Origin: Agrobacterium sp. 719_389
GTDB lineage: Bacteria; Bacteroidota; Bacteroidia; UBA8524
Assembly: GCA_943370295.1 (NCBI GenBank)
Contig: CALRQL020000015.1
Coordinates: 8,515 to 72,514 of the forward strand
DNA length: 64,000 nucleotides
Direction of reading: 5' to 3'
In this document: piece after piece, positions 1 to 64,000 of the stretch
How the letters are laid out: each line of letters starts with the position of its first letter
Numbering within the stretch: position 1 is the first letter of the stretch
Position numbers and translations under genes: made by a program
Notes under the pieces: generated by a model
Database searches by the model: none
The model's input: the letters and a program-made list of their open reading frames with translations, nothing else
What the model was told of the DNA's origin: nothing

Positions 1-1348
1 TGCAACGTTGGATATAGGCAAAACCGATACTCTAAACAGGATGTTTGAAGATTTTGGTCAAGAGACTGAAAATTATGATGGGTTTGCCCGTATGAACCGT
101 TACATTGATACCCTTATCGGTTTTCAAGCCGCAAATAATTCATTCAAATCAAAACTGCCTTCCACTCTAAACCTACAGTTCGATTATCATATCGCAAAAA
201 ACTTTTATGTAAACGCCACCTACATTCAAAGCCTACGTCGCAAAGGGCAAACAGGTATGCGACATTTCACCCAATTATCAGTAACCCCCCGTTACGAGAC
301 AAAACTCATAGATGCAGCGGTACCTATTGTAATTAATAACGATTTCCGTTCGCTAAATTTTGGTATGTTTTTCAGGATAGGCCCTTTCTTTTTAGGTTCA
401 GACAGAATAGGGTCGTTACTATTTAACTCAAGAAACTTATACGGAATGGATATTTACACGGGCTTGTGTATCCCCATTGCCTATAAAAAACCAAAAGACA
501 GGGATAAGGATATGGTGTCTGACCGCAGGGATATGTGCCCCGATTCGGCAGGAGTATGGAAGCTGAAAGGTTGCCCCGACAGGGATAACGATGGGGTAGG
601 AGATAGCGAAGATAAGTGTCCTGATATGGCAGGAAGCAAGAAAACTCGCGGTTGTCCCGATACAGACGGCGACGGTATTTTAGATGATGAAGATAAATGC
701 CCTCAATTGGCCGGTGAGAAAGAATATAACGGCTGCCCTGATACAGATAAAGACGGCATAATTGATACCGCCGATGCTTGCCCTGAACTTAAAGGATTGC
801 CTGCGATGAACGGCTGTCCGGATGGGGATGGCGACGGTGTGATAGATACAGCAGACCAATGTCCGGACGAAAAAGGTTTGAAAGATAATTTCGGGTGTCC
901 TGAGAAGAAAGAAGAGCCTCGCGATACAGTGGTTGCAAAAGAAGAGCCTAAGGTTGAGCCCAAAAAAGAGCCCAAACCCATGCAAGCCGAAGATAAAATT
1001 TTGCAAGAGGCGTTTGATAATCTGACTTTTGAAACTGGTAGTGATGTAATTAAAGACGAATCGTTTGAGGCGCTGGATAATTTGGCAAGATTGCTGAACG
1101 CAAAGAAAAATTACTTAGTATCAATAGAAGGACATACGGACAATATCGGCGACCCTGCAATTAATCTTTCATTAAGCAAACGTCGTGCACAAGCCGTGAA
1201 AAAATACCTTATCAGTAAAGGTATTGATGCTAAGCGTTTGTTTGCTGATGGCTTTGGCAGTTCAAGGCCGATAGCCAGCAATGCCACCCCCGAAGGTCGC
1301 AAGAAAAACCGCCGTGTTGAATTTTTAATTATGCGCTTGGCTGAATAA
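1..1348 (+). CDS. OmpA-family protein with thrombospondin type-3 (TSP3) Ca-binding repeats; 5' end cut by window edge
   Basis: The frame is open back to base 2. About 7 tandem D-x-D-x-D-G-x-x-D-x-x-D-x-C-P units (e.g. DTDGDGILDDEDKCP) are followed by an OmpA C-terminal peptidoglycan-binding motif (IEGHTDNIGD...LSKRRAQAV...NRRVEF). Confidence 0.9.
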   Translation, partial: ATLDIGKTDTLNRMFEDFGQETENYDGFARMNRYIDTLIGFQAANNSFKSKLPSTLNLQFDYHIAKNFYVNATYIQSLRRKGQTGMRHFTQLSVTPRYETKLIDAAVPIVINNDFRSLNFGMFFRIGPFFLGSDRIGSLLFNSRNLYGMDIYTGLCIPIAYKKPKDRDKDMVSDRRDMCPDSAGVWKLKGCPDRDNDGVGDSEDKCPDMAGSKKTRGCPDTDGDGILDDEDKCPQLAGEKEYNGCPDTDKDGIIDTADACPELKGLPAMNGCPDGDGDGVIDTADQCPDEKGLKDNFGCPEKKEEPRDTVVAKEEPKVEPKKEPKPMQAEDKILQEAFDNLTFETGSDVIKDESFEALDNLARLLNAKKNYLVSIEGHTDNIGDPAINLSLSKRRAQAVKKYLISKGIDAKRLFADGFGSSRPIASNATPEGRKKNRRVEFLIMRLAE

Positions 1349-1426
1349 AAAAAAGATGTTGCACCGTACAACTTTTATACGTAAATCGCAGTTTAATAAC
1401 TCGTAACCAATTACTATATTTTAAAT

Positions 1427-2251
1427 ATGAAAAAGTTATCTCTACTTTCTTTATTCTTCGTGGCACTATTTGCCATTACATCTTGTAAAAAAGAAGAAAA
1501 CAATGCTACTCCTACTGAAAACCCAGCTGGTATTGCTCAAGAGCAAAAAGCTGTTGGTTTTTACTTGTCGGGAACTTGGTGTGGACCTTGCGGTTTGTAT
1601 GGTAAACCTGCTATGGCTAATGTTGAAAAAGCAAACCCAACCAAATTTGTTGTAGTTGCTTGCCATCTTAATGGCGGTGGCGGTGCTACTGATCCATATA
1701 ATAATGCTGAAGCAAACGCATTAGCCAGTGCTTGGGCTGTAACTGGTGTACCTACTTGCGCTATCGGCGGTGCCGGACAACCTGCACAAAAAATCGGCGG
1801 TGGTACTGGAATGGAAACCGGCATGACTACCCAAATTAATGCTGTTTTAGGTAAAACTGCTTCTGCTAACTCTTCAGTTGATTTAACAGTGGATGCCAGC
1901 AACAAACTAACCATTAAAACTAAAACTAAGTTTTTCGAATCGTCTGCTGATGCATATTCTATTTCAGCATACGTAGTTGAAAACAACATCAAGGGCCGTC
2001 AATATGTTAGCGGTACAGGTTGGAACGAAAACGCAACTCACAACAACGTATTACGTAGGAGCGTTGCCAGCAGTGTATTAGGTGAAGACTTGATTACCGG
2101 TGTTACTGCAAACCAAGAGGTTTCAAAAACTTTTGAAACTACTCTTGATGCAGCTTGGGTTAAAGATAACCTTGAAGTTGTTGTAGTACTTTGGAAAACA
2201 GGTTCTAACGGTAAAGTAATAATCAACGGTACTTCTAAAAACCTTAAATAA
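1427..2251 (+). CDS. Thioredoxin-fold lipoprotein (Omp28-related-like)
   Basis: Signal peptide with lipobox (LFAITSC) and a WCGPC motif at residues 51-55. The family name is from memory. Confidence 0.7.
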   Translation: MKKLSLLSLFFVALFAITSCKKEENNATPTENPAGIAQEQKAVGFYLSGTWCGPCGLYGKPAMANVEKANPTKFVVVACHLNGGGGATDPYNNAEANALASAWAVTGVPTCAIGGAGQPAQKIGGGTGMETGMTTQINAVLGKTASANSSVDLTVDASNKLTIKTKTKFFESSADAYSISAYVVENNIKGRQYVSGTGWNENATHNNVLRRSVASSVLGEDLITGVTANQEVSKTFETTLDAAWVKDNLEVVVVLWKTGSNGKVIINGTSKNLK

Positions 2252-2273
2252 TAATATTATCACGTTTAATAAG

Positions 2274-2303
2274 AAAAACCCGCCAACGGCGGGTTTTTTG
2301 TTT
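2274..2303. terminator. Bidirectional rho-independent terminator between convergent genes
   Basis: aacccgcc-aac-ggcgggtt forms a perfect 8-bp stem, with an A-run upstream and a T-run downstream. It abuts the miaA stop. Confidence 0.85.
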
Positions 2304-3218
2304 TTATAAACTTACTGATTTAATGTGTTGTAGCATCCCACCTGTTTGTGTAGGTTCAAACCAACTATAATCGGTGTCTTTTCTAAACCACGTTAGCTGT
2401 CGCTTGGCATAATTTCGGGTGTGCTGTTTAATTAGTTCTACGGCCTCGTTTAAAGATACTTTACCGTCAAAATAATCAAACAACTCTTTATAACCTACCG
2501 TTTGCAATGAGTTTAGACTACGATGGGGTAATAAACCCTCAACTTCCTTTAACAGTCCTGTATTCATCATCAAATCTACCCGCTGGTTGATGCGGCTGTA
2601 TAACAACTCCCTATCAAGGTTTAAGGCAATTTTTATAGGAGTAAAATCCCGTTGTGTTGTACTGTTTTTGCGCAGTTCCGAGGCTTTTTTACCCGAAGCT
2701 AAACAAATCTCAAGGGCACGTATTACACGGCGTGGGTTATTAATATCAATGGTTGAGTATGACTCAATATCCAGTTGTTTCAGTTGCTCTGTCAACACTT
2801 CCAAACCTTCGGCTTCCAACCTTCGGGAGAGTTGTTCGCGTAACTCTTCATCAGAGGGTAAATCATCCAAACCGTTTAGCAGTGCATTAATAAACAGCCC
2901 TGAACCTCCTGCCACTACCACATAGTTGTGTGATGTAAAAAGTTGTGAAAGCACAGCCAGTGCATCTTTTTCAAAATCAGCAGCAGTATAAGGGGTTGTG
3001 ATAGAGATATGCCCGATGAAATGATGTTTTACGGTTCTTAATTCATCTTCAGAAGGCCGTGCAACTCCAATATTCAATTCGCTATAAAACTGCCTTGAAT
3101 CGGCTGAAATGATTTCAGTGCCCAATTCCTTAGCAATTTGTATGGCAGCAGCCGTTTTACCCACAGCTGTTGGACCTGCAACTACAATAAGGTATTTTTT
3201 ACCGGGGTGATTAAGCAT
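2304..3218 (-). CDS. miaA: tRNA dimethylallyltransferase
   Basis: The N-terminal P-loop LIVVAGPTAVGKTAAAIQIAKELGTEIISADSRQFY and the 304-aa length are typical of MiaA. Confidence 0.93.
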   Translation of the reverse strand: MLNHPGKKYLIVVAGPTAVGKTAAAIQIAKELGTEIISADSRQFYSELNIGVARPSEDELRTVKHHFIGHISITTPYTAADFEKDALAVLSQLFTSHNYVVVAGGSGLFINALLNGLDDLPSDEELREQLSRRLEAEGLEVLTEQLKQLDIESYSTIDINNPRRVIRALEICLASGKKASELRKNSTTQRDFTPIKIALNLDRELLYSRINQRVDLMMNTGLLKEVEGLLPHRSLNSLQTVGYKELFDYFDGKVSLNEAVELIKQHTRNYAKRQLTWFRKDTDYSWFEPTQTGGMLQHIKSVSL

Positions 3219-3305
3219 TAATCAACTGTCCTAAAAATGTATGTAAGTTATAAAGGATGCTGTTTATAAAACAGCAGGAGAATGTACACAACCCGGAAAC
3301 AGGAA

Positions 3306-3911
3306 TTATATATCGTCGTCTAAACCCGTGGTAGGGGCTTCCTCATCGTCGGCAAACAATCCGCTGTCTTCTCCGTCCTCGCTCTCTTCTTCTTCGCCTT
3401 CGCTGCCAAAGCCTTCACCTAATTCTTCGGGGGCTACATCACCTGCAAGCAAGTTGCGGGTAATGTATTCAAACTCGTCTTCCTCCAAATCTTCGCCAAT
3501 CTTTTTCTCAGTATTGTATTGTTTGGGGGCTTTGCCTACTGTTTTAGCCACAAAAGGATATTCTTTTCCTGCATCTTCATTAATAATAATGCCGGTAAGT
3601 TCGCAGTTAAACCACCATTGTGCTTCCAAATCATACACATACAGTATTTTTTGGTGCGGGTCGTTTATGAAGGCGTTCAGTTTACTGTCTTTCAGCAAAG
3701 GGTTGTCAGTCCCTTTTTTGGTAGTTATTTGTTGACCCTTGCGCCAAGTATCATCGCTCATATAAAACGATGCTTCGTGCTTGTTATCAAACCCTACAGA
3801 GGTAAGGATTGCATCGTGCAAGTGCTGAAAAGTTTGATTGTGTTTCACTTCGATGATGCGGTACACCTCATCATTGTCTTCAAAGTAAACTTTAAATTTA
3901 TACAGTGGCAT
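3306..3911 (-). CDS. pRiA4b ORF-3-like (IS1096 TnpR-passenger family) domain protein with acidic C-terminal tail
   Basis: YKFKVYFEDNDEVYRIIEV...TFQHLHDAILTSVGFDNKHEASF matches the remembered pRiA4_ORF3 pattern. The tail is rich in E/D/G. Confidence 0.6.
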   Translation of the reverse strand: MPLYKFKVYFEDNDEVYRIIEVKHNQTFQHLHDAILTSVGFDNKHEASFYMSDDTWRKGQQITTKKGTDNPLLKDSKLNAFINDPHQKILYVYDLEAQWWFNCELTGIIINEDAGKEYPFVAKTVGKAPKQYNTEKKIGEDLEEDEFEYITRNLLAGDVAPEELGEGFGSEGEEEESEDGEDSGLFADDEEAPTTGLDDDI

Positions 3912-3952
3912 AGGTTTCGTGTGGCAAATTAACCAAAAATCTTATTTGTAGT

Positions 3953-5377
3953 TTATGTTGTGGGACTAGGTTTTATCGATAATCCCATTTTTGCTGCGGT
4001 GGCCAGCATAAAATCAAAAGCCTCTTGTCGGTCGTTTTTAATTTCACCGTCGAGTATGGCTTCTCGAACTGCTGCTTTTATAGCACCTATTTGGGTTTTA
4101 TCCTGTATATCAATGGTATTCATTATGTCGAAACCATCCACCGGTGGTTGAAAGTTACGCAGGTTATCGCGTTCGGTAACGTCGATTATTTTTTGCTGAA
4201 CAATTTTAAGGTTCGCCAAAAACTTCTTCACCTTAATTTCATTCTTCGAGGTAATATCGGCGCGACACAATGTAATCAGTGCATCCACATCCTCGCCTGC
4301 ATCTACAATCAATCGGCGCACGGCACTGTCTGTTACCACCTCTTGCGAAAGCACAATAGGACGCAGGTGCAGGGCTACCAATTTTTGTACAAACCTCATC
4401 TTTTCATTTAAGGGAAGTTTAAAACGGTCGAAAATGGGTTTAACCATTCGAGCGCCCCTGTCTTCGTGGCCGTGAAACGTCCACCCGTGACCCGGCTCAA
4501 AACGTTTGGTTGCCGGTTTTGCAATATCATGCAGTATGGCCGACCAGCGTAACCACAAATCATCGGTTTCCAAGCAAATATTATCCAGCACCTTTAGGGT
4601 GTGGTAAAAATTGTCTTTGTGTGCTTTTCCGTTTATCACCTCTACGCCATACATGGCTGCCAGTTCGGGGAAAATGATGTGCAGCAGCTTTGTATCAAAC
4701 AGGTAGTTAAAACCCACCGAAGGCACTTTTGAAAGGATAATTTTGTTCAACTCGTCGCTGATGCGCTCCATCGACACAATTTTTATCCGTTCGGCATTGC
4801 GCTCGATGGCCTGTAATGTTTCAGGTTCAATGATAAAACCCAACTGACTGGCAAAGCGTATACCGCGCATCATGCGCAATGGGTCATCACTAAAGGTAAT
4901 ATCAGGGTCTAAAGGTGTACGGATGATTTTATCCTCCATGTCCTTTATCCCGTTAAAAGGGTCGAGTAACTCGCCGTAGCTTTCTTTATTAAGTGATATT
5001 GCCAACGCGTTTATGGTAAAATCGCGGCGGTTTTGGTCGTCTTCCAACGTACCGTTTTCAACTATCGGTTTGCGCGAGTTGCGGTTGTACGATTCTTTTC
5101 GGGCACCTACAAACTCAATTTCCCAACCATCTTCGGTTTTCAGCATTGCCGTCCCGAAGTTTTTGAAAAAATTCACTTGGGGCTTGTTGGGGAGTAGATT
5201 TGCTACTTCGTGCGCCAAATCAATTCCGCTGCCAATAGCCACAATATCAACGTCTTTACTGTCTCGTTTCAAAAAAATATCACGCACGTAGCCGCCAATA
5301 GCATAGCAGGGTATGCCTAATTGGTGCGCGGCTTCGCTCACTACCTCAAAGATGTGATGGGTAAGATGCTGTTTCAT
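3953..5377 (-). CDS. tRNA nucleotidyltransferase / poly(A) polymerase family protein with HD domain (CCA-adding enzyme-like)
   Basis: PCYAIGGYVRDIFLKRDSKDVDIV nucleotidyltransferase motif plus an HD region (LHDIAKP...HGHEDRG). The start is placed at the ATG at 5377 because a -7 box lies at 5389-5396. Confidence 0.85.
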   Translation of the reverse strand: MKQHLTHHIFEVVSEAAHQLGIPCYAIGGYVRDIFLKRDSKDVDIVAIGSGIDLAHEVANLLPNKPQVNFFKNFGTAMLKTEDGWEIEFVGARKESYNRNSRKPIVENGTLEDDQNRRDFTINALAISLNKESYGELLDPFNGIKDMEDKIIRTPLDPDITFSDDPLRMMRGIRFASQLGFIIEPETLQAIERNAERIKIVSMERISDELNKIILSKVPSVGFNYLFDTKLLHIIFPELAAMYGVEVINGKAHKDNFYHTLKVLDNICLETDDLWLRWSAILHDIAKPATKRFEPGHGWTFHGHEDRGARMVKPIFDRFKLPLNEKMRFVQKLVALHLRPIVLSQEVVTDSAVRRLIVDAGEDVDALITLCRADITSKNEIKVKKFLANLKIVQQKIIDVTERDNLRNFQPPVDGFDIMNTIDIQDKTQIGAIKAAVREAILDGEIKNDRQEAFDFMLATAAKMGLSIKPSPTT

Positions 5378-5388
5378 TTGCAGGGCGG

Positions 5389-5396
5389 CAAAGATA
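5389..5396 (-). promoter_or_regulatory. Bacteroidota -7 box TAnnTTTG (TATCTTTG) upstream of the CCA-enzyme-like gene
   Basis: Exact match to the consensus, 12 nt upstream of the ATG at 5377. Confidence 0.5.
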
Positions 5397-5505
5397 AGGT
5401 GCAATTTGAAAAATTGAAGGTGATAGATGTAAGAAAACACCCACGATCCCGAAAATAGCCGCCTAAATACAGTTTACAAACGTAAATTTAGATGGGAGGG
5501 TTTTG

Positions 5506-6252
5506 TTAAACGGTCTCCAAATCGGTTTGCAGTAACAAGGCAGCAGAGGCCGCCGCCAAAATGCCTTTCAGTTGGGTATCAATACCAGGACTAATCCAAA
5601 TTCGACCCTTATTCAGCGTTTCTACAGCGCCTATTACTTTTCCGTCAAGTATGTATTCGAAACCGATAACATCCGGAAACGGAACTTTTGTGCCCTCAAC
5701 GTGGCGGATGGGATTAATTTCAATAGTTTGAGTTTGGCTATACAACAAGCCTTTGTATTTGCCCCTTTGGCGCACAATGTGGCGGTTGGCTACCAGCATA
5801 TTCCAAACGGTAGAGCTGTCCGCCTCAATGGTAACGGCAAATGTTTCGTCGTATTCTTCGTCAATCCGCATCAATTCATTCAAAATAGGATTGTTTGAGT
5901 GCCCTAAAAAGAAACCTAAATCGGTTTGTTCTTTCTTTAGTTTGCTAAGGCATTGGGCGGTATAGGTATTGCCCAAGCTATCAGATAATGAAAAGTTAAT
6001 GGCTTGTTTGCTGTTGGTATTATCAATAAACAAAAAGTTAAAGCGGCGGCTCTTTATCCAGCCGCGTTGTACTTCACCGGTTTGGTAGGAGCCGAAGCTC
6101 AACTTCTGACCAATCAACAAACCATAGCGGCCTTTTACGGTCATGGCCGCACTGGTTTGTTTCAGGTCAGTATCAACAAGCATTTGCGGTGTTTTGCATG
6201 ATGAGGCAAATAGCACCAGCATGATAAATAATGGAAATGTGAAAGTTTTCAT
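5506..6252 (-). CDS. Hypothetical lipoprotein
   Basis: MKTFTFPLFIMLVLFASSC lipoprotein signal peptide. No recognised domain. Confidence 0.65.
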   Translation of the reverse strand: MKTFTFPLFIMLVLFASSCKTPQMLVDTDLKQTSAAMTVKGRYGLLIGQKLSFGSYQTGEVQRGWIKSRRFNFLFIDNTNSKQAINFSLSDSLGNTYTAQCLSKLKKEQTDLGFFLGHSNNPILNELMRIDEEYDETFAVTIEADSSTVWNMLVANRHIVRQRGKYKGLLYSQTQTIEINPIRHVEGTKVPFPDVIGFEYILDGKVIGAVETLNKGRIWISPGIDTQLKGILAAASAALLLQTDLETV

Positions 6253-6310
6253 AGTTTGTAGGGTATATACAATCTGCTTAGTTATTACCCCCAAACGATA
6301 TGCTGATTTT

Positions 6311-7243
6311 TTAGTTAATAATTAATTTTTGTGTGCTAATGCCCTCACGGGTATTCACATTTACGAGGTAGATACCTGCTTTCAGGTTGTGTTCAATGTT
6401 AACTTGGCTTTGGTTAACGTTTTGAATGGCCTGCAATATTTTCCCCTGAATATCTGAAATGGTTACCTCTGTTATTTCTGAGCCGCTTTCAATCATCAGT
6501 TGGTTGCCTTTGGCGGGGTTAGGATATAATGATACTGCGATGTTTTTTGACATTTCAGGTGTTGAGGTTGGTCCTGGTGCATATCCTTTGGGCGTTAAAA
6601 CATAAATGGTTCCTTCTGAGGGATAAGCATCGAGTCCTGTCACGGTTTGGGGGTTTAAATCGAAAACCGGAGCTGAGAAACTTCCTTTTAAATACAATGA
6701 AGAATCGGGTGTTTCATTTTGTACTTTGTAAGTAGGAGGAGCTTGGCTAAAAATATCTTGGGTTACACCTTGGCTGCTGCCATGCCTTATTTCAATAATA
6801 TTGCTGCCCTCGTACAACCATATTTGCAGGTTGAAAAATGCCTGATTAGTCATGTCGGCTTCAAAACCGCCGTTCTTCCATTGGAGTTTTGCAATCCTGT
6901 TGGGTGAATTACCTTCAATTTTGTACGAGAAATTAGAAGTTAACGTGCTGTGTTTTATCAAAGCGCCTCCTATGACAGAAATTTCGTCATAAAAGCTGGC
7001 ACCGGTAAAGTTAACAAGCCCCAAAAAAGGGACTGCGTAAGCCGTTGCGTAGGTTTTGTTAAAAAACCTAAAGTCGAATCCCAAAGTTACGGTTCGCGGG
7101 TTTTTCCAGTCTCCTGTTGTAACGGTAGGCGAAGCTAATTCTACATAAGTGCCTGTTTTAGTGGTTAGGGTGTAGGATAAATTTTGGCTGTGAGCAAACA
7201 TGGCTCCGCCAATAAAAGCAAATAAAGTAATTACTTTTTTCAT
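6311..7243 (-). CDS. Secreted protein with T9SS type-A C-terminal sorting domain
   Basis: Signal peptide MKKVITLFAFIGGAMFAHSQ and a C-terminal LYPNPAKG...GIYLVNVNT...QKLIIN. Confidence 0.8.
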   Translation of the reverse strand: MKKVITLFAFIGGAMFAHSQNLSYTLTTKTGTYVELASPTVTTGDWKNPRTVTLGFDFRFFNKTYATAYAVPFLGLVNFTGASFYDEISVIGGALIKHSTLTSNFSYKIEGNSPNRIAKLQWKNGGFEADMTNQAFFNLQIWLYEGSNIIEIRHGSSQGVTQDIFSQAPPTYKVQNETPDSSLYLKGSFSAPVFDLNPQTVTGLDAYPSEGTIYVLTPKGYAPGPTSTPEMSKNIAVSLYPNPAKGNQLMIESGSEITEVTISDIQGKILQAIQNVNQSQVNIEHNLKAGIYLVNVNTREGISTQKLIIN

Positions 7244-7331
7244 AGTTGTTAAATGGGTTATACGCACTTACACGTACAAAACATGAAAAGGGTTGTGTGG
7301 GATGAAAAAAAATTAAGAGATAAAGGTTATG

Positions 7332-8339
7332 TTAGGAAGGTTGTAATGCCGCTACCATTTTCAATACATCAATAGACAATGCGCATTTAAAGTGTCCTTT
7401 AGGGCAAGCTTTGTGGCCGTGGAGTCCGCAAGGACGGCAATCCAAAGCAAGGTCGGTTTCAATAATGGCGCTGTTATCACTCAACGGACCGAAACCAAAG
7501 GAAGGAACCGTGCTGCAAAACATGGCTCTTGACGGGGCATTAACGGAGCTGGCAAGGTGCAACGGTGCCGAGTCGTTGGTATAATTCATTACTGCATCGC
7601 GCATCAAAGCGGTGGTTTGCAACAAGCTTAATTTTCCTGCCAAAATATGAATGGATAGAGCAGGGTTGTTCACTTTTTTAACGATCTCACCGCAAAGTTC
7701 ATTATCGCCGGGGCCGCCTAATACATACACCGAAATAGGAGAGGGGATGGCGTTTAAAAACTCCACCCATTTTTCTTGCGGAAACTGCTTGGTAAACCAT
7801 ACCGAAGCAGGTGCTATGCAAATGTATCTTTCATTCTTATAGCTGCTTACAAAATTGTGATCGGCGTTTGTGGGATATAATTTTGGGCGGGCAGGGGTAG
7901 TATCGGTAATGTCTTGAACCAACGCATGGTTACGCTCAATTTCGTGGCGTTTGTATTGGTGCGGTATTCGTTGGGTAAATAAAAACGATAACGGGTTTTT
8001 GCTAAAGCCAACGGTTTGTTTTCCCCCTGAAAATGCAGTGAGAAAACCCGAAGCTGCAAAGCGTTGCAGGTTGATTACCACATCATACTTAGTGTTTCGT
8101 ATGGTTTTCAATAGTTGCCACAAGTGTTTGTATTTACCTTCTTTCTTATTCCAAACAAGCAGAGTGTTTATAAAAGGATGTCCGGCATAAAGGCTCTCGT
8201 TTCCTTTACGAACTAAAAAATCAATACGGGCATTGGGATGGTGTTGGTGCAGTTTTTCAAGCACACCACTTGCCAAAATAGCATCGCCGATAAAGGCCGT
8301 TTGTATTACCAGTATTTTTTGAAGCGAAACTGCGCTCAT
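7332..8339 (-). CDS. Glycosyltransferase family 9 (heptosyltransferase-like)
   Basis: KILVIQTAFIGDAILASGVLEKL N-terminus and the later LGGPGD...TNDSAPLHLA motifs are typical of GT9. The ATG at 8339 is preferred over the TTG at 8348 because a -7 box overlaps the latter. Confidence 0.85.
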   Translation of the reverse strand: MSAVSLQKILVIQTAFIGDAILASGVLEKLHQHHPNARIDFLVRKGNESLYAGHPFINTLLVWNKKEGKYKHLWQLLKTIRNTKYDVVINLQRFAASGFLTAFSGGKQTVGFSKNPLSFLFTQRIPHQYKRHEIERNHALVQDITDTTPARPKLYPTNADHNFVSSYKNERYICIAPASVWFTKQFPQEKWVEFLNAIPSPISVYVLGGPGDNELCGEIVKKVNNPALSIHILAGKLSLLQTTALMRDAVMNYTNDSAPLHLASSVNAPSRAMFCSTVPSFGFGPLSDNSAIIETDLALDCRPCGLHGHKACPKGHFKCALSIDVLKMVAALQPS

Positions 8340-8345
8340 TGAGTG

Positions 8346-8353
8346 CAAAGATA
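8346..8353 (-). promoter_or_regulatory. -7 box TATCTTTG upstream of the GT9 gene
   Basis: Exact TAnnTTTG 6 nt upstream of the ATG at 8339, implying a leaderless or near-leaderless mRNA. Confidence 0.45.
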
Positions 8354-8399
8354 TAGTGTTAAATGGCTTGTTAAGCGTTTCCGGCTAAATGGAGTTTGT

Positions 8400-9953
8400 T
8401 TATTGAAAGGCAGGTTTAACCAACAGGGTGTTTTCTTTTTCAACCACTACCTGTCCAGCAGCAGCACCTTTGGGCTTGCGTACGTACTTTTTCTCGGTGT
8501 AAATGACGGGACAAAGACTATCGGTTCGGCCTTTTGAAAAATAGGCCGCTAATGATGCTGCGTATTCCAACACATCTGTGGGAACGGTTTGTCCGGGTTT
8601 GGTTTTTATCACTACGTGCGAGCCGGCCAACCCGCGGGCGTGTAGCCATACATCGTTTTTGGCTGCGTGTTTTTGGGTAAGTAAATCGTTGTTTACTGAG
8701 TTTTTACCCACTAAAATGGTGTATCCGCTCTTTTCAAACTCTTTAAAAAGGGTAGGTTTATCAATATTTTCGGTGGCTTGTTTGTCCTTTTCCATGCCGC
8801 GCAAGCTTTTACCATCGGCAGCTTGCAGTGCGGTTTCCAGTTTTTCTGAAATTTCGACAAGTTCTGTTTCAGCCTTTTGCAGGTTGTCTTGTAGTACCTC
8901 TATTTCCTTTACTTGGTTTTTGGCCTTGCGGTAATAGTTTTCTGCATTCTCTTGCGGCGTAAGCTCTTTTCTAAGCTTTATATCAATGTTTTGGTTGGTA
9001 TAAAAGTTGAGCAAGGTGGTTTTTTCAAGTCCCTTTTGCAGTTGGTAAAGATGCGCCATCAAAATATCTCCGATGTGGTTGTAAGGAGTTTGTGTGGCAA
9101 TGGTATTCAGCTTGGTTTTTTTAGAGTGAATTTCCTTTTCCAGCTTCTCTTTGCGCTGTTTAAGGGTGTTTACAAGGTTATTTTTCTTTTCCTCAAAAAA
9201 GTACTTGCCTAAATACAAGCGGGCAAAATCATTCTGAGCGATTATTGCATCGGTATAGTCGCCTAATACTTCGCCTTTGTTGTAAAAAGTAAGCGCATAT
9301 CCGTTGTTGGTTTTGCTGATATAAAATTGTGATGTAGCTAGGGTGTTCAACACCCGTTCTGCCATTTGCTTCTTTTGTGCGGTATCGGCCTCAAAATATC
9401 CTGTGCTGTTCAATTCTTCAATTGCATCTGCGGGTATAAAAGGTAGTTTTTTTGCTACCTCAGCGGTAGTAGCCGCAGCTTGCAATAAATCACTAACGGC
9501 TATGGTTTGTGGGGCTGTTATTTGGGCAAAGTCGAGTTGTGTATCGGCTTTCAGTTGTTTTCTGAAAACATCCACCACAGTGTTTTGGTTGAGTGATATC
9601 ACGTTCCCGTTTTTGCCAAACAGTTTAATATAAAGGTATAGGCCGCCGGCAAACTGTATGTGAAAGCTACGTTCAAAATCGTGCACCTTTACCTCAACCA
9701 CTACTTTTGATTCAAACAGCCTGAATTGTGGTTGTTTGTTTTTGGGTAAGGGAGCATCAATAGGGAAGGAGAGAACACTATCGGTATTGATGGTGTTGAA
9801 TTTTATGGGGAAATAACTGCCATCAGTAGTTTTAAACAGCAACCACAATTCTTGCTTTGAAGTGCTGAAACCTTCAACAAATAACGCCCCTTGCAAGATG
9901 CTGTGCAATTTTGCGGTAAGGTGCTTTAAGAAGTAGTAGTTATTGTGGTTCAA
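8400..9953 (-). CDS. NFACT / DUF814 family protein (FbpA/RqcH-like)
   Basis: Long coiled-coil middle region, then the DUF814-type motif DVWLHARGLAGSHVVIK. TTG start. Confidence 0.75.
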   Translation of the reverse strand: MNHNNYYFLKHLTAKLHSILQGALFVEGFSTSKQELWLLFKTTDGSYFPIKFNTINTDSVLSFPIDAPLPKNKQPQFRLFESKVVVEVKVHDFERSFHIQFAGGLYLYIKLFGKNGNVISLNQNTVVDVFRKQLKADTQLDFAQITAPQTIAVSDLLQAAATTAEVAKKLPFIPADAIEELNSTGYFEADTAQKKQMAERVLNTLATSQFYISKTNNGYALTFYNKGEVLGDYTDAIIAQNDFARLYLGKYFFEEKKNNLVNTLKQRKEKLEKEIHSKKTKLNTIATQTPYNHIGDILMAHLYQLQKGLEKTTLLNFYTNQNIDIKLRKELTPQENAENYYRKAKNQVKEIEVLQDNLQKAETELVEISEKLETALQAADGKSLRGMEKDKQATENIDKPTLFKEFEKSGYTILVGKNSVNNDLLTQKHAAKNDVWLHARGLAGSHVVIKTKPGQTVPTDVLEYAASLAAYFSKGRTDSLCPVIYTEKKYVRKPKGAAAGQVVVEKENTLLVKPAFQ

Positions 9954-10011
9954 CGTTCAGGTGCTAATGGGGTAATTGTTAAAGTTAGCTTTAACAATCA
10001 GGCAATTAGTA

Positions 10012-10845
10012 TTATTGGGCTGTGGCAGGGGTTGTGGCAGCAGCAAATGCCTCTTCGTAAGTTTGGCAATAGCCCAATGCAACAAGCTCGTTGTCAATAT
10101 CAGTAAGGGCAACGGGTTTGCCGTCAGTTACCCAAATGGTATGCTCAAACTGTGCACTTAATTTTCCGTCAATCGTGCGGGCTGTCCAGCCGTCGCGCTT
10201 GTCTACTTTGCTGCGGGCCTTACCTGCATTTATCATCGGCTCCACAGTAAAAGTCATTCCTGCTTTCAACTTAGGGCCGCTATTCTTATCTCCAATATGG
10301 GTCACCTCAGGGTCTTCATGGAACTTTAAACCTACACCGTGTCCGCAAAACTCATACACAGTACTGTACCCGTGTTTGGTGGCGTGGCGGTTAATTGCAA
10401 AGCCGATGTTTCCTAAGTAATTACCAGGAGTGCATTGCTCAATACCCAACGACATTGCTTCTTTGGTTACTCGCACTAATTTTTTGGCATACTCATTCAC
10501 TTCACCCACTTCATACATTTTGCAGGTATCGCCAAAGTAGCCTTTTAAAATAGTGGTAACATCAATATTCACAATATCACCGTCGCGCAAGGCATACTGG
10601 TTGGGTACACCGTGGCATATCACATCGTTAGGGCTGATGCAACTACCGTATTTATAACCTTTGTAGCCTATGGTAGCAGGGGTAGCACCGTGGTCGCGTA
10701 CGTATTCCTCGCACTTTTTGTTTATATACTCGGTCGTGTTACCGGGTATCACAAATTGCTCAAGGTATTTAAGGGTTTGGGCAGCCAAAACACTGCTGTT
10801 CCTAATTCCCTCTATTTGTTCAAGATTTTTTAAAACAACTGCCAT
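10012..10845 (-). CDS. map: Type I methionine aminopeptidase
   Basis: HGVPN...GDIVNIDV...GYFGD...GHGVG..FHE...EPM...QFEHT metal-ligand pattern. Confidence 0.93.
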   Translation of the reverse strand: MAVVLKNLEQIEGIRNSSVLAAQTLKYLEQFVIPGNTTEYINKKCEEYVRDHGATPATIGYKGYKYGSCISPNDVICHGVPNQYALRDGDIVNIDVTTILKGYFGDTCKMYEVGEVNEYAKKLVRVTKEAMSLGIEQCTPGNYLGNIGFAINRHATKHGYSTVYEFCGHGVGLKFHEDPEVTHIGDKNSGPKLKAGMTFTVEPMINAGKARSKVDKRDGWTARTIDGKLSAQFEHTIWVTDGKPVALTDIDNELVALGYCQTYEEAFAAATTPATAQ

Positions 10846-10858
10846 TTTAATTAAGGTG

Positions 10859-10866
10859 CAAAGATA
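10859..10866 (-). promoter_or_regulatory. -7 box TATCTTTG upstream of map
   Basis: Exact TAnnTTTG 13 nt upstream of the ATG at 10845. Confidence 0.5.
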
Positions 10867-10972
10867 TCACTAAGTTTTAGGATTTGCTGAATTTGAAACT
10901 TTCAATTGCTTAGTGTTTGTTGTATTATTTGTGTTGTAGAGACCTTCATTTATCTTTTTGCTGGATTACCAA

Positions 10973-12049
10973 TTATTCAATCAGCTTGAATCCAACCGTT
11001 TTTACCCGTTTGGTAGGTATTCCGTCAACGTCCTCTTCCAAAATCATGGCTTGAGCTGCCAGTGTGCTAAACACCTGCTGCATATTTTGTATGGCTCCGG
11101 CGGGTACTTTAGCTGCTTGTAATTGCTGCAAAAGGTGCTCTCCGTTCAGCTTGGCTGATAGTTCGTTTAGTAGTAAAACCAACTTCGGACGGTTGGTCAC
11201 ACGGGCAGGGTTAGTTGCAAAACGCTCGTCAGCGGCAAGGTTAGCATCGCCTAATAATTCGCACAAATGTGCAAACTGTTGGTTGTTACCAACTGCTAAT
11301 ACTATTTGGTATCCATCGGCACAGTTTAAAATATCACCGTAGGGGCAAATATTGTAATGGGCATTGCCAATACGGTGTGCCACTTGGCCCGCCATTAGCC
11401 AGTTGGTGGCCATGTTGCTAAGCATGGCAAGGCCACTATCGTACAATGTAGTGCTAACATGGCAGCCATTACCTGTTTTTTCGCGTTGCCACAAGGCCAG
11501 TAATATCCCTTGTTTCAGTTGGTGTGCGGCCAATAAATCAATCATGGCAAAAGGCATTTTTACGGGGCCGCTATCGGGCGTACCGTTCATGCTCATGTAG
11601 CCTACTTCGGCTTGCAACACTACATCAAATGCCGCACGGGGGTCATTATTGCCGTAACCCGTCAACTCTGCATAAATAAGTTTCGGGTTAATGGCTTTAA
11701 ATGTATCGTAATCCATACTCAGCTTTTGGGCATCGCCGGGTTTATAATTGGCTACTAAAATATCAGCTGACTTTGCCAATTCATACACTTGCTGTTTTCC
11801 TTCGGGACTTTTTAAGTCAAGAAACAAATGTTGTTTCCCCCAGTTTACCGCGCAGAAGTATGCTGATAAAGGACTGTCAATGCTTTCGGTGGGTAATTTC
11901 CAACTGCGGGTTACATCGCCGCCTGTGGCCGGATTTTCAATCTTTATCACTTCCGCACCCAGTTCAGCCAAAAACATCCCCACAGCGGGGCCTGCCAATA
12001 CTGAAGACAGCTCAATAACTTTTATATCTTGCAGGGGCTTATCAAGCAT
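10973..12049 (-). CDS. CoA-transferase family III (CaiB/BaiF) protein
   Basis: MLDKPLQDIKVIELSSVLAGPAVGMFLAELGAEVIKIE N-terminus is typical of the family. The ATG at 12049 was chosen. Confidence 0.85.
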   Translation of the reverse strand: MLDKPLQDIKVIELSSVLAGPAVGMFLAELGAEVIKIENPATGGDVTRSWKLPTESIDSPLSAYFCAVNWGKQHLFLDLKSPEGKQQVYELAKSADILVANYKPGDAQKLSMDYDTFKAINPKLIYAELTGYGNNDPRAAFDVVLQAEVGYMSMNGTPDSGPVKMPFAMIDLLAAHQLKQGILLALWQREKTGNGCHVSTTLYDSGLAMLSNMATNWLMAGQVAHRIGNAHYNICPYGDILNCADGYQIVLAVGNNQQFAHLCELLGDANLAADERFATNPARVTNRPKLVLLLNELSAKLNGEHLLQQLQAAKVPAGAIQNMQQVFSTLAAQAMILEEDVDGIPTKRVKTVGFKLIE

Positions 12050-12386
12050 TGGTTGCAGAGTAATAGAACGAAAGCAACTTGTAAATGTACAAGAACACAA
12101 AAACGGCGTTAGCAATTAAAATACCTATAACCTTTGAGCGGGTATATTTAATCTCGGGTCTGTACTCAGTTTTGGTAGGGAACATCATCACGATAAAACC
12201 CAACAATGTACCTGCTATGAATGCACCAAAAAAGGGAAACAGTATATATCCCACTTGGTAAAGTGTACTGTGCTCGGGCTTTTGCACGTAGGTGTGCACC
12301 GCAGTGAACATATTGAAGGCAAACAGTGCCAACGAAATGTAGATGTATTTTTTCGCGATGCCGAAATCTATTGCAGTTTTTTTCAT
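12042..12386 (-). CDS. Small hypothetical membrane protein
   Basis: Three hydrophobic segments. The stop overlaps the downstream CoA-transferase start by 8 nt. The ATG at 12386 is preferred because a -7 box lies at 12393-12400. Confidence 0.6.
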   Translation of the reverse strand: MKKTAIDFGIAKKYIYISLALFAFNMFTAVHTYVQKPEHSTLYQVGYILFPFFGAFIAGTLLGFIVMMFPTKTEYRPEIKYTRSKVIGILIANAVFVFLYIYKLLSFYYSATNA

Positions 12387-12392
12387 GGGCTG

Positions 12393-12400
12393 CAAAGGTA
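12393..12400 (-). promoter_or_regulatory. -7 box TACCTTTG upstream of the small membrane protein gene
   Basis: Exact TAnnTTTG 6 nt upstream of the ATG at 12386. Confidence 0.45.
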
Positions 12401-12427
12401 ATGAACAAAGTTTTTTTAGAGGGCTAT

Positions 12428-14515
12428 TTAGCGGATAAGTTTAACTACGCCGTTTTTGGTATAGGTACGTAATATTTTATCAAAGTACCCTTGGTAGCGC
12501 AACCTCCACAAATAAGTATCGGTAGGCAAAAAGGCATTTTTATAAGTGCCGTCCCAGCCTTTTTTAGGGTCGTTGCTTTCAAAAACCTTTTCGCCCCATC
12601 GGTTATATATTTCAATACCAAAATTAAAAACTTCGCTAAACACAGGGGCAAAAGTGTCGTTCAGCAAATCATTATTAGGGCTAAAGGCCTCGGGCATTAA
12701 TAGCCAGTTATCGCACAATGTAAAAATCTCTACCGAGTCTTGTGCCTCACATCCACTGGTGTTGGTTACATACACCCTATACCAACCTGTTTTTGTGGCG
12801 GTATGGGTTGCGTTGGTGGTTAAACCCGGTTCCCATAAATACGTTGCAAAGCCACTTGCTGCATTTAGGTTCAACGTTTCCCCCTCTTCTTCACACAAAA
12901 AATAAGTACTGTCAAAAAAATCTACTTCTAATTTGGGGTAATAATTAATAGCTATAGTGTCACTTTCAGCGCATTTGGGGCCTATACTTATTCTTAGGGA
13001 ATATGTCCCCGCAGTATCTACCAACAACATCGTGTCTTTGCTGCCGTTGCTCCACGTATAGTCAAAATTGCCTTTAGGGCCTTGCAGGGTTATTGAGTTT
13101 TCAAAGCAAAGCGTGGTATCGGTACCTAAGTTTACTTTTGGCGGGGTTATAATCGTTACTTCTTTAAAAATACTGTATTTGAGTCCGCATAAGAACCAAC
13201 TTAACGATACGTTGTAGGAGCCTGTATCGGTAAAGGTGTGCGAAGGAATATCTTTGGTTGAGGTGTTGTTTGCACTTGCAGGGTCGGCAAAATCCCACAA
13301 TAGCGAATCTAAAAATGGCATGTTCGACGGTGTAAACACTGTAGTATCTTTGTAACAGGTGTTTTTTACATCAATTTTAGTGGTAATTACTGTATTTCCC
13401 GGTGTTGAAACATCGTACATAATTATGGGAAATCTCACTGCTGTTTTACCATTACTTAACGTAATGTTATTTGTCATATAGGCAGCCGCCAGCGAAAACA
13501 AATCAGGTTTTTCAATCACATCTATACTCCCGCTTGGGTTGCCCGCTACGTTTTTTGTAATGTATATCTTACCGTCAGGTCCGAGTTTAATGTCGTTGTA
13601 GGCTTGGGCACTGTTTGCTATCTCTTGGCTCGACTGGAAATCGGTGCCGCTGTATTGTACTACCCGCCCTTGGCTTTGACCAAAAATTGCATACATCTGC
13701 AAATTAGAAGGGGAGAAGGCTATACTTTTAGCGTTGTTCCATCCTGCACCAATGGGTAGGTTTCTGGGCGTTCCAACTGTTCCGCAGGTTTTGCTGAAAC
13801 TATATTGGTTGATGGCAGCCGTTGTGGGTGAGTTAAATGAAATAAAAATTTTATCTCCCGAACGATTGGTAACCAAATCGCCTAACGTAGTTATACCGTT
13901 ATGAAAACCCATAATCGACCTCACAGGGGCTTGTATTCCCGCATTTGTAATCGGATAACACTCAAAAGTATCGTTTCCGTTACTGCCTCTAAATGTTATC
14001 AGCCAATAACTGTCGGTAGTTCCGTGTCTTGCTATGGCAAATTTGTTAGCAATGGCGGGTGCCAATAAATTATCAGTAGAAATTACCTTACCCAATCCGC
14101 CGTTTTCAGTCATATCAATCAAGGCGTATCGAAGCTGGCCATTATTATACATGAATACATAGTGCTGGCCTGCCTTTACAGGACTGGGACAAGAAGTAAC
14201 GTGGCCGCAAACGGGGCTTGACAGTATGCTTGAACCGTTATCCATTACTGTATTGTTACGATTCCATACAGTAATACCATCGGTATAAAAAAGCAGCTGT
14301 CCGGTAGCCGCATCTGAGATTGTTGTACTAACAATGCTGGTAATTTGAGAAGCGTTTGCTACTTCAACTGGTGCTGTGCCCGCATTAAAGTTAAATGCTG
14401 TATTGGCACCAAAATACCAGTTTTCATAATGCCGTTGTGCCTGTGCTGTTGTTGCCCCAAGGCATAACCAACACATAAATAATATAGCACAAAGGCGGTT
14501 GTAATTCATACGCAA
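12428..14515 (-). CDS. Large secreted protein with T9SS type-B (gliding-motility-associated) C-terminal domain
   Basis: Signal peptide, then the C-terminal FSPNNDLLNDTF...YNRWGEKVFES...GWDGTYKN...TDTYLWRL pattern of the type-B sorting domain. Confidence 0.85.
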   Translation of the reverse strand: MRMNYNRLCAILFMCWLCLGATTAQAQRHYENWYFGANTAFNFNAGTAPVEVANASQITSIVSTTISDAATGQLLFYTDGITVWNRNNTVMDNGSSILSSPVCGHVTSCPSPVKAGQHYVFMYNNGQLRYALIDMTENGGLGKVISTDNLLAPAIANKFAIARHGTTDSYWLITFRGSNGNDTFECYPITNAGIQAPVRSIMGFHNGITTLGDLVTNRSGDKIFISFNSPTTAAINQYSFSKTCGTVGTPRNLPIGAGWNNAKSIAFSPSNLQMYAIFGQSQGRVVQYSGTDFQSSQEIANSAQAYNDIKLGPDGKIYITKNVAGNPSGSIDVIEKPDLFSLAAAYMTNNITLSNGKTAVRFPIIMYDVSTPGNTVITTKIDVKNTCYKDTTVFTPSNMPFLDSLLWDFADPASANNTSTKDIPSHTFTDTGSYNVSLSWFLCGLKYSIFKEVTIITPPKVNLGTDTTLCFENSITLQGPKGNFDYTWSNGSKDTMLLVDTAGTYSLRISIGPKCAESDTIAINYYPKLEVDFFDSTYFLCEEEGETLNLNAASGFATYLWEPGLTTNATHTATKTGWYRVYVTNTSGCEAQDSVEIFTLCDNWLLMPEAFSPNNDLLNDTFAPVFSEVFNFGIEIYNRWGEKVFESNDPKKGWDGTYKNAFLPTDTYLWRLRYQGYFDKILRTYTKNGVVKLIR

Positions 14516-14616
14516 TAATAATGACGCAAAACATACATACTCTGTTGTGCTTGTATATTTTTTATAACAAACATATCCTGTGGCCTGATTTTTGGCTATG
14601 TTGCCCGCAAAACCAT

Positions 14617-14624
14617 TAAATTTG
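14617..14624 (+). promoter_or_regulatory. -7 box TAAATTTG upstream of the DUF5683-like gene
   Basis: Exact TAnnTTTG 4 nt before the GTG at 14629. Confidence 0.35.
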
Positions 14625-14628
14625 CCCC

Positions 14629-15240
14629 GTGATTAGGTATATACTCACTTTATTGCTGTTAGTTATTGCAGGCCCTGCGCTGTTTGCCCAAACCGATACT
14701 GTGGCAACCATTGATACGGGTATTGTAGTAAACCAAGCTTTACCGGTAGCTAAAAAGAGTATTGTAGAAGTAGATACCCCGCCTGCACATTCACCTAAAA
14801 AGGCCATGATATACTCGGCTCTTTTGCCCGGTGCCGGACAGATTTATAATAAGAAATACTGGAAAGCACCCGTTGTGTGGGCAGGTTTTGCAGTGTTTGG
14901 CTACTTTATCAATCAAAACAACCGAGAGTACAAGCGGTTTAGAAAAGCATATAATTACAGTGTTGATACGCTTACATCAACGGTTTCTGAGTTTCCTAAC
15001 GCCGACCCGGCATTGTTGGCCAACGAGAGGGACATTTACCGCAAGTGGCGCGATTTATCAATTATACTTACGGTTGGCTGGTATGCTTTAAATATTATTG
15101 ATGCCAATGTAGATGCTCACTTGTTTGAGTTTAATGTGAACGATGTTGCTACTTTGCGCTGGGAGCCCACTTTCAATATGGCTTATCAACAGCCTAATGC
15201 CCCTTTTAGCGGAGGTGTAAGGTTAAGTTTAGGGTTTTAG
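14629..15240 (+). CDS. DUF5683-like protein
   Basis: Signal-like N-terminus and SALLPGAGQIYNKKYWKAPVVW motif. The DUF assignment is from memory. GTG start. Confidence 0.7.
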   Translation: MIRYILTLLLLVIAGPALFAQTDTVATIDTGIVVNQALPVAKKSIVEVDTPPAHSPKKAMIYSALLPGAGQIYNKKYWKAPVVWAGFAVFGYFINQNNREYKRFRKAYNYSVDTLTSTVSEFPNADPALLANERDIYRKWRDLSIILTVGWYALNIIDANVDAHLFEFNVNDVATLRWEPTFNMAYQQPNAPFSGGVRLSLGF

Positions 15241-15257
15241 TTCAAGCAAATTTTACG

Positions 15258-15722
15258 ATGGAAATAGTTTCTTACGAACCTCACTATGCTGCGCATTTTG
15301 AGCAGTTGAACAAAGCATGGCTTGAAAAATACTTTTATGTAGAACCTATTGATGAATATGTATTGGCTAACCCTCAAGAGGCCATTCTTGACCACGGCGG
15401 AAAGATTTTGTTTGCTAAACACGAAGGGCAAATTATCGGCACTATAGCCATGAAATGGCAGAGCGAAGGGGTTATTGAACTTACCAAAATGGGAGTTGAT
15501 GAAGCTTTTCAAGGATTAGGTGCCGGCAAACGCTTGTTTGAAACCGCACTCACCACGGCCAAACAAATAGGCGCTCTTCGTATTATCTTATATTCAAATA
15601 CTATACTGGCACCTGCCTTATCCATTTATCGTAAATACGGTTTTGTAGAAGTTCCGTTAGAGAAGGGCTTATACAAAAGGTCGGATATTAAAATGGAGCT
15701 ACCGGTTACAAGCCACATATAG
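15258..15722 (+). CDS. GNAT family N-acetyltransferase
   Basis: Acetyl-CoA binding motif FQGLGAGKRLFETAL and a C-terminal YRKYGF. Confidence 0.85.
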   Translation: MEIVSYEPHYAAHFEQLNKAWLEKYFYVEPIDEYVLANPQEAILDHGGKILFAKHEGQIIGTIAMKWQSEGVIELTKMGVDEAFQGLGAGKRLFETALTTAKQIGALRIILYSNTILAPALSIYRKYGFVEVPLEKGLYKRSDIKMELPVTSHI

Positions 15723-16024
15723 ATTTTTCATTTTAATCACCCCCCTCGATTCTTAGTAAACTATCAGTTTCTTTAGCCTTCGTATTGGCAAACAGACAGT
15801 TATTATTCGATATGTTATTTCACGTCTTTAAAATGTATATTAAAACATACAATAAAAAGCCAAATAACGGGTTTTATCACCCTTTACTGAATGGGTGGTT
15901 TCATAGTACCTTGCATATGTGTTCATAATTCATAGAGTTAAAACATCGCTTTTATAAAGCATTAATACTCTGATGATATGGAGTGTAGCCCTGCAATTGC
16001 ACACACACGTTAAAGGGCGTTGGC

Positions 16025-16495
16025 TTATTGTATATGTTTACGGTTGATGAAGGTAATCTCATTAGCTTCATAATCGTACAAAGGCTTCTCGCCTAGTTTT
16101 TCAAGAACTTCCTTTTGCATAAAGTACTCTTTGCGTATGTCGGTTAAAGTTTTTGGCGATTTTGCTATGCCAATAAATTCTTTTCCGTCAGTTGATGTTG
16201 CAATGGTATAACTGCCATTTTCACTATCAATATGCCAAAGTGAGACTTGAGTATGTTTTGTATTTTTAAGGGAATCAATCAGTGATGCATAATCGCCGCC
16301 GGTGCCCCTCAATACATTAAGGTTAAAAATTTCTATTACGGTTTTTATCGATGGGTAAGCTGCATTTGGTTGTGGTGCCGTAAAAGCAATTTCATTCTCA
16401 GTATCGGCATAGCAAAGCTTTGCCAACTCGTTAGATGCTGAAAACGAAATTAATAACGAAAGCAGCCCATCAAAGCGTTTTTGTATATCGCTCAT
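16025..16495 (-). CDS. Hypothetical protein
   Basis: 156-aa ORF with a -7 box upstream. No recognisable domain. Confidence 0.55.
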   Translation of the reverse strand: MSDIQKRFDGLLSLLISFSASNELAKLCYADTENEIAFTAPQPNAAYPSIKTVIEIFNLNVLRGTGGDYASLIDSLKNTKHTQVSLWHIDSENGSYTIATSTDGKEFIGIAKSPKTLTDIRKEYFMQKEVLEKLGEKPLYDYEANEITFINRKHIQ

Positions 16496-16526
16496 GGGTT
16501 TTTTAGTAGTTAAGTAGTTAAGTCTC

Positions 16527-16534
16527 CAAATATA
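16527..16534 (-). promoter_or_regulatory. -7 box TATATTTG upstream of the 16025-16495 gene
   Basis: Exact TAnnTTTG 31 nt upstream of the ATG at 16495. Confidence 0.4.
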
Positions 16535-16643
16535 GCATAATATTGAATTAACAATAAAATCCTTTCGACGAATGTCTTTGTTTTTGCTATTGTAATTTTT
16601 CTATAAATTCGTTGTTACTATTACCTTAAAATTAAAAACTAAT

Positions 16644-17114
16644 ATGTATAAGCGTACCAAATTGTTAGTTGCGTTTGCAGCCTTGATAATGGCTTTGTGT
16701 CACACAGCAAGCGCTCAACGTTCAAACTACACTGAAGACGATATTATCATCATGCGCAGCCAAGAGGATGTATGTCGCAATATTATGATGTTGCTCGAAG
16801 AAAAGAATGTTGATAGTGCGCTGTATTATTTTCATAAAAAAGACAAGGCTATTAAGAAAAAGTTAACAGATATATCTACTGCAATACAGCAATACAAAGG
16901 TAAGTTTACGTTTGAAATTTCGCCCGATGCGGTGAGCGAGCAAGAGAACCATTACTACTGCAAATACACTACTGATGAAGGAGTTACTGTGAAATACCGG
17001 GTGGATTTTGCTTTCGGTAGGTTTGATAAAGATTACAAAGTTGACAGGATTGTTGAATCGAAGCCTAAAACGCCTGCGCCTAAAACAAAGAATAAGAATA
17101 AAAATAAAAAATAG
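16644..17114 (+). CDS. Hypothetical secreted protein with Lys-rich tail
   Basis: Signal peptide LVAFAALIMALCHTASAQ. The C-terminus is KPKTPAPKTKNKNKNKK. Confidence 0.6.
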   Translation: MYKRTKLLVAFAALIMALCHTASAQRSNYTEDDIIIMRSQEDVCRNIMMLLEEKNVDSALYYFHKKDKAIKKKLTDISTAIQQYKGKFTFEISPDAVSEQENHYYCKYTTDEGVTVKYRVDFAFGRFDKDYKVDRIVESKPKTPAPKTKNKNKNKK

Positions 17115-17116
17115 CG

Positions 17117-17374
17117 TTGCCTGCTGTTACTGAGTTTGAGTTTAAAAAGATGCCTCTTGAGCAACGTTACAAGGCCTTGGAACAAGAAGGACTTTTTATT
17201 GAGCGCCGCATATACAGGGGCATGGAAGTGTTTTTGTACAAAATGGACCACTTTTACGTTGAAGCTTGGAAAAGATATATGCTGAGTGAAGTATGCTGGA
17301 TTGAGGTAGTACCTGAAAAATCGCTTGAAAAGTATGCGGATTCAGTGAATTTAAAAAAGCTATTGGGAAACTGA
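17117..17374 (+). CDS. Small hypothetical protein
   Basis: 85-aa ORF starting 3 nt after the previous stop. It resembles small conserved Bacteroidota proteins but I cannot name a family. Confidence 0.5.
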   Translation: MPAVTEFEFKKMPLEQRYKALEQEGLFIERRIYRGMEVFLYKMDHFYVEAWKRYMLSEVCWIEVVPEKSLEKYADSVNLKKLLGN

Positions 17375-18568
17375 TTCTTCAGCCAATACCTCACTGATAG
17401 CTTCAAGTATTACTTTGCAAACTTCCTTAATCTCATCATCGGTAATAATTAAGGGGGGGGCAATTCGCATCTTATGGCCACAGTGTAAAAACCAATCGGT
17501 AATTACTCCCTTGCTTATACATTTAGAAATCACAGCTTTATTAAATGGTTCGTCTCCTAAATCCAAGCCAAGCATCAGCCCGGTTCCGCTGATTGATTTA
17601 ATGGCTTGATGCTGCAACAGTTGCTTAAACAGCAAGCTTTTTTGTGTTACTAAGGGTATCAAACCGGTATTGTTTAAAAAATCAATGCCGGCCAAAGCAG
17701 CAGCACAACATACCGGATGTCCTCCAAACGTTGTAATGTGGCCCAACACAGGGTTTTGTGCAAGGTTGTCCATTAATGTGCGGTTGGCAATAAAAGCGCC
17801 CAATGGCATACCTGCACCCAATGCCTTAGCTAATACCAAAATATCGGGCTCAATACCAAAATGCTCAAACGCAAACCACTTACCGCTTCGGCCCATACCG
17901 CATTGTATTTCATCCAATATCAGCAAGGTGCCTGTTTGGTCGCACTTCTTGCGCAGTTGCAAAAGAAACTCTTGAGTAGGGGCAATGTAACCCGCTTCAC
18001 CTTGTATGGTTTCTAATACCACACAGGCCGTATTGTGGGTAATAACCTCTAAAGATTGAATGTTGTTGTACTCAATAAAACCAATGTTTGGCAATAGAGG
18101 ACGGTAAGCAGCTGTATAATACTCGTTATCCATAAGGCTTAACGCACCTTGCGTAGAGCCATGGTAGGCGTTTTTTGCTGCTACAATATGATGGCGTCCG
18201 GTGGCACGTTTAGCCAATTTTACAGCTCCTTCGATAGCTTCGGAACCTGAGTTTACAAAATATACCGAGTTGAGTGATTGCGGTAAAAGGCTGCACAAAC
18301 GTTCGGCCAGCAATACTTGTGGCTTTTGCACATATTCACCATACACCATCAAGTGCAGGTGTTTTTCGGTTTGGGTAGTTATAGCTTTTACAATGTGAGG
18401 GTTACCATGCCCGCAGTTGCTTACCCCAATGCCAGAGATAAGGTCGGCATAACGTTTACCGTCAGTGCCGTACAAGTAAATACCTTCAGCCCTTTCAATA
18501 TCCAATAGCATCGGTGCATCAGAGGTGGGGGCAAGGTGTTGTAAAAAAAGCTGGCGTAGGGTATGCAT
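17360..18568 (-). CDS. Class-III pyridoxal-phosphate aminotransferase (acetylornithine/ornithine aminotransferase-like)
   Basis: NSGSEAIEGAVKLA, LILDEIQCGMGRSGK and LAKALGAGMPLGA motifs. The ATG at 18568 is supported by a -7 box. Confidence 0.85.
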   Translation of the reverse strand: MHTLRQLFLQHLAPTSDAPMLLDIERAEGIYLYGTDGKRYADLISGIGVSNCGHGNPHIVKAITTQTEKHLHLMVYGEYVQKPQVLLAERLCSLLPQSLNSVYFVNSGSEAIEGAVKLAKRATGRHHIVAAKNAYHGSTQGALSLMDNEYYTAAYRPLLPNIGFIEYNNIQSLEVITHNTACVVLETIQGEAGYIAPTQEFLLQLRKKCDQTGTLLILDEIQCGMGRSGKWFAFEHFGIEPDILVLAKALGAGMPLGAFIANRTLMDNLAQNPVLGHITTFGGHPVCCAAALAGIDFLNNTGLIPLVTQKSLLFKQLLQHQAIKSISGTGLMLGLDLGDEPFNKAVISKCISKGVITDWFLHCGHKMRIAPPLIITDDEIKEVCKVILEAISEVLAEESVSQ

Positions 18569-18572
18569 GGTG

Positions 18573-18580
18573 CAAAAATA
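18573..18580 (-). promoter_or_regulatory. -7 box TATTTTTG upstream of the aminotransferase gene
   Basis: Exact TAnnTTTG 4 nt upstream of the ATG at 18568 (leaderless-type arrangement). Confidence 0.45.
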
Positions 18581-18646
18581 AAAAGTCCCGCTCACAACCG
18601 TGGCAGGACTTTTTTAGTTTTTAACTCTCTCTTTAGAGCGAAATGA

Positions 18647-18919
18647 TTACTTCACTTTAGCTGAAAGCTCAGAACCGGGTTTAAATTTCACTACTTTTTT
18701 AGCTGAAATTTTGATTTCTTTTCCGGTTTGAGGGTTGCGGCCTGTACGGGCAGCACGTTTAGCTACTGAAAAAGTACCAAAGCCTACAAGGATAACTTTG
18801 TCACCTTTTTTCAAAGCTGCAGAAGAAGCATCCAAAAATGAATTCAAAGCAGCTTGGGCTTGAACTTTAGTAATTTTCGCATCGCTAGCGATTGAGTTGA
18901 TCAAATCTGATTTGTTCAT
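18647..18919 (-). CDS. hup: HU family DNA-binding protein
   Basis: MNKSDLINSIA...GFGTFSVAKRAARTGRNPQTGKEIKI is the classic HU arm motif. 90 aa. Confidence 0.93.
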   Translation of the reverse strand: MNKSDLINSIASDAKITKVQAQAALNSFLDASSAALKKGDKVILVGFGTFSVAKRAARTGRNPQTGKEIKISAKKVVKFKPGSELSAKVK

Positions 18920-19096
18920 AGGTCGAAAGGTTAATGGTTACTTAATTTTCAAAAGGTTAATCAAACTTACTACAAATTTTGATAGATGCAATACCTAACG
19001 CAAAAAAAATTCGGCGCAAACGCTTGTTAGTGCTCGATTTTTTAAAAAAGTACAGTAAAATATACAGGTTTCACGCGGGTTTGACACTTATTCACA

Positions 19097-19597
19097 TTAA
19101 AAGATAATAGTGTTGATAACGGTTTTGGGTGATATAACGGGCCCTTGAAATACAAATTTGGCCTGTTCGTAGTACACTTTTCGTTCGTTCAATAAATTGC
19201 TGATATGTTTCTCCAAAGCCTTGCCTTTTTTCTGTTTTAATATAGGCCTGTGCTGAGTTTGCGGACTAAGTCTTGCATAAAGCTCTTCAATGTCTTGCTT
19301 TAAATAGATAGTTGTACCGTGTTGGTTCATCCATTCCATGGTATCTTTATAACACGGCAGTCCGCCGCCTGTAGCAATCACTACATTATCAACCGTTGCT
19401 ACGCTTTCAAGTATATTTCTTTCCTCACGCCTGAAACTGCTTTCGCGGTGCTCAGCAAAGTATTCGGCAATGGTTTGTTTAAAACGCAACTCAAATACTT
19501 GGTCGGTATCAATAAAAGTGTAGCCGAGCTCTTTTGCCAATTGGTGGCCCAAAGGGGTTTTGCCTGCCCCCATAAAGCCAATTAAGAATAGTACCAT
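19097..19597 (-). CDS. aroK: Shikimate kinase
   Basis: LIGFMGAGKTPLG P-loop, FIDTD and ATGGG motifs. 166 aa. Confidence 0.9.
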   Translation of the reverse strand: MVLFLIGFMGAGKTPLGHQLAKELGYTFIDTDQVFELRFKQTIAEYFAEHRESSFRREERNILESVATVDNVVIATGGGLPCYKDTMEWMNQHGTTIYLKQDIEELYARLSPQTQHRPILKQKKGKALEKHISNLLNERKVYYEQAKFVFQGPVISPKTVINTIIF

Positions 19598-20650
19598 TTA
19601 GTTTATGTTTACCCTAGGGTCTAAAACTTTATACATAATATCAACCATAATGTTCATGGCGATAAAAACAACTGCAATTAGTAGTATGGCTCCCATAACT
19701 ACCGGATAGTCTGATTTTTCTAATGCTTCAACGGTTACTTTACCCACCCCGCGCCAGTTAAAAATGTACTCAACAAAAAACGAGCCTGCAAGCAACGATG
19801 CAAACCACCCCGAAATGGAAGTTATAACGGGGTTTAAGGCATTCTTTAATGCGTGACGCCATATTACCTGCCTGTGGCTTAATCCTTTTGCGTAGGCCGT
19901 TCGTATATAGTCTTGCCCCATCACCTCAATCATACTGCTTCGGGTTAGCTGTATAATAATTGATAAAGGACGTATGCCCAATGCAAGTGTGGGTAATATT
20001 AAATTGCTGAAACTGTAATAACGATGGTAGTTACCGTCGTAATCCACCCAGCTGCCCGTCATATTAAGTCCTGTATAGTTGCTAAGCAGGTAACCGAACA
20101 GCCATGCAATAATGATAGCAGCAAAAAAGGAGGGCAGGGATATACCCAAAGTACTGGTGAATAAAATTGCCCTATCAGTAAAGGTGTTTTGGCGGAGTGC
20201 GGCAATTATTCCCAACAATATACCCAACACAGCGGCAAACAGAATGGACGCAGTAGCTAAAACAGCAGTGCCCGCAAACGATTCAGCCAGCAGTTGCGAT
20301 ACCTTTTTTTTGCTTTGGTAGGAGCGGCGCAGGTAGGGTTGTTTTAAAACCACATCTGTTTGGCCGGCTGTAAAAAGGCACAGATAGCTATACTTTTCTT
20401 TGTTTTCTTGTGTTGATTGATGAAACGACAGGGGAGATAAATCGTTGATATAAAGCAGTAACTGAGTGCCTTTGGGTTTGTCAAGCCCAAACTCTTTTTT
20501 TATGGCATCTTTTGTTAAAACATCATCGCGTTGCCCTGCCATTATTTCAGCAGGGTCGGGAAACCAAGCAAACAAAACAAACACCATTAGCACAATGCCG
20601 ATTAAAACCAGCAAGCCATACAATAGCTTTTTTGTGATAAAGGTTAGCAT
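19598..20650 (-). CDS. ABC transporter permease (Dpp/Opp-type)
   Basis: Multi-pass membrane protein with the EAA-like loop DYIRTAYAKGLSHRQVIWRHALKNA. Confidence 0.85.
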   Translation of the reverse strand: MLTFITKKLLYGLLVLIGIVLMVFVLFAWFPDPAEIMAGQRDDVLTKDAIKKEFGLDKPKGTQLLLYINDLSPLSFHQSTQENKEKYSYLCLFTAGQTDVVLKQPYLRRSYQSKKKVSQLLAESFAGTAVLATASILFAAVLGILLGIIAALRQNTFTDRAILFTSTLGISLPSFFAAIIIAWLFGYLLSNYTGLNMTGSWVDYDGNYHRYYSFSNLILPTLALGIRPLSIIIQLTRSSMIEVMGQDYIRTAYAKGLSHRQVIWRHALKNALNPVITSISGWFASLLAGSFFVEYIFNWRGVGKVTVEALEKSDYPVVMGAILLIAVVFIAMNIMVDIMYKVLDPRVNIN

Positions 20651-20659
20651 ACAATTCTA

Positions 20660-20684
20660 AATTTCAAATTTTGAATTTGAAATT
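20660..20684. promoter_or_regulatory. Perfect 11-bp inverted repeat AATTTCAAATT-ttg-AATTTGAAATT (candidate operator or weak hairpin)
   Basis: Read directly from the sequence. It lies between the DoxX-family gene stop (20707) and the permease start (20650). Confidence 0.3.
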
Positions 20685-20706
20685 GTTGGAGTTCAAAAAA
20701 CTCAGT

Positions 20707-21918
20707 TTAATTTTTCTTAGCCATCAGTTTCCTGATTTTTTCAGCTTTGGGTATGCTGCGGGCAGGCCATGAATCTATAACCACGCTGCCTTTCATCAAA
20801 ATCAATCCCGCATTGCTGCGTATCATTGATTTAAGCATTTTGGCATCGGTATTATAAAAATCAAATATCAGTCCGTACTCGTGGCGTGTTTTTTCTGCAT
20901 CATCAAGGGTAGTAGCTGTTAGCCCCCAAACTTTTTTGCCGTCTTTCTCAATAAACTCCTTAGCCAGTTCGGCCACTTTCTTCATGCCGTTTTTGCGGGC
21001 ATGTTCCAAATCATACGATATCACCAATAGTTGATAGTCGTTATTGCGCAGCATCGTATCCTTATAGTCCACATTGTCTTTGGTAAACATTGTGAAACCC
21101 ATAATCTTTGGCTGGCAACCTTTAATAATCACCTTGTCTTTTCGGTCGATAAACTTAGCATCGGTAGGTATTTTACCCGTCATCATATCATCGTATGAAA
21201 ACTCCGTATCAACCCCTTTCACATTGTATATAAACACGTTTTGCACACTGTCTTTGGGTGCATCAGGAGGGCAGGTTATCAGCGTTGCTACATCGTTATC
21301 GTTTTGCCAGTTAAGGAAGTTAACCATAGGCAAATACATGTTACAATATACAGTGAACACTGTAAATGCTACTGACAATATAACAATAATATTGGTTTGC
21401 ATAGTGCGCGAGAAGATAGAACGCGTATGCTTACGACGGATAAAGATGATAATGATGAATGCCAACAATATCAAATCTTTATAAAACGATTGCCACGGAG
21501 TTAGTTTTATAAACTCACCAAAGCAACCGCAATCCGTCATGTAATATATCTTTTTGGGATCAAAGCCAAATAAACCGGCAAACCATTTGGTAGTGCCGCT
21601 GTCGGGGTTTTCAAAAAACCAGTTGCTTATGGCGGTAAAGCCGGTTAGCATGGTAAAAAATATAATCATACCCAGTATCAGGCTACCGGTTACTTTCATT
21701 CGGGTGCCCATAAGCACAGCAAAGCCAAGCACCATTTCAAGCACGCTGATAAACATGGCTTGATATAAGGCTGTTGATGAAAGAAAATTGAGCCCGAAAA
21801 CGTGGTAGTATTCTTCTAACTTATACGAAAAACCAAGCGGGTCGTTGGCCTTCACAAAGCCCGAAAAAATAAATAATAGCCCAACTAAAACGCGGCTGAT
21901 AACTGCTAGTACTTTCAT
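20707..21918 (-). CDS. DoxX-family membrane protein with C-terminal soluble domain (BT_3928-like)
   Basis: N-terminal VISRVLVGLLFIFSGFVKANDP DoxX-type helices. It is linked to DUF1599 and folP, as in many Bacteroidota. Confidence 0.75.
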   Translation of the reverse strand: MKVLAVISRVLVGLLFIFSGFVKANDPLGFSYKLEEYYHVFGLNFLSSTALYQAMFISVLEMVLGFAVLMGTRMKVTGSLILGMIIFFTMLTGFTAISNWFFENPDSGTTKWFAGLFGFDPKKIYYMTDCGCFGEFIKLTPWQSFYKDLILLAFIIIIFIRRKHTRSIFSRTMQTNIIVILSVAFTVFTVYCNMYLPMVNFLNWQNDNDVATLITCPPDAPKDSVQNVFIYNVKGVDTEFSYDDMMTGKIPTDAKFIDRKDKVIIKGCQPKIMGFTMFTKDNVDYKDTMLRNNDYQLLVISYDLEHARKNGMKKVAELAKEFIEKDGKKVWGLTATTLDDAEKTRHEYGLIFDFYNTDAKMLKSMIRSNAGLILMKGSVVIDSWPARSIPKAEKIRKLMAKKN

Positions 21919-22499
21919 GCGGGTAGTATTTCATTTAATCGAATCAGTGCAAAAACTGAATAGTTAATAATGTCTAAAAAATTGGCATCAACACCTTCTG
22001 AAATAAGAGTTTTCCCCTTATTGTCTTCAATTTGTTTAATACGCAACAGCTTCATCAAAATCAAATCGGTATAGGTGCTTATTCTCATATCTCTCCACGC
22101 CTCACCATAGTCGTGGTTCTTGTCCTCCATCAAATTCTTTGCCCATTTTGCTTTTTTATCAAACAAATCGGCCAAAGCTTCGCTGCTAATCTCAAGTTCT
22201 TCCTCTTTTGGCAGCTCCATTTGTATTAGAGCTATTATGCAGTAATTAATTATGCCTGCGTATTCGCCTTCAACCCCCTCGTCAATTTTTTGCGTACCTT
22301 TTTCTTCAATACTTTTAATACGCTTCGCCTTTATATAAATTTGGTCGGTGATGGATGTTTGCCTCAAAATACGCCAAGCAGTACCGTAGTCGGTATTTTT
22401 TTTCATAAAAATATCCCTGCAGCGGCTTATAACTGTATCGTATTGTTGTGACGTTGGATTCAAACTGGTATAGTTTTGTGTGTTGCTGTTACTTTGCAA
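21915..22499 (-). CDS. DUF1599-like protein (two internal repeats)
   Basis: Two copies of a D-Y-G-x-A-W-R...I-K-x-x-R-I-K-x-I-E module (YGTAWRILRQTSITDQIYIKAKRIKSIE and YGEAWRDMRISTYTDLILMKLLRIKQIE). 4-nt overlap with the DoxX gene. Confidence 0.75.
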   Translation of the reverse strand: MQSNSNTQNYTSLNPTSQQYDTVISRCRDIFMKKNTDYGTAWRILRQTSITDQIYIKAKRIKSIEEKGTQKIDEGVEGEYAGIINYCIIALIQMELPKEEELEISSEALADLFDKKAKWAKNLMEDKNHDYGEAWRDMRISTYTDLILMKLLRIKQIEDNKGKTLISEGVDANFLDIINYSVFALIRLNEILPA

Positions 22500-22543
22500 A
22501 ATACTGTAAAATATGTTTTGTGCCGACTAAAATAAATAAACAA

Positions 22544-23404
22544 TTGATAGCCCCCAAACTGATAAAACCCACATATACCCTTAACTGTAGGGGAAAATTG
22601 CTGACTCTGACCCCGCCCCGTGTTATGGGAATACTGAATACAACGCCCGATTCGTTTTTTGATGGAGGACAGTATAATGCTGTGGATAACGCACTGATTA
22701 GAACCGAGAAAATGCTTACCGAGGGGGCGGATATTATAGATGTGGGCGGATATTCAACCCGTCCGGGTGCAGTTGAAATTACCCTTGATGAGGAGCTGAA
22801 CAGGGTAGTGCCTGTTATTGAGGCTATCATCAAACGATTCCCTGAATGTATTATTTCAATAGATACTTTTAGAGCGCCGGTGGCAAAAGCGGCCATAGAA
22901 AGTGGTGCAAGTATTATTAACGATGTTTCGGCTGGCGATGATGACGAATTGATGATACCCTTGGTGGCCAAACTAAATGTAACGTATATAGTTATGCATA
23001 AACAGGGTAAGCCGCAAACCATGCAGCAAAATCCTGTTTATAGCGATGTGGTGAATGAGGTGTTGGGATACTTGGCCGCAAAAGTTGCTTTACTGCAAAA
23101 ACTGGGTGTACACGATATTGTTATAGACCCCGGTTTTGGTTTTGGAAAAACGATAGATCATAATTTTTCGCTTCTTAAAAATATCGAAAAATTCGCACTA
23201 CTAAATGTGCCAATTTTGGCAGGTGTTTCACGCAAAAGTTTAATTAATAAAGTATTGGGCATAAAAGCTGCCGAAGCTTTAAACGGTACTACTGTGCTTA
23301 ATTCACTCGCCTTGCTTGGGGGCGCAAACATATTGCGTGTGCACGATGTTAGGGAGGCAACAGAAGCCGTTAATCTTGTGGTTAAGTATCAGCAAGCTGA
23401 GTAA
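22544..23404 (+). CDS. folP: Dihydropteroate synthase
   Basis: VMGILNTTPDSFFDGG, IIDVGGYSTRPG, INDVS and DPGFGFGK motifs. The start is uncertain: the TTG at 22544 gives about 286 aa, and the GTG at 22520 is an alternative. Confidence 0.9.
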   Translation: MIAPKLIKPTYTLNCRGKLLTLTPPRVMGILNTTPDSFFDGGQYNAVDNALIRTEKMLTEGADIIDVGGYSTRPGAVEITLDEELNRVVPVIEAIIKRFPECIISIDTFRAPVAKAAIESGASIINDVSAGDDDELMIPLVAKLNVTYIVMHKQGKPQTMQQNPVYSDVVNEVLGYLAAKVALLQKLGVHDIVIDPGFGFGKTIDHNFSLLKNIEKFALLNVPILAGVSRKSLINKVLGIKAAEALNGTTVLNSLALLGGANILRVHDVREATEAVNLVVKYQQAE

Positions 23405-23530
23405 AATATTGTATATTAAAAGCTACATCTTGCGTAGTTTCACAGAAAATAAAACCGTGTTTTCACCGTAGAATTAACAGAATATTACCCATAAAATTGT
23501 AATTATGAATGCAATTGCGTTTCATGATTT

Positions 23531-24574
23531 ATGGGGGTACTAAAGATACATGGGCTTATTAGATTGGATCAGTTTTGGCCGAGAGGTAAATCGGCTGCCG
23601 ACGTTTCGAAAATCAAAATAACAGTTGATAACAATTCTTTTCAATTTAAGAATGAGGATACTGCTGATTTTGAGGTGATAAGTTTGTTTAATGATGCTTA
23701 TTCGGGCCAAGGTAGAAAAAAACAAAAACTAATTAAAAGGGGTATGCAAATCGAAGCTCGTTTGCAGGGCACAGATGCCCCTGAATTACACTACAAGTTG
23801 TGGGGCCCTACGCCAACAAAACACCCTACCAAAAAAGGGAATTTATTGAGCATAGACTATGAGCAACTAATTTTGATAAACAACTCGGCTGATTTTAGGC
23901 AGCCCATGGCAGAAACCGCATCGGTAAAGTTATTAGAGTTGCTAAGTAAAAGCGCCAAAGCAGGACAGGTAGCCTGTACGTTTGTATCCACCGTAAACCG
24001 CCCCGAAGATGCCTGCGATGTTTATGGGCGTTTTGTGGGCGATGTTTTTATTGAAGTAAAAAACAAGCGGGTATGTATTAATCATTGGTTGCTTGAGAAA
24101 GGATTCGCTTTCCCTGCGTTGTATAGCGGCATGGCAACAAACGAAATAAAAAGCGTGCTTGAGGCTGCACAAAAGGGCAGAGACTCTAAAAGCGGCGTGT
24201 ATACACTGTATAAAGATTATTTTGGCGTTTTTGATAACAAATTACGCTATCGTAACCCTGCTATGGTTGGAAAAAACAACTCATCTGCGGCTACAGATAA
24301 AGGGCATTTGATTCATCCCAAAATATACCGGCGGTGGTGTGTGTATCATATTTATAAGATGGCTAAGGTAGATATTGGTACGTTTAGCGAATACCTTAAA
24401 GCCTGCGGGGATATGTTTTACTACACCATTGATTTTTTAAAAGGAGTAGCAGCAAAACCTCAACAACATTTTTTACACGATGTGGTGAAAGGCAACCGTT
24501 TGATAGTGCCTGTGCAGGATATTGTGTTTATTGAAAAAGAAGCCACGATTGTGCAGGGAGATGGGGATGAGTAA
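23531..24574 (+). CDS. Staphylococcal-nuclease (SNase/thermonuclease)-like domain protein with long C-terminal extension
   Basis: IEARLQGTDAPELHY (compare the RL-x-G-I-D-x-P-E motif), DVYGRFVGDVFI and NHWLLEKGFAFP are arranged as in the SNase fold. The C-terminal ~130 aa are unassigned. Confidence 0.6.
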   Translation: MGVLKIHGLIRLDQFWPRGKSAADVSKIKITVDNNSFQFKNEDTADFEVISLFNDAYSGQGRKKQKLIKRGMQIEARLQGTDAPELHYKLWGPTPTKHPTKKGNLLSIDYEQLILINNSADFRQPMAETASVKLLELLSKSAKAGQVACTFVSTVNRPEDACDVYGRFVGDVFIEVKNKRVCINHWLLEKGFAFPALYSGMATNEIKSVLEAAQKGRDSKSGVYTLYKDYFGVFDNKLRYRNPAMVGKNNSSAATDKGHLIHPKIYRRWCVYHIYKMAKVDIGTFSEYLKACGDMFYYTIDFLKGVAAKPQQHFLHDVVKGNRLIVPVQDIVFIEKEATIVQGDGDE

Positions 24575-24612
24575 TGTGATTTAGCTATATTTATAGCCGA
24601 TATTCACAAACT

Positions 24613-24954
24613 ATGGCAGCTAACGAAGTAATTACAAACCGAGTGCGGGAAGCCTTGATGCACTTGCCTGATGTGCAAGAGAAAACCATGTTTAACGGGT
24701 TGTGTTTTATGGTGGAGGACAAGATGTGCATTTGTGTGAACGAGGACGAAATTCTTTGCCGCATCGGGTTAAAAAAAATTAGTGAGGTAATAGAAACCGA
24801 CGGATGCCGTCAAATGATACACAATGGCAAACCCATGAAGGATTATGTGTTTGTGAGCAACGCCCTTATCGAAACCCCTGTCGGACTTAGCTATTGGGTA
24901 CAGCTTTGTTTGGCATTTAACAAAGAAGCCAAATCATCGAAAAAGAAAAAATAA
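24613..24954 (+). CDS. TfoX/Sxy N-terminal domain protein
   Basis: RVREAL...EKTMFNGLCFMVEDKMCICV pattern of TfoX_N. 113 aa, with no TfoX_C part. Confidence 0.65.
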   Translation: MAANEVITNRVREALMHLPDVQEKTMFNGLCFMVEDKMCICVNEDEILCRIGLKKISEVIETDGCRQMIHNGKPMKDYVFVSNALIETPVGLSYWVQLCLAFNKEAKSSKKKK

Positions 24955-24958
24955 CGCA

Positions 24959-25240
24959 TTACTCTTTAAACTGTAAACCCGCTTCATTCAATGCCTTTTG
25001 AAGCTTGGGTATGGAGCTGGGTCCCATGCCGTGGAGCGCCAAAATTTCTTTTTTGCTATGTTCAGCCAATTGTTCCAATGTAAATATGCCCTTGTTTTCC
25101 AATGCTCTGCGCGCAGGTGCCGGTAGCAACGCTAAAAAACCATGTTGGGGTTTGCGTTCATTCTCACAGTGCGGGCAGGTGGGGCAATCGCTGCTCTTGT
25201 AATATTGGTGGCCGTTTGAGCAGGTTCTTAACTCAGGCAT
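24959..25240 (-). CDS. Zn-ribbon plus helix-hairpin-helix (RpoA-CTD / TfoX_C-like) small protein
   Basis: C-x4-H...C-P-x-C-P-x-C cluster, then LPAPARRALENKGIFTLEQL...LHGMGPSSIPKL HhH motifs. Confidence 0.6.
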   Translation of the reverse strand: MPELRTCSNGHQYYKSSDCPTCPHCENERKPQHGFLALLPAPARRALENKGIFTLEQLAEHSKKEILALHGMGPSSIPKLQKALNEAGLQFKE

Positions 25241-25245
25241 TGGTA

Positions 25246-26328
25246 TTATTTCACTTGTGCTTTTAACTGCTCAAAAAGAGTTTTCATGGTGGTGTTTTCT
25301 TTCACGGTATAGCCTCCCTTGCCAATTTCATCTTGCGCAAAGTCTTTGCGTGATTGGGTAACAGGGTGCGAGCTTAAAAACTCAGGAACTTCTTGCCCTT
25401 TGGTTTCTTCCTCCAACTTCTCAAACAGTTGTAGCATTCCCTGTGGGTCAATATTGTTTTGCACCAGTAGTTTAAAACCCTCCTTGTCTGCTTCGTGTTC
25501 AAGACTACGGGAGTAGCCCAAATCCTTCAACGAGTTGGCATGTTCGCCAATAATACCTGCAACTCCGCCAACATCACCAAAAATTGCTGTAATAAATAAA
25601 TAATTACCCAACGAGCGGAAAATGGAACGGGTAGTATGCCTGTGCTGCACGTGGCTAAACTCATGGCCAAGCAGAGCTGCCAATTGCGGGTAAGCGTCCA
25701 TCTTATTCAGTATTCCGTCAAATACAACAATGTTTCCGCCGGGCATGGCAAAAGCATTTACCTGAGCGTTTTTTACCACCGTAATTCGAATGTCGTAATC
25801 CTGCGGACGTTTCATCTGCCTGAAAAACGCATTAATTAGTTTCGTAGCGCTATCGTTTACTGTGTATTCGGCAATGGTACTTTTAAAAAGATTGTCCCCT
25901 ATTTCCACCTCGGTTTCTTTAGGCACCACAGTAGCAAACTGCTCGGCTGCCCAAGGCACAATAAAAAAGTATAAACAAGCAAAAAAAGCGAGAACAATGC
26001 TCACAAATACTAAAATAGGCTTAAGCGCAGAGCCTGATTTTTCTTTTACAGGATGGATAAGGGAATAATTGCGGTAATACGGGGCCACCTGTGTAGTAAA
26101 ATCGTCTTTACTTAACTCTAGATAGAGCTTGGTTGTAACTGTATGTTGCAGCATTACATACTGGGGCTTGTGGTGGCGCAATTGTTTTATTTGGTTTACC
26201 TGCCAATACAACGGCGATGTGTACTCAATGCCTATGGTCTGTATTTTTATACTTTCTGATAATAACTCTATGGTTACGGGTCTGCCTTCACGAACCGTAC
26301 CATCAAAAAAAGTTGCTTTCAATTCCAT
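25246..26328 (-). CDS. M48 family metallopeptidase
   Basis: HEFSHVQHRH (HExxH) plus a downstream E ligand region. One TM segment follows an N-terminal soluble domain. Confidence 0.85.
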   Translation of the reverse strand: MELKATFFDGTVREGRPVTIELLSESIKIQTIGIEYTSPLYWQVNQIKQLRHHKPQYVMLQHTVTTKLYLELSKDDFTTQVAPYYRNYSLIHPVKEKSGSALKPILVFVSIVLAFFACLYFFIVPWAAEQFATVVPKETEVEIGDNLFKSTIAEYTVNDSATKLINAFFRQMKRPQDYDIRITVVKNAQVNAFAMPGGNIVVFDGILNKMDAYPQLAALLGHEFSHVQHRHTTRSIFRSLGNYLFITAIFGDVGGVAGIIGEHANSLKDLGYSRSLEHEADKEGFKLLVQNNIDPQGMLQLFEKLEEETKGQEVPEFLSSHPVTQSRKDFAQDEIGKGGYTVKENTTMKTLFEQLKAQVK

Positions 26329-26417
26329 TCAGTGCACAATATAAAATAATCAAAAACGCTTGCCCAAGTGTAGAAGCTACAAAGCTATTTTTTACCGATA
26401 AAAGTCTATTCCCTCCT

Positions 26418-27257
26418 TCAATCCTTCACCAACCGCTGTGTGTAAATCCATCCGTTTTCAGTCTCCACTTCAATGTAATAAACAGAAGAGTTTAAGTGAC
26501 TGATGGTTAGTTTTTTATCAAACCCTTTAAAAACTTCTTTACCTTCAACGGTGCGGATTATAACCCTTTTTACTTCATCTTCTGTGTCAATAGTTACTAT
26601 ATCATTAGCGGGATTTGGAAATATTCTAAGTGCAGGTTGGTTTTTTACATCATCAACAGCCAAAAAGCCAGTAAATGAAATATCGTCAATAATAAGATAG
26701 TTGCCAGGATTGGGTTTTTCTTTTAATGTGGTGGTAAACAAGAATAAGCAAGAATCAGGCTTTGCATTTCCAAAATAGGTGAGGGGTATAGTGCGAAGTG
26801 TAAAAGTAGTAGCGATATCAAAAAATACCGTAAACCCTGACGCGATAGTGTCTTTACGTTTAAGTGCTGTATTCCACTTGGTAAGGTACACAACCGCGGC
26901 AGCAGTGTCTAAACGATTGTGTTTATAGTAAAAATTACAAGCAGTAGGCCGGTGCGGGAAACTAACCCCCGGCGCTTCGTAGTCACTTCCGGTAACTAAT
27001 ACTGCTTGCAAAGTATCACCGGTAATAGGGTCAAGGCGAGTTTCCAATTTAGCACTCCAATTTCCGGTGTGTGCATCCTCAAACGGATAGCAAGTTTCAG
27101 GAGCACCAAAAAAAGCGTAAGCATTGGTACTTATCCACCCGTCGGGTTCAATGTATTCGTTTTTCAACGTCCAGTTTTCAAAGCCGCTGTTCAGTAATTG
27201 CTGGCCTTGTGCCAGTATTATAACACAAATACCACAAGCAGTCAACAAATGTTTCAT
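26418..27257 (-). CDS. Secreted protein with T9SS type-A C-terminal domain (PCMD-like N-domain)
   Basis: Signal peptide, N-terminal LLNSGFENW motif and C-terminal IFPNPANDIVTI...VYYIEVETENG...RLVKD. Confidence 0.75.
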   Translation of the reverse strand: MKHLLTACGICVIILAQGQQLLNSGFENWTLKNEYIEPDGWISTNAYAFFGAPETCYPFEDAHTGNWSAKLETRLDPITGDTLQAVLVTGSDYEAPGVSFPHRPTACNFYYKHNRLDTAAAVVYLTKWNTALKRKDTIASGFTVFFDIATTFTLRTIPLTYFGNAKPDSCLFLFTTTLKEKPNPGNYLIIDDISFTGFLAVDDVKNQPALRIFPNPANDIVTIDTEDEVKRVIIRTVEGKEVFKGFDKKLTISHLNSSVYYIEVETENGWIYTQRLVKD

Positions 27258-27390
27258 AGTGTAAAATTACAATCTAAAACCGCCTTGCACAATAAATACC
27301 TGTGTTTTGATATTTACTATTCTTAAACGATTAGGGATAAATACTAAACGGTGGATAAGGCATTACATTATTCGTTTAATTTCGCAACGT

Positions 27391-29664
27391 ATGAGTAAAA
27401 TGGTGTGGATAGTACTACTACAGCTTCTCTTAAGCACAGCACAAGCACAATACAAGCAATACCCCAAACTGCAAAAGTTGTTTGAGGCCAACAAGTATGA
27501 TAAGTGCATTAAAAAGGCTGAAAAGTATGCAAAGGCAGAACCCAAAGAGCCTATCCCTAATTTGTACTTAATGAAATGCTGGTTGGCGATTGATGAGGAC
27601 GATAACCACGACAAACAAAAGAGTGCCATCAACAAAGCACTTTCAGCAGGCCGAAAAGCCATACGTAAGGATAAAAATGATAAGCTGTATGATGAATTCT
27701 ACGATGATTTTGAACAACTTAAACAACGTGCGTTTGAGAAGGCCGATCAATTGGTGAAAGATGGAAAGTGCGGGCAAGCAATCCGCTTTTATGATAATAT
27801 AAATGAACTGTTTGGCGACCGACTGAGTAACTACAAAAAAAGTCTTTGTATGCTTACTGATACTTTTCAAAAAGTAGATGGTTTTACCCTGTTGCGCAAT
27901 ACCGTTTTGGGAGTGTATAAGGATTACAAAACAGGGGAGGAGGTAACCCAAATTCCGCAGGCATTTGCACGATTATCGAAAGAGTATCTTAAACGCAACT
28001 ACTATTTTAATGCCGAGGATATTTTACGAAAGGGTGTGGAGGTTTTCCCAAACGATACTGCCATTCGCAGTGAATTAATAGCGCAAGTAAAAGGAACGTA
28101 TGCCGCCACCATTGTATCAGATTACACCAAAGATTTGAACAAACTGCGCAACCACTTGCTATGGGCAGATAGTTGCTACCCCCGTTATGAGGAGGTACAA
28201 ACCATGCTGAAAACTACCAACTATAAGATGCTTACCCTTAGCATTCAGTATGATTACGACAAACCCCAAGTTACACTTGATTTTATAAAGCAATGTGCGG
28301 CTTATGACAGTAGCACATACGGTTATAAAGCTATTAACAATCACCTGATTACGCTGTATAGCAATACCGATATACGCAGGGTGGATGGGGCACTGGATAA
28401 CCTTACCCGTGTGTTGATTGAATACAATGGCTCAAACGCAAAAGGTGTTAATACACCCGCGGCGCAGTATGTATTTAACTACTTGTTGCAGCAAGATAAT
28501 TATGAGGTTGCGGCCTATTTTATCAAACAAAGCAAAACCTTATACCCTAAGGACAAAAAAATGCTGGCTGATATGCAAACCGCCCTTGAAAATAAACTGG
28601 TGCAATTGCTAACCGCTGCCCCAAAAGAACTTACATCGCTTGATTTGGCTGAAAAGTTTACCACCATTGCACCTGCTAATAAAAAGTTACCCGAGATTGA
28701 ACGCACCATCTACCACGATATATTGAAACCTATGGTGCAAGGGCCAAACTTCTCGTTGTTTTTTGCTACGGTAAACAGAGGATTGGCACGTTTTACTGCC
28801 GACCCAACCATGATGAAGTTAAAAAAGGAAATGGTGATAAAAGACTTCAACCAAAACTTTTTAACCAATCAAATAACAAGCGTTGGCGAAATGAAAGTGG
28901 TGTACCACGTAGGTACTTGCACACCCGGCAAAGTGGATAGCCTTGCCAATAAAAAGTTTATTGGTTTGCTCAACTACCTGCGCCGTCAAGCCGGTATGTA
29001 CGATAGCTGTGTATTGGATGCCGAGCTAAACGAGATAGCACAGCAAGCTGCATTGATGATGACAGCCCGTGGCGACCTTGACCATTTTCCCGATAGCAGT
29101 TGGAAATGCTTTTCGGCCAAAGGCAAACGCGGTGCAGGAAGCAGCAACCTTTCATTAGGCCATAGCGGTACTGATGCCTTGCTGGGGCAATTGGAAGATA
29201 ATGGTGATAACAACTATTCAGTAGGTCATCGCCGCTGGATTTTAAACCCCCACAATAAAGTATTTGGCCACGGCAGCACCGATATGAGCATGGCCCTGTA
29301 TGTGTTTGGTAAATACTACAATAACCCTGAAAAAGACCGCTTACCCAAGTGGAACAAAGAAACCTTTGTTAGTTGGCCGCCCAAAGACTATGCACCCGCA
29401 ACGTTAGTGCCCCGCAGGTGGTCGTTTTCACTTGATGAAGGTGATTTCAGCAAAGCTAAAATAAGCATTACCCTAAAAGGAAAACCGGTAAAGATTAAAA
29501 CCGAGCCGCAACAGCAAGGATACGGGCTTAATACCGTGGTTTGGAGAATGGAAAACGAGGTGAAAGCAGGCGAAGTTTACACAATAAAAATTACAGGGGT
29601 GGCCGCTTACGGCAAAACCACCACGCAAAACTACACCTACACGGTAGAAATTCTTGATTTGTAG
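27391..29664 (+). CDS. Large secreted protein with C-terminal CAP/SCP (PR-1-like) domain
   Basis: Signal peptide MSKMVWIVLLQLLLSTAQAQ. The helical N-terminal ~500 aa is followed by LNYLRRQAGM...LDHFP...VGHRRWILNP CAP-type motifs. Confidence 0.7.
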   Translation: MSKMVWIVLLQLLLSTAQAQYKQYPKLQKLFEANKYDKCIKKAEKYAKAEPKEPIPNLYLMKCWLAIDEDDNHDKQKSAINKALSAGRKAIRKDKNDKLYDEFYDDFEQLKQRAFEKADQLVKDGKCGQAIRFYDNINELFGDRLSNYKKSLCMLTDTFQKVDGFTLLRNTVLGVYKDYKTGEEVTQIPQAFARLSKEYLKRNYYFNAEDILRKGVEVFPNDTAIRSELIAQVKGTYAATIVSDYTKDLNKLRNHLLWADSCYPRYEEVQTMLKTTNYKMLTLSIQYDYDKPQVTLDFIKQCAAYDSSTYGYKAINNHLITLYSNTDIRRVDGALDNLTRVLIEYNGSNAKGVNTPAAQYVFNYLLQQDNYEVAAYFIKQSKTLYPKDKKMLADMQTALENKLVQLLTAAPKELTSLDLAEKFTTIAPANKKLPEIERTIYHDILKPMVQGPNFSLFFATVNRGLARFTADPTMMKLKKEMVIKDFNQNFLTNQITSVGEMKVVYHVGTCTPGKVDSLANKKFIGLLNYLRRQAGMYDSCVLDAELNEIAQQAALMMTARGDLDHFPDSSWKCFSAKGKRGAGSSNLSLGHSGTDALLGQLEDNGDNNYSVGHRRWILNPHNKVFGHGSTDMSMALYVFGKYYNNPEKDRLPKWNKETFVSWPPKDYAPATLVPRRWSFSLDEGDFSKAKISITLKGKPVKIKTEPQQQGYGLNTVVWRMENEVKAGEVYTIKITGVAAYGKTTTQNYTYTVEILDL

Positions 29665-29739
29665 AATTATTAACAGGTGGTAAAACTATCTTTTTCAAAC
29701 CCTGAGTAATAACTTTTATTTTGCCTAAAACAACCGGCC

Positions 29740-30648
29740 ATGAAAAAAGTTTTGCTTGCTATTTGCAGCACAGGGTGTATGTTAACAGCCATTGCCCAAA
29801 ACCAAAAAATCGAGATTAAAGAAGCCTCGTTATATTCTGATACGGGTAGGTGGAACAACACCTTAGAGTTGGGTATAAACTTTAACCAATCGAGTTTTAG
29901 CCCTAACTGGAAAGGTGGGGGTACCAACTCTTACGCCATTGGGGGACTATTAAACGCAACAAGCTCATACACAAAAAAACGATTTGCTTTTGATGGAAAA
30001 ATAAATGCCCAATACGGTATTCAAAACAACAAAGGGCAAGAACTGCGCAAAACAATAGATGTGTTGTTGATAGACACTAAAGTGGCTATCCTGTTTAAGA
30101 ACCCAAAATGGAGCGGATACTTGGGAGCCAACCTTATTACCCAATTTACACCCGGCTATGAGTATGACGACGATACCTTGTATGTAGAACGTCAAAGTAA
30201 CCTGTTTGCCCCTGCTTACTTAACAATTCCGCTGGGGGTGCAATACAAACCTAATAATTACTTTTTTGCCCGCTTTGGGGTTGCTTCGTTGCGTTACACA
30301 TTTGTTACTGACCCTGAAATCCGTAAAACAGTAGCCAACAACTACGGGGTTGATACCAACAAAATTTTATACCGTCAGTTTGGTATGCAAATCGTTTCAG
30401 GCTATAACCGTGATATTACCAGTACTATTAACTTTAAGGCCAATTACTTCGGCTTTTTTGATTATGGCAGAGTGCGTGTAGCCGACTTTGTTCACCGTTT
30501 AGATATTGTGTTTACGGCCAAAGTAACCAAGTACATCAATACCACACTCTCATCCATCTTATTTTACGACCTTACTCAGGATAAAGACGTGCAATTAAGC
30601 CAGGTTTTGAACGTAGGTTTTTTGATGAAACTTGGCGGTACTAAGTAA
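29740..30648 (+). CDS. Putative outer-membrane beta-barrel protein (DUF3078-like)
   Basis: Signal peptide, alternating aromatic/polar beta-strand pattern and a terminal aromatic-rich strand. The DUF name is from memory. Confidence 0.6.
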   Translation: MKKVLLAICSTGCMLTAIAQNQKIEIKEASLYSDTGRWNNTLELGINFNQSSFSPNWKGGGTNSYAIGGLLNATSSYTKKRFAFDGKINAQYGIQNNKGQELRKTIDVLLIDTKVAILFKNPKWSGYLGANLITQFTPGYEYDDDTLYVERQSNLFAPAYLTIPLGVQYKPNNYFFARFGVASLRYTFVTDPEIRKTVANNYGVDTNKILYRQFGMQIVSGYNRDITSTINFKANYFGFFDYGRVRVADFVHRLDIVFTAKVTKYINTTLSSILFYDLTQDKDVQLSQVLNVGFLMKLGGTK

Positions 30649-30755
30649 AAATAAGTACAGTTGATTGAAAAACAGTAAGTTGCCTGTTTCAAAGCAGGCA
30701 ACTTACATTGTTAATAAAAAGTAACCTATCACAGTGCATAATTGATTTATTACTC

Positions 30756-30763
30756 TATTTTTG
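30756..30763 (+). promoter_or_regulatory. -7 box TATTTTTG upstream of nusB
   Basis: Exact TAnnTTTG 12 nt upstream of the ATG at 30776. Confidence 0.5.
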
Positions 30764-30775
30764 CAGCCATTTTTT

Positions 30776-31720
30776 ATGCTCAACAGACGTATTCTCAGAA
30801 TCAAGGTCTTTCAAGTTCTTTATGCGTATTATCGGGAGGAGCAGCCCGTTATGCAACGCCACGAAACCTTTTTGCTCACCAGTATTTCACGTATCGAAGA
30901 AATGTACCACTTTATACTAAGCCTTCCCGGCGAGATTAAGTATTACATACAAAACGATGCTAACCCCGAAGAGGTAAAGTATTTTCCTACCGAAAGGGAT
31001 ATTGCTACAGGACGAACTTTTGTTTACAACGAGATTATCACCAAGCTTCAACAAAACCAATATTTTGTTGATAAGCTAAAAAAGGTAAAGTTCAATTGGC
31101 AGGATAATAAAGACCTGCTGCGCATTCTATTCAGGGAGTTTAAAGGCGGTAAATACTTCCAGCAATACCTTGATGAGCCTTTAAAAGACTTTGCAGCCCA
31201 AAAAAGATTGTTGAGTAACTTTTTCACTCAATTTTTGGCTGAGTCGGAAGATTTTGAGCAATACATGGAAGAATTATCCATGCATTGGCAAGACGACAAA
31301 AAGTTGATTTTTAACTTTTTGGCAAAATCTGTAGAAGCCGTTAACGAAGAAAACGATAAAAATTTCTTATACCCGCTATCAGAAGATTGGGACGAGGATT
31401 GGGGCTTTGCGCTTAAACTGTTTCGCAAAACAGTGGTGAACAATGCTGAATATCAAGAGTTGATAGCCAAAAAGACTGAGAAGTGGGATAGCGATCGTAT
31501 TGCAGTATCTGATTTGGTATTGATGAAAATGGCTCTTTGCGAAATGATTGAGTTTCCATCTATTCCTGTCAAAGTTACCATTAACGAATACCTTGAAATA
31601 TCAAAAATTTACAGCACCCCAAAAAGCAACTCATTTTTGAACGGTATCTTGGATAAAATCAAAAACGAATTGCTGGACGAAAATAAAATAATTAAACAAG
31701 GGCGCGGTTTGGTGGAGTAA
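30776..31720 (+). CDS. nusB: Transcription antitermination factor NusB (long Bacteroidota form)
   Basis: MLNRRILRIKVFQVLYAY N-terminus and C-terminal NEYLEISKIYSTPKSNSFLNGILDKI NusB motifs. Confidence 0.85.
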   Translation: MLNRRILRIKVFQVLYAYYREEQPVMQRHETFLLTSISRIEEMYHFILSLPGEIKYYIQNDANPEEVKYFPTERDIATGRTFVYNEIITKLQQNQYFVDKLKKVKFNWQDNKDLLRILFREFKGGKYFQQYLDEPLKDFAAQKRLLSNFFTQFLAESEDFEQYMEELSMHWQDDKKLIFNFLAKSVEAVNEENDKNFLYPLSEDWDEDWGFALKLFRKTVVNNAEYQELIAKKTEKWDSDRIAVSDLVLMKMALCEMIEFPSIPVKVTINEYLEISKIYSTPKSNSFLNGILDKIKNELLDENKIIKQGRGLVE

Positions 31721-31731
31721 AGGTGTCTTAT

Positions 31732-31739
31732 TATTTTTG
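31732..31739 (+). promoter_or_regulatory. -7 box TATTTTTG upstream of the DUF1573-like gene
   Basis: Exact TAnnTTTG 21 nt upstream of the ATG at 31761. Confidence 0.4.
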
Positions 31740-31760
31740 AACTATAAACATAGAAACAAA

Positions 31761-32270
31761 ATGAAAAAAATACTTATAGCAGTTACAGTTTTAGCACTGG
31801 CCGCTTGTGCCGAAAAAAAAGGTAATACCGACGGAGCGACTGATGGTGGCACACAAAACAGTGCAACCCCAAACACCGATGTAATCAACAACCCTGCTAC
31901 TCCGCAAAATCCTGCGGCGGCATCAGACCCTGCCAACTCACCGGCCATTAGCTTTGAGAACACCCACGTAACTGTGGAGCCTATTACCGAAGGCGAGTCA
32001 ATAGAAATTGTTTATACATTTACTAACACCGGAAACGCACCGTTGGTGCTTAAAGCTGTGCAGCCTACTTGCGGATGTACTGTAACCGATGATTGGCCAA
32101 AAGAACCTATTGCACCCGGTGCCAAAGGAAAAATCAAAGCAGTTTATAACAGCAAAGACAGGGGAACAGGAAGCATCACTAAAAATATCAGCGTGCAATC
32201 AAACGCTCCGTACCCCGGTGATGTTACCGACTTGAAATTTACCGTACAGGTGAACCCTAAAAAAGGATAA
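31761..32270 (+). CDS. DUF1573-like lipoprotein
   Basis: Lipobox LALAAC, then the F-x-F-x-N-T-G-x-x-P-L...C-G-C-T pattern (YTFTNTGNAPLVLKAVQPTCGCT). Confidence 0.8.
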   Translation: MKKILIAVTVLALAACAEKKGNTDGATDGGTQNSATPNTDVINNPATPQNPAAASDPANSPAISFENTHVTVEPITEGESIEIVYTFTNTGNAPLVLKAVQPTCGCTVTDDWPKEPIAPGAKGKIKAVYNSKDRGTGSITKNISVQSNAPYPGDVTDLKFTVQVNPKKG

Positions 32271-32293
32271 TTTAATTAGCTATACTACACAAA

Positions 32294-32626
32294 ATGACTT
32301 TAAGTATTTTATTAATGGCCGGCGGCCAACAAGGCGGAGGATTAGGACAATTAGTACCATTGTTACTTATTATGGTGGTGTTTTATGTGTTTATGATTTT
32401 GCCCCAAACCCGCAAAGCCAAAGCCCAACGTAAGTTTCGTGAAGAATTAAAAAAAGGTGACCGTATTGTGAACCTTGCCGGAATACACGGAAAAATTAAG
32501 GACATGGACGATACTACGTTGGTGATTGAATTGGAGGAAGGTGTGAAAATGCGTATCGAAAAATCTTCGATATCAATGGAAGCTACCAACGCCCTTAACA
32601 ATCCGAAAACTGAAGAGAAAAAGTAA
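32294..32626 (+). CDS. yajC: Preprotein translocase subunit YajC
   Basis: Single TM followed by RKFREELKKGDRIVNLAGIHGKI. Confidence 0.9.
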   Translation: MTLSILLMAGGQQGGGLGQLVPLLLIMVVFYVFMILPQTRKAKAQRKFREELKKGDRIVNLAGIHGKIKDMDDTTLVIELEEGVKMRIEKSSISMEATNALNNPKTEEKK

Positions 32627-32649
32627 TCTTTCAAACCATATTCATCAGA

Positions 32650-32686
32650 AAACTCAGGTACTTTTGTGCCTGAGTTTTTTGTTTTT
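32650..32686 (+). terminator. Rho-independent terminator after yajC
   Basis: actcagg-N10-cctgagt stem followed by TTTTTTGTTTTT. Confidence 0.7.
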
Positions 32687-32700
32687 AAAGGCAATAAGTA

Positions 32701-33303
32701 ATGTTGAAAATAGGGATAACCGGTGGTATAGGCAGTGGCAAAAGCACTGTGTGCAAAATATTTGAACAATTGGGAATACCGGTATATAGTGCTGATTTGG
32801 AAGCCCGTGAGTTGATGAATACGGATAAAATGTTGGTAGCAGCCCTTAAAAAAGAGTTTGGTGCTGATATTTATGATGCAAAAGGCGAATTGATACGGCC
32901 AAAACTGGCAGCATTAGTGTTTGGCGATAAAACAAAAGTTGAGAAACTTAATGCGTTAGTGCATCCTGCGGTTAAAGAACATTTTAAGCAATGGGCTGAT
33001 GGCCAAACCAATTGCCCGTATGTGATAAAAGAAGCAGCATTGATGTTTGAGAGCGAAAGCTACAAAGGCTTGGATTATGTGATTACCGTTACAGCACCCA
33101 AAGAAGTAAGATTAAAAAGAGTAATTGAGCGTGACGGAGCAAAGCGTGCCGATGTGTTGAAACGAATGAACAATCAACTTAGTGAAAAGGAGAGGGTGGA
33201 ACGTGCAGATTTTGTCATTAAAAATGATGGGAAGCACCCGTTGATTCCTCAGGTGATGCACTTTCACCAAATGTTTTTAGAGGCAGGACAGCCCTTGGTT
33301 TAG
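32701..33303 (+). CDS. coaE: Dephospho-CoA kinase
   Basis: IGITGGIGSGKSTV P-loop. 200 aa. Confidence 0.92.
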   Translation: MLKIGITGGIGSGKSTVCKIFEQLGIPVYSADLEARELMNTDKMLVAALKKEFGADIYDAKGELIRPKLAALVFGDKTKVEKLNALVHPAVKEHFKQWADGQTNCPYVIKEAALMFESESYKGLDYVITVTAPKEVRLKRVIERDGAKRADVLKRMNNQLSEKERVERADFVIKNDGKHPLIPQVMHFHQMFLEAGQPLV

Positions 33304-33412
33304 TAATATTAATCATTTTTATAAATTGAAAGTTACAGGGTTTGTACTAATATAAACTCAGATTTTTATGCTTTCGCAAGTATTTGCAGAAATGAATTGC
33401 TGAAGAACTAGT

Positions 33413-34651
33413 TTAGCTTATCTTATACTTTTCGTCAAAGAAATTTAATACATCAAAGCTTTTTTGTGGTTCAGGGAATTTAGTTTTTGGTATACTAATA
33501 GAGTTTATAATAAGCCCTTGTTCTTCTTCGGTTAGCGAATCCCAAAACTTAGGTGATAAATAAAAATTCTGAACGTTTTCAATAATAAGTTTTGATATTT
33601 CAGCTTCAAAGGCTTCATTACTAATAGCTTTCAAGTTGTTTAAGTTTTTAAAAATTAAATCACTTCCTTTATCTGATTTAAACCTTCCAAGAATTATAAG
33701 ACTATTGTTGTTTTCATTTGGCAGAACAGTAATCATTATTGGAAATCCAAAATATATATTTTCATTGTTTGGAACTATATGCCCATTTCCAAAAGGAATA
33801 TGCAACATCATGGTTGAAGAGCAAACAATTGGACTTAAATAATCAGTTTCATAAGTCAAATATTCAAGTTGATCATATGAATTGCTTTTTAAATTAACTA
33901 TAAATAGCTCTCTATATTTTTCAGAGTTTGAAACCAAAAGCTCTTGACCCTCTTTTTGCTCACTTGTAGGTTTTGGAATTTCAAAATTAACTCCTTCGGT
34001 TCCTGAAACATTGGAAGCAGAATTTATAGTGCTTTTTAGAGAAAGAAGCTGTGAAGTTGGATTATTTGATGTCGATAATAGAAAATCTCTCTTTGATTTT
34101 TTTGAATGGTAAGTATAGGCGTAAGACCTCAACGAACTTAAAAAGCATCTCTCTTTTTCAGAAGAGAATGTGTTGTTATCAATTGGGTTAAAAATTTTAT
34201 CGTGATGAGAACAAAAACCAACAAATGTTGAAGCTTTAGAAATGCTGATAAGTTTGGGTTTAAGAATTCTCGATGATATCCTTTCTATATAATAGACTTG
34301 TTCATTCTTTGAAATATAACTAGAGATCTTTAAAAGCCCACTCTTTTTTGACAAACTATGTGCCTTGATGATGTCATCACTTTTGCATTCCGAGTCATTT
34401 ATGAAACAAGATTTTGATTGTTCCTCAAAATCCTTTTTGAGTGAGTCTTTAGCTATTTCTAATAGACAATTGAATTCTTTCTCAGAATAATTTTTGTTAG
34501 GTCTAATTACATTTTCAAAATAGTCTTCAAGTTTTTTATATCGAGAGTTAGGATTTCTGTCAATATTATTAACATCCTCGGAATTTTTTGGTATAGATTG
34601 AAGCAGTTTGATAATATCCTTTAATTGCTTCTCAATTGAATTTTCACTCAT
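33413..34651 (-). CDS. Orphan hypothetical protein in an AT-rich patch (Cys/His clusters; function unknown)
   Basis: 412-aa uninterrupted ORF in DNA of about 25-30% GC (hand counts). Motifs are CFINDSEC-x9-H and FVGFCSHHDKIF. No family recognised. Confidence 0.7.
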   Translation of the reverse strand: MSENSIEKQLKDIIKLLQSIPKNSEDVNNIDRNPNSRYKKLEDYFENVIRPNKNYSEKEFNCLLEIAKDSLKKDFEEQSKSCFINDSECKSDDIIKAHSLSKKSGLLKISSYISKNEQVYYIERISSRILKPKLISISKASTFVGFCSHHDKIFNPIDNNTFSSEKERCFLSSLRSYAYTYHSKKSKRDFLLSTSNNPTSQLLSLKSTINSASNVSGTEGVNFEIPKPTSEQKEGQELLVSNSEKYRELFIVNLKSNSYDQLEYLTYETDYLSPIVCSSTMMLHIPFGNGHIVPNNENIYFGFPIMITVLPNENNNSLIILGRFKSDKGSDLIFKNLNNLKAISNEAFEAEISKLIIENVQNFYLSPKFWDSLTEEEQGLIINSISIPKTKFPEPQKSFDVLNFFDEKYKIS

Positions 34652-34657
34652 AATAGA

Positions 34658-34700
34658 ACATAAGCCACTAAGATACAATATTGTTTTTAGTGGCTTATGT
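34658..34700 (-). terminator. Perfect 14-bp stem hairpin between dapD and the orphan gene
   Basis: acataagccactaa-N15-ttagtggcttatgt lies 35 nt downstream of the dapD stop and 7 nt upstream of the orphan ATG. There is no clear U-tract, so a terminator role is tentative. Confidence 0.45.
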
Positions 34701-34734
34701 CAAATGCTAAATGTAAAATGTTCAATGACCAATA

Positions 34735-35550
34735 TTACACAGCCACACTATGCTCGCGTAGAGCGTCGTTCAAGCTGGTTTTAAGGTCGGTGCTTGGTTT
34801 GCGGCGACCGATAATCAACGCGCAAGGCACTTGGTATTCGCCCGCAGGGAACGTTTTTGTATAGCTTCCGGGTATTACCACACTTCTTTCAGGTACTACC
34901 CCTTTAGTTTCAATAGGTGTTGGCCCTGTTACATCAATAATTTTGGTACTTTGTGTTAAAACAACACCGGCACCCAATACTGCTTCACGCTCTACACGTA
35001 CCCCTTCAACCACAATACAGCGTGAACCTATAAAACAGTTATCCTCAATAATTACAGGGGCGGCTTGTACGGGCTCTAATACCCCGCCAATGCCTACACC
35101 TCCGCTAAGGTGTACATTTTTACCTATTTGCGCACAGCTACCTACAGTAGCCCAAGTATCCACCATCGTTCCTTCGTCTACATATGCACCAATGTTTACA
35201 TAACCGGGCATCATAATCACTCCTTTGGCAAGGTAGGCACCGTAGCGCGCAATAGCGTGAGGCACCACACGAACGCCTAATTGGGCATAACCGGTTTTTA
35301 GTTTCATTTTATCATGAAATTCCATCGGACCCACTTCAATAGTTTCCATTTGGCGGATAGGGAAGTACATAATCACGGCTTTTTTTACCCAATCGTTCAC
35401 TTGCCAGCCGTTATCAGTGGGTTGTGCTACCCGTAAACGACCTTTGTCCAACTCTTCAATTATCGTGTTTATAGCCTCTTGCGTCGCAGAGTCTTTTAGT
35501 AACTCGCGGTTTTCCCAAGCACTCTCAATTATTGTTTGCAGGTTTTGCAT
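34735..35550 (-). CDS. dapD: 2,3,4,5-tetrahydropyridine-2,6-dicarboxylate N-succinyltransferase
   Basis: MQNLQTIIESAWENRELL N-terminus and hexapeptide-repeat core (GAYVDEGTMVDTWATVGSCAQIGKNVHLSGGVGIGGVLEP). Confidence 0.9.
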   Translation of the reverse strand: MQNLQTIIESAWENRELLKDSATQEAINTIIEELDKGRLRVAQPTDNGWQVNDWVKKAVIMYFPIRQMETIEVGPMEFHDKMKLKTGYAQLGVRVVPHAIARYGAYLAKGVIMMPGYVNIGAYVDEGTMVDTWATVGSCAQIGKNVHLSGGVGIGGVLEPVQAAPVIIEDNCFIGSRCIVVEGVRVEREAVLGAGVVLTQSTKIIDVTGPTPIETKGVVPERSVVIPGSYTKTFPAGEYQVPCALIIGRRKPSTDLKTSLNDALREHSVAV

Positions 35551-35616
35551 CTTTATTCGCTCTTTTTCGGGCAAATTTGTTATATTAATTTCGCACAGCC
35601 AAAAAAAGTATCCATT

Positions 35617-37155
35617 ATGTCGCAAATACGCCGTTCAAGAAAACCAAGGTTAAAGCAACGCCACGCCACACCCGATGATTTTCATGATATTATCAAACTC
35701 TCAAAAATATGCTTCCCCGAGCATCAACCTTGGAAACTTGAGATGCTGGAAAGCCAGTACACGATGTTTCCCGAAGGAATGCAGGTGATTGAATACGACG
35801 GAGAAATTGTGGGTAGTGCCACCAGTTTGATTGTGAACATGGAAGACTATACCGATAACCACACTTGGGCAGAGGTATGTGATAACGGCTACATAACTAA
35901 CCACGACCCTGAGGGGGATACTTTGTATGGAATTGAGGTGATGGTGCACCCCGAATATCAAGGCTTGAAAATTGGTCGCCGTTTGTACGAAATGCGCCGC
36001 CAGCTTTGCGAGGATTTGAACTTAAAAGAAATTTTGATTGGGGGTCGTATTCCTAACTTTTTTAAGTACGAGGAAGAGTTTGGTGCGCGGGCATACCTGA
36101 AAAGGGTATTGGATAAGAAGATTAAAGACCCTGTGGTGAATTTTCAGCTTTCGCAAGGGTTTCAAATCCGTAAGATAATAAAAGACTACCTACCCAGCGA
36201 CTGGGAGAGTGGTGGCTACGGGGTACTGATGGAGTGGAACAACATTGACTATGTGCCTGAAACACCGGAACGTAGCGTGTTGATGAAAAACATCCGTATT
36301 TGTTGCATACAGTATGAGTTAAGGAAAATACAGTCGTTTGAAGACTTTGCTACCCAGTGCGAGTTTTTTACCGATGTGGCTTCTAACTACAAGTCGGATT
36401 TTGCATTATTCCCTGAACTGTTTACCACCCAATTGCTGTCGTTTATTGATTCTTCGGAAATGAGTATCGAGGATAGCATTCGTAAGCTGGATGATTACAC
36501 GGGTGATTTTATCAACCTGTTTTCTCGTCTTTCGTTAGAGTATAACATCAATATTATAGCCGGAACCCACTTGGTGGTTGAAGGTGGAGATTTGTATAAC
36601 GTTTCGTTTTTGTTTAAACGCGACGGTACTTTTGAGAAACAATACAAAATACACGTTACCCCTAACGAATCGAAATGGTGGGGTGTGAAAGCAGGGAATG
36701 AAATAAAAGTGTTTAATACCGATTGCGGTAAGATTGGCATAAACATTTGTTACGACTCTGAGTTTCCTGAAATTGCCCGTATCATGGCGCAAAAAGGAGC
36801 TAAAGTTATTTTTGTGCCTTTTTGTACCGATGAGCGACACGGCTATTTGCGCGTAAAACTCTGCTCACAAGCCCGTGCTATCGAAAATCAGATATACGTA
36901 GCAACGGCCGGAACGATTGGTAATATTCCTTCGGTTGAGAATATGGACATTAACTATGCCCAAAGCGGTATTTATACACCCAGCGATTTTGCTTTCCCGC
37001 CGGAGGCAGTTGCAGGCGAATGTAGTCCTAACTTAGAAACGGTGGTAATTGCCGACCTTGACTTGGCTACGCTGGAACGTACCCGCAAAAGCGGTACGGT
37101 TACTAACTGGCGCGACCGACGTGAGGATATGTATAGGGTGGTGGAAGTTGAGTAG
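35617..37155 (+). CDS. Bifunctional GNAT acetyltransferase / carbon-nitrogen hydrolase (nitrilase superfamily) protein
   Basis: N-terminal GNAT (VHPEYQGLKIGRRLY) fused to a CN-hydrolase with an E...K...C triad context (FPELF; INICYDSEFPE). Confidence 0.85.
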   Translation: MSQIRRSRKPRLKQRHATPDDFHDIIKLSKICFPEHQPWKLEMLESQYTMFPEGMQVIEYDGEIVGSATSLIVNMEDYTDNHTWAEVCDNGYITNHDPEGDTLYGIEVMVHPEYQGLKIGRRLYEMRRQLCEDLNLKEILIGGRIPNFFKYEEEFGARAYLKRVLDKKIKDPVVNFQLSQGFQIRKIIKDYLPSDWESGGYGVLMEWNNIDYVPETPERSVLMKNIRICCIQYELRKIQSFEDFATQCEFFTDVASNYKSDFALFPELFTTQLLSFIDSSEMSIEDSIRKLDDYTGDFINLFSRLSLEYNINIIAGTHLVVEGGDLYNVSFLFKRDGTFEKQYKIHVTPNESKWWGVKAGNEIKVFNTDCGKIGINICYDSEFPEIARIMAQKGAKVIFVPFCTDERHGYLRVKLCSQARAIENQIYVATAGTIGNIPSVENMDINYAQSGIYTPSDFAFPPEAVAGECSPNLETVVIADLDLATLERTRKSGTVTNWRDRREDMYRVVEVE

Positions 37156-37157
37156 GT

Positions 37158-37781
37158 TTATACCAGCTCTACGCTGTTACGGCCTAATTTTACGAATCCT
37201 TTTTGCTCCATCGTACGCAGTAATCGGCTTATTACCTCGCGGTGGGTATGCAGTTCATCAGCAATTTGCTGGTGAGTAATGTCCAGTGTTTTAGTATTGG
37301 TGGCTTTGCTGCGTTCGGTTAGGTAGTGTAGTAATTGCTTGTCAAGGTTGCTAAATGCAATCAAATCAACCACTTGTAACAACTCTGCAAAACGATTGTT
37401 ATAGTTATTGCTCACAAAGGCCTTCCACTCGGCATACTTAAACCAATCTTCGGTTTGCTGTACAGGTATTTGCAGAATTTCAGTGTCGTCTTCAGCTACC
37501 GCTTTTATCATACTTTTTTTACCTACTTGGCAGCAAGTTAGCGACATAGCACAGGTTTGACCCGGATATAGGTGGTATAAAAATACCTCGCGGCCCTCCT
37601 CATCTTGTCGTATTATCCGTATGCAACCGCTTAATACAATAGGTATAAAAACAATATCGTCGCCCGGATTAATAAGTGTTTCGTCCTTGCCCACAGTTTT
37701 CAGTCGGCCATAACGGTTTATCTCATCAAGCAGGGTAATATCTTTAAAAATCAGTTTTTCTTGTATAGGAAAGGGCAGCAT
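37158..37781 (-). CDS. Crp/Fnr family transcriptional regulator
   Basis: cNMP-binding-like N-domain and a C-terminal HTH (ITHQQIADELHTHREVISRLLRTMEQKG). Confidence 0.85.
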   Translation of the reverse strand: MLPFPIQEKLIFKDITLLDEINRYGRLKTVGKDETLINPGDDIVFIPIVLSGCIRIIRQDEEGREVFLYHLYPGQTCAMSLTCCQVGKKSMIKAVAEDDTEILQIPVQQTEDWFKYAEWKAFVSNNYNNRFAELLQVVDLIAFSNLDKQLLHYLTERSKATNTKTLDITHQQIADELHTHREVISRLLRTMEQKGFVKLGRNSVELV

Positions 37782-37794
37782 AACTAATTATAAT

Positions 37795-38787
37795 TTATTC
37801 TCTATTCTTCATTAATTCCTCAGCAGCACTGTAGGCACTTATTTTCTTATCAGCCACCTGTTGTTCCAATTCTTTAATCTTTTTAACTACTGCCGGGTTA
37901 TGGTAAAAACGGTCTTTTAGCAGTTGCTCAATGGTTTCGTGCAGACGTTGTTTTTCCTGTTCGGTACGGTGGGTAGAAAAATATCCGTTTTGTTTCGTCA
38001 GCGTCTCGTATTCTGTAATAATATCCCAAACTTCGGGCACACCTTCCCCCGTCAGCGAAGAACAAATACCCACCTTTGCAGCCCACCCTGATTGTGTTGG
38101 CGGGTACAAATGCAGTGCATTCCGGTACTCAACAATAGCCCGTTGTGCTTTGGTTTTGTTCTCTCCATCCGCTTTGGTAATAATCAGCGCATCGCACATT
38201 TCCATAATACCGCGCTTAATTCCCTGCAATTCATCGCCTGCACCTGCCAGCATCAGCAGCAAAAAGAAATCTACCATGCCGTGAACAGCCGTTTCGCTTT
38301 GCCCTACGCCTACAGTTTCAATAATTACCGTGTCAAAGCCCGCTGCTTCACAAAGTATTACAGTTTCGCGGGTACTGCGGGTTACACCGCCCAAAGAGCC
38401 GCTGCTGGGCGAAGGACGTATAAACGCATTGGGGTGCGATGAAAGGTTTTGCATACGGGTTTTATCGCCCAATATGCTGCCGTGCGAGATTTGCGAAGTA
38501 GGGTCGATGGCCAGCACACACACCTTACGGCCTGCCTCTGCCAAAAACATCCCGAATGACTCTATAAACGTGCTTTTGCCCACACCGGGCACTCCCGTAA
38601 TTCCCACGCGGATGCTGTTGCCGCTGTGCGGCAGGCAGCGTTCTATTACCTCATTGGCAAGTTGTTTATCAGCCTCCAACGTGCTTTCAATCAAAGTAAT
38701 AGCTTTGCCCAATACCGCACGGTCGGCATTTAAAATGCCCGTATAGTATTCATCCGCCGTAAGGCGCTTGCGTTTAAAAGGAGTCAA
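37795..38787 (-). CDS. meaB: Methylmalonyl-CoA mutase-associated GTPase MeaB/ArgK
   Basis: GITGVPGVGKST P-loop, IIETVGVGQSE and ITKADG motifs. TTG start. Confidence 0.9.
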   Translation of the reverse strand: MTPFKRKRLTADEYYTGILNADRAVLGKAITLIESTLEADKQLANEVIERCLPHSGNSIRVGITGVPGVGKSTFIESFGMFLAEAGRKVCVLAIDPTSQISHGSILGDKTRMQNLSSHPNAFIRPSPSSGSLGGVTRSTRETVILCEAAGFDTVIIETVGVGQSETAVHGMVDFFLLLMLAGAGDELQGIKRGIMEMCDALIITKADGENKTKAQRAIVEYRNALHLYPPTQSGWAAKVGICSSLTGEGVPEVWDIITEYETLTKQNGYFSTHRTEQEKQRLHETIEQLLKDRFYHNPAVVKKIKELEQQVADKKISAYSAAEELMKNRE

Positions 38788-38823
38788 AATAGTATCGCAG
38801 CGGGTTGTTATACGCCCGTTCTA

Positions 38824-38831
38824 CAAAAGTA
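38824..38831 (-). promoter_or_regulatory. -7 box TACTTTTG upstream of meaB
   Basis: Exact TAnnTTTG 36 nt upstream of the TTG start at 38787. Confidence 0.4.
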
Positions 38832-38965
38832 TTTAATACAAACTTCTTTTTTACAAGCAATACTTTAGCCGTTTAAACTTTGCAACAGGTTGTGCTATAT
38901 TGGTACAAAAAACTTTTATCAGCGTGGGTGTTGAATGATTATTTCTGTAGGTAACACAAATTGGT

Positions 38966-39193
38966 ATGAAAAAAATTGAATTTTACGATGTGGGTAATCC
39001 GATTATTCAAAAGGATATTGATGATTTTGAAGCCAAGTTTAACATAAGACTTCCTCAAAACTATAAGAAACTGCTATTGAGGTTTAACGGGGGTATTCCT
39101 TCAGAAGATTGTATTTATATTGACATCAATAATGTTCCAATTGTTAGAAAAGAAATAGACATTAATACAATACTAAATTCGCAAGTAAAATAG
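38966..39193 (+). pseudogene. SMI1/KNR4 (SUKH-1) immunity-family protein, N-terminal fragment only
   Basis: FEAKFNIRLPQNYKKLLLRFNGG is the characteristic SMI1/KNR4 N-terminal motif. The ORF stops after 75 aa, whereas family members are usually about 130-180 aa. The next ORF begins 1 nt after the stop. Confidence 0.55.
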
Positions 39194-39194
39194 T

Positions 39195-39467
39195 ATGATA
39201 ACCAAAGAAGTTGCTAGAAAACTGGCAGAAGAGTATTTGAAACAAAACTCTCGTGATTTCACATTTATCGATTCCAATGATAAAATTTATTTTGAAGAAA
39301 CCCATGTTATTCCTTTTGGAGCAAAACTTGGTGAAGTTCACAGCACTTATAGTATTGGCTTTGGTGAGGTTTGGGGTGATGAAGTTAAAGTGTCATTCGT
39401 CATGTTAGATGCAAAAGATGGTGCGATACTATATTTAATTACACCTCAAAAATTTGTTAACCCTTAA
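39195..39467 (+). CDS. Small YrhB/PepSY-like immunity-type protein
   Basis: MITKEVARKLAEEYLKQ N-terminal helix, then beta-rich ...VSFVMLDAKDGAILYL. 90 aa, AT-rich. Confidence 0.55.
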   Translation: MITKEVARKLAEEYLKQNSRDFTFIDSNDKIYFEETHVIPFGAKLGEVHSTYSIGFGEVWGDEVKVSFVMLDAKDGAILYLITPQKFVNP

Positions 39468-39567
39468 TTTTTTTGCAGTATATAATTGAAAATATAATAT
39501 AGTTTTGATATTGAAAAACACCCTAAAGTTTTAGAGAAATTGAAATTAATCAATTATTATATTGATT

Positions 39568-39912
39568 ATGATAACACCAAAACAAGCATTGGAGATTGCT
39601 AAAAATTATTTAAAAGAGAAAAAGAGGAGTTTTACATCAATAAAATGGGGAATGGGTGCGCGAGCGGTGGGGGTTAGAATTGATGTAAATAATGTTTTGT
39701 ACGGCATTTTTGAAAACAACGAAGTTTGGTATGATCAGGATAAAGAAAACAGAAGGTATATCTTTTTCGCAGAATCGGGACAATACACTTTTGTTTTTAA
39801 TAAAACGGAAATGAATTTTGAGTTACTGGATCGTTATAGTGGGGATGTAGTTGAAGTTTTTGATTCATTTAACAAAATGCTAGAACGTATATTAAAGCTA
39901 ATGCTTACTTAA
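39568..39912 (+). CDS. Small YrhB/PepSY-like immunity-type protein
   Basis: The MITPKQALEIAKNYLKEKK N-terminus parallels the preceding ORF. ATG at 39568. Confidence 0.55.
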   Translation: MITPKQALEIAKNYLKEKKRSFTSIKWGMGARAVGVRIDVNNVLYGIFENNEVWYDQDKENRRYIFFAESGQYTFVFNKTEMNFELLDRYSGDVVEVFDSFNKMLERILKLMLT

Positions 39913-39929
39913 CGTATTTCTATAGTTTA

Positions 39930-39974
39930 CCTACTATTCGGGGATTTTTTTTTGTTTGCAGTACATTGCTGATA
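39930..39974 (+). repeat. Cassette junction repeat, copy J1 (core only)
   Basis: cctactattcggggattttttttt-gtttgcagtacattgctgat recurs at 40445-40491 and 41113-41157, and partly at 41785-41806. Confidence 0.85.
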
Positions 39975-39988
39975 AATGAAATTTACTC

Positions 39989-40300
39989 ATGAAACATAAA
40001 GAAGAAGAGATTGTAAGCATTGCAAAAAACGTTTTAAGGAAACTTGAAATTTCATATGACAATTCTTTTGGTATGAATATAAATGTAGTGGATAAAAAAG
40101 ACAATAGATTTTCTAAACCTACTTGGGTTGTAGCTTATCAGATTGCGATACAATTTACCCCTAGGCGACTTGCTTTTTTGTATATTGATGATGAAACAGG
40201 GGCACCCTTGTTAATATTTCACAGTCATGCAAATGTGTATCTAACCCTTAATGAGGACGGAACAATAGAAAAAACGGTTAAACGCTATGGGGAGGATTAG
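39989..40300 (+). CDS. Small PepSY-like immunity-type protein
   Basis: EEIVSIAKNVLRKL helix...WVVAYQ...LYIDDETGAPLL pattern. 103 aa. Confidence 0.55.
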   Translation: MKHKEEEIVSIAKNVLRKLEISYDNSFGMNINVVDKKDNRFSKPTWVVAYQIAIQFTPRRLAFLYIDDETGAPLLIFHSHANVYLTLNEDGTIEKTVKRYGED

Positions 40301-40426
40301 CTCTATATGGGCATGGGAAACGGCCACAATAGTATAATTAAAAGGCATTGACGACAGCAGCTTGAAGGAACAAAAGTATTACCCATACGACACTGTGCAT
40401 TGGTAGTACTATACTGAGTATATTTT

Positions 40427-41092
40427 ATACAATCCCTGAGTTGTTTCCCTACTATTCGGGGATTTTTTTTTGTTTGCAGTACATTGCTGATGAAAATCTA
40501 TTCGAGTGTTAAAAAGATTTAGGGTGCACAAATAGAATAAGATACCATGTCACAAACATTCACAATATTATCAAAGGAATATATTCAACAAAAAGAGCTA
40601 CACACTATACTCAGGGATATTGCCCAAAAAATACCAACAGTAAGCATTCAAAAAGAAATAATTTATAAAGGAAATTTTGAGTTTACCATACAAAGGGTGG
40701 AAAAATCGTTACCTAAAGTATATGGTGAGCATGAAATTGCAGTTATTACATTTATGCTTTTGTCTGAAGAAGAATTTTATAAAAGTGAAGAAAGTATTAA
40801 TCAATTTATGGTTAGCATGAGTGAGGAACTTCGAAAATCATATAGGAGTTTAATTATTATCAACACGGATCATGCTTCTTTATTATGGAATGATTTTTTA
40901 AATATTTTTATGGAAAAATATCCTGATATGGTACTAACTGGTGATTCATTTGATGATTCAGGAGAATTAGGGTATTATACTTATGAACACTTAAAAGCGG
41001 GTCGTAAACTTGATGAGCGTGCTTGGTTCTGGGAAAACCCTGATGAGTTGCTGCGTCGTAGCAATGCTATTGTATAGATACAAGCAACCTTT
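40427..41092 (+). repeat. Tandem duplication unit 1 (junction J2 plus 176-aa ORF)
   Basis: 666-bp period. The junction, leader and ORF ends are near-identical to unit 2. Confidence 0.9.
40547..41077 (+). CDS. Hypothetical protein, paralogue A of tandem pair
   Basis: 176 aa, about 80-85% identical by eye to the ORF at 41213-41746. Confidence 0.7.
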   Translation: MSQTFTILSKEYIQQKELHTILRDIAQKIPTVSIQKEIIYKGNFEFTIQRVEKSLPKVYGEHEIAVITFMLLSEEEFYKSEESINQFMVSMSEELRKSYRSLIIINTDHASLLWNDFLNIFMEKYPDMVLTGDSFDDSGELGYYTYEHLKAGRKLDERAWFWENPDELLRRSNAIV

Positions 41093-41758
41093 CAATACAA
41101 TCCCCGAAAGGTTTCCCTACTATTCAGGGATTTTTTTTGTTTGCAGTACATTGCTGATGACAATCTATTCGAGTGTTAAAAAGATTTAGGGCCACTAATA
41201 GAATAAGATACCATGTCACAAACATTCACAATATTATCAAAGGAATATATTCCACAAAAAGAGCTACACACTATACTAAAGGATATTGCCAGTATGATTC
41301 CATCCGTAAACATTCAAGAGGAGAGAATTAATAGTGATGGGTTTTTAGTGTTTACTATTCAACGGGTAGAAAAATCCTTACCTAAAGTATATGGAGAATA
41401 TGAAATTGCGGTTATCAAATTTATGCTTGAAACGGAAGAAGGGTTTCATAAAAGTGAAGAAAGTATTAATCAATTTATGGTTAGCATGAGTGAGGAACTT
41501 CGACAAGCTTACAGGGATTTAATCATTATTAATACGGATCATGCTTCCTTATTATGGTATGATTTTTTAAATATTTTTATGGAAAAATATCCTGATCTAA
41601 TACTGGAGAGCGGTATAGAGGATGATTCAGGAGAATTAGGGTATTATACTTATGAACACTTAAAAGCGGGTCGTAAACTTGATGAGAGTGCTTGGTTCTG
41701 GGAAAACCCTGATGAGTTGCTGCGTCGTAGCAATGCTATTATATAGATACAAGCAACC
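41093..41758 (+). repeat. Tandem duplication unit 2 (junction J3 plus 177-aa ORF)
   Basis: See unit 1. It is followed by a partial third junction, J4, at 41759-41806. Confidence 0.9.
41213..41746 (+). CDS. Hypothetical protein, paralogue B of tandem pair
   Basis: 177 aa with the same N- and C-termini as paralogue A (MSQTFTILSKEYI... / ...WFWENPDELLRRSNAI). Confidence 0.7.
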   Translation: MSQTFTILSKEYIPQKELHTILKDIASMIPSVNIQEERINSDGFLVFTIQRVEKSLPKVYGEYEIAVIKFMLETEEGFHKSEESINQFMVSMSEELRQAYRDLIIINTDHASLLWYDFLNIFMEKYPDLILESGIEDDSGELGYYTYEHLKAGRKLDESAWFWENPDELLRRSNAII

Positions 41759-41770
41759 TTTCAATACAAT

Positions 41771-41806
41771 CCCCGAATGGTTTCCCTACTATTCGGGGAT
41801 TTTTTG
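41771..41806 (+). terminator. Hairpin plus T-tract in junction copy J4 (probable terminator of the array)
   Basis: ccccgaat-N12-attcgggg is a perfect 8-bp stem followed by ATTTTTTG. The equivalent stems in J2 and J3 each carry 2 mismatches. Confidence 0.55.
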
Positions 41807-41844
41807 TTCTTGGACGTTTTATTTGTTATCGCGTTCGTAAAATA

Positions 41845-42210
41845 TTACCCCGCCGCAAACGAAGTGCCGCAGCCGCAGGTAGTTGTAGCATTTGGGTTAC
41901 TGAATGTAAAGCCTTTGTTATTCAGTCCGTCTTCCCAATCTACCTGCATACCTACCAAATACATTAAGTGGGCTTTGTTCATCAGTATCTTAATACCGTT
42001 GGCCATGTACTCCGTATCACCTTCTTCCTTACTGTCAAAAGCCAACAGGTACGATAAGCCCGAACAGCCGCCGCCTTTTACACCAATACGCAATCCCTGC
42101 TCGTCAGAAATACTCAGCGTGTTTATCAGCTTTAATAATTCGGTACGCGCACCTTCAGTAAACGTAATGGGCGAAGGGGCAAGGGTTTTGGGTGCATCTA
42201 CTACTTCCAT
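41845..42210 (-). CDS. Iron-sulfur cluster insertion protein (HesB/IscA/ErpA family)
   Basis: GCSGLSY...C-terminal CGCGTSF cysteine ligands. Confidence 0.88.
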   Translation of the reverse strand: MEVVDAPKTLAPSPITFTEGARTELLKLINTLSISDEQGLRIGVKGGGCSGLSYLLAFDSKEEGDTEYMANGIKILMNKAHLMYLVGMQVDWEDGLNNKGFTFSNPNATTTCGCGTSFAAG

Positions 42211-42279
42211 AATGGGTATGGTTTTATACTGCAAATATCGCAAAAACAAGGCCAATAGCACAGCCGTGTCAAATTGCCA

Positions 42280-42780
42280 TTATTTGTAACGTTTAACGGT
42301 AACCAATTTATTAAACCCGGTAAACATAAGGTTTGCCTCGGCATGGTTGCTTAAAATATCCCTTATATCCACTGCCAAGGTGTACATGGCGGGTTTTTCT
42401 TCACACCCTTTGGGCTCACCCTTAGAAATACGGCAGCGCAAACGTACAGGGTAAGTTTTTAGCTCAATCTTACTTTGGTATAACTTAAAATCATCCTTTT
42501 TGCAGTTGAAATAACTGCTGATGGTGATGAACAAAATGCTGTCTTTTTGCTCAGTATGCACAATGTTAAAATCCACAGCTCCTTCGTCAAGACCAAAAAG
42601 ACTATCGCTTACAACAATTCGCTTCACAAATACAGTAAGGGTATCGGTTTGGTAGTTTACCAGCATTTTCAGCGTATCCGTGTGGGGCGAAAGAGGCTTT
42701 ACGGCTACATTTTTCCCCGTTTTACAACTATAGATACTGATAGCGGCCAGCAAACCGATAATTACTACAACTACTCTCAT
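42280..42780 (-). CDS. Hypothetical lipoprotein
   Basis: MRVVVVIIGLLAAISIYSC lipobox. No domain recognised. Confidence 0.6.
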   Translation of the reverse strand: MRVVVVIIGLLAAISIYSCKTGKNVAVKPLSPHTDTLKMLVNYQTDTLTVFVKRIVVSDSLFGLDEGAVDFNIVHTEQKDSILFITISSYFNCKKDDFKLYQSKIELKTYPVRLRCRISKGEPKGCEEKPAMYTLAVDIRDILSNHAEANLMFTGFNKLVTVKRYK

Positions 42781-42803
42781 TATTCCTGTTACTCTTTATC
42801 CTG

Positions 42804-44453
42804 TTATTGTTTAATAAACCTGCCCGTATAGGTAGTGTTGCCATTGTTGACACTCACTATATAAACGCCGGCAGGCAGTGTTTCTATATCTAACCAACCG
42901 TTTTGCAAGGCAATAGTTTGTAATTGTTGCCCCAAAACGGTAGTAATGGTTGCATTGTCAAACTCACCGCCGCTAATGCGCAGCCAATTGTTGGCAGGAT
43001 TGGGATACAGTGTCAGTTTATCTTTTTCAACGGTTTCGCCTACACTTTCGGGGTATAAGTATGCCCCGCTTACGCTGGTAGCTCCTGTATTGGTCGAGTC
43101 AAGCCAATCTTTCAAACGGCTGCGCGGTGTTGAGCCGTTTTTGTCCCAATGCCAATCCAACCGGCCGTAAAAATCAGTACCGTTCAACTTAGTACAAGAT
43201 GCACTTCCGCCCGTAAGGGTTCCAATCAGATACCCTTTTTTATTAAATAATGCTGAACCCGATGAGCCGGGTTCGGTAACTCCATGACCGTTGGCCGTGG
43301 CCGACCATAGCACTTCCCAATGGGTATTATCGGGCGAAGTAGGATAGGGTGCCCCTTTTTTCAGCGGCCATGTAGAGGTAGATATTTTTTTGATATCGTA
43401 TTTAGGGTGATGGATGCTTACTGCGCTATCGGTATAATCTTCGGTAGTATCTAAACTCCAACCTGAATAATACACTCCGTAGCTTGGGGGGATGGGTTGG
43501 GTAAGCTCAAGCAACAAAAAGTCGCTCCCCAATTCACCGCCTTTGTCTTCTGTATGAGCCAGCACCTTTGAGCCCATAATTTTATTATCAGCAAGGTTGC
43601 CTTCGCTCATGGGATTTGCACACGAGGGGGCTTGGTAGTTAAACGTAAACAGCCAGTATTTAAACATGGTATCGTTGCTTAAACTATCATTAAAACCTAA
43701 ACCGCAGTGCATGGCCGTTAACAAATACGGTTTAATTTTTTGCGAGGTATTGTTTACCATCGTTCCGGTACACCATTGGGTATTAAAATCAGTATAACTT
43801 AAAATGCGCACCACCGAATTGCGTTGGTTTCTCCAGTTATCACCTTCGCTGCAATTTACATTTACATTACAGCTTGATGCATCACCAAAGCCATCGGTTT
43901 GGGTTTCGTTGGGGTCGGTATATCGGTAAATGTAGCAAAGCCTTTCAATTATTAAATGTGCAGTATTGCTGGTTCCGTTAGGCACAAAATACTCAATCAC
44001 TGCTTCTTGCCCTGCAACGGGAGTGGTAGAAATAATGTTTTGGGTAGAAAAATCAGCCGTTTTGTATGTGTTTTTTGCTGCCGGTGTATTATTACCATAA
44101 ACAATTAGCGATGCGCCATTGGGCATATTTTCCATCTTACCCAGCAGGGTAATGGCTTTTGCTCCGTCAAGCTTCACTTTTAACCGCCAAACAGAACCTT
44201 TATCGGTTGTAATCCACTCACCCGAGTTGTAGGGGGTTAGGTTTACAGCTAATAATCGACCCACGTTCTCAGGGTGGTAAGGCTTTTTATGGCTGTTATC
44301 TTCGGCATACATTTGCTCGGCATCCAACCCATTTATGGTATGCAAGGCGTTTGGGGCAATGGCAGGCAAGCCGTTTTGTTGCCCTTGTGCAGTTAAAGCA
44401 AGGCCAAAGGCCATTACTAATGCAGTATATTTTGGTAACGATTTAATACCCAT
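42804..44453 (-). CDS. Trypsin-like (S1) serine endopeptidase with T9SS type-A C-terminal domain
   Basis: TAMHC (His), GSDFLLLEL (Asp) and EPGSSGSALF (Ser) triad contexts. C-terminal LYPNPANNWLRI...GVYIVSV...GRFIKQ. Confidence 0.8.
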   Translation of the reverse strand: MGIKSLPKYTALVMAFGLALTAQGQQNGLPAIAPNALHTINGLDAEQMYAEDNSHKKPYHPENVGRLLAVNLTPYNSGEWITTDKGSVWRLKVKLDGAKAITLLGKMENMPNGASLIVYGNNTPAAKNTYKTADFSTQNIISTTPVAGQEAVIEYFVPNGTSNTAHLIIERLCYIYRYTDPNETQTDGFGDASSCNVNVNCSEGDNWRNQRNSVVRILSYTDFNTQWCTGTMVNNTSQKIKPYLLTAMHCGLGFNDSLSNDTMFKYWLFTFNYQAPSCANPMSEGNLADNKIMGSKVLAHTEDKGGELGSDFLLLELTQPIPPSYGVYYSGWSLDTTEDYTDSAVSIHHPKYDIKKISTSTWPLKKGAPYPTSPDNTHWEVLWSATANGHGVTEPGSSGSALFNKKGYLIGTLTGGSASCTKLNGTDFYGRLDWHWDKNGSTPRSRLKDWLDSTNTGATSVSGAYLYPESVGETVEKDKLTLYPNPANNWLRISGGEFDNATITTVLGQQLQTIALQNGWLDIETLPAGVYIVSVNNGNTTYTGRFIKQ

Positions 44454-45825
44454 ATTGTGTTAGTAAATACATAAACGCAGCAATGGATGCTGCACCTAAT
44501 TCAAGTTCTCTTTTATTGACGTTCTCAAAGCGGTCGGTGTTGGCATGGTGGAAATCAAAATATCGTTGAGAGTCAGGTACAAACCCTGCCAGCAAAATAC
44601 CTTTTTGTGATTTTTTAAGGGGACTGATGTCTGCTCCGCCGCCACCGTTGGCAAAATCATGCAGACCGTAAGGCTCAAACAATTTCACCCATTGGCGCAC
44701 CAACTCTATCTTGCCCGAATCTCCCTCTAAATGAAAACCGCGGGGAGTGAAACCGCCTCGGTCGCTTTCAATCGCTGCAATATGTTTTTCTTGCAAACTA
44801 TCCGCTTGGCGGGCATATTGCAAGGCTCCCTTTAACCCGTTTTCTTCGTTCATAAATAATACAGCACGTATGGTACGTTTAGGACGTATGCCCAACGCTT
44901 TAAATATCCTTACAGCCTCTATCGAGTGTACACAACCTGCACCGTCATCGTGTGCGCCTTCACCGTTATCCCACGCATCCAAGTGGCCGCCTGCAATCAC
45001 ATACTCTTGCGGAAACTCTGTACCGCGTATTTCTCCTACTACGTTGTACGAAAGAACATCGGGCAAGGTTTCACACGTTTGGCGGAAATAAAACTGCAAT
45101 TCGGGCTCGCTTTGCAGCAACAGGCTTAGTTTATCAGCATCCTCGGTGCTAATGGCCGCCGCGGGTATTTTCTGCACACTGTCATCATACACCAACGTAC
45201 CAGTGTGCGGATGCTTATCTTGTGATAAATTCATCGAGCGGACAATAACACCCACCGCACCGTGTTTGGCAGCTTCTTTGGCACCCCAAACCCGTTGATC
45301 GACACAACTGCCATAAGCAGCAAACGTATATATTTTACGTGCATCCATAGGGCGACTGTAAAACACAATTTTACCTTCTACCTTCTCACGCCCCAGTTTT
45401 TCAACCTCTTCAATGCTTTTTACTTCGATTACTTGGGCTTTAATCCCTTTTTTGCCCGTTCCTATACTACCTCCTAAGGCACAAATGTTAACCTTCTCTT
45501 TTACGCGCTTACCAATAATTTTTGCTTCTTCAGCATCACCACGCACCCAATGGGGCACCATACAAGGTTGCAAAAACACGGTATCAAACCCTAAATCGTT
45601 CATGGTTTTATAGCCCCACTCAACAGCTTTTTGTGCATTTGCCGAGCCGCTTACACGTCCCGGTGCGGTTTTGCACAACTCGCCAAGCATGGGGTAAGCT
45701 TTGCCACGCAACAGGGCTTCATCAAACATACGGCGTATAATAGCACTATCAGAGTTGGGGTTTTGGGCTAAGAGGCAAAAGGGTATTGCAAGCAGCCAGT
45801 AAATAGCAAGTAATTGTTTCTTCAT
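44443..45825 (-). CDS. M28 family metallopeptidase
   Basis: Signal peptide. GGHLDAWDNGEGAHDDGAG and FMNEENGLKG zinc-ligand motifs. Confidence 0.85.
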   Translation of the reverse strand: MKKQLLAIYWLLAIPFCLLAQNPNSDSAIIRRMFDEALLRGKAYPMLGELCKTAPGRVSGSANAQKAVEWGYKTMNDLGFDTVFLQPCMVPHWVRGDAEEAKIIGKRVKEKVNICALGGSIGTGKKGIKAQVIEVKSIEEVEKLGREKVEGKIVFYSRPMDARKIYTFAAYGSCVDQRVWGAKEAAKHGAVGVIVRSMNLSQDKHPHTGTLVYDDSVQKIPAAAISTEDADKLSLLLQSEPELQFYFRQTCETLPDVLSYNVVGEIRGTEFPQEYVIAGGHLDAWDNGEGAHDDGAGCVHSIEAVRIFKALGIRPKRTIRAVLFMNEENGLKGALQYARQADSLQEKHIAAIESDRGGFTPRGFHLEGDSGKIELVRQWVKLFEPYGLHDFANGGGGADISPLKKSQKGILLAGFVPDSQRYFDFHHANTDRFENVNKRELELGAASIAAFMYLLTQYGY

Positions 45826-45987
45826 TCGGTGTATCTCCAAATTAACACTAAAAAAACAAGAAGTTAAAATTTGAGTGTGTAGGACTTGTCACAAAACGCC
45901 TGCGCATCCGTCTTCAATTACTAATCACCCAACTCTAAACAATAAATTCTAACATTGTAAATACTAACAACCATTACCTCCTTTGAA

Positions 45988-46470
45988 ATGATAAACGATA
46001 CCCCTTTGTGGAAACGGCTAATGGCTCATGACCTTGATAATCCCGGCGCAAAATTTCCTTTTAGTGCACGGCTGGCAAGGGAAAACGGTTGGGAGTTGCC
46101 CTTTGCACTTGATGCCATACACGAGTATAAAAAATTTATGTTTTTGCTGTGTGTAAGTGATAAACCCCTTACGCCAAGCGATGAAATTGACCAGGTATGG
46201 CACCTGCACCTGCTATACACCCGTGAGTATTGGGAGATTTTTTGCCCGCAAGTGTTGCAAAAAACCATACACCATACCCCTACCGAAGGCGGTGCTGCCG
46301 AAGGTGAAAAGTTTACCGACTGGTACGAACAAACGTTTATCGAGTATGAGAAGTATTTTGGCAAAAAGCCGCCTGAACACCTATGGCCGCCTGCAAAAAT
46401 TCGCTTTAAACAAATTAATTTTACACGAGTAAACAGAAATAGGTTTTGGCTATTGAAAAAACCTAAATAA
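45988..46470 (+). CDS. DUF1399-like (glycine-rich-domain-containing-protein-like) protein
   Basis: FSARLARENGW...EYKKFMFL...PSDEIDQVWHLHLLYTREYW matches the remembered DUF1399 core (D-x-V-W-H-x-H-x-L-x-T-x-x-Y). Confidence 0.6.
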   Translation: MINDTPLWKRLMAHDLDNPGAKFPFSARLARENGWELPFALDAIHEYKKFMFLLCVSDKPLTPSDEIDQVWHLHLLYTREYWEIFCPQVLQKTIHHTPTEGGAAEGEKFTDWYEQTFIEYEKYFGKKPPEHLWPPAKIRFKQINFTRVNRNRFWLLKKPK

Positions 46471-46478
46471 TTGTAAAC

Positions 46479-47225
46479 ATGGAGTTACTGAAAACCCTTA
46501 CCCCTGCAGAAACCTATTTTTTAGTCCACAAGGCCGAAATGAGCCAAAAACAGTTTTTGCGCTTCACCTTGATGGATTTGATATTGAAGGGTGTACTTAA
46601 TATAGTTGAGATTGAAAAAGACAATGTAAACTACACCTACGTGCAGGCCGGTGCTAATTTTAACACATACACGCACCAACCTTACGAAGAAAGCTTTTTG
46701 CGGGCCTGTAAGTTTGATGAAGGGTATCAAACATCTTTCAAAAACTATATTACTATCATTATGCCCCTTACCAAACGGTATAAACGCCAAATAGCTCAAA
46801 CGCCACACATGGGGGGCTTTTTTTACCGCACATGGCTGCAACGCAACTTAACAGGCGGCTATAGCTATACAAACGTTGGTGCACAAACGGCCACTATACT
46901 AAGTGATTTGCTAAAAAAAGCGAATGAAGAATATCGCATTGAAGGGAAGGATGCGGAAACGAAAAAACTCTTAGGCAATAACATCATACTACTTAATGAT
47001 TTTAATAGTAATGATTTAAAGGTGTTTGACGAGGAGATGAAACGTAAAGAAACAGTAAGCACTATAACCGGCGGCGATACGGGTATTGGATGGTGGTATT
47101 TTGACAGCGGGGTGAATAACGGTTTTGATGCTGATTATGGCAGTGTTTCTGATTCGTCGGGAGATTCAGGTGGGGATGGTGATTCAGGATGCAGTGGTTG
47201 CGGAGGTTGTGGGGGTGGTGATTAA
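46479..47225 (+). CDS. TIGR04222-like protein with Gly/Ser/Cys-rich C-terminal tail
   Basis: N-terminal LTPAETYFLV...LMDLILKGVL resembles the TIGR04222 start. It ends SGDSGGDGDSGCSGCGGCGGGD. Confidence 0.55.
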   Translation: MELLKTLTPAETYFLVHKAEMSQKQFLRFTLMDLILKGVLNIVEIEKDNVNYTYVQAGANFNTYTHQPYEESFLRACKFDEGYQTSFKNYITIIMPLTKRYKRQIAQTPHMGGFFYRTWLQRNLTGGYSYTNVGAQTATILSDLLKKANEEYRIEGKDAETKKLLGNNIILLNDFNSNDLKVFDEEMKRKETVSTITGGDTGIGWWYFDSGVNNGFDADYGSVSDSSGDSGGDGDSGCSGCGGCGGGD

Positions 47226-47231
47226 CCGTTG

Positions 47232-48056
47232 TTAATTACCCGAAGGTTTTGTTGGAGTGGTTTTTACCGATGGACACAGGTATAGTTTCACATCGTCGAT
47301 AAAATAGTATGCTAAGTGACTAACGCCTGTACTTTCCTCATCATACTCAATAGCCACGTCGTCATCAGTTATTACTGGTGTTCCTTCAGGCGTTAAAGCG
47401 GGCTTTTCCTTCATCTCCTCAATAATAGTTTCGGCATGATTGAAGAAATTACCCAGCGTAAGGTACCTGTACGCCGAATCGGCCAGAAACCCTAACTCAA
47501 TACGCATCCACTGGGTAGTATTTTTCACCACTTGCGATACATTTACCTGCGGTTTCTTAAAAATAGGCGTGCAACTGGTGTTTTCAGGACTTCCGGTAGT
47601 AAACAACGCACCTATATTATTGGTTGCATACAAACTGTTTGCTCCTAACGCCACATAAAACTCTAAACAATACATATTACCGGGGGTTAATGGCTGCGTA
47701 AGCTCCACACTCAGGTATTCGTGCCACTCATTAGGCTGGCAGCCCCCATCGGGCGAGTAATTAATAAACCCTACCATCACACTGCCCGAATGCGGTATCA
47801 TAAATCCCTCACCTGTATTAGGCGTGCGTGCCCAGCAATCGCTATCTGCGTAATTGCTCATCACATCAGTAGTAGTGGCTATGGGTGTAAACCAATCGTA
47901 TAGGTAATCGTTAATGTTTCCATCGTCAACCAACCAACTGCATGGAAACTCCTTAATTGTATTGGTCTCAAAATCACCGTTTGGCACTAAGTTCACCTGC
48001 GCCCTATTTAATTGGGGTGTTAGAATAAAAACAGCAAGTAATACACGGATTATCAA
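47232..48056 (-). CDS. Hypothetical secreted protein (jelly-roll/CBM-like)
   Basis: Signal-like N-terminus, then the NLVPNGDFE motif common at the start of beta-sandwich domains. TTG start. Confidence 0.6.
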   Translation of the reverse strand: MIIRVLLAVFILTPQLNRAQVNLVPNGDFETNTIKEFPCSWLVDDGNINDYLYDWFTPIATTTDVMSNYADSDCWARTPNTGEGFMIPHSGSVMVGFINYSPDGGCQPNEWHEYLSVELTQPLTPGNMYCLEFYVALGANSLYATNNIGALFTTGSPENTSCTPIFKKPQVNVSQVVKNTTQWMRIELGFLADSAYRYLTLGNFFNHAETIIEEMKEKPALTPEGTPVITDDDVAIEYDEESTGVSHLAYYFIDDVKLYLCPSVKTTPTKPSGN

Positions 48057-48202
48057 AAGAATTTCTTTTATGGTATAACGTAATTACTGTCCCCTGTTAT
48101 TGTTAACAGTACAGGATATTTTATTTATACCCACCTAATTAACTACCTACAAGTTACAATTTTTATCCAAACAATCAAAGGAGGCTTATTTCATACAACA
48201 CC

Positions 48203-48332
48203 CCATCCTGTCTTTCTGAGCGATAGCGAAGAACCTTATAACAATTCTGTTAACAGAGCGGGATAAGATGCTTCCTTCGTCAGCATGACAGTGGGAAGTG
48301 CGCCAGCCATCCTGAGCCTGCCGAAGGGTGCG
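48203..48332. repeat. Composite REP-like block, tandem copy 1 (~130 bp)
   Basis: ccatcctgtctttctgagcgatagcgaagaacc...gataagatgcttccttcgtcagcat...ccatcctgagcctgccgaagggtgcg is repeated at 48408-48537 with a handful of mismatches. Confidence 0.9.
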
Positions 48333-48407
48333 CGTGCCATAGCCATCCACAACTCTTTAGGGTATAGATTCCCGCCTGCGCGGGAATGACGGAAAGCAAT
48401 CAGCACC

Positions 48408-48537
48408 CATCCTGTCTTTCAGAGCGATAGCGAAGAACCTTATAACAATTGTGTTAACAGAGCGGGATAAGATGCTTCCTTCGTCAGCATTACAGTGGGA
48501 AGTGCGCCAGCCATCCTGAGCCTGCAGAAGGGTGCGG
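48408..48537. repeat. Composite REP-like block, tandem copy 2
   Basis: See copy 1. A different element (cccgcctgcgcgggaatgacgg) sits between the copies. Confidence 0.9.
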
Positions 48538-48584
48538 CTGGAGTATGGCGGAAATGAATAAAATTTACGAAGCGTGAACTATGC

Positions 48585-48607
48585 GATGCTGAAACACGTT
48601 CAGCATC
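48585..48607 (-). terminator. Perfect 9-bp hairpin immediately downstream of alaS (REP-like element, possible terminator)
   Basis: gatgctgaa-acacg-ttcagcatc lies 9 nt after the alaS stop. No U-tract. Confidence 0.4.
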
Positions 48608-48615
48608 ACAATAGA

Positions 48616-51531
48616 TTAAGCAGTTGCTGTGCTTGCGTGGTTTTTGGCTGCATCAAGTACTGCGCCTAAGCCGCTTACATCGCTGCCGCCTGCGGTAGCG
48701 TAGAAAGGCTGTCCGCCGCCGCCGCCTTTTACCAGTTTGGCAAGTTCACGGATTATTTTACCGGCATCAAACCCTTTATCTTTTACCAAATTATCGCTAA
48801 TCATCACGGTAATATTGGGTTTACCGCCAATTTCAGCAGTAAGTACCAAAAACAGGTTGTCTATCTCACCGCGAAGGGCAAACGCAAGGTTTTTAATAGC
48901 CTCTGCGCTGCCGATACTAACGCGTTGGGCTATGAAGTTAAGGCCGTTTACGGCTTCAACTTTTTGCTTCAATTCGGCTTTTACCTGTTGTACTTGGGCA
49001 TTTTCAAGAGCCTCTAAACGTTTTTGCAACTCGGCTTTTTCGTTCAGCAGCGTTTCGATTCCTTTTTTAAGGTCTTTGGCATTGTTCAACAAGGCTTTGG
49101 CTTCTTCTACCAAAGTAACTTGTTGGTTAATAAACTCCTCGGCTTTATCGGCAGTAATGGCCTCTATACGACGTACTCCCGCAGCCACCGAAGTTTCAGC
49201 AGTAATTTTAAAGTACCCTATTTGTCCTGTGGCAGGTACGTGGGTACCACCGCACAACTCCATGCTGTAGTTTTTATCAAAGGTGATAACACGCACGGTA
49301 TCGCCGTATTTTTCGCCAAACAAAGCAGTAGCACCTTGCGCTTGTGCCTCAGCAATGGGGATATTGCGTTGCTCGTTCAATGCAATGTTTTCACGGATTT
49401 TTTGGTTCACCATACGTTCTACGGCAGCCACTTCCTCATCGGCCATTTTCGTAAAATGGGAGAAGTCAAAACGCAAGTAATCAGGGCCTACCAAGCTACC
49501 TTTTTGGTTCACATGGTCGCCCAAAACACGTTTTAATGCCGCATGCAATAAATGCGTAGCACTGTGATTATCAGCTATTAAAACGCGACGATCTGCATCT
49601 ACTTTTGCCTCAAACACCGCTTCGGGGTTTTCGGGCAAACGGTCGGTAATGTGTATGATTAAATTGTTTTCTTTTTGAGTATCAACGATGTTTATTTTCT
49701 CGTTGGCACTTTGCAGGTAACCGGTATCGCCTACCTGCCCGCCGCTTTCAGCGTAGAAGGGAGTTTTATCCAACACTAACTGGAAAAACTCTTTGTTTTT
49801 GGCCGATACCTTGCGGTAACGCAATATGCGCGATTCAGCAGTAAGGGTATCGTAACCAACAAATTCTGTCCCATCGTCCTTCGACAAGCTTCGGACAGTA
49901 ACCCAATCGTCTTTGGTAGTTTCAGCAGCTTTACGAGAACGGTCTTTTTGTTGTTGAAGCAGTTTATTAAAGCCATCGATATCAACCTCTCCATTAAGCT
50001 CTTTAGCAATTACCTGAGTCAGGTCTATTGGGAACCCAAATGTATCATATAATAGAAATGCAAATGGGGCATCGATTGATACATTAAAAATATTTTCAGT
50101 AATACCCTCAAAAATTTTGAGTTTTGTTAAGTTCTTGTGCTCTATTTCTGATATCCATAGTTCAACTACTTTAAAATCTTCATTCCCTATTGGTGTATAT
50201 ACCAGTTCTTTATCAGAAAGAATATCAAACGCTAGTTTTTCAGCTTCAAAATAAAAGCTAAAAATATGTTTGTTAATCTCGTAATTTAACTTGTACTCTA
50301 TACCTTTTGAATCAAAAAACTCAAATAAGTTGCTAATCAGGCTACCTGTTACTTGAAGCTTTAATTGCTCTAACCCTTTTTCCAAAGTCCTCAAAAAACT
50401 GATTTCTTCTTCCAATACCACCTTCTGCACAAAATCCTGTTGTTGGCGTATTTCAGGGAAAGTAGCTCCAAATTCCTGTGTCAATATTGGCACCAACTCG
50501 TTAAAAAAGGGTTTGTTTAGGCCTAAAAAGCTATACCCATAACGCACGGCACGGCGCAAAATGCGGCGGATTACATAACCTGCGCCGCCGCTGCTCGGTA
50601 GTTGACCGTCGGCAATGGTAAAAGCCACAGCACGTATATGGTCAACAATTACACGGATGGCAATATCAGTTTTGGGGCTTCCGCCGGGTATGGCAGCAGG
50701 GTCGCCGCCTACATATTTTATTCCGCTAAGTGCTTCTACCTTGTTTATCAAGGGCATAAACACGGTGCTGTCGTAGTTACTGGTTTTGCCTTCAATAGCG
50801 CGTACCAAACGCTCAAAGCCCATCCCTGTATCTACGTGTTTATCGGGCAGTGGTTGCAGGCTGCTATCGGCCATGCGGTTGTACTGCATAAACACGTTGT
50901 TCCAAATTTCAATCACCTGCGGGTGGTCGTTATTCACTAATGTTTTACCGTCAACGGCTTGGCGTTCACTATCGGGGCGCAAATCAACATGTATCTCGCT
51001 ACAAGGACCGCAAGGACCTGTATCGCCCATTTCCCAAAAGTTATCTTTTTTATTACCGTGTAAAATACGGTCTTCGGCAATGTATTTCTTCCAACAATCG
51101 TAAGCCTCTTGGTCAAACGCAAGGTTTTCTTTCGCATCACCTTCAAACACGGTTACATACAAGCGGTCTTTGTCCAGTTTGTACACTTCGGTAAGTAGTT
51201 CCCACGCCCACGCAATGGCCTCTTCTTTAAAATAATCACCAAAACTCCAGTTGCCCAGCATTTCAAACATGGTGTGGTGGTAAGTATCGTGACCCACATC
51301 CTCCAAGTCGTTGTGTTTACCGCTCACGCGCAAGCATTTTTGAGTATCGGCCACCCGTTTGTTAGGGGCTTGTTGATTGCCCAAAAAGTAATCTTTAAAC
51401 TGGTTCATCCCCGCGTTGGTAAACATCAGGGTAGGGTCGTTTTTAATTACAAGAGGTGCCGATGGGACAATTTTGTGTCCTTTGCTTTCAAAAAAATCTA
51501 AAAACTGCTGCCTAATTTGTTGCGCGTTCAT
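48616..51531 (-). CDS. alaS: Alanine--tRNA ligase carrying an in-frame insertion
   Basis: FTNAGMNQFK, WSFGDYFK, editing-domain HSATHLLH...CGGTHV and C-terminal GGGGGQPFYATAGG. 971 aa, against about 870-880 aa for typical AlaRS. Confidence 0.95.
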   Translation of the reverse strand: MNAQQIRQQFLDFFESKGHKIVPSAPLVIKNDPTLMFTNAGMNQFKDYFLGNQQAPNKRVADTQKCLRVSGKHNDLEDVGHDTYHHTMFEMLGNWSFGDYFKEEAIAWAWELLTEVYKLDKDRLYVTVFEGDAKENLAFDQEAYDCWKKYIAEDRILHGNKKDNFWEMGDTGPCGPCSEIHVDLRPDSERQAVDGKTLVNNDHPQVIEIWNNVFMQYNRMADSSLQPLPDKHVDTGMGFERLVRAIEGKTSNYDSTVFMPLINKVEALSGIKYVGGDPAAIPGGSPKTDIAIRVIVDHIRAVAFTIADGQLPSSGGAGYVIRRILRRAVRYGYSFLGLNKPFFNELVPILTQEFGATFPEIRQQQDFVQKVVLEEEISFLRTLEKGLEQLKLQVTGSLISNLFEFFDSKGIEYKLNYEINKHIFSFYFEAEKLAFDILSDKELVYTPIGNEDFKVVELWISEIEHKNLTKLKIFEGITENIFNVSIDAPFAFLLYDTFGFPIDLTQVIAKELNGEVDIDGFNKLLQQQKDRSRKAAETTKDDWVTVRSLSKDDGTEFVGYDTLTAESRILRYRKVSAKNKEFFQLVLDKTPFYAESGGQVGDTGYLQSANEKINIVDTQKENNLIIHITDRLPENPEAVFEAKVDADRRVLIADNHSATHLLHAALKRVLGDHVNQKGSLVGPDYLRFDFSHFTKMADEEVAAVERMVNQKIRENIALNEQRNIPIAEAQAQGATALFGEKYGDTVRVITFDKNYSMELCGGTHVPATGQIGYFKITAETSVAAGVRRIEAITADKAEEFINQQVTLVEEAKALLNNAKDLKKGIETLLNEKAELQKRLEALENAQVQQVKAELKQKVEAVNGLNFIAQRVSIGSAEAIKNLAFALRGEIDNLFLVLTAEIGGKPNITVMISDNLVKDKGFDAGKIIRELAKLVKGGGGGQPFYATAGGSDVSGLGAVLDAAKNHASTATA
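50064..50345 (-). other. AT-rich in-frame insertion block within alaS
   Basis: About 28% GC by hand count over 50041-50340, against about 40-47% in the flanking alaS sequence. It encodes LISNLFEFFDSKGIEYKLNYEINKHIF...TENIFNVSIDAP between the conserved TLEKGLEQL and FAFLLYDTFGFPIDLT motifs. Confidence 0.75.
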
Positions 51532-51562
51532 TGGTGCTATTTATGCGTTTACTGCGAAGGCG

Positions 51563-51570
51563 CAAAAATA
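51563..51570 (-). promoter_or_regulatory. -7 box TATTTTTG upstream of alaS
   Basis: Exact TAnnTTTG 31 nt upstream of the ATG at 51531. Confidence 0.5.
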
Positions 51571-51676
51571 AGGGAATTTGTGAGTTGTGAGAAGGCTGAT
51601 TTGCAAGAATGTAAAAAAGCTTAGGGTCGGCTTAACTCACCCCTGATTTTTGTTTTGGCCTACTTTCAGATATTCG

Positions 51677-51817
51677 CCCTCTCTTTGCAAGAGAGTGGGA
51701 GTGTTGGCTATCAGGCAATGTTGAGTTGCTTGGCAGCAGCACCCTTCGGCAGGCTCAGGATGGGCAATCGCACTTGTTCGTCGTGCGTAAAGTCCCCTTT
51801 TAGGGGATTTAGGGGTG
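51677..51817. repeat. Intergenic mosaic of short palindromic REP-like elements
   Basis: Contains the hairpin ccctctctt-tgc-aagagagtggg (51677-51699), gcacccttcggcaggctcaggatgg (51739-51763, the reverse complement of 48307-48331) and agtccccttttaggggatttaggggtg (51791-51817, the reverse complement of 59263-59288). Confidence 0.85.
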
Positions 51818-51918
51818 GGGTTGTTTCATATTAGAATTTCTTAATTAGCGTTTAGAATTTGTCTACTCAGCCGCACTCGTCTATTGTGCGTGATATTAGA
51901 GGTTAATTACAAATTACG

Positions 51919-51926
51919 TATCTTTG
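51919..51926 (+). promoter_or_regulatory. -7 box TATCTTTG upstream of mtaB
   Basis: Exact TAnnTTTG 13 nt upstream of the ATG at 51940. Confidence 0.5.
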
Positions 51927-51939
51927 CAGACTTTAAAAA

Positions 51940-53250
51940 ATGCAGAAATCAGTAGCCTTTTATACATTGGGTTGTAAGCTAAACTTTAGCGAAAGCAGTG
52001 CCATTGCCCGCCAAATGGAGGGGGAAGGCTTTGCCCGCAAAGAGTTTACCCAAGGGGCTGATTTGTATGTAATAAATACCTGCTCTGTAACGGATAATGC
52101 GGATAAAAAATGCCGCAAAGTGGTTAAAGAGGCGTTAAAGTATAATCCTGCTGCCAATGTGGTGATTATTGGGTGCTACGCTCAGTTGAAACCGCAGGAA
52201 ATTGCCGAAATACCCGGCGTGGATATGGTGTTGGGTGCTGCAGAGAAGTTTAATCTGGCCCACCACTTAAAAGAATTGGGCAATGCTGAAAAAGCCATTG
52301 TGCACAACAGCCCGATTAAAGAGACGAATGTATTTGTGCCCGGCTTTTCGTTTGGCGACCGTACCCGTACTTTTCTTAAGGTGCAAGACGGCTGTAATTA
52401 TTTCTGCTCGTTTTGTACAATACCTTTGGCACGTGGTTTTAGCCGCAGCGATACCATTGAAAAAACAGTGGAACAAGCCCGCAATGTAGCTCAAACAGGG
52501 GTGAAGGAAGTGGTGCTTACGGGAGTAAACATTGGTGATTTTGGCCGACAAAACGGGGAAACCTTTTTTGATTTGGTGCAACAGTTGGATAATGTGGAAG
52601 GGATTGACCGTTTCCGTATCTCGTCTATAGAACCTAATTTATTAAATGAGGATATCATTGATTTTGTGGCGAAGTCGCAAAAGTTTGTACCTCATTTTCA
52701 TATTCCCTTACAAAGCGGCAGTAATAAGATTTTGAAGTTGATGCGCCGCCGTTATATACGCGAGTTGTATGCCGACCGTGTAGCACGTATTAAGGCTGCA
52801 ATGCCTAATTGCTGCATAGGTGTGGATGTGATTGTTGGGTTTCCGGGTGAGACTGAAGAAGACTTTTTAGATACCTATCGTTTTATTAACGAGTTGGATA
52901 TATCGTATTTGCACGTGTTCCCCTACAGCGAGCGTGAGAACACCACCGCTGTGCGTATGGAAGGGGTAGTGCCTCAAAAAGAACGTGGCCGTAGGGCAGA
53001 GATGTTACGCATCTTATCTGAGAAAAAACGCCGCAGCTTTTACGAGCAGCACATTGGCGGTACGTTTACAGTATTGTTTGAGGCCGAGGAAAACGGCGGT
53101 ATGATGAACGGTTTTACCGAAAACTATATCAAGGTAAAAACGCCTTACGATCCGTTGCTGGTAAATGAACTGGTGGAGGTGAGACTAACTGGCATTGATG
53201 CCGACGGTGAAGTAACGGTGGAAGAAACGACCATTCCTGTAGCTCATTAA
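51940..53250 (+). CDS. mtaB: tRNA t6A37 methylthiotransferase MtaB (radical SAM)
   Basis: VAFYTLGCKLNFSESSAI N-terminus (MtaB-type), radical-SAM CNYFCSFCTIP and a C-terminal TRAM-like region. Confidence 0.88.
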   Translation: MQKSVAFYTLGCKLNFSESSAIARQMEGEGFARKEFTQGADLYVINTCSVTDNADKKCRKVVKEALKYNPAANVVIIGCYAQLKPQEIAEIPGVDMVLGAAEKFNLAHHLKELGNAEKAIVHNSPIKETNVFVPGFSFGDRTRTFLKVQDGCNYFCSFCTIPLARGFSRSDTIEKTVEQARNVAQTGVKEVVLTGVNIGDFGRQNGETFFDLVQQLDNVEGIDRFRISSIEPNLLNEDIIDFVAKSQKFVPHFHIPLQSGSNKILKLMRRRYIRELYADRVARIKAAMPNCCIGVDVIVGFPGETEEDFLDTYRFINELDISYLHVFPYSERENTTAVRMEGVVPQKERGRRAEMLRILSEKKRRSFYEQHIGGTFTVLFEAEENGGMMNGFTENYIKVKTPYDPLLVNELVEVRLTGIDADGEVTVEETTIPVAH

Positions 53251-53290
53251 TTCAAGCTATTTACAAGTGATTTTAAAACAGTGGGGTTGC

Positions 53291-54457
53291 CTACCTGCTG
53301 ATGACCATTTTTGATACGGTAGTATTTCCGTTAACGGTAAAGGCAATTGTATAAATCCCGTTTGGTAATTCGCTAATGTTTATGGGGTTTTGCGGTTGCT
53401 TCTCTATATAGCAAGGCTGCCCTAATGGGTTGTAAATGGTTAACTCATCCACAATCCCCTCTATGTAAATAGTTTCATTGGCAGGATTGGGATAAGCGGT
53501 TACTCCTGTCTGTGCGTTGTCAACCCCTAACGATGAAGGAGGTTTAGGGTTGGTTGTCAATCGTTTCCAATCAAAATAAGCATATACGGGGTAGTGGTCA
53601 GAAGTGTTGTTGCTAAAATTAGCAATGTAATTTCCGGCATTGTCAAACACCTTTGATGATGCAGGAATGTACAAACTGTCCATGCTTTTTGCTATCATGA
53701 TGTGGTCAATCATTTTATTGCCAAAAGCCCATGAGTTTTTGCCGGCATCCGTAAGTTGTTTGGTGGCAAAAAGGTAACCATCGTTCAAAAAATTACCGTA
53801 AGGGGTAGGCATATTGTTATAAAGCGAGGTATTCAAATCATCGTTCCAATCGCCCAGTATTATGTATTTCTTTCCGGCAAGGTATTGCTCAACATAGGTT
53901 TTTAAATGCCCCGCAGCTTCTTTGCGGCGATTGTACGAATCTTGCTTTTCAGTAGTATTACCGGTATGTGCCTTCATGTGTACTACAATACAGTACAGAG
54001 TGTCTACTCGGTCGTTTTGTTTAGTCCTAAGAGCCACTTGCAATGGTGGTCGCGTAGCAAAAGCACTGTTAGCATACTGGTTCAATATGTTTTTGCTTAA
54101 ATCGGGTATCAACTCAAACATACTTTTCTTATATAGTAAGCACATTTTTTGTGTTGCCTGAAAGGTTGAGTTAATGCCGCCGTAGGTGCTAAACAAAGCA
54201 TCGCTAAGGTTGAAAAAAGTATTGGCATTTGCCATTTCCTGCAAAGCAATAATATCAAACCCTGTTTGATTGATAACGGTTTTAACATTGTTAAACTGTA
54301 GGTTTTCGTCGGTAGGACCATAGCCGCTTTCACCCAGCCATTCCACATTCCAAGTGGCAATATCCAGCAAAGTATCGTTCCCCAATTTAGGTATTTGAGC
54401 AACTGCCGAAATCGAAACCATGGCGACCGCCAACACCAAACAAAACCGTTTAATCAT
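53291..54457 (-). CDS. Endonuclease/exonuclease/phosphatase (EEP) family protein with T9SS type-A C-terminal domain
   Basis: IATWNVEWLG, DIIALQE, GDWNDD and SDHYPV EEP motifs. C-terminal AYPNPANETIYI...GIYTIAF...MVISR. Confidence 0.85.
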   Translation of the reverse strand: MIKRFCLVLAVAMVSISAVAQIPKLGNDTLLDIATWNVEWLGESGYGPTDENLQFNNVKTVINQTGFDIIALQEMANANTFFNLSDALFSTYGGINSTFQATQKMCLLYKKSMFELIPDLSKNILNQYANSAFATRPPLQVALRTKQNDRVDTLYCIVVHMKAHTGNTTEKQDSYNRRKEAAGHLKTYVEQYLAGKKYIILGDWNDDLNTSLYNNMPTPYGNFLNDGYLFATKQLTDAGKNSWAFGNKMIDHIMIAKSMDSLYIPASSKVFDNAGNYIANFSNNTSDHYPVYAYFDWKRLTTNPKPPSSLGVDNAQTGVTAYPNPANETIYIEGIVDELTIYNPLGQPCYIEKQPQNPINISELPNGIYTIAFTVNGNTTVSKMVISR

Positions 54458-54485
54458 ACAGCGAAGGTACGGGTTTGAGATAGCT

Positions 54486-54652
54486 TAGGGAATAAATCCC
54501 TATGTTATTGATAATGATTGAGGGCTCAATTTTCTCAATAGAATCGGGTTTTATACCCGATGTCTTAGGTCATCATAGGGAATAAACCCCTATTTATTGA
54601 TAATGATTGATGTTACAATACTCTCAGTCGAGTCGGGTTTTATACCCGACGT
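54486..54652. repeat. Two tandem ~78-bp units, each with two small hairpins
   Basis: The units at 54486-54563 and 54576-54652 share tagggaataaaYccctatKttattgataatgattga...tcgggttttatacccgaYgt. The hairpins are taggga/tcccta and tcgggt/acccga. Confidence 0.9.
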
Positions 54653-54664
54653 ACAATGCAGAAA

Positions 54665-54693
54665 CAAAAAAAGGCCGCCTTTTGGGCAGCCTT
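54665..54693 (-). terminator. Rho-independent terminator after efp
   Basis: On the minus strand, aaggctgcc-caaa-a-ggcggcctt forms a 9-bp stem with one G-U pair, followed by T7. Confidence 0.8.
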
Positions 54694-54713
54694 CATTATA
54701 AGTTTTAAAGAGA

Positions 54714-55277
54714 TTACTTCTTCACGCGCTCCATGTATTCGGCAGTACGAGTATCAATACGGATGATTTCACCGGTATCAACAAATAAAGGAACGTTAAC
54801 AATTGCACCTGTCTCAAGGGTAGCAGGTTTCAATGTGTTGGTAGCAGTATCGCCCCTCACACCGGGTTCGGTGTAGGTAATTTCAAGCTCAACAAATGTT
54901 GGAGGTTCAGCAGCAATTGGAGCATCGTCTTCAAAAGAAATCTTTACAGTCATTCCTTCTTTCATAAACTTAGCGCCATCGCCAAACATAATTTCGTCCA
55001 CATATACTTGCTCAAAAGTGTCATTATCCATACAAACAAGGCTGTTGCCGTCTTTGTACAAATATTGCAGTTCGCGCACTTCTACACGTACAATTTCAAC
55101 TTCTTCGCCGCTACGGTAGCGGTATTCAACTAATTTCCCTGTTTTTACGTTGCGCATTTTTGCTTGATAGAAAGCGCGCAAGTTTCCGGGTGTGCGGTGC
55201 ATATACTCTATAAGTTGCACCAACTCGCCGTTGTGGCGCAAAAACATTCCTACTGAAACATCTGATGTATTTGCCAT
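54714..55277 (-). CDS. efp: Elongation factor P
   Basis: MANTSDVSVGMFLRHNGELVQLIEYMHRTPGNLRAFYQAKMRNVKTGK. The ATG at 55277 is supported by a -7 box. Confidence 0.93.
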   Translation of the reverse strand: MANTSDVSVGMFLRHNGELVQLIEYMHRTPGNLRAFYQAKMRNVKTGKLVEYRYRSGEEVEIVRVEVRELQYLYKDGNSLVCMDNDTFEQVYVDEIMFGDGAKFMKEGMTVKISFEDDAPIAAEPPTFVELEITYTEPGVRGDTATNTLKPATLETGAIVNVPLFVDTGEIIRIDTRTAEYMERVKK

Positions 55278-55294
55278 TGTGTAAATTTTGGAGG

Positions 55295-55302
55295 CAAAAA
55301 TA
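55295..55302 (-). promoter_or_regulatory. -7 box TATTTTTG upstream of efp
   Basis: Exact TAnnTTTG 17 nt upstream of the ATG at 55277. Confidence 0.5.
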
Positions 55303-55348
55303 AGTTTTACCATCTAATTGGCAAAACCCTGCCTGTTATAAACAGTTT

Positions 55349-55816
55349 CTATTTTAGAATTGAAGCTAAATCAGCGGGACTATAGTTAATAGACTTCATG
55401 GTTTTGTCGTCGCTGGTGCGGTACACAAGGTATAAGCCTTCTACCTCTTTATAATAGCAATCTTCGCCTTTTTTCTCTTTAAAATGCACAACAGTGGCTT
55501 GCGCTTCTTCTTCAGTTTGGCAGGCTTTGCTCATATTACTGCGTTGCACTTCGTCAAATAAAGCTTTAAACTTATGTCCGAGGCCAAACTCAAGTATTGC
55601 ACCGCTCAGTACATACTGTATGTCGCACAAAGCATCGGCAATCTCTACTATTTTATTATCTGCAATGGCCTGGCGTAGCTCTTCTAACTCTTCGGCTATC
55701 AGGCTCACGCGCAATTCGCTACGGGCGGCACTGGGTATGGCAGGTTGTTCAATAATGGGATGGCGGAAAGTGCGGTGAAATTCTGCTACTTGTTTAAGGC
55801 TTTGTGGTTGTTCCAT
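55349..55816 (-). CDS. MazG-like nucleoside triphosphate pyrophosphohydrolase family protein
   Basis: The AEELEELRQAI...EIADALCDIQYV E-x-x-E...D pattern is typical of the all-alpha NTP-PPase fold. Confidence 0.7.
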   Translation of the reverse strand: MEQPQSLKQVAEFHRTFRHPIIEQPAIPSAARSELRVSLIAEELEELRQAIADNKIVEIADALCDIQYVLSGAILEFGLGHKFKALFDEVQRSNMSKACQTEEEAQATVVHFKEKKGEDCYYKEVEGLYLVYRTSDDKTMKSINYSPADLASILK

Positions 55817-55820
55817 GCCT

Positions 55821-55828
55821 CAAAAATA
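55821..55828 (-). promoter_or_regulatory. -7 box TATTTTTG upstream of the MazG-like gene
   Basis: Exact TAnnTTTG 4 nt upstream of the ATG at 55816 (leaderless-type). Confidence 0.45.
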
Positions 55829-55905
55829 GTAAGCAACACAGCGTGTGTTTTTTACATTTTATTAACAAAAACAGATTGAGAAGGGGAGCAGCGGGGCGGG
55901 TAAGA

Positions 55906-56430
55906 TTAATCCAGCACCCTGCGGATGCCCATAAAACGCTTTTTGTAATACGGGGTTTGGTTGGTAGAGTATGATATACCCAAATTTACCGAGGCATGGA
56001 TAAAATAAATTGTGCCGTCTTTTATTTCGGTAATGATACCAACGTGGCCGGGACGTTTTGAACGTGAGTTGCGACCTGTGAAGTAAATAATATCACCGGG
56101 GCGGGCATCTTCTTTATCCACTTCTTTACCTATGGTACGAACTGCAGATGATGAGGGCGAAGTTTTATACCCGAATTTTCCGAATACATAATATACAAAG
56201 CCCGAGCAATCAAAACCTTTTGGGGTTTTGCCACCACTGCGATAACGGGTACCTAAGTAATTATCAGCGTAATCTAAAAGAGAATCAGTAAGAGAACAAG
56301 GTACATATACGAGACTATCAGCTACCTCAGAGCTATCGGCAGGAGTATTGGCTGTGCGCCCGAATGCCGAAACCGACATTAACAAGGCCACAAGCGTAGC
56401 TAGTGCGTATATGTATAACTTACTGTACAA
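55906..56430 (-). CDS. C40 (NlpC/P60) family peptidase
   Basis: GFDCSGFVYYVF catalytic Cys motif and GHVGII His motif. Signal peptide. TTG start. Confidence 0.88.
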   Translation of the reverse strand: MYSKLYIYALATLVALLMSVSAFGRTANTPADSSEVADSLVYVPCSLTDSLLDYADNYLGTRYRSGGKTPKGFDCSGFVYYVFGKFGYKTSPSSSAVRTIGKEVDKEDARPGDIIYFTGRNSRSKRPGHVGIITEIKDGTIYFIHASVNLGISYSTNQTPYYKKRFMGIRRVLD

Positions 56431-56728
56431 GAACTTAAACCGTTTTTAAGTCGGTAACAATTAATCGTTGGCAAATATAAGGCCAAAAAGAGGTATGAGA
56501 AAATTTTATAGGGTGTAACTCCCCTTACAGTTATTCATAATTTTTCCACAAGAGGTTAAAATAGAGTGGTTTCGGCAGTTTTATTTTTTGTTTTTTTGAA
56601 AAAGGGAATACAGTAACGGTATGGGTTTTAAAACGGTACATTGTCTCAAATTGGTAACTGATTATCCAATATTGAGAGATTAAAACCACGATAGTTCAAC
56701 TATTTTTCACTTTGTTAATGCAAAACCT

Positions 56729-56736
56729 TATTTTTG
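56729..56736 (+). promoter_or_regulatory. -7 box TATTTTTG (with TTTG at 56711-56714) upstream of hppA
   Basis: Exact TAnnTTTG 33 nt upstream of the ATG at 56770. A TTTG lies 18 nt upstream of the box start. Confidence 0.45.
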
Positions 56737-56769
56737 CCGTCCTGTAAAAAATCGTATTTATTAGACTAT

Positions 56770-59151
56770 ATGGAAAACCTTATCTACCTAATACCCGCAC
56801 TTGGCGTGGTTGGATTGCTGGTGATGGCCATCAAATCAGCATGGGTGAGCAAGCAAGACGCGGGCGACGAAAACATGAAAGAATTGGCAGGTTACATTGC
56901 CAAAGGTGCAATGGCCTTTTTGAAAGCCGAATGGAAAGTACTCTCTTACTTTGCTGTTATTGCTGCGGTATTGCTGTTTTGGAGTGGTACAATTCCGGCA
57001 GCCAATTCAAGCCCACTAATTGCAGTAGCATTTTTAATTGGGGCGGTTTTCTCTGCAGTAGCCGGTTACATAGGTATGAATATAGCTACCAAAGCTAACG
57101 TGCGTACAACACAAGCGGCACGTACCAGCCTTGCACAAGCACTTAAAGTATCATTTACCGGTGGATCGGTAATGGGCTTGGGTGTTGCAGGTTTGGCAGT
57201 TTTGGGTCTTGGCTCATTGTTTATCTTATTTTATACAATGTTTGTTGGCGAAAACGGAAACGTTAACGGTCCTGATATGGCAAAAGCCCTTGAAGTACTT
57301 GCTGGTTTCTCGTTGGGTGCTGAAAGTATAGCCTTGTTTGCACGTGTGGGCGGTGGTATCTATACCAAAGCTGCCGACGTAGGTGCTGACCTTGTAGGTA
57401 AAGTTGAAGCAGGTATCCCTGAGGACGATGTTCGTAACCCTGCTACTATTGCCGATAACGTAGGAGATAACGTAGGTGACGTTGCCGGTATGGGTGCTGA
57501 CCTTTTCGGTTCTTATGTTGCTACCATTCTTGCTACCATGGTATTAGGCCGCGAAATTGTTTCGGCTGATAACTTTGGCGGTATGGCTCCTGTATTGCTG
57601 CCAATGTTAATGGCAGGTTTGGGTATCATATTCTCTATTATAGGGATGATGTTTGTGAAAGTGAAAGATGATAAAGGTGATGTACAAAAAGCCCTTAACA
57701 TGGGTAACTGGTCATCAATTATCATTACCGGTATAGTATCTTATTTCCTTGTAATGTGGATGCTACCCGAAAACCTTTCAATCCGTGGATATGAATTCAC
57801 CAACATGAATGTATTTTGGGCCATCTTATTAGGTCTAGTAGTAGGTACTTTAATGAGTATCATTACTGAATACTATACTGCAATGGGAAAACGTCCTGTG
57901 CTTTCAATCGTTAAACAATCAGGTACAGGTCACGCTACCAACATTATCGGTGGTCTTTCAGTAGGTATGGAAAGTACCGTGTTGCCTATATTAGTATTGG
58001 CAGGTGGTATTTACGGCTCATACGCTTTGGCCGGTTTGTACGGTGTGGCTATTGCAGCTGCCGGTATGATGGCTACTACTGCTATGCAGTTGGCAATTGA
58101 TGCTTTTGGTCCTATTGCTGATAACGCAGGTGGTATTGCTGAAATGAGCCAACTACCCGAAGAAGTTCGCGGACGTACTGATAACTTAGATGCTGTAGGT
58201 AATACTACTGCTGCAACCGGTAAAGGTTTTGCCATTGCTTCAGCAGCGCTTACCTCATTAGCACTGTTTGCTGCCTTTGTGGGTGTTGCAGGCATTGATG
58301 CTATAGATATTTACAAAGCAAATGTATTGGCCGGTCTGTTTGTAGGCGGTATGATACCATTTATATTCTCTTCATTAGCAATTGCTGCGGTAGGTCGCGC
58401 TGCTATGGATATGGTGAACGAAGTTCGTCGCCAGTTCCGCGAAATACCAGGTATTATGGAATACAAAGCCAAGCCTGAGTATGAAAAATGCGTAGAGATT
58501 TCAACCAAAGCTTCTATCCGTGAAATGATACTACCCGGTGCTATTGCACTTATAGTTCCTGTAATTGTAGGCTTTATCTTCGGCCCTGAAGTATTGGGAG
58601 GGGTGTTGGCCGGTGTTACTGTTAGCGGAGTGTTGATGGGTATGTTCCAAAGCAATGCAGGAGGAGCATGGGATAACGCAAAAAAATCGTTTGAAAAAGG
58701 CGTTGTGATAAACGGCGAAACTTTCTACAAAAAATCAGAACCTCACAAAGCATCGGTAACCGGTGATACAGTGGGTGATCCTTTTAAAGATACATCAGGT
58801 CCTTCAATGAACATTTTGATTAAATTGATGTCAATCGTTTCATTGATTATTGCTCCACACATTGCTGTAAACGGCGGTCATGGTGCAAGTGCTGATGATT
58901 GCTGCACAGACGGTGGTAAAGCTAAAACTGAGGCTTGCTGCTCAATGGATGGACACCATGCAAGTGCAAACGCTAAATGCGATATGGACAAGTGCATGGA
59001 AATGACTCCCGAAGAGTGTACTGCTTATTGCGATAGCGTTGGTTGCAGCCCTGAACAAAAAGCTGAGTGTGTGAAACACGCTAAAGGCAAAAAAGACGGT
59101 GCTACCGACCCTCATCATCACGATGGAGATCATGGTGACCACAAACACTAA
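56770..59151 (+). CDS. hppA: Membrane-bound proton/sodium-translocating pyrophosphatase with Cys/His/Met-rich C-terminal extension
   Basis: [38 protein letters not shown] and [15 protein letters not shown] signature motifs. About 95 extra C-terminal residues. Confidence 0.93.
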
Positions 59152-59177
59152 GATTAACTTTTATTAAATCTATACAA

Positions 59178-59206
59178 ACCCCGCCCAGCAGCGGGGTTTT
59201 TTGTTT
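59178..59206 (+). terminator. Rho-independent terminator after hppA
   Basis: ccccgc-ccagca-gcgggg stem followed by TTTTTTGTTTG. Confidence 0.85.
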
Positions 59207-59214
59207 GTTAAAGC

Positions 59215-59530
59215 GAAATATCACTCAATACTCCGTCATTTCGAGGTCTCCCGAAGCAATCTCACCCCTAAATCCCCTAAAGGGGACTTTCCCCAACGAC
59301 GGGTAAGTGCGGCGGTTTCCCTCCTAGGGTAGGCTTGCGGGTTGGTAAGGAGGGACTAAGGGAGGTGTCAAACGGATTGCTTCAAAACCCAAAAGCGGTT
59401 TTTCGCAATGACGATAGACAGGCATACGTGCGGTTGCCCACCCTGAGACTGTCGAATGGTGCGGCTGGTAAACGCTTTCTTGTTTACTTAAGTGCTAACA
59501 ACGGATTACTAATAACCAATAACTGTTAAC
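59215..59530. repeat. Intergenic mosaic of REP-like elements
   Basis: Contains cacccctaaatcccctaaaggggact (59263-59288) and ccaccctgagactgtcgaatggtgcggctgg (59438-59468, a diverged relative of 48511-48541), plus cgtcatttcgagg / tcgcaatgacg motifs. Confidence 0.8.
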
Positions 59531-59663
59531 CAACAACTACGTAGGATTTGCTAAGCATATCTCCCCGCAAATTCTTACCTTCGCTACAAGTTGATGTTTG
59601 GAAATAACAGGCAGGCACAAATGTTGCTGCTGTTTTTATCCCTACGAAAACCTTACACACACA

Positions 59664-60632
59664 ATGGCTAAAAAGACCAAGTACTTTTTCGACCCACATA
59701 GTCTTACGTATGAAATTGCCCATACCAGTTGGGGTAAAATGGCGTTGCGTGTATTTGGTTTTTTGAGTGCATCGGCGGTGTTGGGTGCTATAATTATGGC
59801 GGTGTCGTACACTTATTTCAGTTCGCCCAAAGAGAAAATACTGGAAGACAGGCTTGATGAATACAGGTTACAGGTATCGCTCTATGAAAAAACCGTGGAT
59901 GAGTTATCAGCCTCGCTTGAACAACTGAATAAACGCGACGAGGAAATATACCGCGTAGTGTTTGAGGCTCCTCCGTTGCAAGACAGTACTAAGAACCCGC
60001 AAAGCATTTTTGAACGTTATAAAAATAAGGTGGGGTTGGACGAAGAGGATAATATGGAGCGGATGAAGACCAAGTTGGCTAATCTTGCTTCAAGAATGAA
60101 GGTGCAATCGGCATCGTTTGATGATATTTTAGAACGTGCCAAACGCAAGCAGGATATGCTGGCAAGCATACCTGCCATACAACCCATTTCAAACAAAGAG
60201 CTTGACCGTGTGGCATCAGGTTTCGGGTATCGTATCCATCCCATTTACAAAACGGTTAAAATGCACTCGGGCATGGATTTTACGGCCAGTAAGGGTACTC
60301 CTATTTATGCCACAGGAAACGGTACAGTTACTTTTGCAGGCTATAACGAAGGCTATGGCTATCATGTGATTATTAATCACGGCTACGGTTACGAGAGTTT
60401 ATATGCCCACATGACGAAGATAGAGGCCAAGCAAGGCCAAACCATTAGCAGGGGACAGCGCATAGGCACAGTGGGCTCATCGGGCTTATCAACCGCACCG
60501 CACTTGCATTACGAGATTATTAAAAACGGAGATAAGGTAAATCCTGTACACTTTTACTACAACGATTTGTCGCCCGAGGATTACGAACGTATTAAAGAAC
60601 TGGCTGCGGCCAATAACCAATCATTTGACTGA
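59664..60632 (+). CDS. M23 family metallopeptidase
   Basis: N-terminal TM segment and coiled coil, then HSGMDF...GYGYHVIINHG...SSGLSTAPHLHYEI (HxxxD / HxH motifs). Confidence 0.9.
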   Translation: MAKKTKYFFDPHSLTYEIAHTSWGKMALRVFGFLSASAVLGAIIMAVSYTYFSSPKEKILEDRLDEYRLQVSLYEKTVDELSASLEQLNKRDEEIYRVVFEAPPLQDSTKNPQSIFERYKNKVGLDEEDNMERMKTKLANLASRMKVQSASFDDILERAKRKQDMLASIPAIQPISNKELDRVASGFGYRIHPIYKTVKMHSGMDFTASKGTPIYATGNGTVTFAGYNEGYGYHVIINHGYGYESLYAHMTKIEAKQGQTISRGQRIGTVGSSGLSTAPHLHYEIIKNGDKVNPVHFYYNDLSPEDYERIKELAAANNQSFD

Positions 60633-60982
60633 TGCTGCCTGAAGAAGAAAACCCCGACAAAATGTATTATTCTATCAGCGAGGTTTCTACCATGCTGAAC
60701 GTGAATGCTTCGCTCATCCGCTTTTGGGAAAAGGAGTTTGATGTATTGCGTCCTAAAAAGAACAGCAAAGGAAACCGTCAGTTTACCCGTGATGATGTAG
60801 CTAATTTGCGATTGATATACCATTTGGTGAAGGAGCAAGGCTATACATTGCAGGGAGCTAATGAGAAATTGAAGCTGGATAAAGGCCAAGGCACCAAAAA
60901 GGTGGAGATTATAGACAGCTTGTATAAGATACGCAACTTATTAACCGATATTAAAGACATACTGGACAAGGAAGCCAAATGA
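60632..60982 (+). CDS. MerR family transcriptional regulator
   Basis: YYSISEVSTMLNVNASLIRFWEKEF HTH. The ATG overlaps the M23 stop (TGATG). Confidence 0.85.
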   Translation: MLPEEENPDKMYYSISEVSTMLNVNASLIRFWEKEFDVLRPKKNSKGNRQFTRDDVANLRLIYHLVKEQGYTLQGANEKLKLDKGQGTKKVEIIDSLYKIRNLLTDIKDILDKEAK

Positions 60983-62052
60983 AATACATTGTAACCTCGT
61001 TATTAATCGCTTTTACACTTTTTAACGCTACAGCACAAGTAGAAACCTACCCCACATCACACGATACCTCTTTGCGTGTGGTAACAGTAATTGGAGTAGG
61101 GGATATGATGCTGGGCACCAATTATCCCAGCGAAAAACATTTGCCCCCAAACGATGGTAAAAATCTGTTGGACAGTGTGCGTGAAATTTTGCTGGATGCG
61201 GACATCACTTTTGGTAATCTTGAAGGCACGTTGGCCGGTGATAAGGGCAAGGTGAAAAAATGCAGTAATCCAAAAGTGTGTTATGCTTTCCGTTCGCCCG
61301 TCCATTATGCAAAGTATTACAAAGAGGCAGGATTTGATTTGTTGAGTATTGCCAACAACCATAGTGGTGATTTTGGTGCCGAAGGCCGTGAAATTACCAT
61401 GACTACTCTTGAGGAATACGGCATACAGTACGCGGGTTTGCTAAGCTGCCCAACAACGGTAATTGAAAAAGACGGTATTAAATACGGCTTGGCCGCTTTT
61501 GCACCCAATAGCGGAACGGTAAGTATTAAGGATATTGAAGGGGCAAAAGCTATTGTAGCTGCCTTGGATAGTTTGTGCGATATACTGATTGTATCGTTTC
61601 ACGGGGGTGGTGAAGGCCGCGACCGACAACACGTAACCCGTGATACCGAAATGTTTATTGGTGAGAACAGGGGCAATGTGTATGAGTTTAGCCACGCAGT
61701 GATTGATGCAGGTGCAGACATTGTTTTCGGGCACGGTCCGCACGTTACCCGCGCAATGGAACTATACAACAACCGGTTGATTTGCTATAGTTTGGGCAAT
61801 TTTGCCACCTACGACCGTTTTAGCCTAACTGCCGAAAGCGGAGTTGCACCGATAGTAAAGGTTACAACGGATACAAAAGGAAATTTTATAGGAGCGAAAA
61901 TCACCCCGATAAAACAAATGGGAGAGGGAATACCTGTGATAGATGCCGAAAAGCAATGGGCCTTGAAACTGCTACAAGAACTTACCAAAGCTGATTTCCC
62001 TCAAACACCTTTATTGATTGGCGACGACGGCGAGGTAGTGAAAAAGCAATAA
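60979..62052 (+). CDS. CapA family (PGA_cap metallophosphatase-like) protein
   Basis: Signal peptide. GDMMLG, FGNLEG, ANNHSGDFG and HGGGEG motifs. 4-nt overlap with the MerR gene. Confidence 0.85.
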   Translation: MKYIVTSLLIAFTLFNATAQVETYPTSHDTSLRVVTVIGVGDMMLGTNYPSEKHLPPNDGKNLLDSVREILLDADITFGNLEGTLAGDKGKVKKCSNPKVCYAFRSPVHYAKYYKEAGFDLLSIANNHSGDFGAEGREITMTTLEEYGIQYAGLLSCPTTVIEKDGIKYGLAAFAPNSGTVSIKDIEGAKAIVAALDSLCDILIVSFHGGGEGRDRQHVTRDTEMFIGENRGNVYEFSHAVIDAGADIVFGHGPHVTRAMELYNNRLICYSLGNFATYDRFSLTAESGVAPIVKVTTDTKGNFIGAKITPIKQMGEGIPVIDAEKQWALKLLQELTKADFPQTPLLIGDDGEVVKKQ

Positions 62053-62104
62053 TTGTTGAACTTGCCTATGAAATGTTGAGCTTGCCGAAACAAGGATATA
62101 AACC

Positions 62105-62131
62105 AAAAAAGCCCCAAAACGGGGCTTTTTT
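62105..62131. terminator. Bidirectional rho-independent terminator
   Basis: A6-gcccc-aaaac-ggggc-T6 between convergent genes. Confidence 0.8.
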
Positions 62132-62151
62132 ATCATATAAAGTTTAAATTC

Positions 62152-62463
62152 TTATCGCATGGTTGAGCCATACTTAGCTTGCCAATCCATCACACCGCCC
62201 AACAAATTGCGAACGTTAGTGAAACCGATTGAACCAAGGTATGCTTTTGCCTGACCGCTGCGGGCACCACTGCGGCAGTGTACAATTATTTCTTCGCCTT
62301 TAAGGTCTTCCAACTCATCCACTACGGTAGGCAATGTACCCAATGGAATAAGGCGGCCGCCAATATTAAACTCTTCGTATTCGTGAGGTTCACGCACATC
62401 GATTACAATAAGGTCTTCACCGTTATCCATGCGCGTTTTTAATTCTTCGGAGGTAATGTCCAT
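62152..62463 (-). CDS. Rhodanese-like domain protein
   Basis: IVHCRSGARS active-site loop. 103 aa. Confidence 0.88.
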   Translation of the reverse strand: MDITSEELKTRMDNGEDLIVIDVREPHEYEEFNIGGRLIPLGTLPTVVDELEDLKGEEIIVHCRSGARSGQAKAYLGSIGFTNVRNLLGGVMDWQAKYGSTMR

Positions 62464-62470
62464 ATACTAT

Positions 62471-64000
62471 TTACTGTTTTATGAATTTAGTCGTATTAAA
62501 TCCTATTGAAGGATTATGTAAAGTTAAAAAATATAATCCGTTTGGCAATATACTGATGGGCAGTGTATTTGTTTCAAAAGTGTTTATAACCCCTGTGTTA
62601 ATAGTTTTTCCTGCTATATCCGTAATAGTATAGGTGTATATATCTTGTTGTGCAATATCTATTGTGATTACAGTTGAGGCAGGATTAGGATACACGTTTA
62701 TTACATTATATTTTTTTACTGTAATTGGTTTTATACCTACCAAAGTTGTGTCTTTAATAAAGTTTTTACCCACGTGCGGGCGCATCATCAATGTGCCGGG
62801 TATTTCTGATAAATACCATTTTCCAGTGGTATTAAAATATAAACCGGGATTGCCTATTGCCTTGCGATAACTGGTGTAATTCCTATCCCAGCCTACGTTT
62901 AAGTGGAAGGTAGATGTTTGCACCCAGCCAATGTAAAACTCTCCTTTTACTGCAATGGCACTATCCAAAACATACGTATGATATCCGTTAATAGAATCGG
63001 TATAGGTAGGATAGGTCACTAATTTAGTGTACAACAGTTCTTCTTGTGAGCCATTTGGAGTGATACTTTGCCATACAGCAAGGTTAAAGGCTCTCTTAAT
63101 AGTATCCTCTGCCTGAAAATAATATACCGAAATTGCCCGCAAACTATCGGGTTTATTAAGCCTGAAACGGTAGGCAATTTTGCCTGAACCTCGTTTTAGC
63201 CCGTAACCTGTTTCAGCAGTACCATCGTCGTAGGCATAATAATTGGCAAACGTAAATTTACGGGTAACAGAATCATTGGCAATTCTAAAGTTGGCTCCTG
63301 TAATTTTTAAAAATTCAGCAGCAGTAAATGTTACTGTATCCTCAGTGCGGGCAACAGCATTGTAATTTGAAGCGAAACCAAAGCCTTTTTCGCTAAACGG
63401 GTCGATTGAAAAACCGCTACCGGGCTGGTTAACTACCAAATTACCTGCATCGTCACGTACTTGTCGGTTAAAAACATCAACCGTGCGGCCTTGGTCAAAT
63501 AAATTACTTAAATACCCTCTTGTACTGTCGGTAATCTCCAGTGATTCAAAAGTTTTGAATTGGTCGTAGGGCATTTCTTGATATTCGCTTAAAAACGACA
63601 TGGGTTTTTGCGAAACCGCAACATCAGCAAAAACACTGTCTGCTGCCGTGCGGTTGCGTTCCATATAAATGTAATCAAGGTGCCATTGGCCTACTCCGCC
63701 TATGTAGCTTTGATAATTGATAAAACGGAATTGGAAACCTGCATGGAAATACTCGGGAGCTTCAAGTTTTAAAATAGCGGGTTTGAAATTACTTAACGCA
63801 ATACCTGGGGTAGACCATACGGTGTACCAAAACCCTAAGTTGTTTTTAAATTGTAGAATTAAAGAGTCTTTGCCTTGTAATGGTTGAAAACTCAAGCCTT
63901 GTGCTTGATAAAAAAAGCTCAGGTAAATATTGTTGCCGCTGCTATACGCAGAAATATCAATGGGTTGTGAAGTAAGAGTGTCGCAAGGGCCGTGTATATC
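62471..64000 (-). CDS. Secreted protein with T9SS type-A C-terminal domain; 5' end beyond window edge
   Basis: The frame stays open from 63895 to base 64000 (hand translation ...DIHGPCDTLTSQPIDISAYSSGNNIYLSFFYQAQG-LSFQ...). C-terminal VYPNPASTVITI...GLYFLTL...KFIKQ. Confidence 0.8.
   Translation of the reverse strand, partial: DIHGPCDTLTSQPIDISAYSSGNNIYLSFFYQAQGLSFQPLQGKDSLILQFKNNLGFWYTVWSTPGIALSNFKPAILKLEAPEYFHAGFQFRFINYQSYIGGVGQWHLDYIYMERNRTAADSVFADVAVSQKPMSFLSEYQEMPYDQFKTFESLEITDSTRGYLSNLFDQGRTVDVFNRQVRDDAGNLVVNQPGSGFSIDPFSEKGFGFASNYNAVARTEDTVTFTAAEFLKITGANFRIANDSVTRKFTFANYYAYDDGTAETGYGLKRGSGKIAYRFRLNKPDSLRAISVYYFQAEDTIKRAFNLAVWQSITPNGSQEELLYTKLVTYPTYTDSINGYHTYVLDSAIAVKGEFYIGWVQTSTFHLNVGWDRNYTSYRKAIGNPGLYFNTTGKWYLSEIPGTLMMRPHVGKNFIKDTTLVGIKPITVKKYNVINVYPNPASTVITIDIAQQDIYTYTITDIAGKTINTGVINTFETNTLPISILPNGLYFLTLHNPSIGFNTTKFIKQ

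Follow-up and report, generated by a model that had tools for sequence, protein, structure and literature searches.

The window (the whole stretch of 64,000 nucleotides that was analysed) held six small ORFs of 75–177 codons between meaB and an IscA/ErpA-family gene, all of them on the plus strand. An earlier note on this DNA had described an AT-rich array of co-oriented small ORFs at this place, flanked by the two housekeeping genes, and the description was borne out. The block from 38867 to 41763 was the lowest-GC 2.9-kb stretch in the 64 kb (32.4% G-C, against 41.8% for the remainder of the window); by gene, the ORFs (O1 to O6) ranged from 28.5 to 33.7% G-C, compared with 48% for meaB and 47% for erpA. 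The features of the locus are given below, with positions counted from the first letter of the window.

37795..38787, minus strand: meaB, the left housekeeping flank (Pfam MeaB, 6.6e-103)
38867..38965, plus strand: left junction segment, in place of the toxin upstream region of toxin-bearing alleles
38966..39193, plus strand: O1, chimeric relic, 75 aa; SUKH-gene 5' copy joined to a Tox-MPTase4 toxin-gene 3' end
39195..39467, plus strand: O2, intact PepSY-like candidate immunity gene, 90 aa; homologues lie directly after Tox-MPTase4 toxins
39562..39912, plus strand: O3, deletion chimera, 116 aa from TTG (114 from ATG)
39933..39975, plus strand: partial inter-cassette element; 3' arm of hairpin, T run and motif TTTGCAGTACATTGCTGAT (repeat families D4 and D5)
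39989..40300, plus strand: O4, intact, of a second small candidate immunity family, 103 aa; distantly PepSY-like
40302..40406, plus strand: 3' relic of a PoNi (PoNe-immunity) gene, last ~32 codons only, with an in-frame stop
40427..40524, plus strand: inter-cassette element; terminator-like hairpin, T run, motif TTTGCAGTACATTGCTGAT and O5 leader
40547..41077, plus strand: O5, tandem paralogue of O6, 176 aa
41095..41191, plus strand: inter-cassette element; hairpin, T run, motif and O6 leader
41213..41746, plus strand: O6, candidate immunity gene of a new, very rare family, 177 aa
41764..41811, plus strand: terminal terminator-like hairpin, 14-bp stem and T run, ending the array before erpA
41845..42210, minus strand: IscA/ErpA-family gene, the right housekeeping flank (Pfam Fe-S_biosyn, 1.6e-16)

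Profile searches for immunity families identified SUKH in O1, YrhA in the C-terminus of O3 and PepSY in homologues of O2. O2, O4, O5 and O6 themselves matched no Pfam or NCBIfam family and, apart from the SUKH/YrhA-family and PepSY matches, O2 to O6 showed no match to named Imm families or YrhB in Pfam or NCBIfam at E up to 1. Application of PADLOC to the block gave no meaningful match.

O1 had been taken for a truncated SUKH protein, which held for its N-terminus: it matched SUKH_6 (1.7e-9) and SMI1_KNR4 above the Pfam cut-offs, at profile positions 2–42 of 119 only, and a complete SUKH domain (~120 residues) was not present. Positions 38966–39124 reproduced, at 97% identity, the opening 159 nt of a SUKH gene that is full-length (141 aa) in allele C (96.9% match to L088 10660–10818). 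The remainder of O1, however, was left over from a Tox-MPTase4 toxin gene, of which it represents the 3' end. This match, in both DNA and protein, began at about 39110–39120, overlapping the end of the SUKH copy; the last 25 aa of toxin P0007 were 48% identical to O1 residues 49–73, and window 39120–39209 matched the 3' end of the toxin gene at L091 2920–3003 (72%, at DNA level). Four MPTase4 toxins had the motif of the O1 tail in common (the alignment scored 68, whereas 2000 shuffles gave 24 ± 4 and none equalled it), and the conserved junction AAAATAGTATGATAAC accompanied the relic. The O1 stop codon lay 1 nt before the start of O2.

O3 was likewise composite, with residues 1–41 coming from a PepSY-like gene that was frameshifted in allele C, and residues 41–116 corresponding to the C-terminal half of SUKH149, a SUKH/YrhA-family immunity gene of 149 codons. 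It matched the NCBIfam YrhA family NF038335 (6.5e-19, 68.3 bits against a cut-off of 55) at positions 78–149 of 150 only, and its C-terminal 76 aa were 100% identical to the SUKH149 protein after toxin P0005 in L085. Two regions of L088 (10451–10557 and 10605–11398) were missing from the window. Full-length SUKH copies of 141 and 149 aa were found in sister alleles, whereas the SUKH parts of O1 and O3 in the window are fragments joined to unrelated sequence; neither can therefore form a complete SUKH domain, and both ORFs are, judging by their make-up, fusion debris and no simple genes. The PoNi relic between O4 and O5, translated as SIWAWETATIV, a stop, LKGIDDSSLKEQKYYPYDTVHW and a second stop, aligned to the PoNi C-terminus, and window 40308–40474 matched L085 14214–14380 (94%); the intact gene is that of L085 (232 aa; PoNi_N 3.5e-14, PoNi_C 3.9e-23). 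Given the toxin-gene 3' relic (39120–39193) and the PoNi-gene 3' relic, the earlier statement that the block holds no toxin gene is true of intact genes only.

Comparison of related genomes revealed gain and loss in the meaB–erpA interval, with a toxin present in sister alleles. The interval differed among close relatives, their flanks being 93–98% identical. All sister-strain alleles were homologous to the window on the meaB side up to 38866, where the homology of L083 and L085 ended; the segment 38867–38965 was common to L088, L089 and L090, and the IscA/ErpA-family gene kept its position in all alleles. In L083 and L084, the 724-aa toxin P0004 ended 8 nt before the exact O6 gene. The L085 allele consisted of toxin P0005, SUKH149, an O4 homologue, a 189-aa ORF and PoNi, while the allele of L088 and L089 was without a toxin and comprised O1, O2, the frameshifted PepSY-like gene, SUKH141, SUKH149 and O4. 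L090 showed the window-type left end (O1, O2, O3) with 100% identity over 38501–39959, where its contig stopped.

The toxins at this site in sister strains were ~700 aa long, with a conserved N-terminal region of ~530 aa (ending ...EALKNGKFIEW) followed by an exchangeable C-terminal domain of ~150–190 aa. The N-terminal region was common to six database relatives and 14 metagenome loci, and had no Pfam, NCBIfam or PDB relative. Among these relatives, C-terminal domains included Tox-MPTase4 (2e-21 to 1e-9), ADP-ribosyltransferase (6.6e-7), EndoU (4.2e-8) and unknown types, as well as a weak, HNH-like match that fell below the cut-off; an HExxH-type motif, HEFMH, was visible in P0007. The C-terminal domain of P0004 had no family match, and its designation as a putative toxin domain follows from its position in the architecture only. 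At the full-length loci (about ten from metagenomes, plus L083, L085, L086 and L091), an ORF of 91–153 aa lay within a few nt 3' of the toxin gene, and the immunity family co-varied with the toxin C-terminal domain: the O2 family with L091-type MPTase4 (5 loci) and the O4 family with L086-type MPTase4 (2 loci), while SUKH149 homologues came after the toxins of L085 and L092. Homologues of O2, O4, O6 and the SUKH part of O3 all occurred directly downstream of toxin genes in relatives. The toxin loci stood among housekeeping genes, outside secretion-system clusters, and in four lineages a conserved ~1130-aa protein of unknown function preceded the toxin. This polymorphic-toxin architecture was seen in the sister alleles and relatives, not in the window itself.

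A tblastn search with P0004 found no match in the 64-kb window, from which the toxin's promoter region was also absent; the only toxin sequence retained was the ~22–25 codons within O1, and the locus is therefore an orphan, as judged within the window. Since a toxin occupied the same site in sister strains, and a relic of one survives in O1, the orphan array would have arisen when the toxin was lost from this very site. Quite probably, the locus was once a chromosomal polymorphic toxin–immunity locus, and only its immunity part is left in the block; the basis of this interpretation is the allelic series, the homologies and the adjacency of toxin and immunity genes. Of the six ORFs, the four that resemble intact immunity genes are O2, O4, O5 and O6.

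The same array might instead have been assembled from outside, by a recombinase capturing cassettes through an inter-cassette element, independently of any resident toxin, as in acquired orphan-immunity islands of the AID/rAID or integron-like kind. Co-oriented ORFs of 75–177 codons in a low-GC block would suit such an origin, and so would the hairpin and 19-nt motif that separate the cassettes; the window had 3 copies of the motif TTTGCAGTACATTGCTGAT, where chance would give 0.04, and the hairpin with this element recurred 3–4 times. O6, moreover, lay in a perfect tract of 567 bp (41211–41777) common to other strains, its flanks differing by 3–4.5%, which suggests recent transfer. However, in none of the alleles did the flanking DNA, over about 10 kb to the left and to the right, hold a recombinase, as the earlier note had reported for the block and its surroundings, and the neighbours belonged to housekeeping or T9SS-cargo Pfam families. 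Sister strains carried an intact toxin at the same site, a toxin 3' relic headed the array in the window, and the differences between alleles were explained by deletions between short repeats together with homologous replacement. The inter-cassette element also occurred inside the toxin-bearing allele B (L085), between SUKH149 and the O4 homologue. The terminal hairpin (41764–41811) was found in L083, L085 and L088 also. Acquisition of this kind is accordingly considered highly improbable, and of the orphan immunity island proposed by the earlier note, the orphan immunity block was upheld but not a recombinase-driven island.

The closest described arrays are distinguished on the same grounds. 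According to the sections of PMC12247911 that define rAID, these arrays adjoin a predicted tyrosine recombinase, and their cognates are T6SS effectors. The six plus-strand ORFs, with four credible immunity genes, resemble the rAID/AID-1 arrays of gut Bacteroidales, as described in those sections, in lacking a cognate toxin (here, in the 64-kb window) and in presumed protection from the toxins of neighbours; the conserved hairpin and 19-nt motif between the cassettes may be a counterpart of the conserved intergenic motifs of rAID. An adjacent tyrosine recombinase was absent within about 10 kb in all alleles, and rAID was rejected as a candidate. The array differed also in standing at the exact site of the sister-strain toxin with a toxin relic at its head, in a toxin family unlinked to T6SS genes, and in one immunity gene being 100% identical to the cognate copy, where rAID genes are typically diverged.

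O2 had been described, with O3 and O4, as sharing an N-terminal helix and as YrhB/PepSY-like. The common helix was confirmed; the PepSY likeness was upheld through homologues of O2, but no YrhB profile matched at E up to 1. Homologues of the O2 family were found directly after Tox-MPTase4 toxins at five loci; O2 was 33–42% identical to the ORF immediately downstream of these toxins in L100, L097, L105 and L098, and 31% identical to that in L091 (L091_94, E 2e-15). The L091 homologue scored 28.8 bits for Pfam PepSY (PF03413), above the cut-off of 24, and others 21–23 bits, while O2 and O4 had no match to PF03413 at E up to 1. O4 was 67% identical to L085_105 and 85% identical to the L088 copy; no other assembly on record contained the window's version. 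Identity was 33% (E 4e-18) between O4 and the 100-aa ORF that directly follows the Tox-MPTase4 toxin P0006 (L086), and in L102 an O4 homologue came after an orphan MPTase4 C-terminal fragment. Alignment of the O4 and O2 families by hhalign gave a probability of 57% (E 1e-4). The putative PepSY assignment rests on homologues for O2, and on this hhalign probability for O4.

PepSY is, in its Pfam description, a peptidase-inhibitor or propeptide domain, and so fits a metallopeptidase toxin as its partner; O2 and O4 probably inhibit two subtypes of Tox-MPTase4 metallopeptidase. The likeness to the propeptides of M4-type metallopeptidases consists of a helix at the N-terminus and, after it, a beta-sheet carrying D-x-x-T-G-x-[VIL], and of the proposed peptidase inhibition. 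Unlike those propeptides, the proteins here are stand-alone, cytoplasmic and of ~90–100 aa, encoded after a toxin gene, and O2 is below detection by the Pfam model.

O5 and O6 formed a tandem pair as the earlier note had stated, but were not very diverged, being 82% identical in amino acid sequence; they lacked a Pfam or NCBIfam match, as stated, but could be named by context, O6 being identical to the gene immediately after toxin P0004 in two samples. The duplicated unit was ~668 bp long, terminator and leader included. The pair showed a dN/dS of 0.33, with a dS of 0.4–0.5 over codons 1–130 and of 0.10 over the final 47, and the pair is therefore mosaic. O6 was identical to the gene after P0004 at 534 of 534 nt and, by this adjacency in sister strains, is the putative cognate partner of the P0004 toxin domain; O5 may confer immunity to a variant of that type of domain. 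The family had 3 members among 5.8e9 clusters, plus one weak match among 1.8e9 representatives, and the AF2 model of O6 (pLDDT 73, pTM 0.73) had no PDB match by Foldseek at E below 0.01.

The O4-O5-O6 order is known from one MAG assembly, and O5 is on record in this assembly only, which could mean that alleles of two strains were joined in assembly where their 3' ends and terminator repeats are almost the same, so that the true array would contain a single copy. The units do have 190-nt stretches in common, at 96–98% identity. Independent Logan short-read contigs of the same strain (sample ERR9580632) matched the window at 100% over 38501–39959 and 41748–43272 and ended exactly at the repeats, as a joint of this kind might lead one to expect, but as a true multi-copy repeat would yield too. 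Against an artefact, the three hairpin copies and two leaders each carried private substitutions, making each junction a distinct sequence. An assembly error is thus thought quite unlikely, and the nature of the block would be unchanged either way.

Toxin loss might also have left all six ORFs as unexpressed or functionless debris that gives no protection. O1, O3 and the PoNi fragment clearly are debris; the toxin upstream region was replaced, the search upstream of O1, O2, O4, O5 and O6 gave no promoter motif of the Bacteroidota type, and no array promoter was definable. The window and L088 copies of O4 had a dN/dS near 0.8 over the first 36 codons. However, O2, O4, O5 and O6 were full-length relative to toxin-linked homologues, and the low dN/dS of O5 and O6, the absence of substitutions across the O6 tract and the identity of the O2 protein in four assemblies (window, L088, L089 and L090) may point to constraint or to recent exchange. 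Intact immunity genes, moreover, were also kept by the other allele without a toxin (L088/L089), in a set that differed from this one but overlapped it. A dead locus is, on balance, improbable.

On the preferred interpretation, an immunity-only remnant, the meaB–erpA interval would be a hotspot in the species, normally occupied by one toxin gene of ~700 aa, then by the immunity gene that belongs to it, and then by older immunity genes that have been displaced. In the window's strain nearly all of the toxin gene would have been deleted or replaced, its last ~22–25 codons becoming fused behind a copied SUKH 5' fragment to give O1, and deletions between short repeats would have produced O3 and the PoNi relic. 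The most likely function of the remaining proteins would be for each to bind and block the toxin domain that it matches when neighbours of its own species that carry the toxin inject it, so that the strain would be protected without making the toxin. That the genes are expressed, that their products bind and neutralise toxins, how the toxins are delivered and in what order the rearrangements took place is what we infer.

The locus is of a known kind, built from new families. In the orphan arrays downstream of cdiA and rhs, and in the T6SS auxiliary clusters of Vibrio cholerae, toxin domains and immunity genes swap by recombination, displaced immunity genes and toxin fragments pile up downstream, and immunity outlives lost toxins; the main toxin gene is normally still upstream. 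Here, by contrast, the whole toxin gene was gone in two alleles, and the N-terminal delivery region of the family, for which Pfam and NCBIfam gave no match, was not CdiA, not Rhs and not a known T6SS adaptor. The C-terminal domains of several toxins passed Pfam Tox-MPTase4. In the part of Zhang et al. 2012 (PMC3482391) that treats Tox-MPTase4, the domain has no associated immunity family, is RHS-linked and occurs in lineages without Bacteroidetes; compared with that part, the toxins here had another N-terminal region, came from Bacteroidota and were consistently followed by PepSY-like proteins.

Taken jointly, and tentatively, since we would give the combination somewhat less than an even chance, the ~530-aa N-terminal region may be an undescribed delivery class of Bacteroidota toxins, standing alone among housekeeping genes, the PepSY-type proteins may be the missing immunity partners of Tox-MPTase4, and O5 and O6 may represent an immunity family of new fold. 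As an instance of a strain that keeps its shields after dropping the weapon, the locus is well documented, if conceptually ordinary. If the interpretation is true, the meaB–erpA allelic series would capture, within one species, the turnover between armed and immune-but-unarmed states, which the very recent transfer of an immunity cassette would help to sustain.

ORF calls, base composition and Pfam matches to the flanking genes confirmed the AT-rich block described in the earlier note, in which six small plus-strand ORFs (O1 to O6) lie between meaB and an IscA/ErpA-family gene.

Features of the block and its flanks
37795-38787, minus strand: meaB, flanking gene (Pfam MeaB, 6.6e-103)
38966-39193, plus strand: O1, 75 aa
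39195-39467, plus strand: O2, 90 aa
39562-39912, plus strand: O3, 116 aa
39989-40300, plus strand: O4, 103 aa
40547-41077, plus strand: O5, 176 aa
41213-41746, plus strand: O6, 177 aa
41845-42210, minus strand: IscA/ErpA-family gene, flanking gene (Pfam Fe-S_biosyn, 1.6e-16)

The GC content of the block (38867-41763) was 32.4%, against 41.8% for the remaining window, making it the lowest-GC 2.9-kb stretch across the 64 kb. The cassettes were set apart by a conserved element that combines a terminator-like hairpin (AATCCCCGAA...TTCGGGGA) with a T run and a motif, TTTGCAGTACATTGCTGAT, present three times in the window, where 0.04 copies were expected by chance. A scan for sigma-70-type promoters was at chance level (17 found, 14.6 expected), and the Bacteroidota promoter motif TAnnTTTG occurred once, ahead of O3. 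PADLOC gave no meaningful match to anti-phage defence for the block. Independent contigs from sample ERR9580632 matched both array ends at 100% and broke at the repeats, as is expected for real repeats. O5 and the window's variant of O4 were on record in this MAG only.

Comparison of the meaB-erpA site among related contigs revealed several alleles. A look-up of contigs encoding the exact O6 protein found it on L083 and L084, both from Logan, with flanks 93-98% identical to the window. Their meaB-erpA interval was missing O1-O5 and carried a gene for a 724-aa protein, P0004, which ended 8 nt ahead of an exact O6 gene. In contig L085 the interval encoded P0005, a P0004 relative of 683 aa, followed by 149-aa SUKH, 105-aa, 189-aa and 232-aa PoNi proteins. 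No large gene was present in the interval of L088 (NCBI GCA_008933805.1) or L089, which together represent allele C; these contained O1, O2, a frameshifted PepSY-like gene, SUKH genes of 141 and 149 aa (SUKH141 and SUKH149) and O4. The intact immunity genes kept by this second toxin-less allele differ from those of the window. The left breakpoint was at window position 38866 in all alleles, and the right end was the terminal hairpin before erpA. Another contig, L090, matched the window's left part at 100% identity. Exact look-up of the ErpA protein yielded one short contig only. The nearest species-representative genome (MeaB 82% identical) had no synteny at the site, so there was no empty-site comparison.

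The crp-meaB junction of the window (37782-37794) was without two or three extra genes present in other strains (L085, 7528-8852; L088, 5841-8607), which encode proteins of 126/127 aa and 280/310 aa and, in L088, a 460-aa protein with a T9SS tail; therefore, the whole meaB neighbourhood is strain-variable. A second strain-variable spot of low GC (0.29) was seen at window 33307-34734, where a 421-aa ORF on the minus strand (33413-34678) had no Pfam or NCBIfam match; sister contigs L083, L088 and L089 had a 438-aa gene at this site and L085 had none.

Judged from its sequence, the large gene at the meaB-erpA site encodes a polymorphic toxin. Over ~530 N-terminal residues, up to ...EALKNGKFIEW, P0004 could be aligned with its relatives, and the sequences diverged completely thereafter. 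A JGI metagenome scan added 14 loci with 24-32% identity in the N-terminal region, and at the full-length loci examined, an ORF of 91-153 aa began within a few nucleotides downstream of the toxin gene. Several C-terminal domains were recognised.

C-terminal domains of the toxin family
Tox-MPTase4: P0006 (contig L086), P0007 (contig L091), L100, L097 and L105/L098 (Pfam, 2e-21 to 1e-9)
ADP-ribosyltransferase: L094 (Pfam, 6.6e-7)
Bacterial EndoU: L096 (Pfam, 4.2e-8)
HNH-like, weak signal: P0005 (Pfam)

Pfam recognised nothing in the C-terminal domains of P0004, L092, L093 and L099. That of P0004 also gave nothing significant in a PDB sequence profile search; a stretch of it, EIDIADEKYIFECK, resembles a PD-(D/E)xK motif by eye, and this assignment was dropped for lack of profile support. 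The P0004 domain is assumed to be toxic solely from where it sits in the architecture. At L095 10544-10801 and L102 5073-5336 there were orphan pieces of the Tox-MPTase4 C-terminus, 85-87 aa in length, the second with an O4-like ORF after it; such fragments are typical of displaced toxin-tip cassettes.

The toxin N-terminal region had no match in Pfam or NCBIfam and no convincing sequence match in the PDB. The sole PDB match below E 0.01 was FtbJ (E 0.0023), the tape-measure protein of monocin, a tail-like bacteriocin from Listeria. It spanned positions 249-425 of the toxin-family alignment profile, that is, the hydrophobic helical middle of the region, where compositional bias is high, and the relationship was kept as a lead only. 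An AF2 model of the toxin (pLDDT 41) was too poor for structure search. Toxin loci adjoined housekeeping genes (htpG, topoisomerase IB, ftsZ, rmuC, gcvT) and not secretion-system clusters. In four lineages a conserved protein of ~1130 aa, without Pfam or NCBIfam match, was encoded directly upstream of the toxin (L086 36-3446; L099 2502-5882; L091 2-745; L092 42-482). Both this protein and the closest toxin relatives, P0004-P0007, start MSEP/MSEI, and it may be a delivery partner of the toxin. The window itself encodes T9SS cargo proteins with CHU_C or Por_Secre_tail C-terminal domains (12428-14515, 42804-44453, 53291-54457, 62471-63895), including a trypsin-like protease and a protein of the endonuclease/exonuclease/phosphatase family; these show that a type IX secretion system is present in the organism. 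No T9SS-type C-terminal tail was found on the toxins.

Within the block, two ORFs and one fragment were relics. O1 matched SUKH_6 and SMI1_KNR4 above threshold, covering only the first third of the domain, and its first 159 nt copied the start of the SUKH141 gene from allele C at 97% identity. Its last ~22-25 codons, ...DINNVPIVRKEIDINTILNSQVK*, matched the C-terminal tail of the MPTase4 toxins linked to O2 homologues (alignment score 68; 2000 shuffles gave 24 +/- 4 and never reached 68), and the junction between the O1 stop and the O2 start, AAAATAGTATGATAAC, was kept at the DNA level. The toxin tail and the conserved junction identify O1, on sequence grounds, as the scar left where a toxin gene was deleted, directly behind which O2 has kept its original place. 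The C-terminal 72 residues of O3 belonged to the NCBIfam YrhA family (profile positions 78-149 of 150, 6.5e-19). Relative to allele-C-like DNA, O3 reflected two deletions (L088 10451-10557 and 10605-11398) that join 41 codons from the PepSY-like pseudogene with the final 76 of SUKH149; the protein sequence encoded by these 76 codons is 100% identical to the L085 copy. An alternative took O1 and the C-terminus of O3 as parts of one SUKH gene, interrupted by an insertion of 560 bp with an 18-nt direct repeat on either side. This was rejected because allele C showed that O1 copies SUKH141, that the O3 C-terminus derives from SUKH149 and that the O1 tail is a toxin relic. The third relic, directly 3' of the O4 stop (40302-40406), was the 3' end of a PoNi gene, comprising its last ~32 codons with an in-frame stop. 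PoNi proteins confer immunity to PoNe DNase effectors (PMC6688995; Pfam names).

O5 and O6 are a tandem duplication of ~668 bp, with proteins 82% identical. O6 was identical to the gene after P0004 at 534/534 nt, and the perfect tract shared with the P0004 strains extended over 41211-41777, while the adjoining erpA region differed by ~4.5% and meaB by ~3%. Such a zero-difference tract in diverged flanks points to a very recent cassette exchange, or a sweep. Between O5 and O6, dN/dS was 0.33; dS was 0.4-0.5 over the first 130 codons and 0.10 over the last 47, which shows the pair to be a mosaic. Neither had a match in Pfam or NCBIfam, and the family is extremely rare: among 5.8 billion clusters it had three members (O6, O5 and one 41%-identical protein), and a full HMMER search of 1.8 billion representatives added one weak match of 129 aa. 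The AF2 model of O6 was alpha/beta and of moderate quality (pLDDT 73, pTM 0.73). A Foldseek search of it against the PDB produced noise only, with no credible neighbour (best E 0.01, TM below 0.4), and a PDB sequence profile search with the family gave nothing significant. The 41%-identical protein, P0003 (L001 110-622), was the only distant relative with genomic context; it adjoins dxs at the very start of its contig, and the contig break beside it may be a repeat effect. Two long proteins, P0010 (3077 aa) and P0012 (1231 aa), had 13 and 8 stretches respectively resembling profile positions ~6-33, the N-terminal strand-helix, which might reflect a repeated motif or simply amino-acid composition.

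O2 and O4 had no match in Pfam or NCBIfam, and PDB sequence profile searches with their families gave nothing significant; genomic context linked both to Tox-MPTase4. O2 was 31-42% identical to the ORF directly 3' of the Tox-MPTase4 toxins in L091, L100, L097, L105 and L098. The L091 homologue matched Pfam PepSY at 28.8 bits (cut-off 24), and others scored 21-23 bits. O4 was 67-85% identical to its copies in L085 and L088 and 33% identical to the ORF directly 3' of the MPTase4 toxin P0006; another homologue followed the MPTase4 fragment in L102. Profile-profile comparison linked the two families weakly (probability 57%, E 1e-4), through a common N-terminal helix and an (I/L)D..TG motif, and the two families accompanied two MPTase4 subtypes with different C-terminal tails. 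Between O4 of the window (39989-40300) and L088 (11707-12018), all 23 nucleotide differences fell within the first 36 codons (dN 0.24, dS 0.30) and none within the last 67; this clustering indicates either a breakpoint of recombination or hypervariability of the N-terminal helix. PepSY, a peptidase-inhibitor-type domain, is a mechanistically sensible partner for a metallopeptidase toxin. The Tox-MPTase4 entry tabulated by Zhang et al. 2012 names no partner for immunity and does not count Bacteroidetes among the lineages (PMC3482391); a literature text search with partial coverage found no paper on a PepSY immunity protein for Tox-MPTase4.

Taken together, the allelic series and the toxin-adjacent homologues upheld the core idea of an orphan immunity-gene block; as to its origin, acquisition as an island gave way to rearrangement of a toxin locus resident at the site, through deletion and homologous replacement. 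Of the six ORFs in the earlier note, O1 and O3 had been misread and are fusion relics, and the other four are putative intact immunity genes. The orphan array most probably formed in place, when a polymorphic toxin locus lost its toxin gene, leaving four intact immunity genes (O2, O4, O5, O6) and three relics. The retained proteins would most likely protect against toxin-bearing members of the same species. The signs of this are that the four genes are intact, that O5/O6 are under purifying selection, that the O6 tract is free of substitutions and that a second toxin-less allele keeps intact immunity genes of its own set; expression, binding, neutralisation and the delivery route we infer. The array is termed orphan on the basis of the visible 64 kb, and a toxin copy elsewhere in the genome is possible.

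Orphan immunity genes are thought to shape survival in dense bacterial communities, and most documented cases concern T6SS, CDI or Rhs systems of Proteobacteria and gut Bacteroidales. Trails of such genes follow cdiA and rhs genes and also occur at the T6SS auxiliary clusters of Vibrio; these are closest in logic to the present array, but here it is the main toxin gene that is gone. The rAID clusters of gut Bacteroidales are similar in the size and orientation of their genes, in having SUKH members and in their conserved intergenic motifs. However, they are defined by a tyrosine recombinase (PMC12247911), whereas none was present in the window array or within about 10 kb on either side in the alleles checked, and deletion plus homologous replacement at the resident locus account for how the array arose.

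The feature is of a known kind, built from undescribed families; the concept is unchanged and is extended to new protein families, and the toxin delivery region is described in no database. Candidate toxin-immunity pairs that can be tested are the PepSY-like proteins with Tox-MPTase4, and O6 with the C-terminal domain of P0004. One environmental Bacteroidota species provides a clean natural series of two toxin-bearing and two toxin-less alleles at one chromosomal site, with visible deletion scars and one immunity gene common to armed and unarmed strains with zero substitutions.

What the first reader, a model, noticed from the sequence alone, without database searches (positions are those of the whole stretch)
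50064..50345. In-frame, stop-free, AT-rich insertion of about 80-100 codons inside the essential alaS gene
AlaRS here is 971 aa, against about 870-880 aa for typical bacterial enzymes. The excess maps to one block. 99 residues separate the conserved ...FLRTLEKGLEQL helix from the conserved FAFLLYDTFGFPIDLT motif, whereas I recall roughly 15-20 residues at this position in E. coli-type AlaRS. The DNA of the block is about 28% GC (hand count over 50041-50340), against about 40-47% immediately outside. That matches the composition of the two other AT-rich patches in this window. The block stays in frame with no stop codon. Its peptide (LISNLFEFFDSKGIEYKLNYEINKHIFSFYFEAEKLAFDILSDKELVYTPIGNEDFKVVELWISEIEHKNLTKLKIFEGITENIFNVS) has an alternating beta/alpha pattern that loosely recalls small Vsr/DUF559-type endonuclease-like folds, but I see no catalytic motif. 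Two readings are possible: recent in-frame capture of foreign or selfish DNA in an essential gene (comparable in principle to in-frame Rickettsia palindromic elements), or a lineage-specific inserted domain.
Basis: partly seen in the sequence, partly recalled or inferred. Interest (0 to 1): 0.65.

Follow-up and report, generated by a model that had tools for sequence, protein, structure and literature searches.

The report
Swappable AT-rich insert in alanyl-tRNA synthetase
The essential alanyl-tRNA synthetase gene carries a real, translated block of about 90 extra codons in one surface loop, and near-identical genes in related uncultured Bacteroidota carry unrelated blocks or none at that spot, apparently exchanged by recombination between gene copies and not inserted by a jumping element.

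Summary
alaS (48616-51531, minus strand, 971 aa) has one contiguous extra block, aa 392-485 (window 50077-50358). Its GC is 28% against 45% for the rest of the gene. It has no stop in frame, against 3-17 stops in the other five frames. It lies 10 residues upstream of the Tyr-Asp-x-x-Gly motif that reads the G3:U70 pair of tRNA-Ala.

- **Orphan sequence.** It has no Pfam, PHROG, PDB or Rfam match, no other copy in the window, no terminal repeats, and no relative in the metagenome or viral collections.
- **Hypervariable loop.** Among the 120 closest AlaRS sequences this loop alone varies in length, by 0 to about 100 extra residues. There are at least 14 mutually unrelated insert families, and every one checked is AT-rich.
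- **Mosaic tract.** Genes whose cores are 95-98% identical in DNA to this one (dS 0.10-0.26) carry different inserts. Synonymous divergence is saturated in the 54 and 79 codons on either side of the insert (Fisher p about 1e-51). This marks a mosaic tract of about 715 nt (49822-50536).

Best reading: the insert arrived by homologous recombination with a diverged alaS allele, in a loop that tolerates insertions. It is not an RPE-like element, an intein or an ancient conserved domain. Its fold and function are unknown. Diversifying selection or a homing-type process is not excluded.

The parts
48616..51531 (-). alaS coding sequence, 971 aa including the insert
   Evidence: ORF; Pfam tRNA-synt_2c, tRNA_SAD, DHHA1; PDB AlaRS matches.
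50077..50358 (-). Core of the AT-rich in-frame insert: aa 392-485, 282 nt, GC 28%, an orphan peptide
   Evidence: Boundaries from the alignment to human AlaRS. Composition. Stop-free frame. No homologue found.
50059..50382 (-). Full variable block (aa 384-491) that differs between alleles. It runs from just after FLRTL to just before F-x-L-YDT, so helix residues next to the insert change together with the insert type.
   Evidence: Codon-level comparison of nine alaS genes; loop extraction from 120 AlaRS.
49822..50536 (-). Mosaic (recombinant) tract, CDS nt 996-1710 (aa 332-570). It holds the insert plus diverged left and right alaS flanks.
   Evidence: about 60 of the 72 differences private to the window gene fall here; identity profile; dS is saturated in the flanks against 0.10-0.16 in the cores (versus P0002), Fisher p 2.5e-51.
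50371..50397 (-). Conserved helix FLRTLEKGL (aa 379-387) on the N-terminal side of the insert
   Evidence: F379, T382 and G386 are invariant.
50035..50049 (-). [quoted passage not shown]
   Evidence: query 492 aligns with A. fulgidus 446, so D496 = Asp450, and query 486 aligns with 5knn 403, so D496 = human Asp416. PMC6055181 gives the roles of Asp400, Tyr399 and Gly403 in E. coli. D496 and G499 are invariant.

Best explanation
The block is a translated, strain-specific insertion in a surface loop of the tRNA-recognition (helical) subdomain of AlaRS. It lies between the helix ending FLRTLEKGL and the YDTFGFP motif whose Asp reads G3:U70.

Shown: the loop tolerates insertions, and in this group of uncultured Bacteroidota it is hypervariable. 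Alleles with no insert, or with unrelated inserts of 15-100 residues, occur in otherwise nearly identical alaS genes.

Inferred from divergence patterns: the allele in this window was acquired, or is retained, as a tract of about 715 nt from a diverged and unsampled alaS lineage, by homologous recombination using the conserved alaS sequence on both sides. The insert is not a mobile element in its own right.

Inferred: its AT-rich, FYMINK-rich make-up reflects weaker constraint on this segment under an AT-biased mutation pressure, because all loops checked at this site share that make-up.

Inferred from a partly confident model: in the protein, the first 17 or so insert residues continue the preceding long helix, and the last 12 or so form a returning helix. 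This would hold a poorly predicted middle part of about 60 residues away from the body of the enzyme.

Inferred by analogy: two other insert families at the same site are under purifying selection, so the segment is probably tolerated or mildly modulatory, not junk.
For: - **One block in one loop.**
- **Translated frame.** The alaS frame has 0 stops against 3-17 in the other frames, and 0 of 20000 shuffles were stop-free. GC1 > GC3 > GC2 (0.40, 0.23, 0.20), a coding-like pattern.
- **Hypervariability.** Of 119 AlaRS scored, 61 have the basal spacing, 29 an intermediate one and 29 a long one. Fourteen insert families compared by hhalign show at most 4.3% probability of relationship. The same families recur in different core clades, and different families occur within one clade.
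- **Mosaic tract.** DNA identity of the window gene to P0002, P0003 and P0004 is 95-98% in both cores (P0009: 97% in the 3' core, 88% in the 5' core, which holds a second divergent tract). It is 81% in the left flank and 68-71% in the right flank. About 60 of 72 private differences lie in CDS nt 996-1710. Against P0002, dS is 0.10 and 0.16 in the cores and saturated in the flanks, Fisher p 2.5e-51.
- **Incongruent ancestry.** The right flank of the window gene is closest to P0006, P0011 and P0016, not to its core relatives.
- **No element features.** No terminal repeats or target duplication, no second copy in the window, no Rfam family and fold z-score -1.47, and no Pfam, PHROG or PDB match.
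- **AT-richness is general at this site**.
- **Purifying selection on other families.** For families B and C, pN is 0.13-0.14 against pS 0.6-0.8.
- **Other phyla use the same loop.** Phycisphaerae AlaRS have a conserved insert of roughly 60-70 residues in the same loop, with GC close to that of the host gene.
- **Structure.** Helix 365-408 runs into the insert with pLDDT about 85. Helix 470-481 returns. Residues 418-472 have pLDDT 35-47.
Against: - The donor allele has not been found, so the window insert is a singleton. Neither its age nor the selection acting on it can be measured directly.
- GC3 of 23% is lower than in families B and C (33-35%). This leaves room for a truly AT-rich foreign origin of the insert in the donor lineage.
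- The window comes from a metagenome-assembled contig. A double assembly switch between two co-occurring relatives could mimic a mosaic tract, although independent assemblies show the same kind of mosaic.
- No fold or function could be assigned. Both structure predictions are poor over the insert.
- The two insert-only word-index searches did not even return the parent proteins, so they carry little weight as negative evidence.
Confidence: 0.65

Rival explanations
1. Diversifying or frequency-dependent selection keeps many alternative cassettes at this loop. Something antagonistic, such as a phage factor or a toxin, would bind AlaRS near its tRNA acceptor-stem reading surface, and recombination would shuffle old alleles among species.
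For: Insert families B and C are as old as the split between the core clades (dS above 1), and both occur in both clades next to alleles with no insert. The right flank is deeply diverged between all alleles (64-85% nt), while the cores of the closest set (window gene, P0002, P0003, P0004) are 94-98% identical. The site lies 10 residues from the G3:U70-reading Asp.
Against: No antagonist is known or seen nearby. The same pattern could arise neutrally in a tolerant loop where non-homology blocks homogenisation. dN/dS within families is low (about 0.1), not raised. There is no evidence that alleles coexist within a single population.
Confidence: 0.15
2. The inserts are footprints of an unknown homing-type selfish element, such as a degenerate in-frame endonuclease or an intein remnant. 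It would repeatedly invade this conserved alaS site and convert the flanking sequence along with itself.
For: The site is recurrent and precise, lies in a highly conserved essential gene, and has a patchy distribution that includes empty sites. Diverged flanks next to the insert resemble co-conversion tracts. By eye, the P0021 insert has a D...E-x-K-like pattern.
Against: The inserts are 15-100 aa, below the size of known inteins and of most homing endonucleases. There is no Cys/Ser/Thr ... His-Asn + Cys/Ser/Thr junction. No Pfam, PHROG or PDB nuclease or Hint match was found for any of 10 inserts. Insert families are mutually unrelated. Families B and C have dS as old as the cores, so there is no sign of recent transfer.
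Confidence: 0.07
3. An RPE- or MITE-like repeated element, or a random piece of AT-rich foreign DNA, was inserted in frame at this site in this genome.
For: The block is in frame and stop-free, its GC is far below that of the host gene, and it has no homologue.
Against: The best inverted repeat has 18-nt arms at 72% complementarity, and there is no target-site duplication. No second copy exists in 64 kb by blastn or tblastn. The fold z-score is -1.47. The block is embedded in diverged alaS flanks, which an in-situ insertion would not produce. All loops checked at this site are AT-rich.
Confidence: 0.05
4. An ancient inserted domain conserved across a lineage.
For: Such a case exists in Phycisphaerae at the same loop, with GC close to that of the host gene.
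Against: None of the 119 other closest AlaRS sequences carries this block. Relatives with 95% identical cores carry unrelated blocks or none.
Confidence: 0.03
5. The mosaic is an artefact: a metagenome assembly switched between two co-occurring relatives inside alaS.
For: The window derives from a metagenome-assembled contig (P0001 is known from a single 88,895-bp NCBI contig).
Against: This needs two switches within 715 nt. The same kind of mosaic is seen in independent assemblies from different samples (P0002, P0003, P0004, P0008, P0009). Even if the mosaic were an artefact, the insert-bearing allele would still exist in nature.
Confidence: 0.03

Closest known systems
Lineage-specific (idiosyncratic) insertions in aminoacyl-tRNA synthetases and other housekeeping enzymes, for example the conserved Phycisphaerae AlaRS insert at this same loop
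   Same: A single contiguous in-frame block in a surface loop between invariant motifs. It is translated as part of the enzyme, and the core enzyme is unchanged.
   Different: This block is not conserved within a lineage. Near-identical genes carry unrelated inserts or none. All inserts checked are AT-rich, and the window insert is a singleton with no homologue.
Mosaic genes produced by homologous recombination between diverged alleles (established knowledge, for example the mosaic penicillin-binding protein genes of Streptococcus and Neisseria)
   Same: Sharp breakpoints; a tract with saturated synonymous divergence inside a gene that is otherwise nearly identical; different phylogenetic affinities for different segments.
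   Different: The exchanged tract carries a large length polymorphism in an essential aaRS. No selective agent such as an antibiotic is known.
Rickettsia palindromic elements and other in-frame MITEs (PMC10969869)
   Same: Extra peptide segments inserted in frame into housekeeping proteins, apparently compatible with the protein's fold.
   Different: RPEs are repeated element families of about 150 bp, with many copies in unrelated genes. Here there is no second copy, no palindrome and no family, and the site is the same while the sequences differ.
Inteins and homing endonuclease genes with co-conversion of flanks (established knowledge)
   Same: A recurrent precise site in a conserved essential gene, a patchy distribution with empty sites, and diverged flanks next to the insert.
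   Different: No splicing junction residues, no Hint or nuclease domain, size well below a mini-intein, unrelated sequences at the one site, and the segment is apparently retained in the protein.

Membership tests
RPE / in-frame MITE | Member of a repeated family with several copies in the genome | tested here: not met
   blastn (word size 7) and tblastn of the block against the 64-kb window find only itself. No relative was found in JGI metagenomes or IMG/VR. The rest of the genome could not be searched.
RPE / in-frame MITE | Palindromic structure or terminal inverted repeats, with a target-site duplication | tested here: not met
   The best inverted pair has 18-nt arms at 72% complementarity and is not at the block's ends. 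Direct repeats are at most 19 nt and internal. The RNA fold z-score is -1.47.
RPE / in-frame MITE | In-frame, stop-free insertion in a protein-coding gene | tested here: met
   Zero stops in the alaS frame against 3-17 in the other frames.
Intein | Cys/Ser/Thr as first residue, and His-Asn at the end followed by Cys/Ser/Thr | tested here: not met
   The junctions read ...EQLK|LQVTGS... and ...ENIFNVS|IDAPF.... There is no His-Asn, and no consistent nucleophile across the insert families.
Intein | Hint splicing domain (Pfam match; at least about 130 residues, from established knowledge) | tested here: not met
   No Pfam match at E <= 1 for the 103-residue insert query. The inserts are 15-100 residues.
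Self-splicing intron (group I or II) | Match to a ribozyme covariance model, or strong conserved RNA structure | tested here: not met
   No Rfam match at E <= 1 over 49700-50700. Fold z-score -1.47. An open in-frame reading is also not expected of an intron.
PD-(D/E)xK / Vsr / DUF559 endonuclease fold | Profile match, or a confident structural match with catalytic D...(D/E)xK | tested here: inconclusive
   No Pfam, PHROG or PDB sequence match. AlphaFold confidence over the insert is 35-47 with an alignment and 34.6 without one, so no fold comparison was meaningful.
Lineage-specific aaRS insertion domain | A single contiguous in-frame block in a loop between conserved motifs | tested here: met
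Lineage-specific aaRS insertion domain | Conserved among the orthologues of a clade | tested here: not met
   The block is a singleton among the 120 closest AlaRS. Relatives with 95% identical cores carry other inserts or none.
Lineage-specific aaRS insertion domain | Peptide under purifying selection, so translated and constrained | tested here: inconclusive
   This cannot be measured for the singleton. It is met for families B and C at the same site (pN 0.13-0.14 against pS 0.6-0.8).
Mosaic gene by homologous recombination | Abrupt local rise in divergence, including at synonymous sites, within an otherwise near-identical gene | tested here: met
   Differences are 27.6% inside the tract flanks against 2.9% outside, Fisher p 2.5e-51. 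dS is saturated inside against 0.10-0.16 outside.
Mosaic gene by homologous recombination | Different segments have different closest relatives | tested here: met
   The cores are closest to P0002 and P0004 (96-98% nt). The right flank is closest to P0006 (80% nt, against 68-71% for the core relatives). The left flank is equally distant from all.

The most novel reading that the evidence does not exclude
alaS in this clade of uncultured Bacteroidota contains a true hypervariable cassette next to the G3:U70-reading motif. Dozens of unrelated, protein-constrained inserts would be maintained and shuffled across species boundaries by one of two processes. The first is diversifying selection from an unknown antagonist that targets AlaRS or its tRNA interface. 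The second is an undescribed homing-type process that installs in-frame segments at a single conserved site.
Probability: 0.2. Interest if true: 0.8.

Novelty: new variant of a known kind. Interest (0 to 1): 0.5.

Why it matters
Essential translation enzymes are usually treated as slowly and vertically evolving. Here a 50-100-residue segment next to the residues that define tRNA-Ala identity differs completely between genes that are otherwise almost identical, and it is exchanged by recombination. If the variation is selected, it points to an unrecognised conflict centred on AlaRS. If it is neutral, it marks a very tolerant site in AlaRS that could be used for protein engineering. It also shows how orphan peptide segments can enter essential proteins. 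In practice, alaS is a risky phylogenetic marker in this group, and a drop in GC inside a gene need not mean a mobile element.

Tried and rejected
- **Exhaustive HMMER search** of the insert against 1.84 billion representative proteins gave only two spurious hits to repeat proteins.
- **Word-index searches** with the insert alone and with the family B alignment returned nothing. They also failed to return the parent proteins, so I treat them as uninformative.
- **Phage and plasmid collections**, searched by DNA and by protein, gave no match.
- **JGI metagenomes and IMG/VR**, scanned with back-translated peptide patterns, gave no relative.
- **Pfam on 10 different inserts and PHROGs on 4** gave nothing significant. 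PDB sequence search of the window insert also gave nothing.
It did reveal the Phycisphaerae insert.
- **Cluster look-up** gave no taxon beyond 'Bacteroidota bacterium'.
- **AlphaFold**, with and without an alignment, gave no usable model of the insert, so no fold search was run.
- **The promoter and terminator scan** of the region showed nothing above the shuffled expectation.
- **Literature searches** found no description of this alaS polymorphism.
- **Readings rejected:** intein, intron, RPE/MITE and ancient conserved domain. The membership tests give the reasons.
Full report
**1. The observation**

The minus-strand ORF 48616..51531 encodes a 971-aa protein with the full AlaRS domain set. 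In a sequence search of the PDB, residues 2-391 align with human AlaRS up to chain residue 414 of 4xem. The alignment resumes at query 486 against chain residue 426. So 94 residues here correspond to 11 in the human enzyme. The block aa 392-485 maps to window 50077-50358.

- **Composition.** Its GC is 0.280 (GC3 0.234), against 0.454 (GC3 0.451) for the rest of alaS and 0.414 for the window.
- **Local uniqueness.** Of 54 ORFs of at least 150 aa in the window, alaS is the only one with such an internal dip: 0.17 below its own mean, against at most 0.09 elsewhere.
- **Reading frame.** The alaS frame has no stop in the block. The other five frames have 3-17, and none of 20000 shuffles was stop-free.
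- **Amino acids.** The peptide is rich in F, Y, M, I, N and K (44% against 28% in the rest of the protein) and poor in G, A, R and P (7% against 25%).

**2. Position in the enzyme**

The block lies between the conserved helix FLRTLEKGL (aa 379-387) and the motif L-Y-D-T-F-G-F-P. D496 aligns with Asp450 of A. fulgidus AlaRS and Asp416 of the human enzyme. According to PMC6055181, this Asp (Asp400 in E. coli), together with the neighbouring Tyr and Gly, contacts the minor-groove side of the G3:U70 identity pair, and D400A and D400N are nearly inactive. The insert therefore ends 10 residues before a key tRNA-identity motif. That motif is intact: D496 and G499 are invariant in 71 sequences.

**3. 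The block itself**

It matches nothing.

- Pfam, PHROGs and PDB sequences give no significant match.
- No Rfam family matches, and folding is no better than shuffled sequence (z = -1.47).
- There are no convincing terminal inverted or direct repeats.
- There is no second copy in the window, at DNA or peptide level.
- There is no match in phage or plasmid records.
- No relative turned up in JGI metagenomes or IMG/VR.
- A full HMMER scan of 1.84 billion representative proteins gave only two spurious repeat-protein hits.

Two word-index searches with insert-only queries returned nothing. They also failed to recover the parent proteins, so I give them no weight.

AlphaFold with a 71-sequence alignment models the enzyme body well. 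Confidence is only 35-47 over residues 418-472. The preceding helix (365-408) is predicted to continue about 17 residues into the insert, and a returning helix is predicted at 470-481. Without an alignment the model is useless, at pLDDT 34.6. The fold of the middle 60 or so residues is unknown, and the suggested Vsr/DUF559 likeness remains untested in any meaningful way.

**4. Relatives**

This is the main result.

- **Spacing.** Among the 120 closest AlaRS sequences, the spacing from FLRTL to the D of YDT.GFP ranges from 26 to 129 residues. It is at most 35 in 61 sequences, 36-60 in 29, and above 60 in 29.
- **One variable site.** After removal of the loop, the 25 closest proteins are all 849-857 aa, apart from some start-codon extensions. 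This is the only site in the protein that varies in length.
- **Unrelated inserts.** BLAST clustering of 33 long inserts gives 18 groups. Profile-profile comparison of 14 families gives at most 4.3% probability of relationship. The window insert is a singleton.
- **No match to the core tree.** On a tree of the core protein with the loop removed, the window enzyme is 95% identical to P0002, P0003, P0004 and P0007. Their loops are 96, 52, 27 and 50 residues of different sequence. P0006 (92%) has no insert. Conversely, the same insert families recur in different core clades. Family B is in P0002 and also in P0010 and P0011. Family C is in P0003, P0005 and P0007 and also in P0012 and P0016. Family F is in P0008 and P0025. 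Alleles with no insert occur in three clades.
- **AT-richness everywhere checked.** Every loop examined at DNA level is AT-rich compared with its gene (0.22-0.39 against 0.42-0.50), including the 9-residue loops with no insert.
- **Another phylum.** AlaRS of Phycisphaerae (Planctomycetota) have a conserved insert of roughly 60-70 residues in the same loop, with GC close to that of the host gene. The loop is therefore generally tolerant of insertions.

**5. How the block came to be in this gene**

I built a codon alignment of the window gene with eight relatives whose DNA I retrieved.

- **Identity profile.** The window gene is 95-100% identical in DNA to P0002, P0003 and P0004 over most of its length, and to P0009 except for a second divergent tract in that gene (aa 161-222). 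Identity falls to 64-83% from about aa 330 to aa 570. By region, identity to P0002, P0003 and P0004 is 0.95-0.98 in both cores (P0009: 0.88 in the 5' core, 0.97 in the 3' core), 0.81 in the left flank and 0.68-0.71 in the right flank.
- **Breakpoints.** About 60 of the 72 positions where the window gene alone differs from four agreeing relatives lie in CDS nt 996-1710, which is window 49822-50536.
- **Synonymous divergence.** Against P0002, dS is 0.10 and 0.16 in the 5' and 3' cores, and saturated in the 54 codons left and 79 codons right of the insert. Differences are 27.6% inside the tract flanks and 2.9% outside (Fisher p 2.5e-51). Because the excess is largely synonymous, it reflects deeper ancestry and not adaptation around an insertion.
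- **Incongruent affinities.** The right flank is closest to P0006, P0011 and P0016 instead of the core relatives. The left flank is about equally far from everything sampled.

So the insert sits inside a tract of about 715 nt from a diverged, unsampled alaS allele. Homologous recombination between alaS alleles explains this. Insertion of an element at this site in this genome does not.

The other alleles show the same kind of mosaic. Right flanks are 64-85% identical between all pairs, although among P0002, P0003 and P0004 the cores are 94-97% identical. P0009 has a second divergent tract, and the P0008 tract extends further.

**6. Are such inserts junk?**

For the two families where I could compare two genes, the insert is clearly constrained as protein.

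- Family B (P0002 against P0011): pN 0.14, pS 0.81.
- Family C (P0003 against P0016): pN 0.13, pS 0.60, dN/dS about 0.12.

Their synonymous divergence is as great as that of the cores of the same gene pairs. These families therefore predate the split of the two core clades and were not recently transferred between them. For the window's own insert no such test is possible. By analogy I infer that it is translated and tolerated, possibly with a modulatory role. The in-frame, stop-free state and the GC1 > GC3 > GC2 pattern agree with that.

**7. Interpretation**

The best-supported account has three parts.

- The loop before the G3:U70-reading motif tolerates large insertions.
- In this clade many alternative alleles exist and are exchanged by homologous recombination.
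- The window gene carries one such allele, from an unsampled lineage.

AT-richness is a general property of this weakly constrained segment and is not a mark of foreign DNA. The very low GC3 (23%) does leave open an AT-rich ultimate source.

RPE/MITE, intein, intron and ancient-domain readings each fail defining tests (see the membership tests). Two more interesting readings are not excluded. One is long-term diversifying selection on this surface of AlaRS. The other is a homing-like process with co-conversion of flanks. Against the first, no antagonist is known and dN/dS within families is low. Against the second, no nuclease or splicing domain is detectable, and the families are mutually unrelated.

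**8. Comparison with what is known, and novelty**

Lineage-specific insertions in aaRS loops and mosaic genes are both known kinds. The combination seen here has three features:

- extreme turnover of unrelated 15-100-residue inserts at one loop of an essential synthetase;
- that turnover occurs among genes with dS of about 0.1-0.26 elsewhere;
- the loop lies next to an identity-reading motif.

My literature searches did not find this combination described. I rate it a new variant of a known kind, of moderate interest.

**9. Limits**

- The source genome beyond the window was not available.
- Taxonomy is no finer than uncultured Bacteroidota. A T9SS sorting domain in a neighbouring ORF fits that assignment.
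- The donor allele is unsampled.
- The fold and function of the insert are unknown.
- The contig is metagenome-assembled, so the mosaic should be confirmed with spanning reads.

Noticed in passing
window 33300-34800: An AT-rich island (GC 0.27-0.32) made up almost entirely of one 421-aa ORF (33413-34678, minus strand, GC 0.293). It has no Pfam match and sits between genes of normal composition.
   Followed up: partly
window 39000-41750: A second AT-rich island (GC 0.29-0.34) with a run of small plus-strand ORFs, including 40547-41077 (176 aa) and 41213-41746 (177 aa). Those two have no Pfam match. It looks like an accessory or horizontally acquired segment.
   Followed up: partly
L012, L014, L016, L022, L031, L042, L060, L063 (AlaRS genes of Phycisphaerae and other Planctomycetota): These AlaRS are about 1010-1120 aa. 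Where the loop could be extracted, they carry a recognisably conserved insert of roughly 60-70 residues in the same loop as the window insert, with GC close to that of the host gene (0.50-0.70). This is a stable lineage-specific insertion at the same site.
   Followed up: partly
L085 (P0009 alaS), codons aligned to window aa 161-222: A second divergent tract (62-82% nt identity, against about 90-97% elsewhere) lies in the catalytic domain of this relative. Mosaicism in alaS of this clade is therefore not limited to the insert region.
   Followed up: no
L088 (P0021 alaS insert, 108 aa): By eye, the insert ...FEHYVMRSLASSGH...RVDVFIQDLGVGIEIFRGNKK... resembles the E...D...E-x-K layout of small PD-(D/E)xK nucleases. 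Pfam and PHROGs give no match.
   Followed up: partly
L081 compared with window 45988-51531 and L085: The three small genes next to alaS (160, 248 and 274 aa) lie downstream of alaS in the window and in L085, but upstream of it in L081. This points to a local rearrangement around alaS between genomes whose alaS cores are 96-97% identical.
   Followed up: no
window 62471-63895 (minus strand): A 474-aa ORF with a C-terminal type IX secretion sorting domain (Por_Secre_tail, E 2e-10), which fits a Bacteroidota origin. Its 3' part is also rather AT-rich (lowest 210-nt GC 0.295).
   Followed up: no
tool behaviour: Searches of the 5.8-billion-protein word index with insert-only queries did not return even the proteins the queries were cut from. 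Negative results for such AT-coded, compositionally biased segments are therefore unreliable with that tool.
   Followed up: yes
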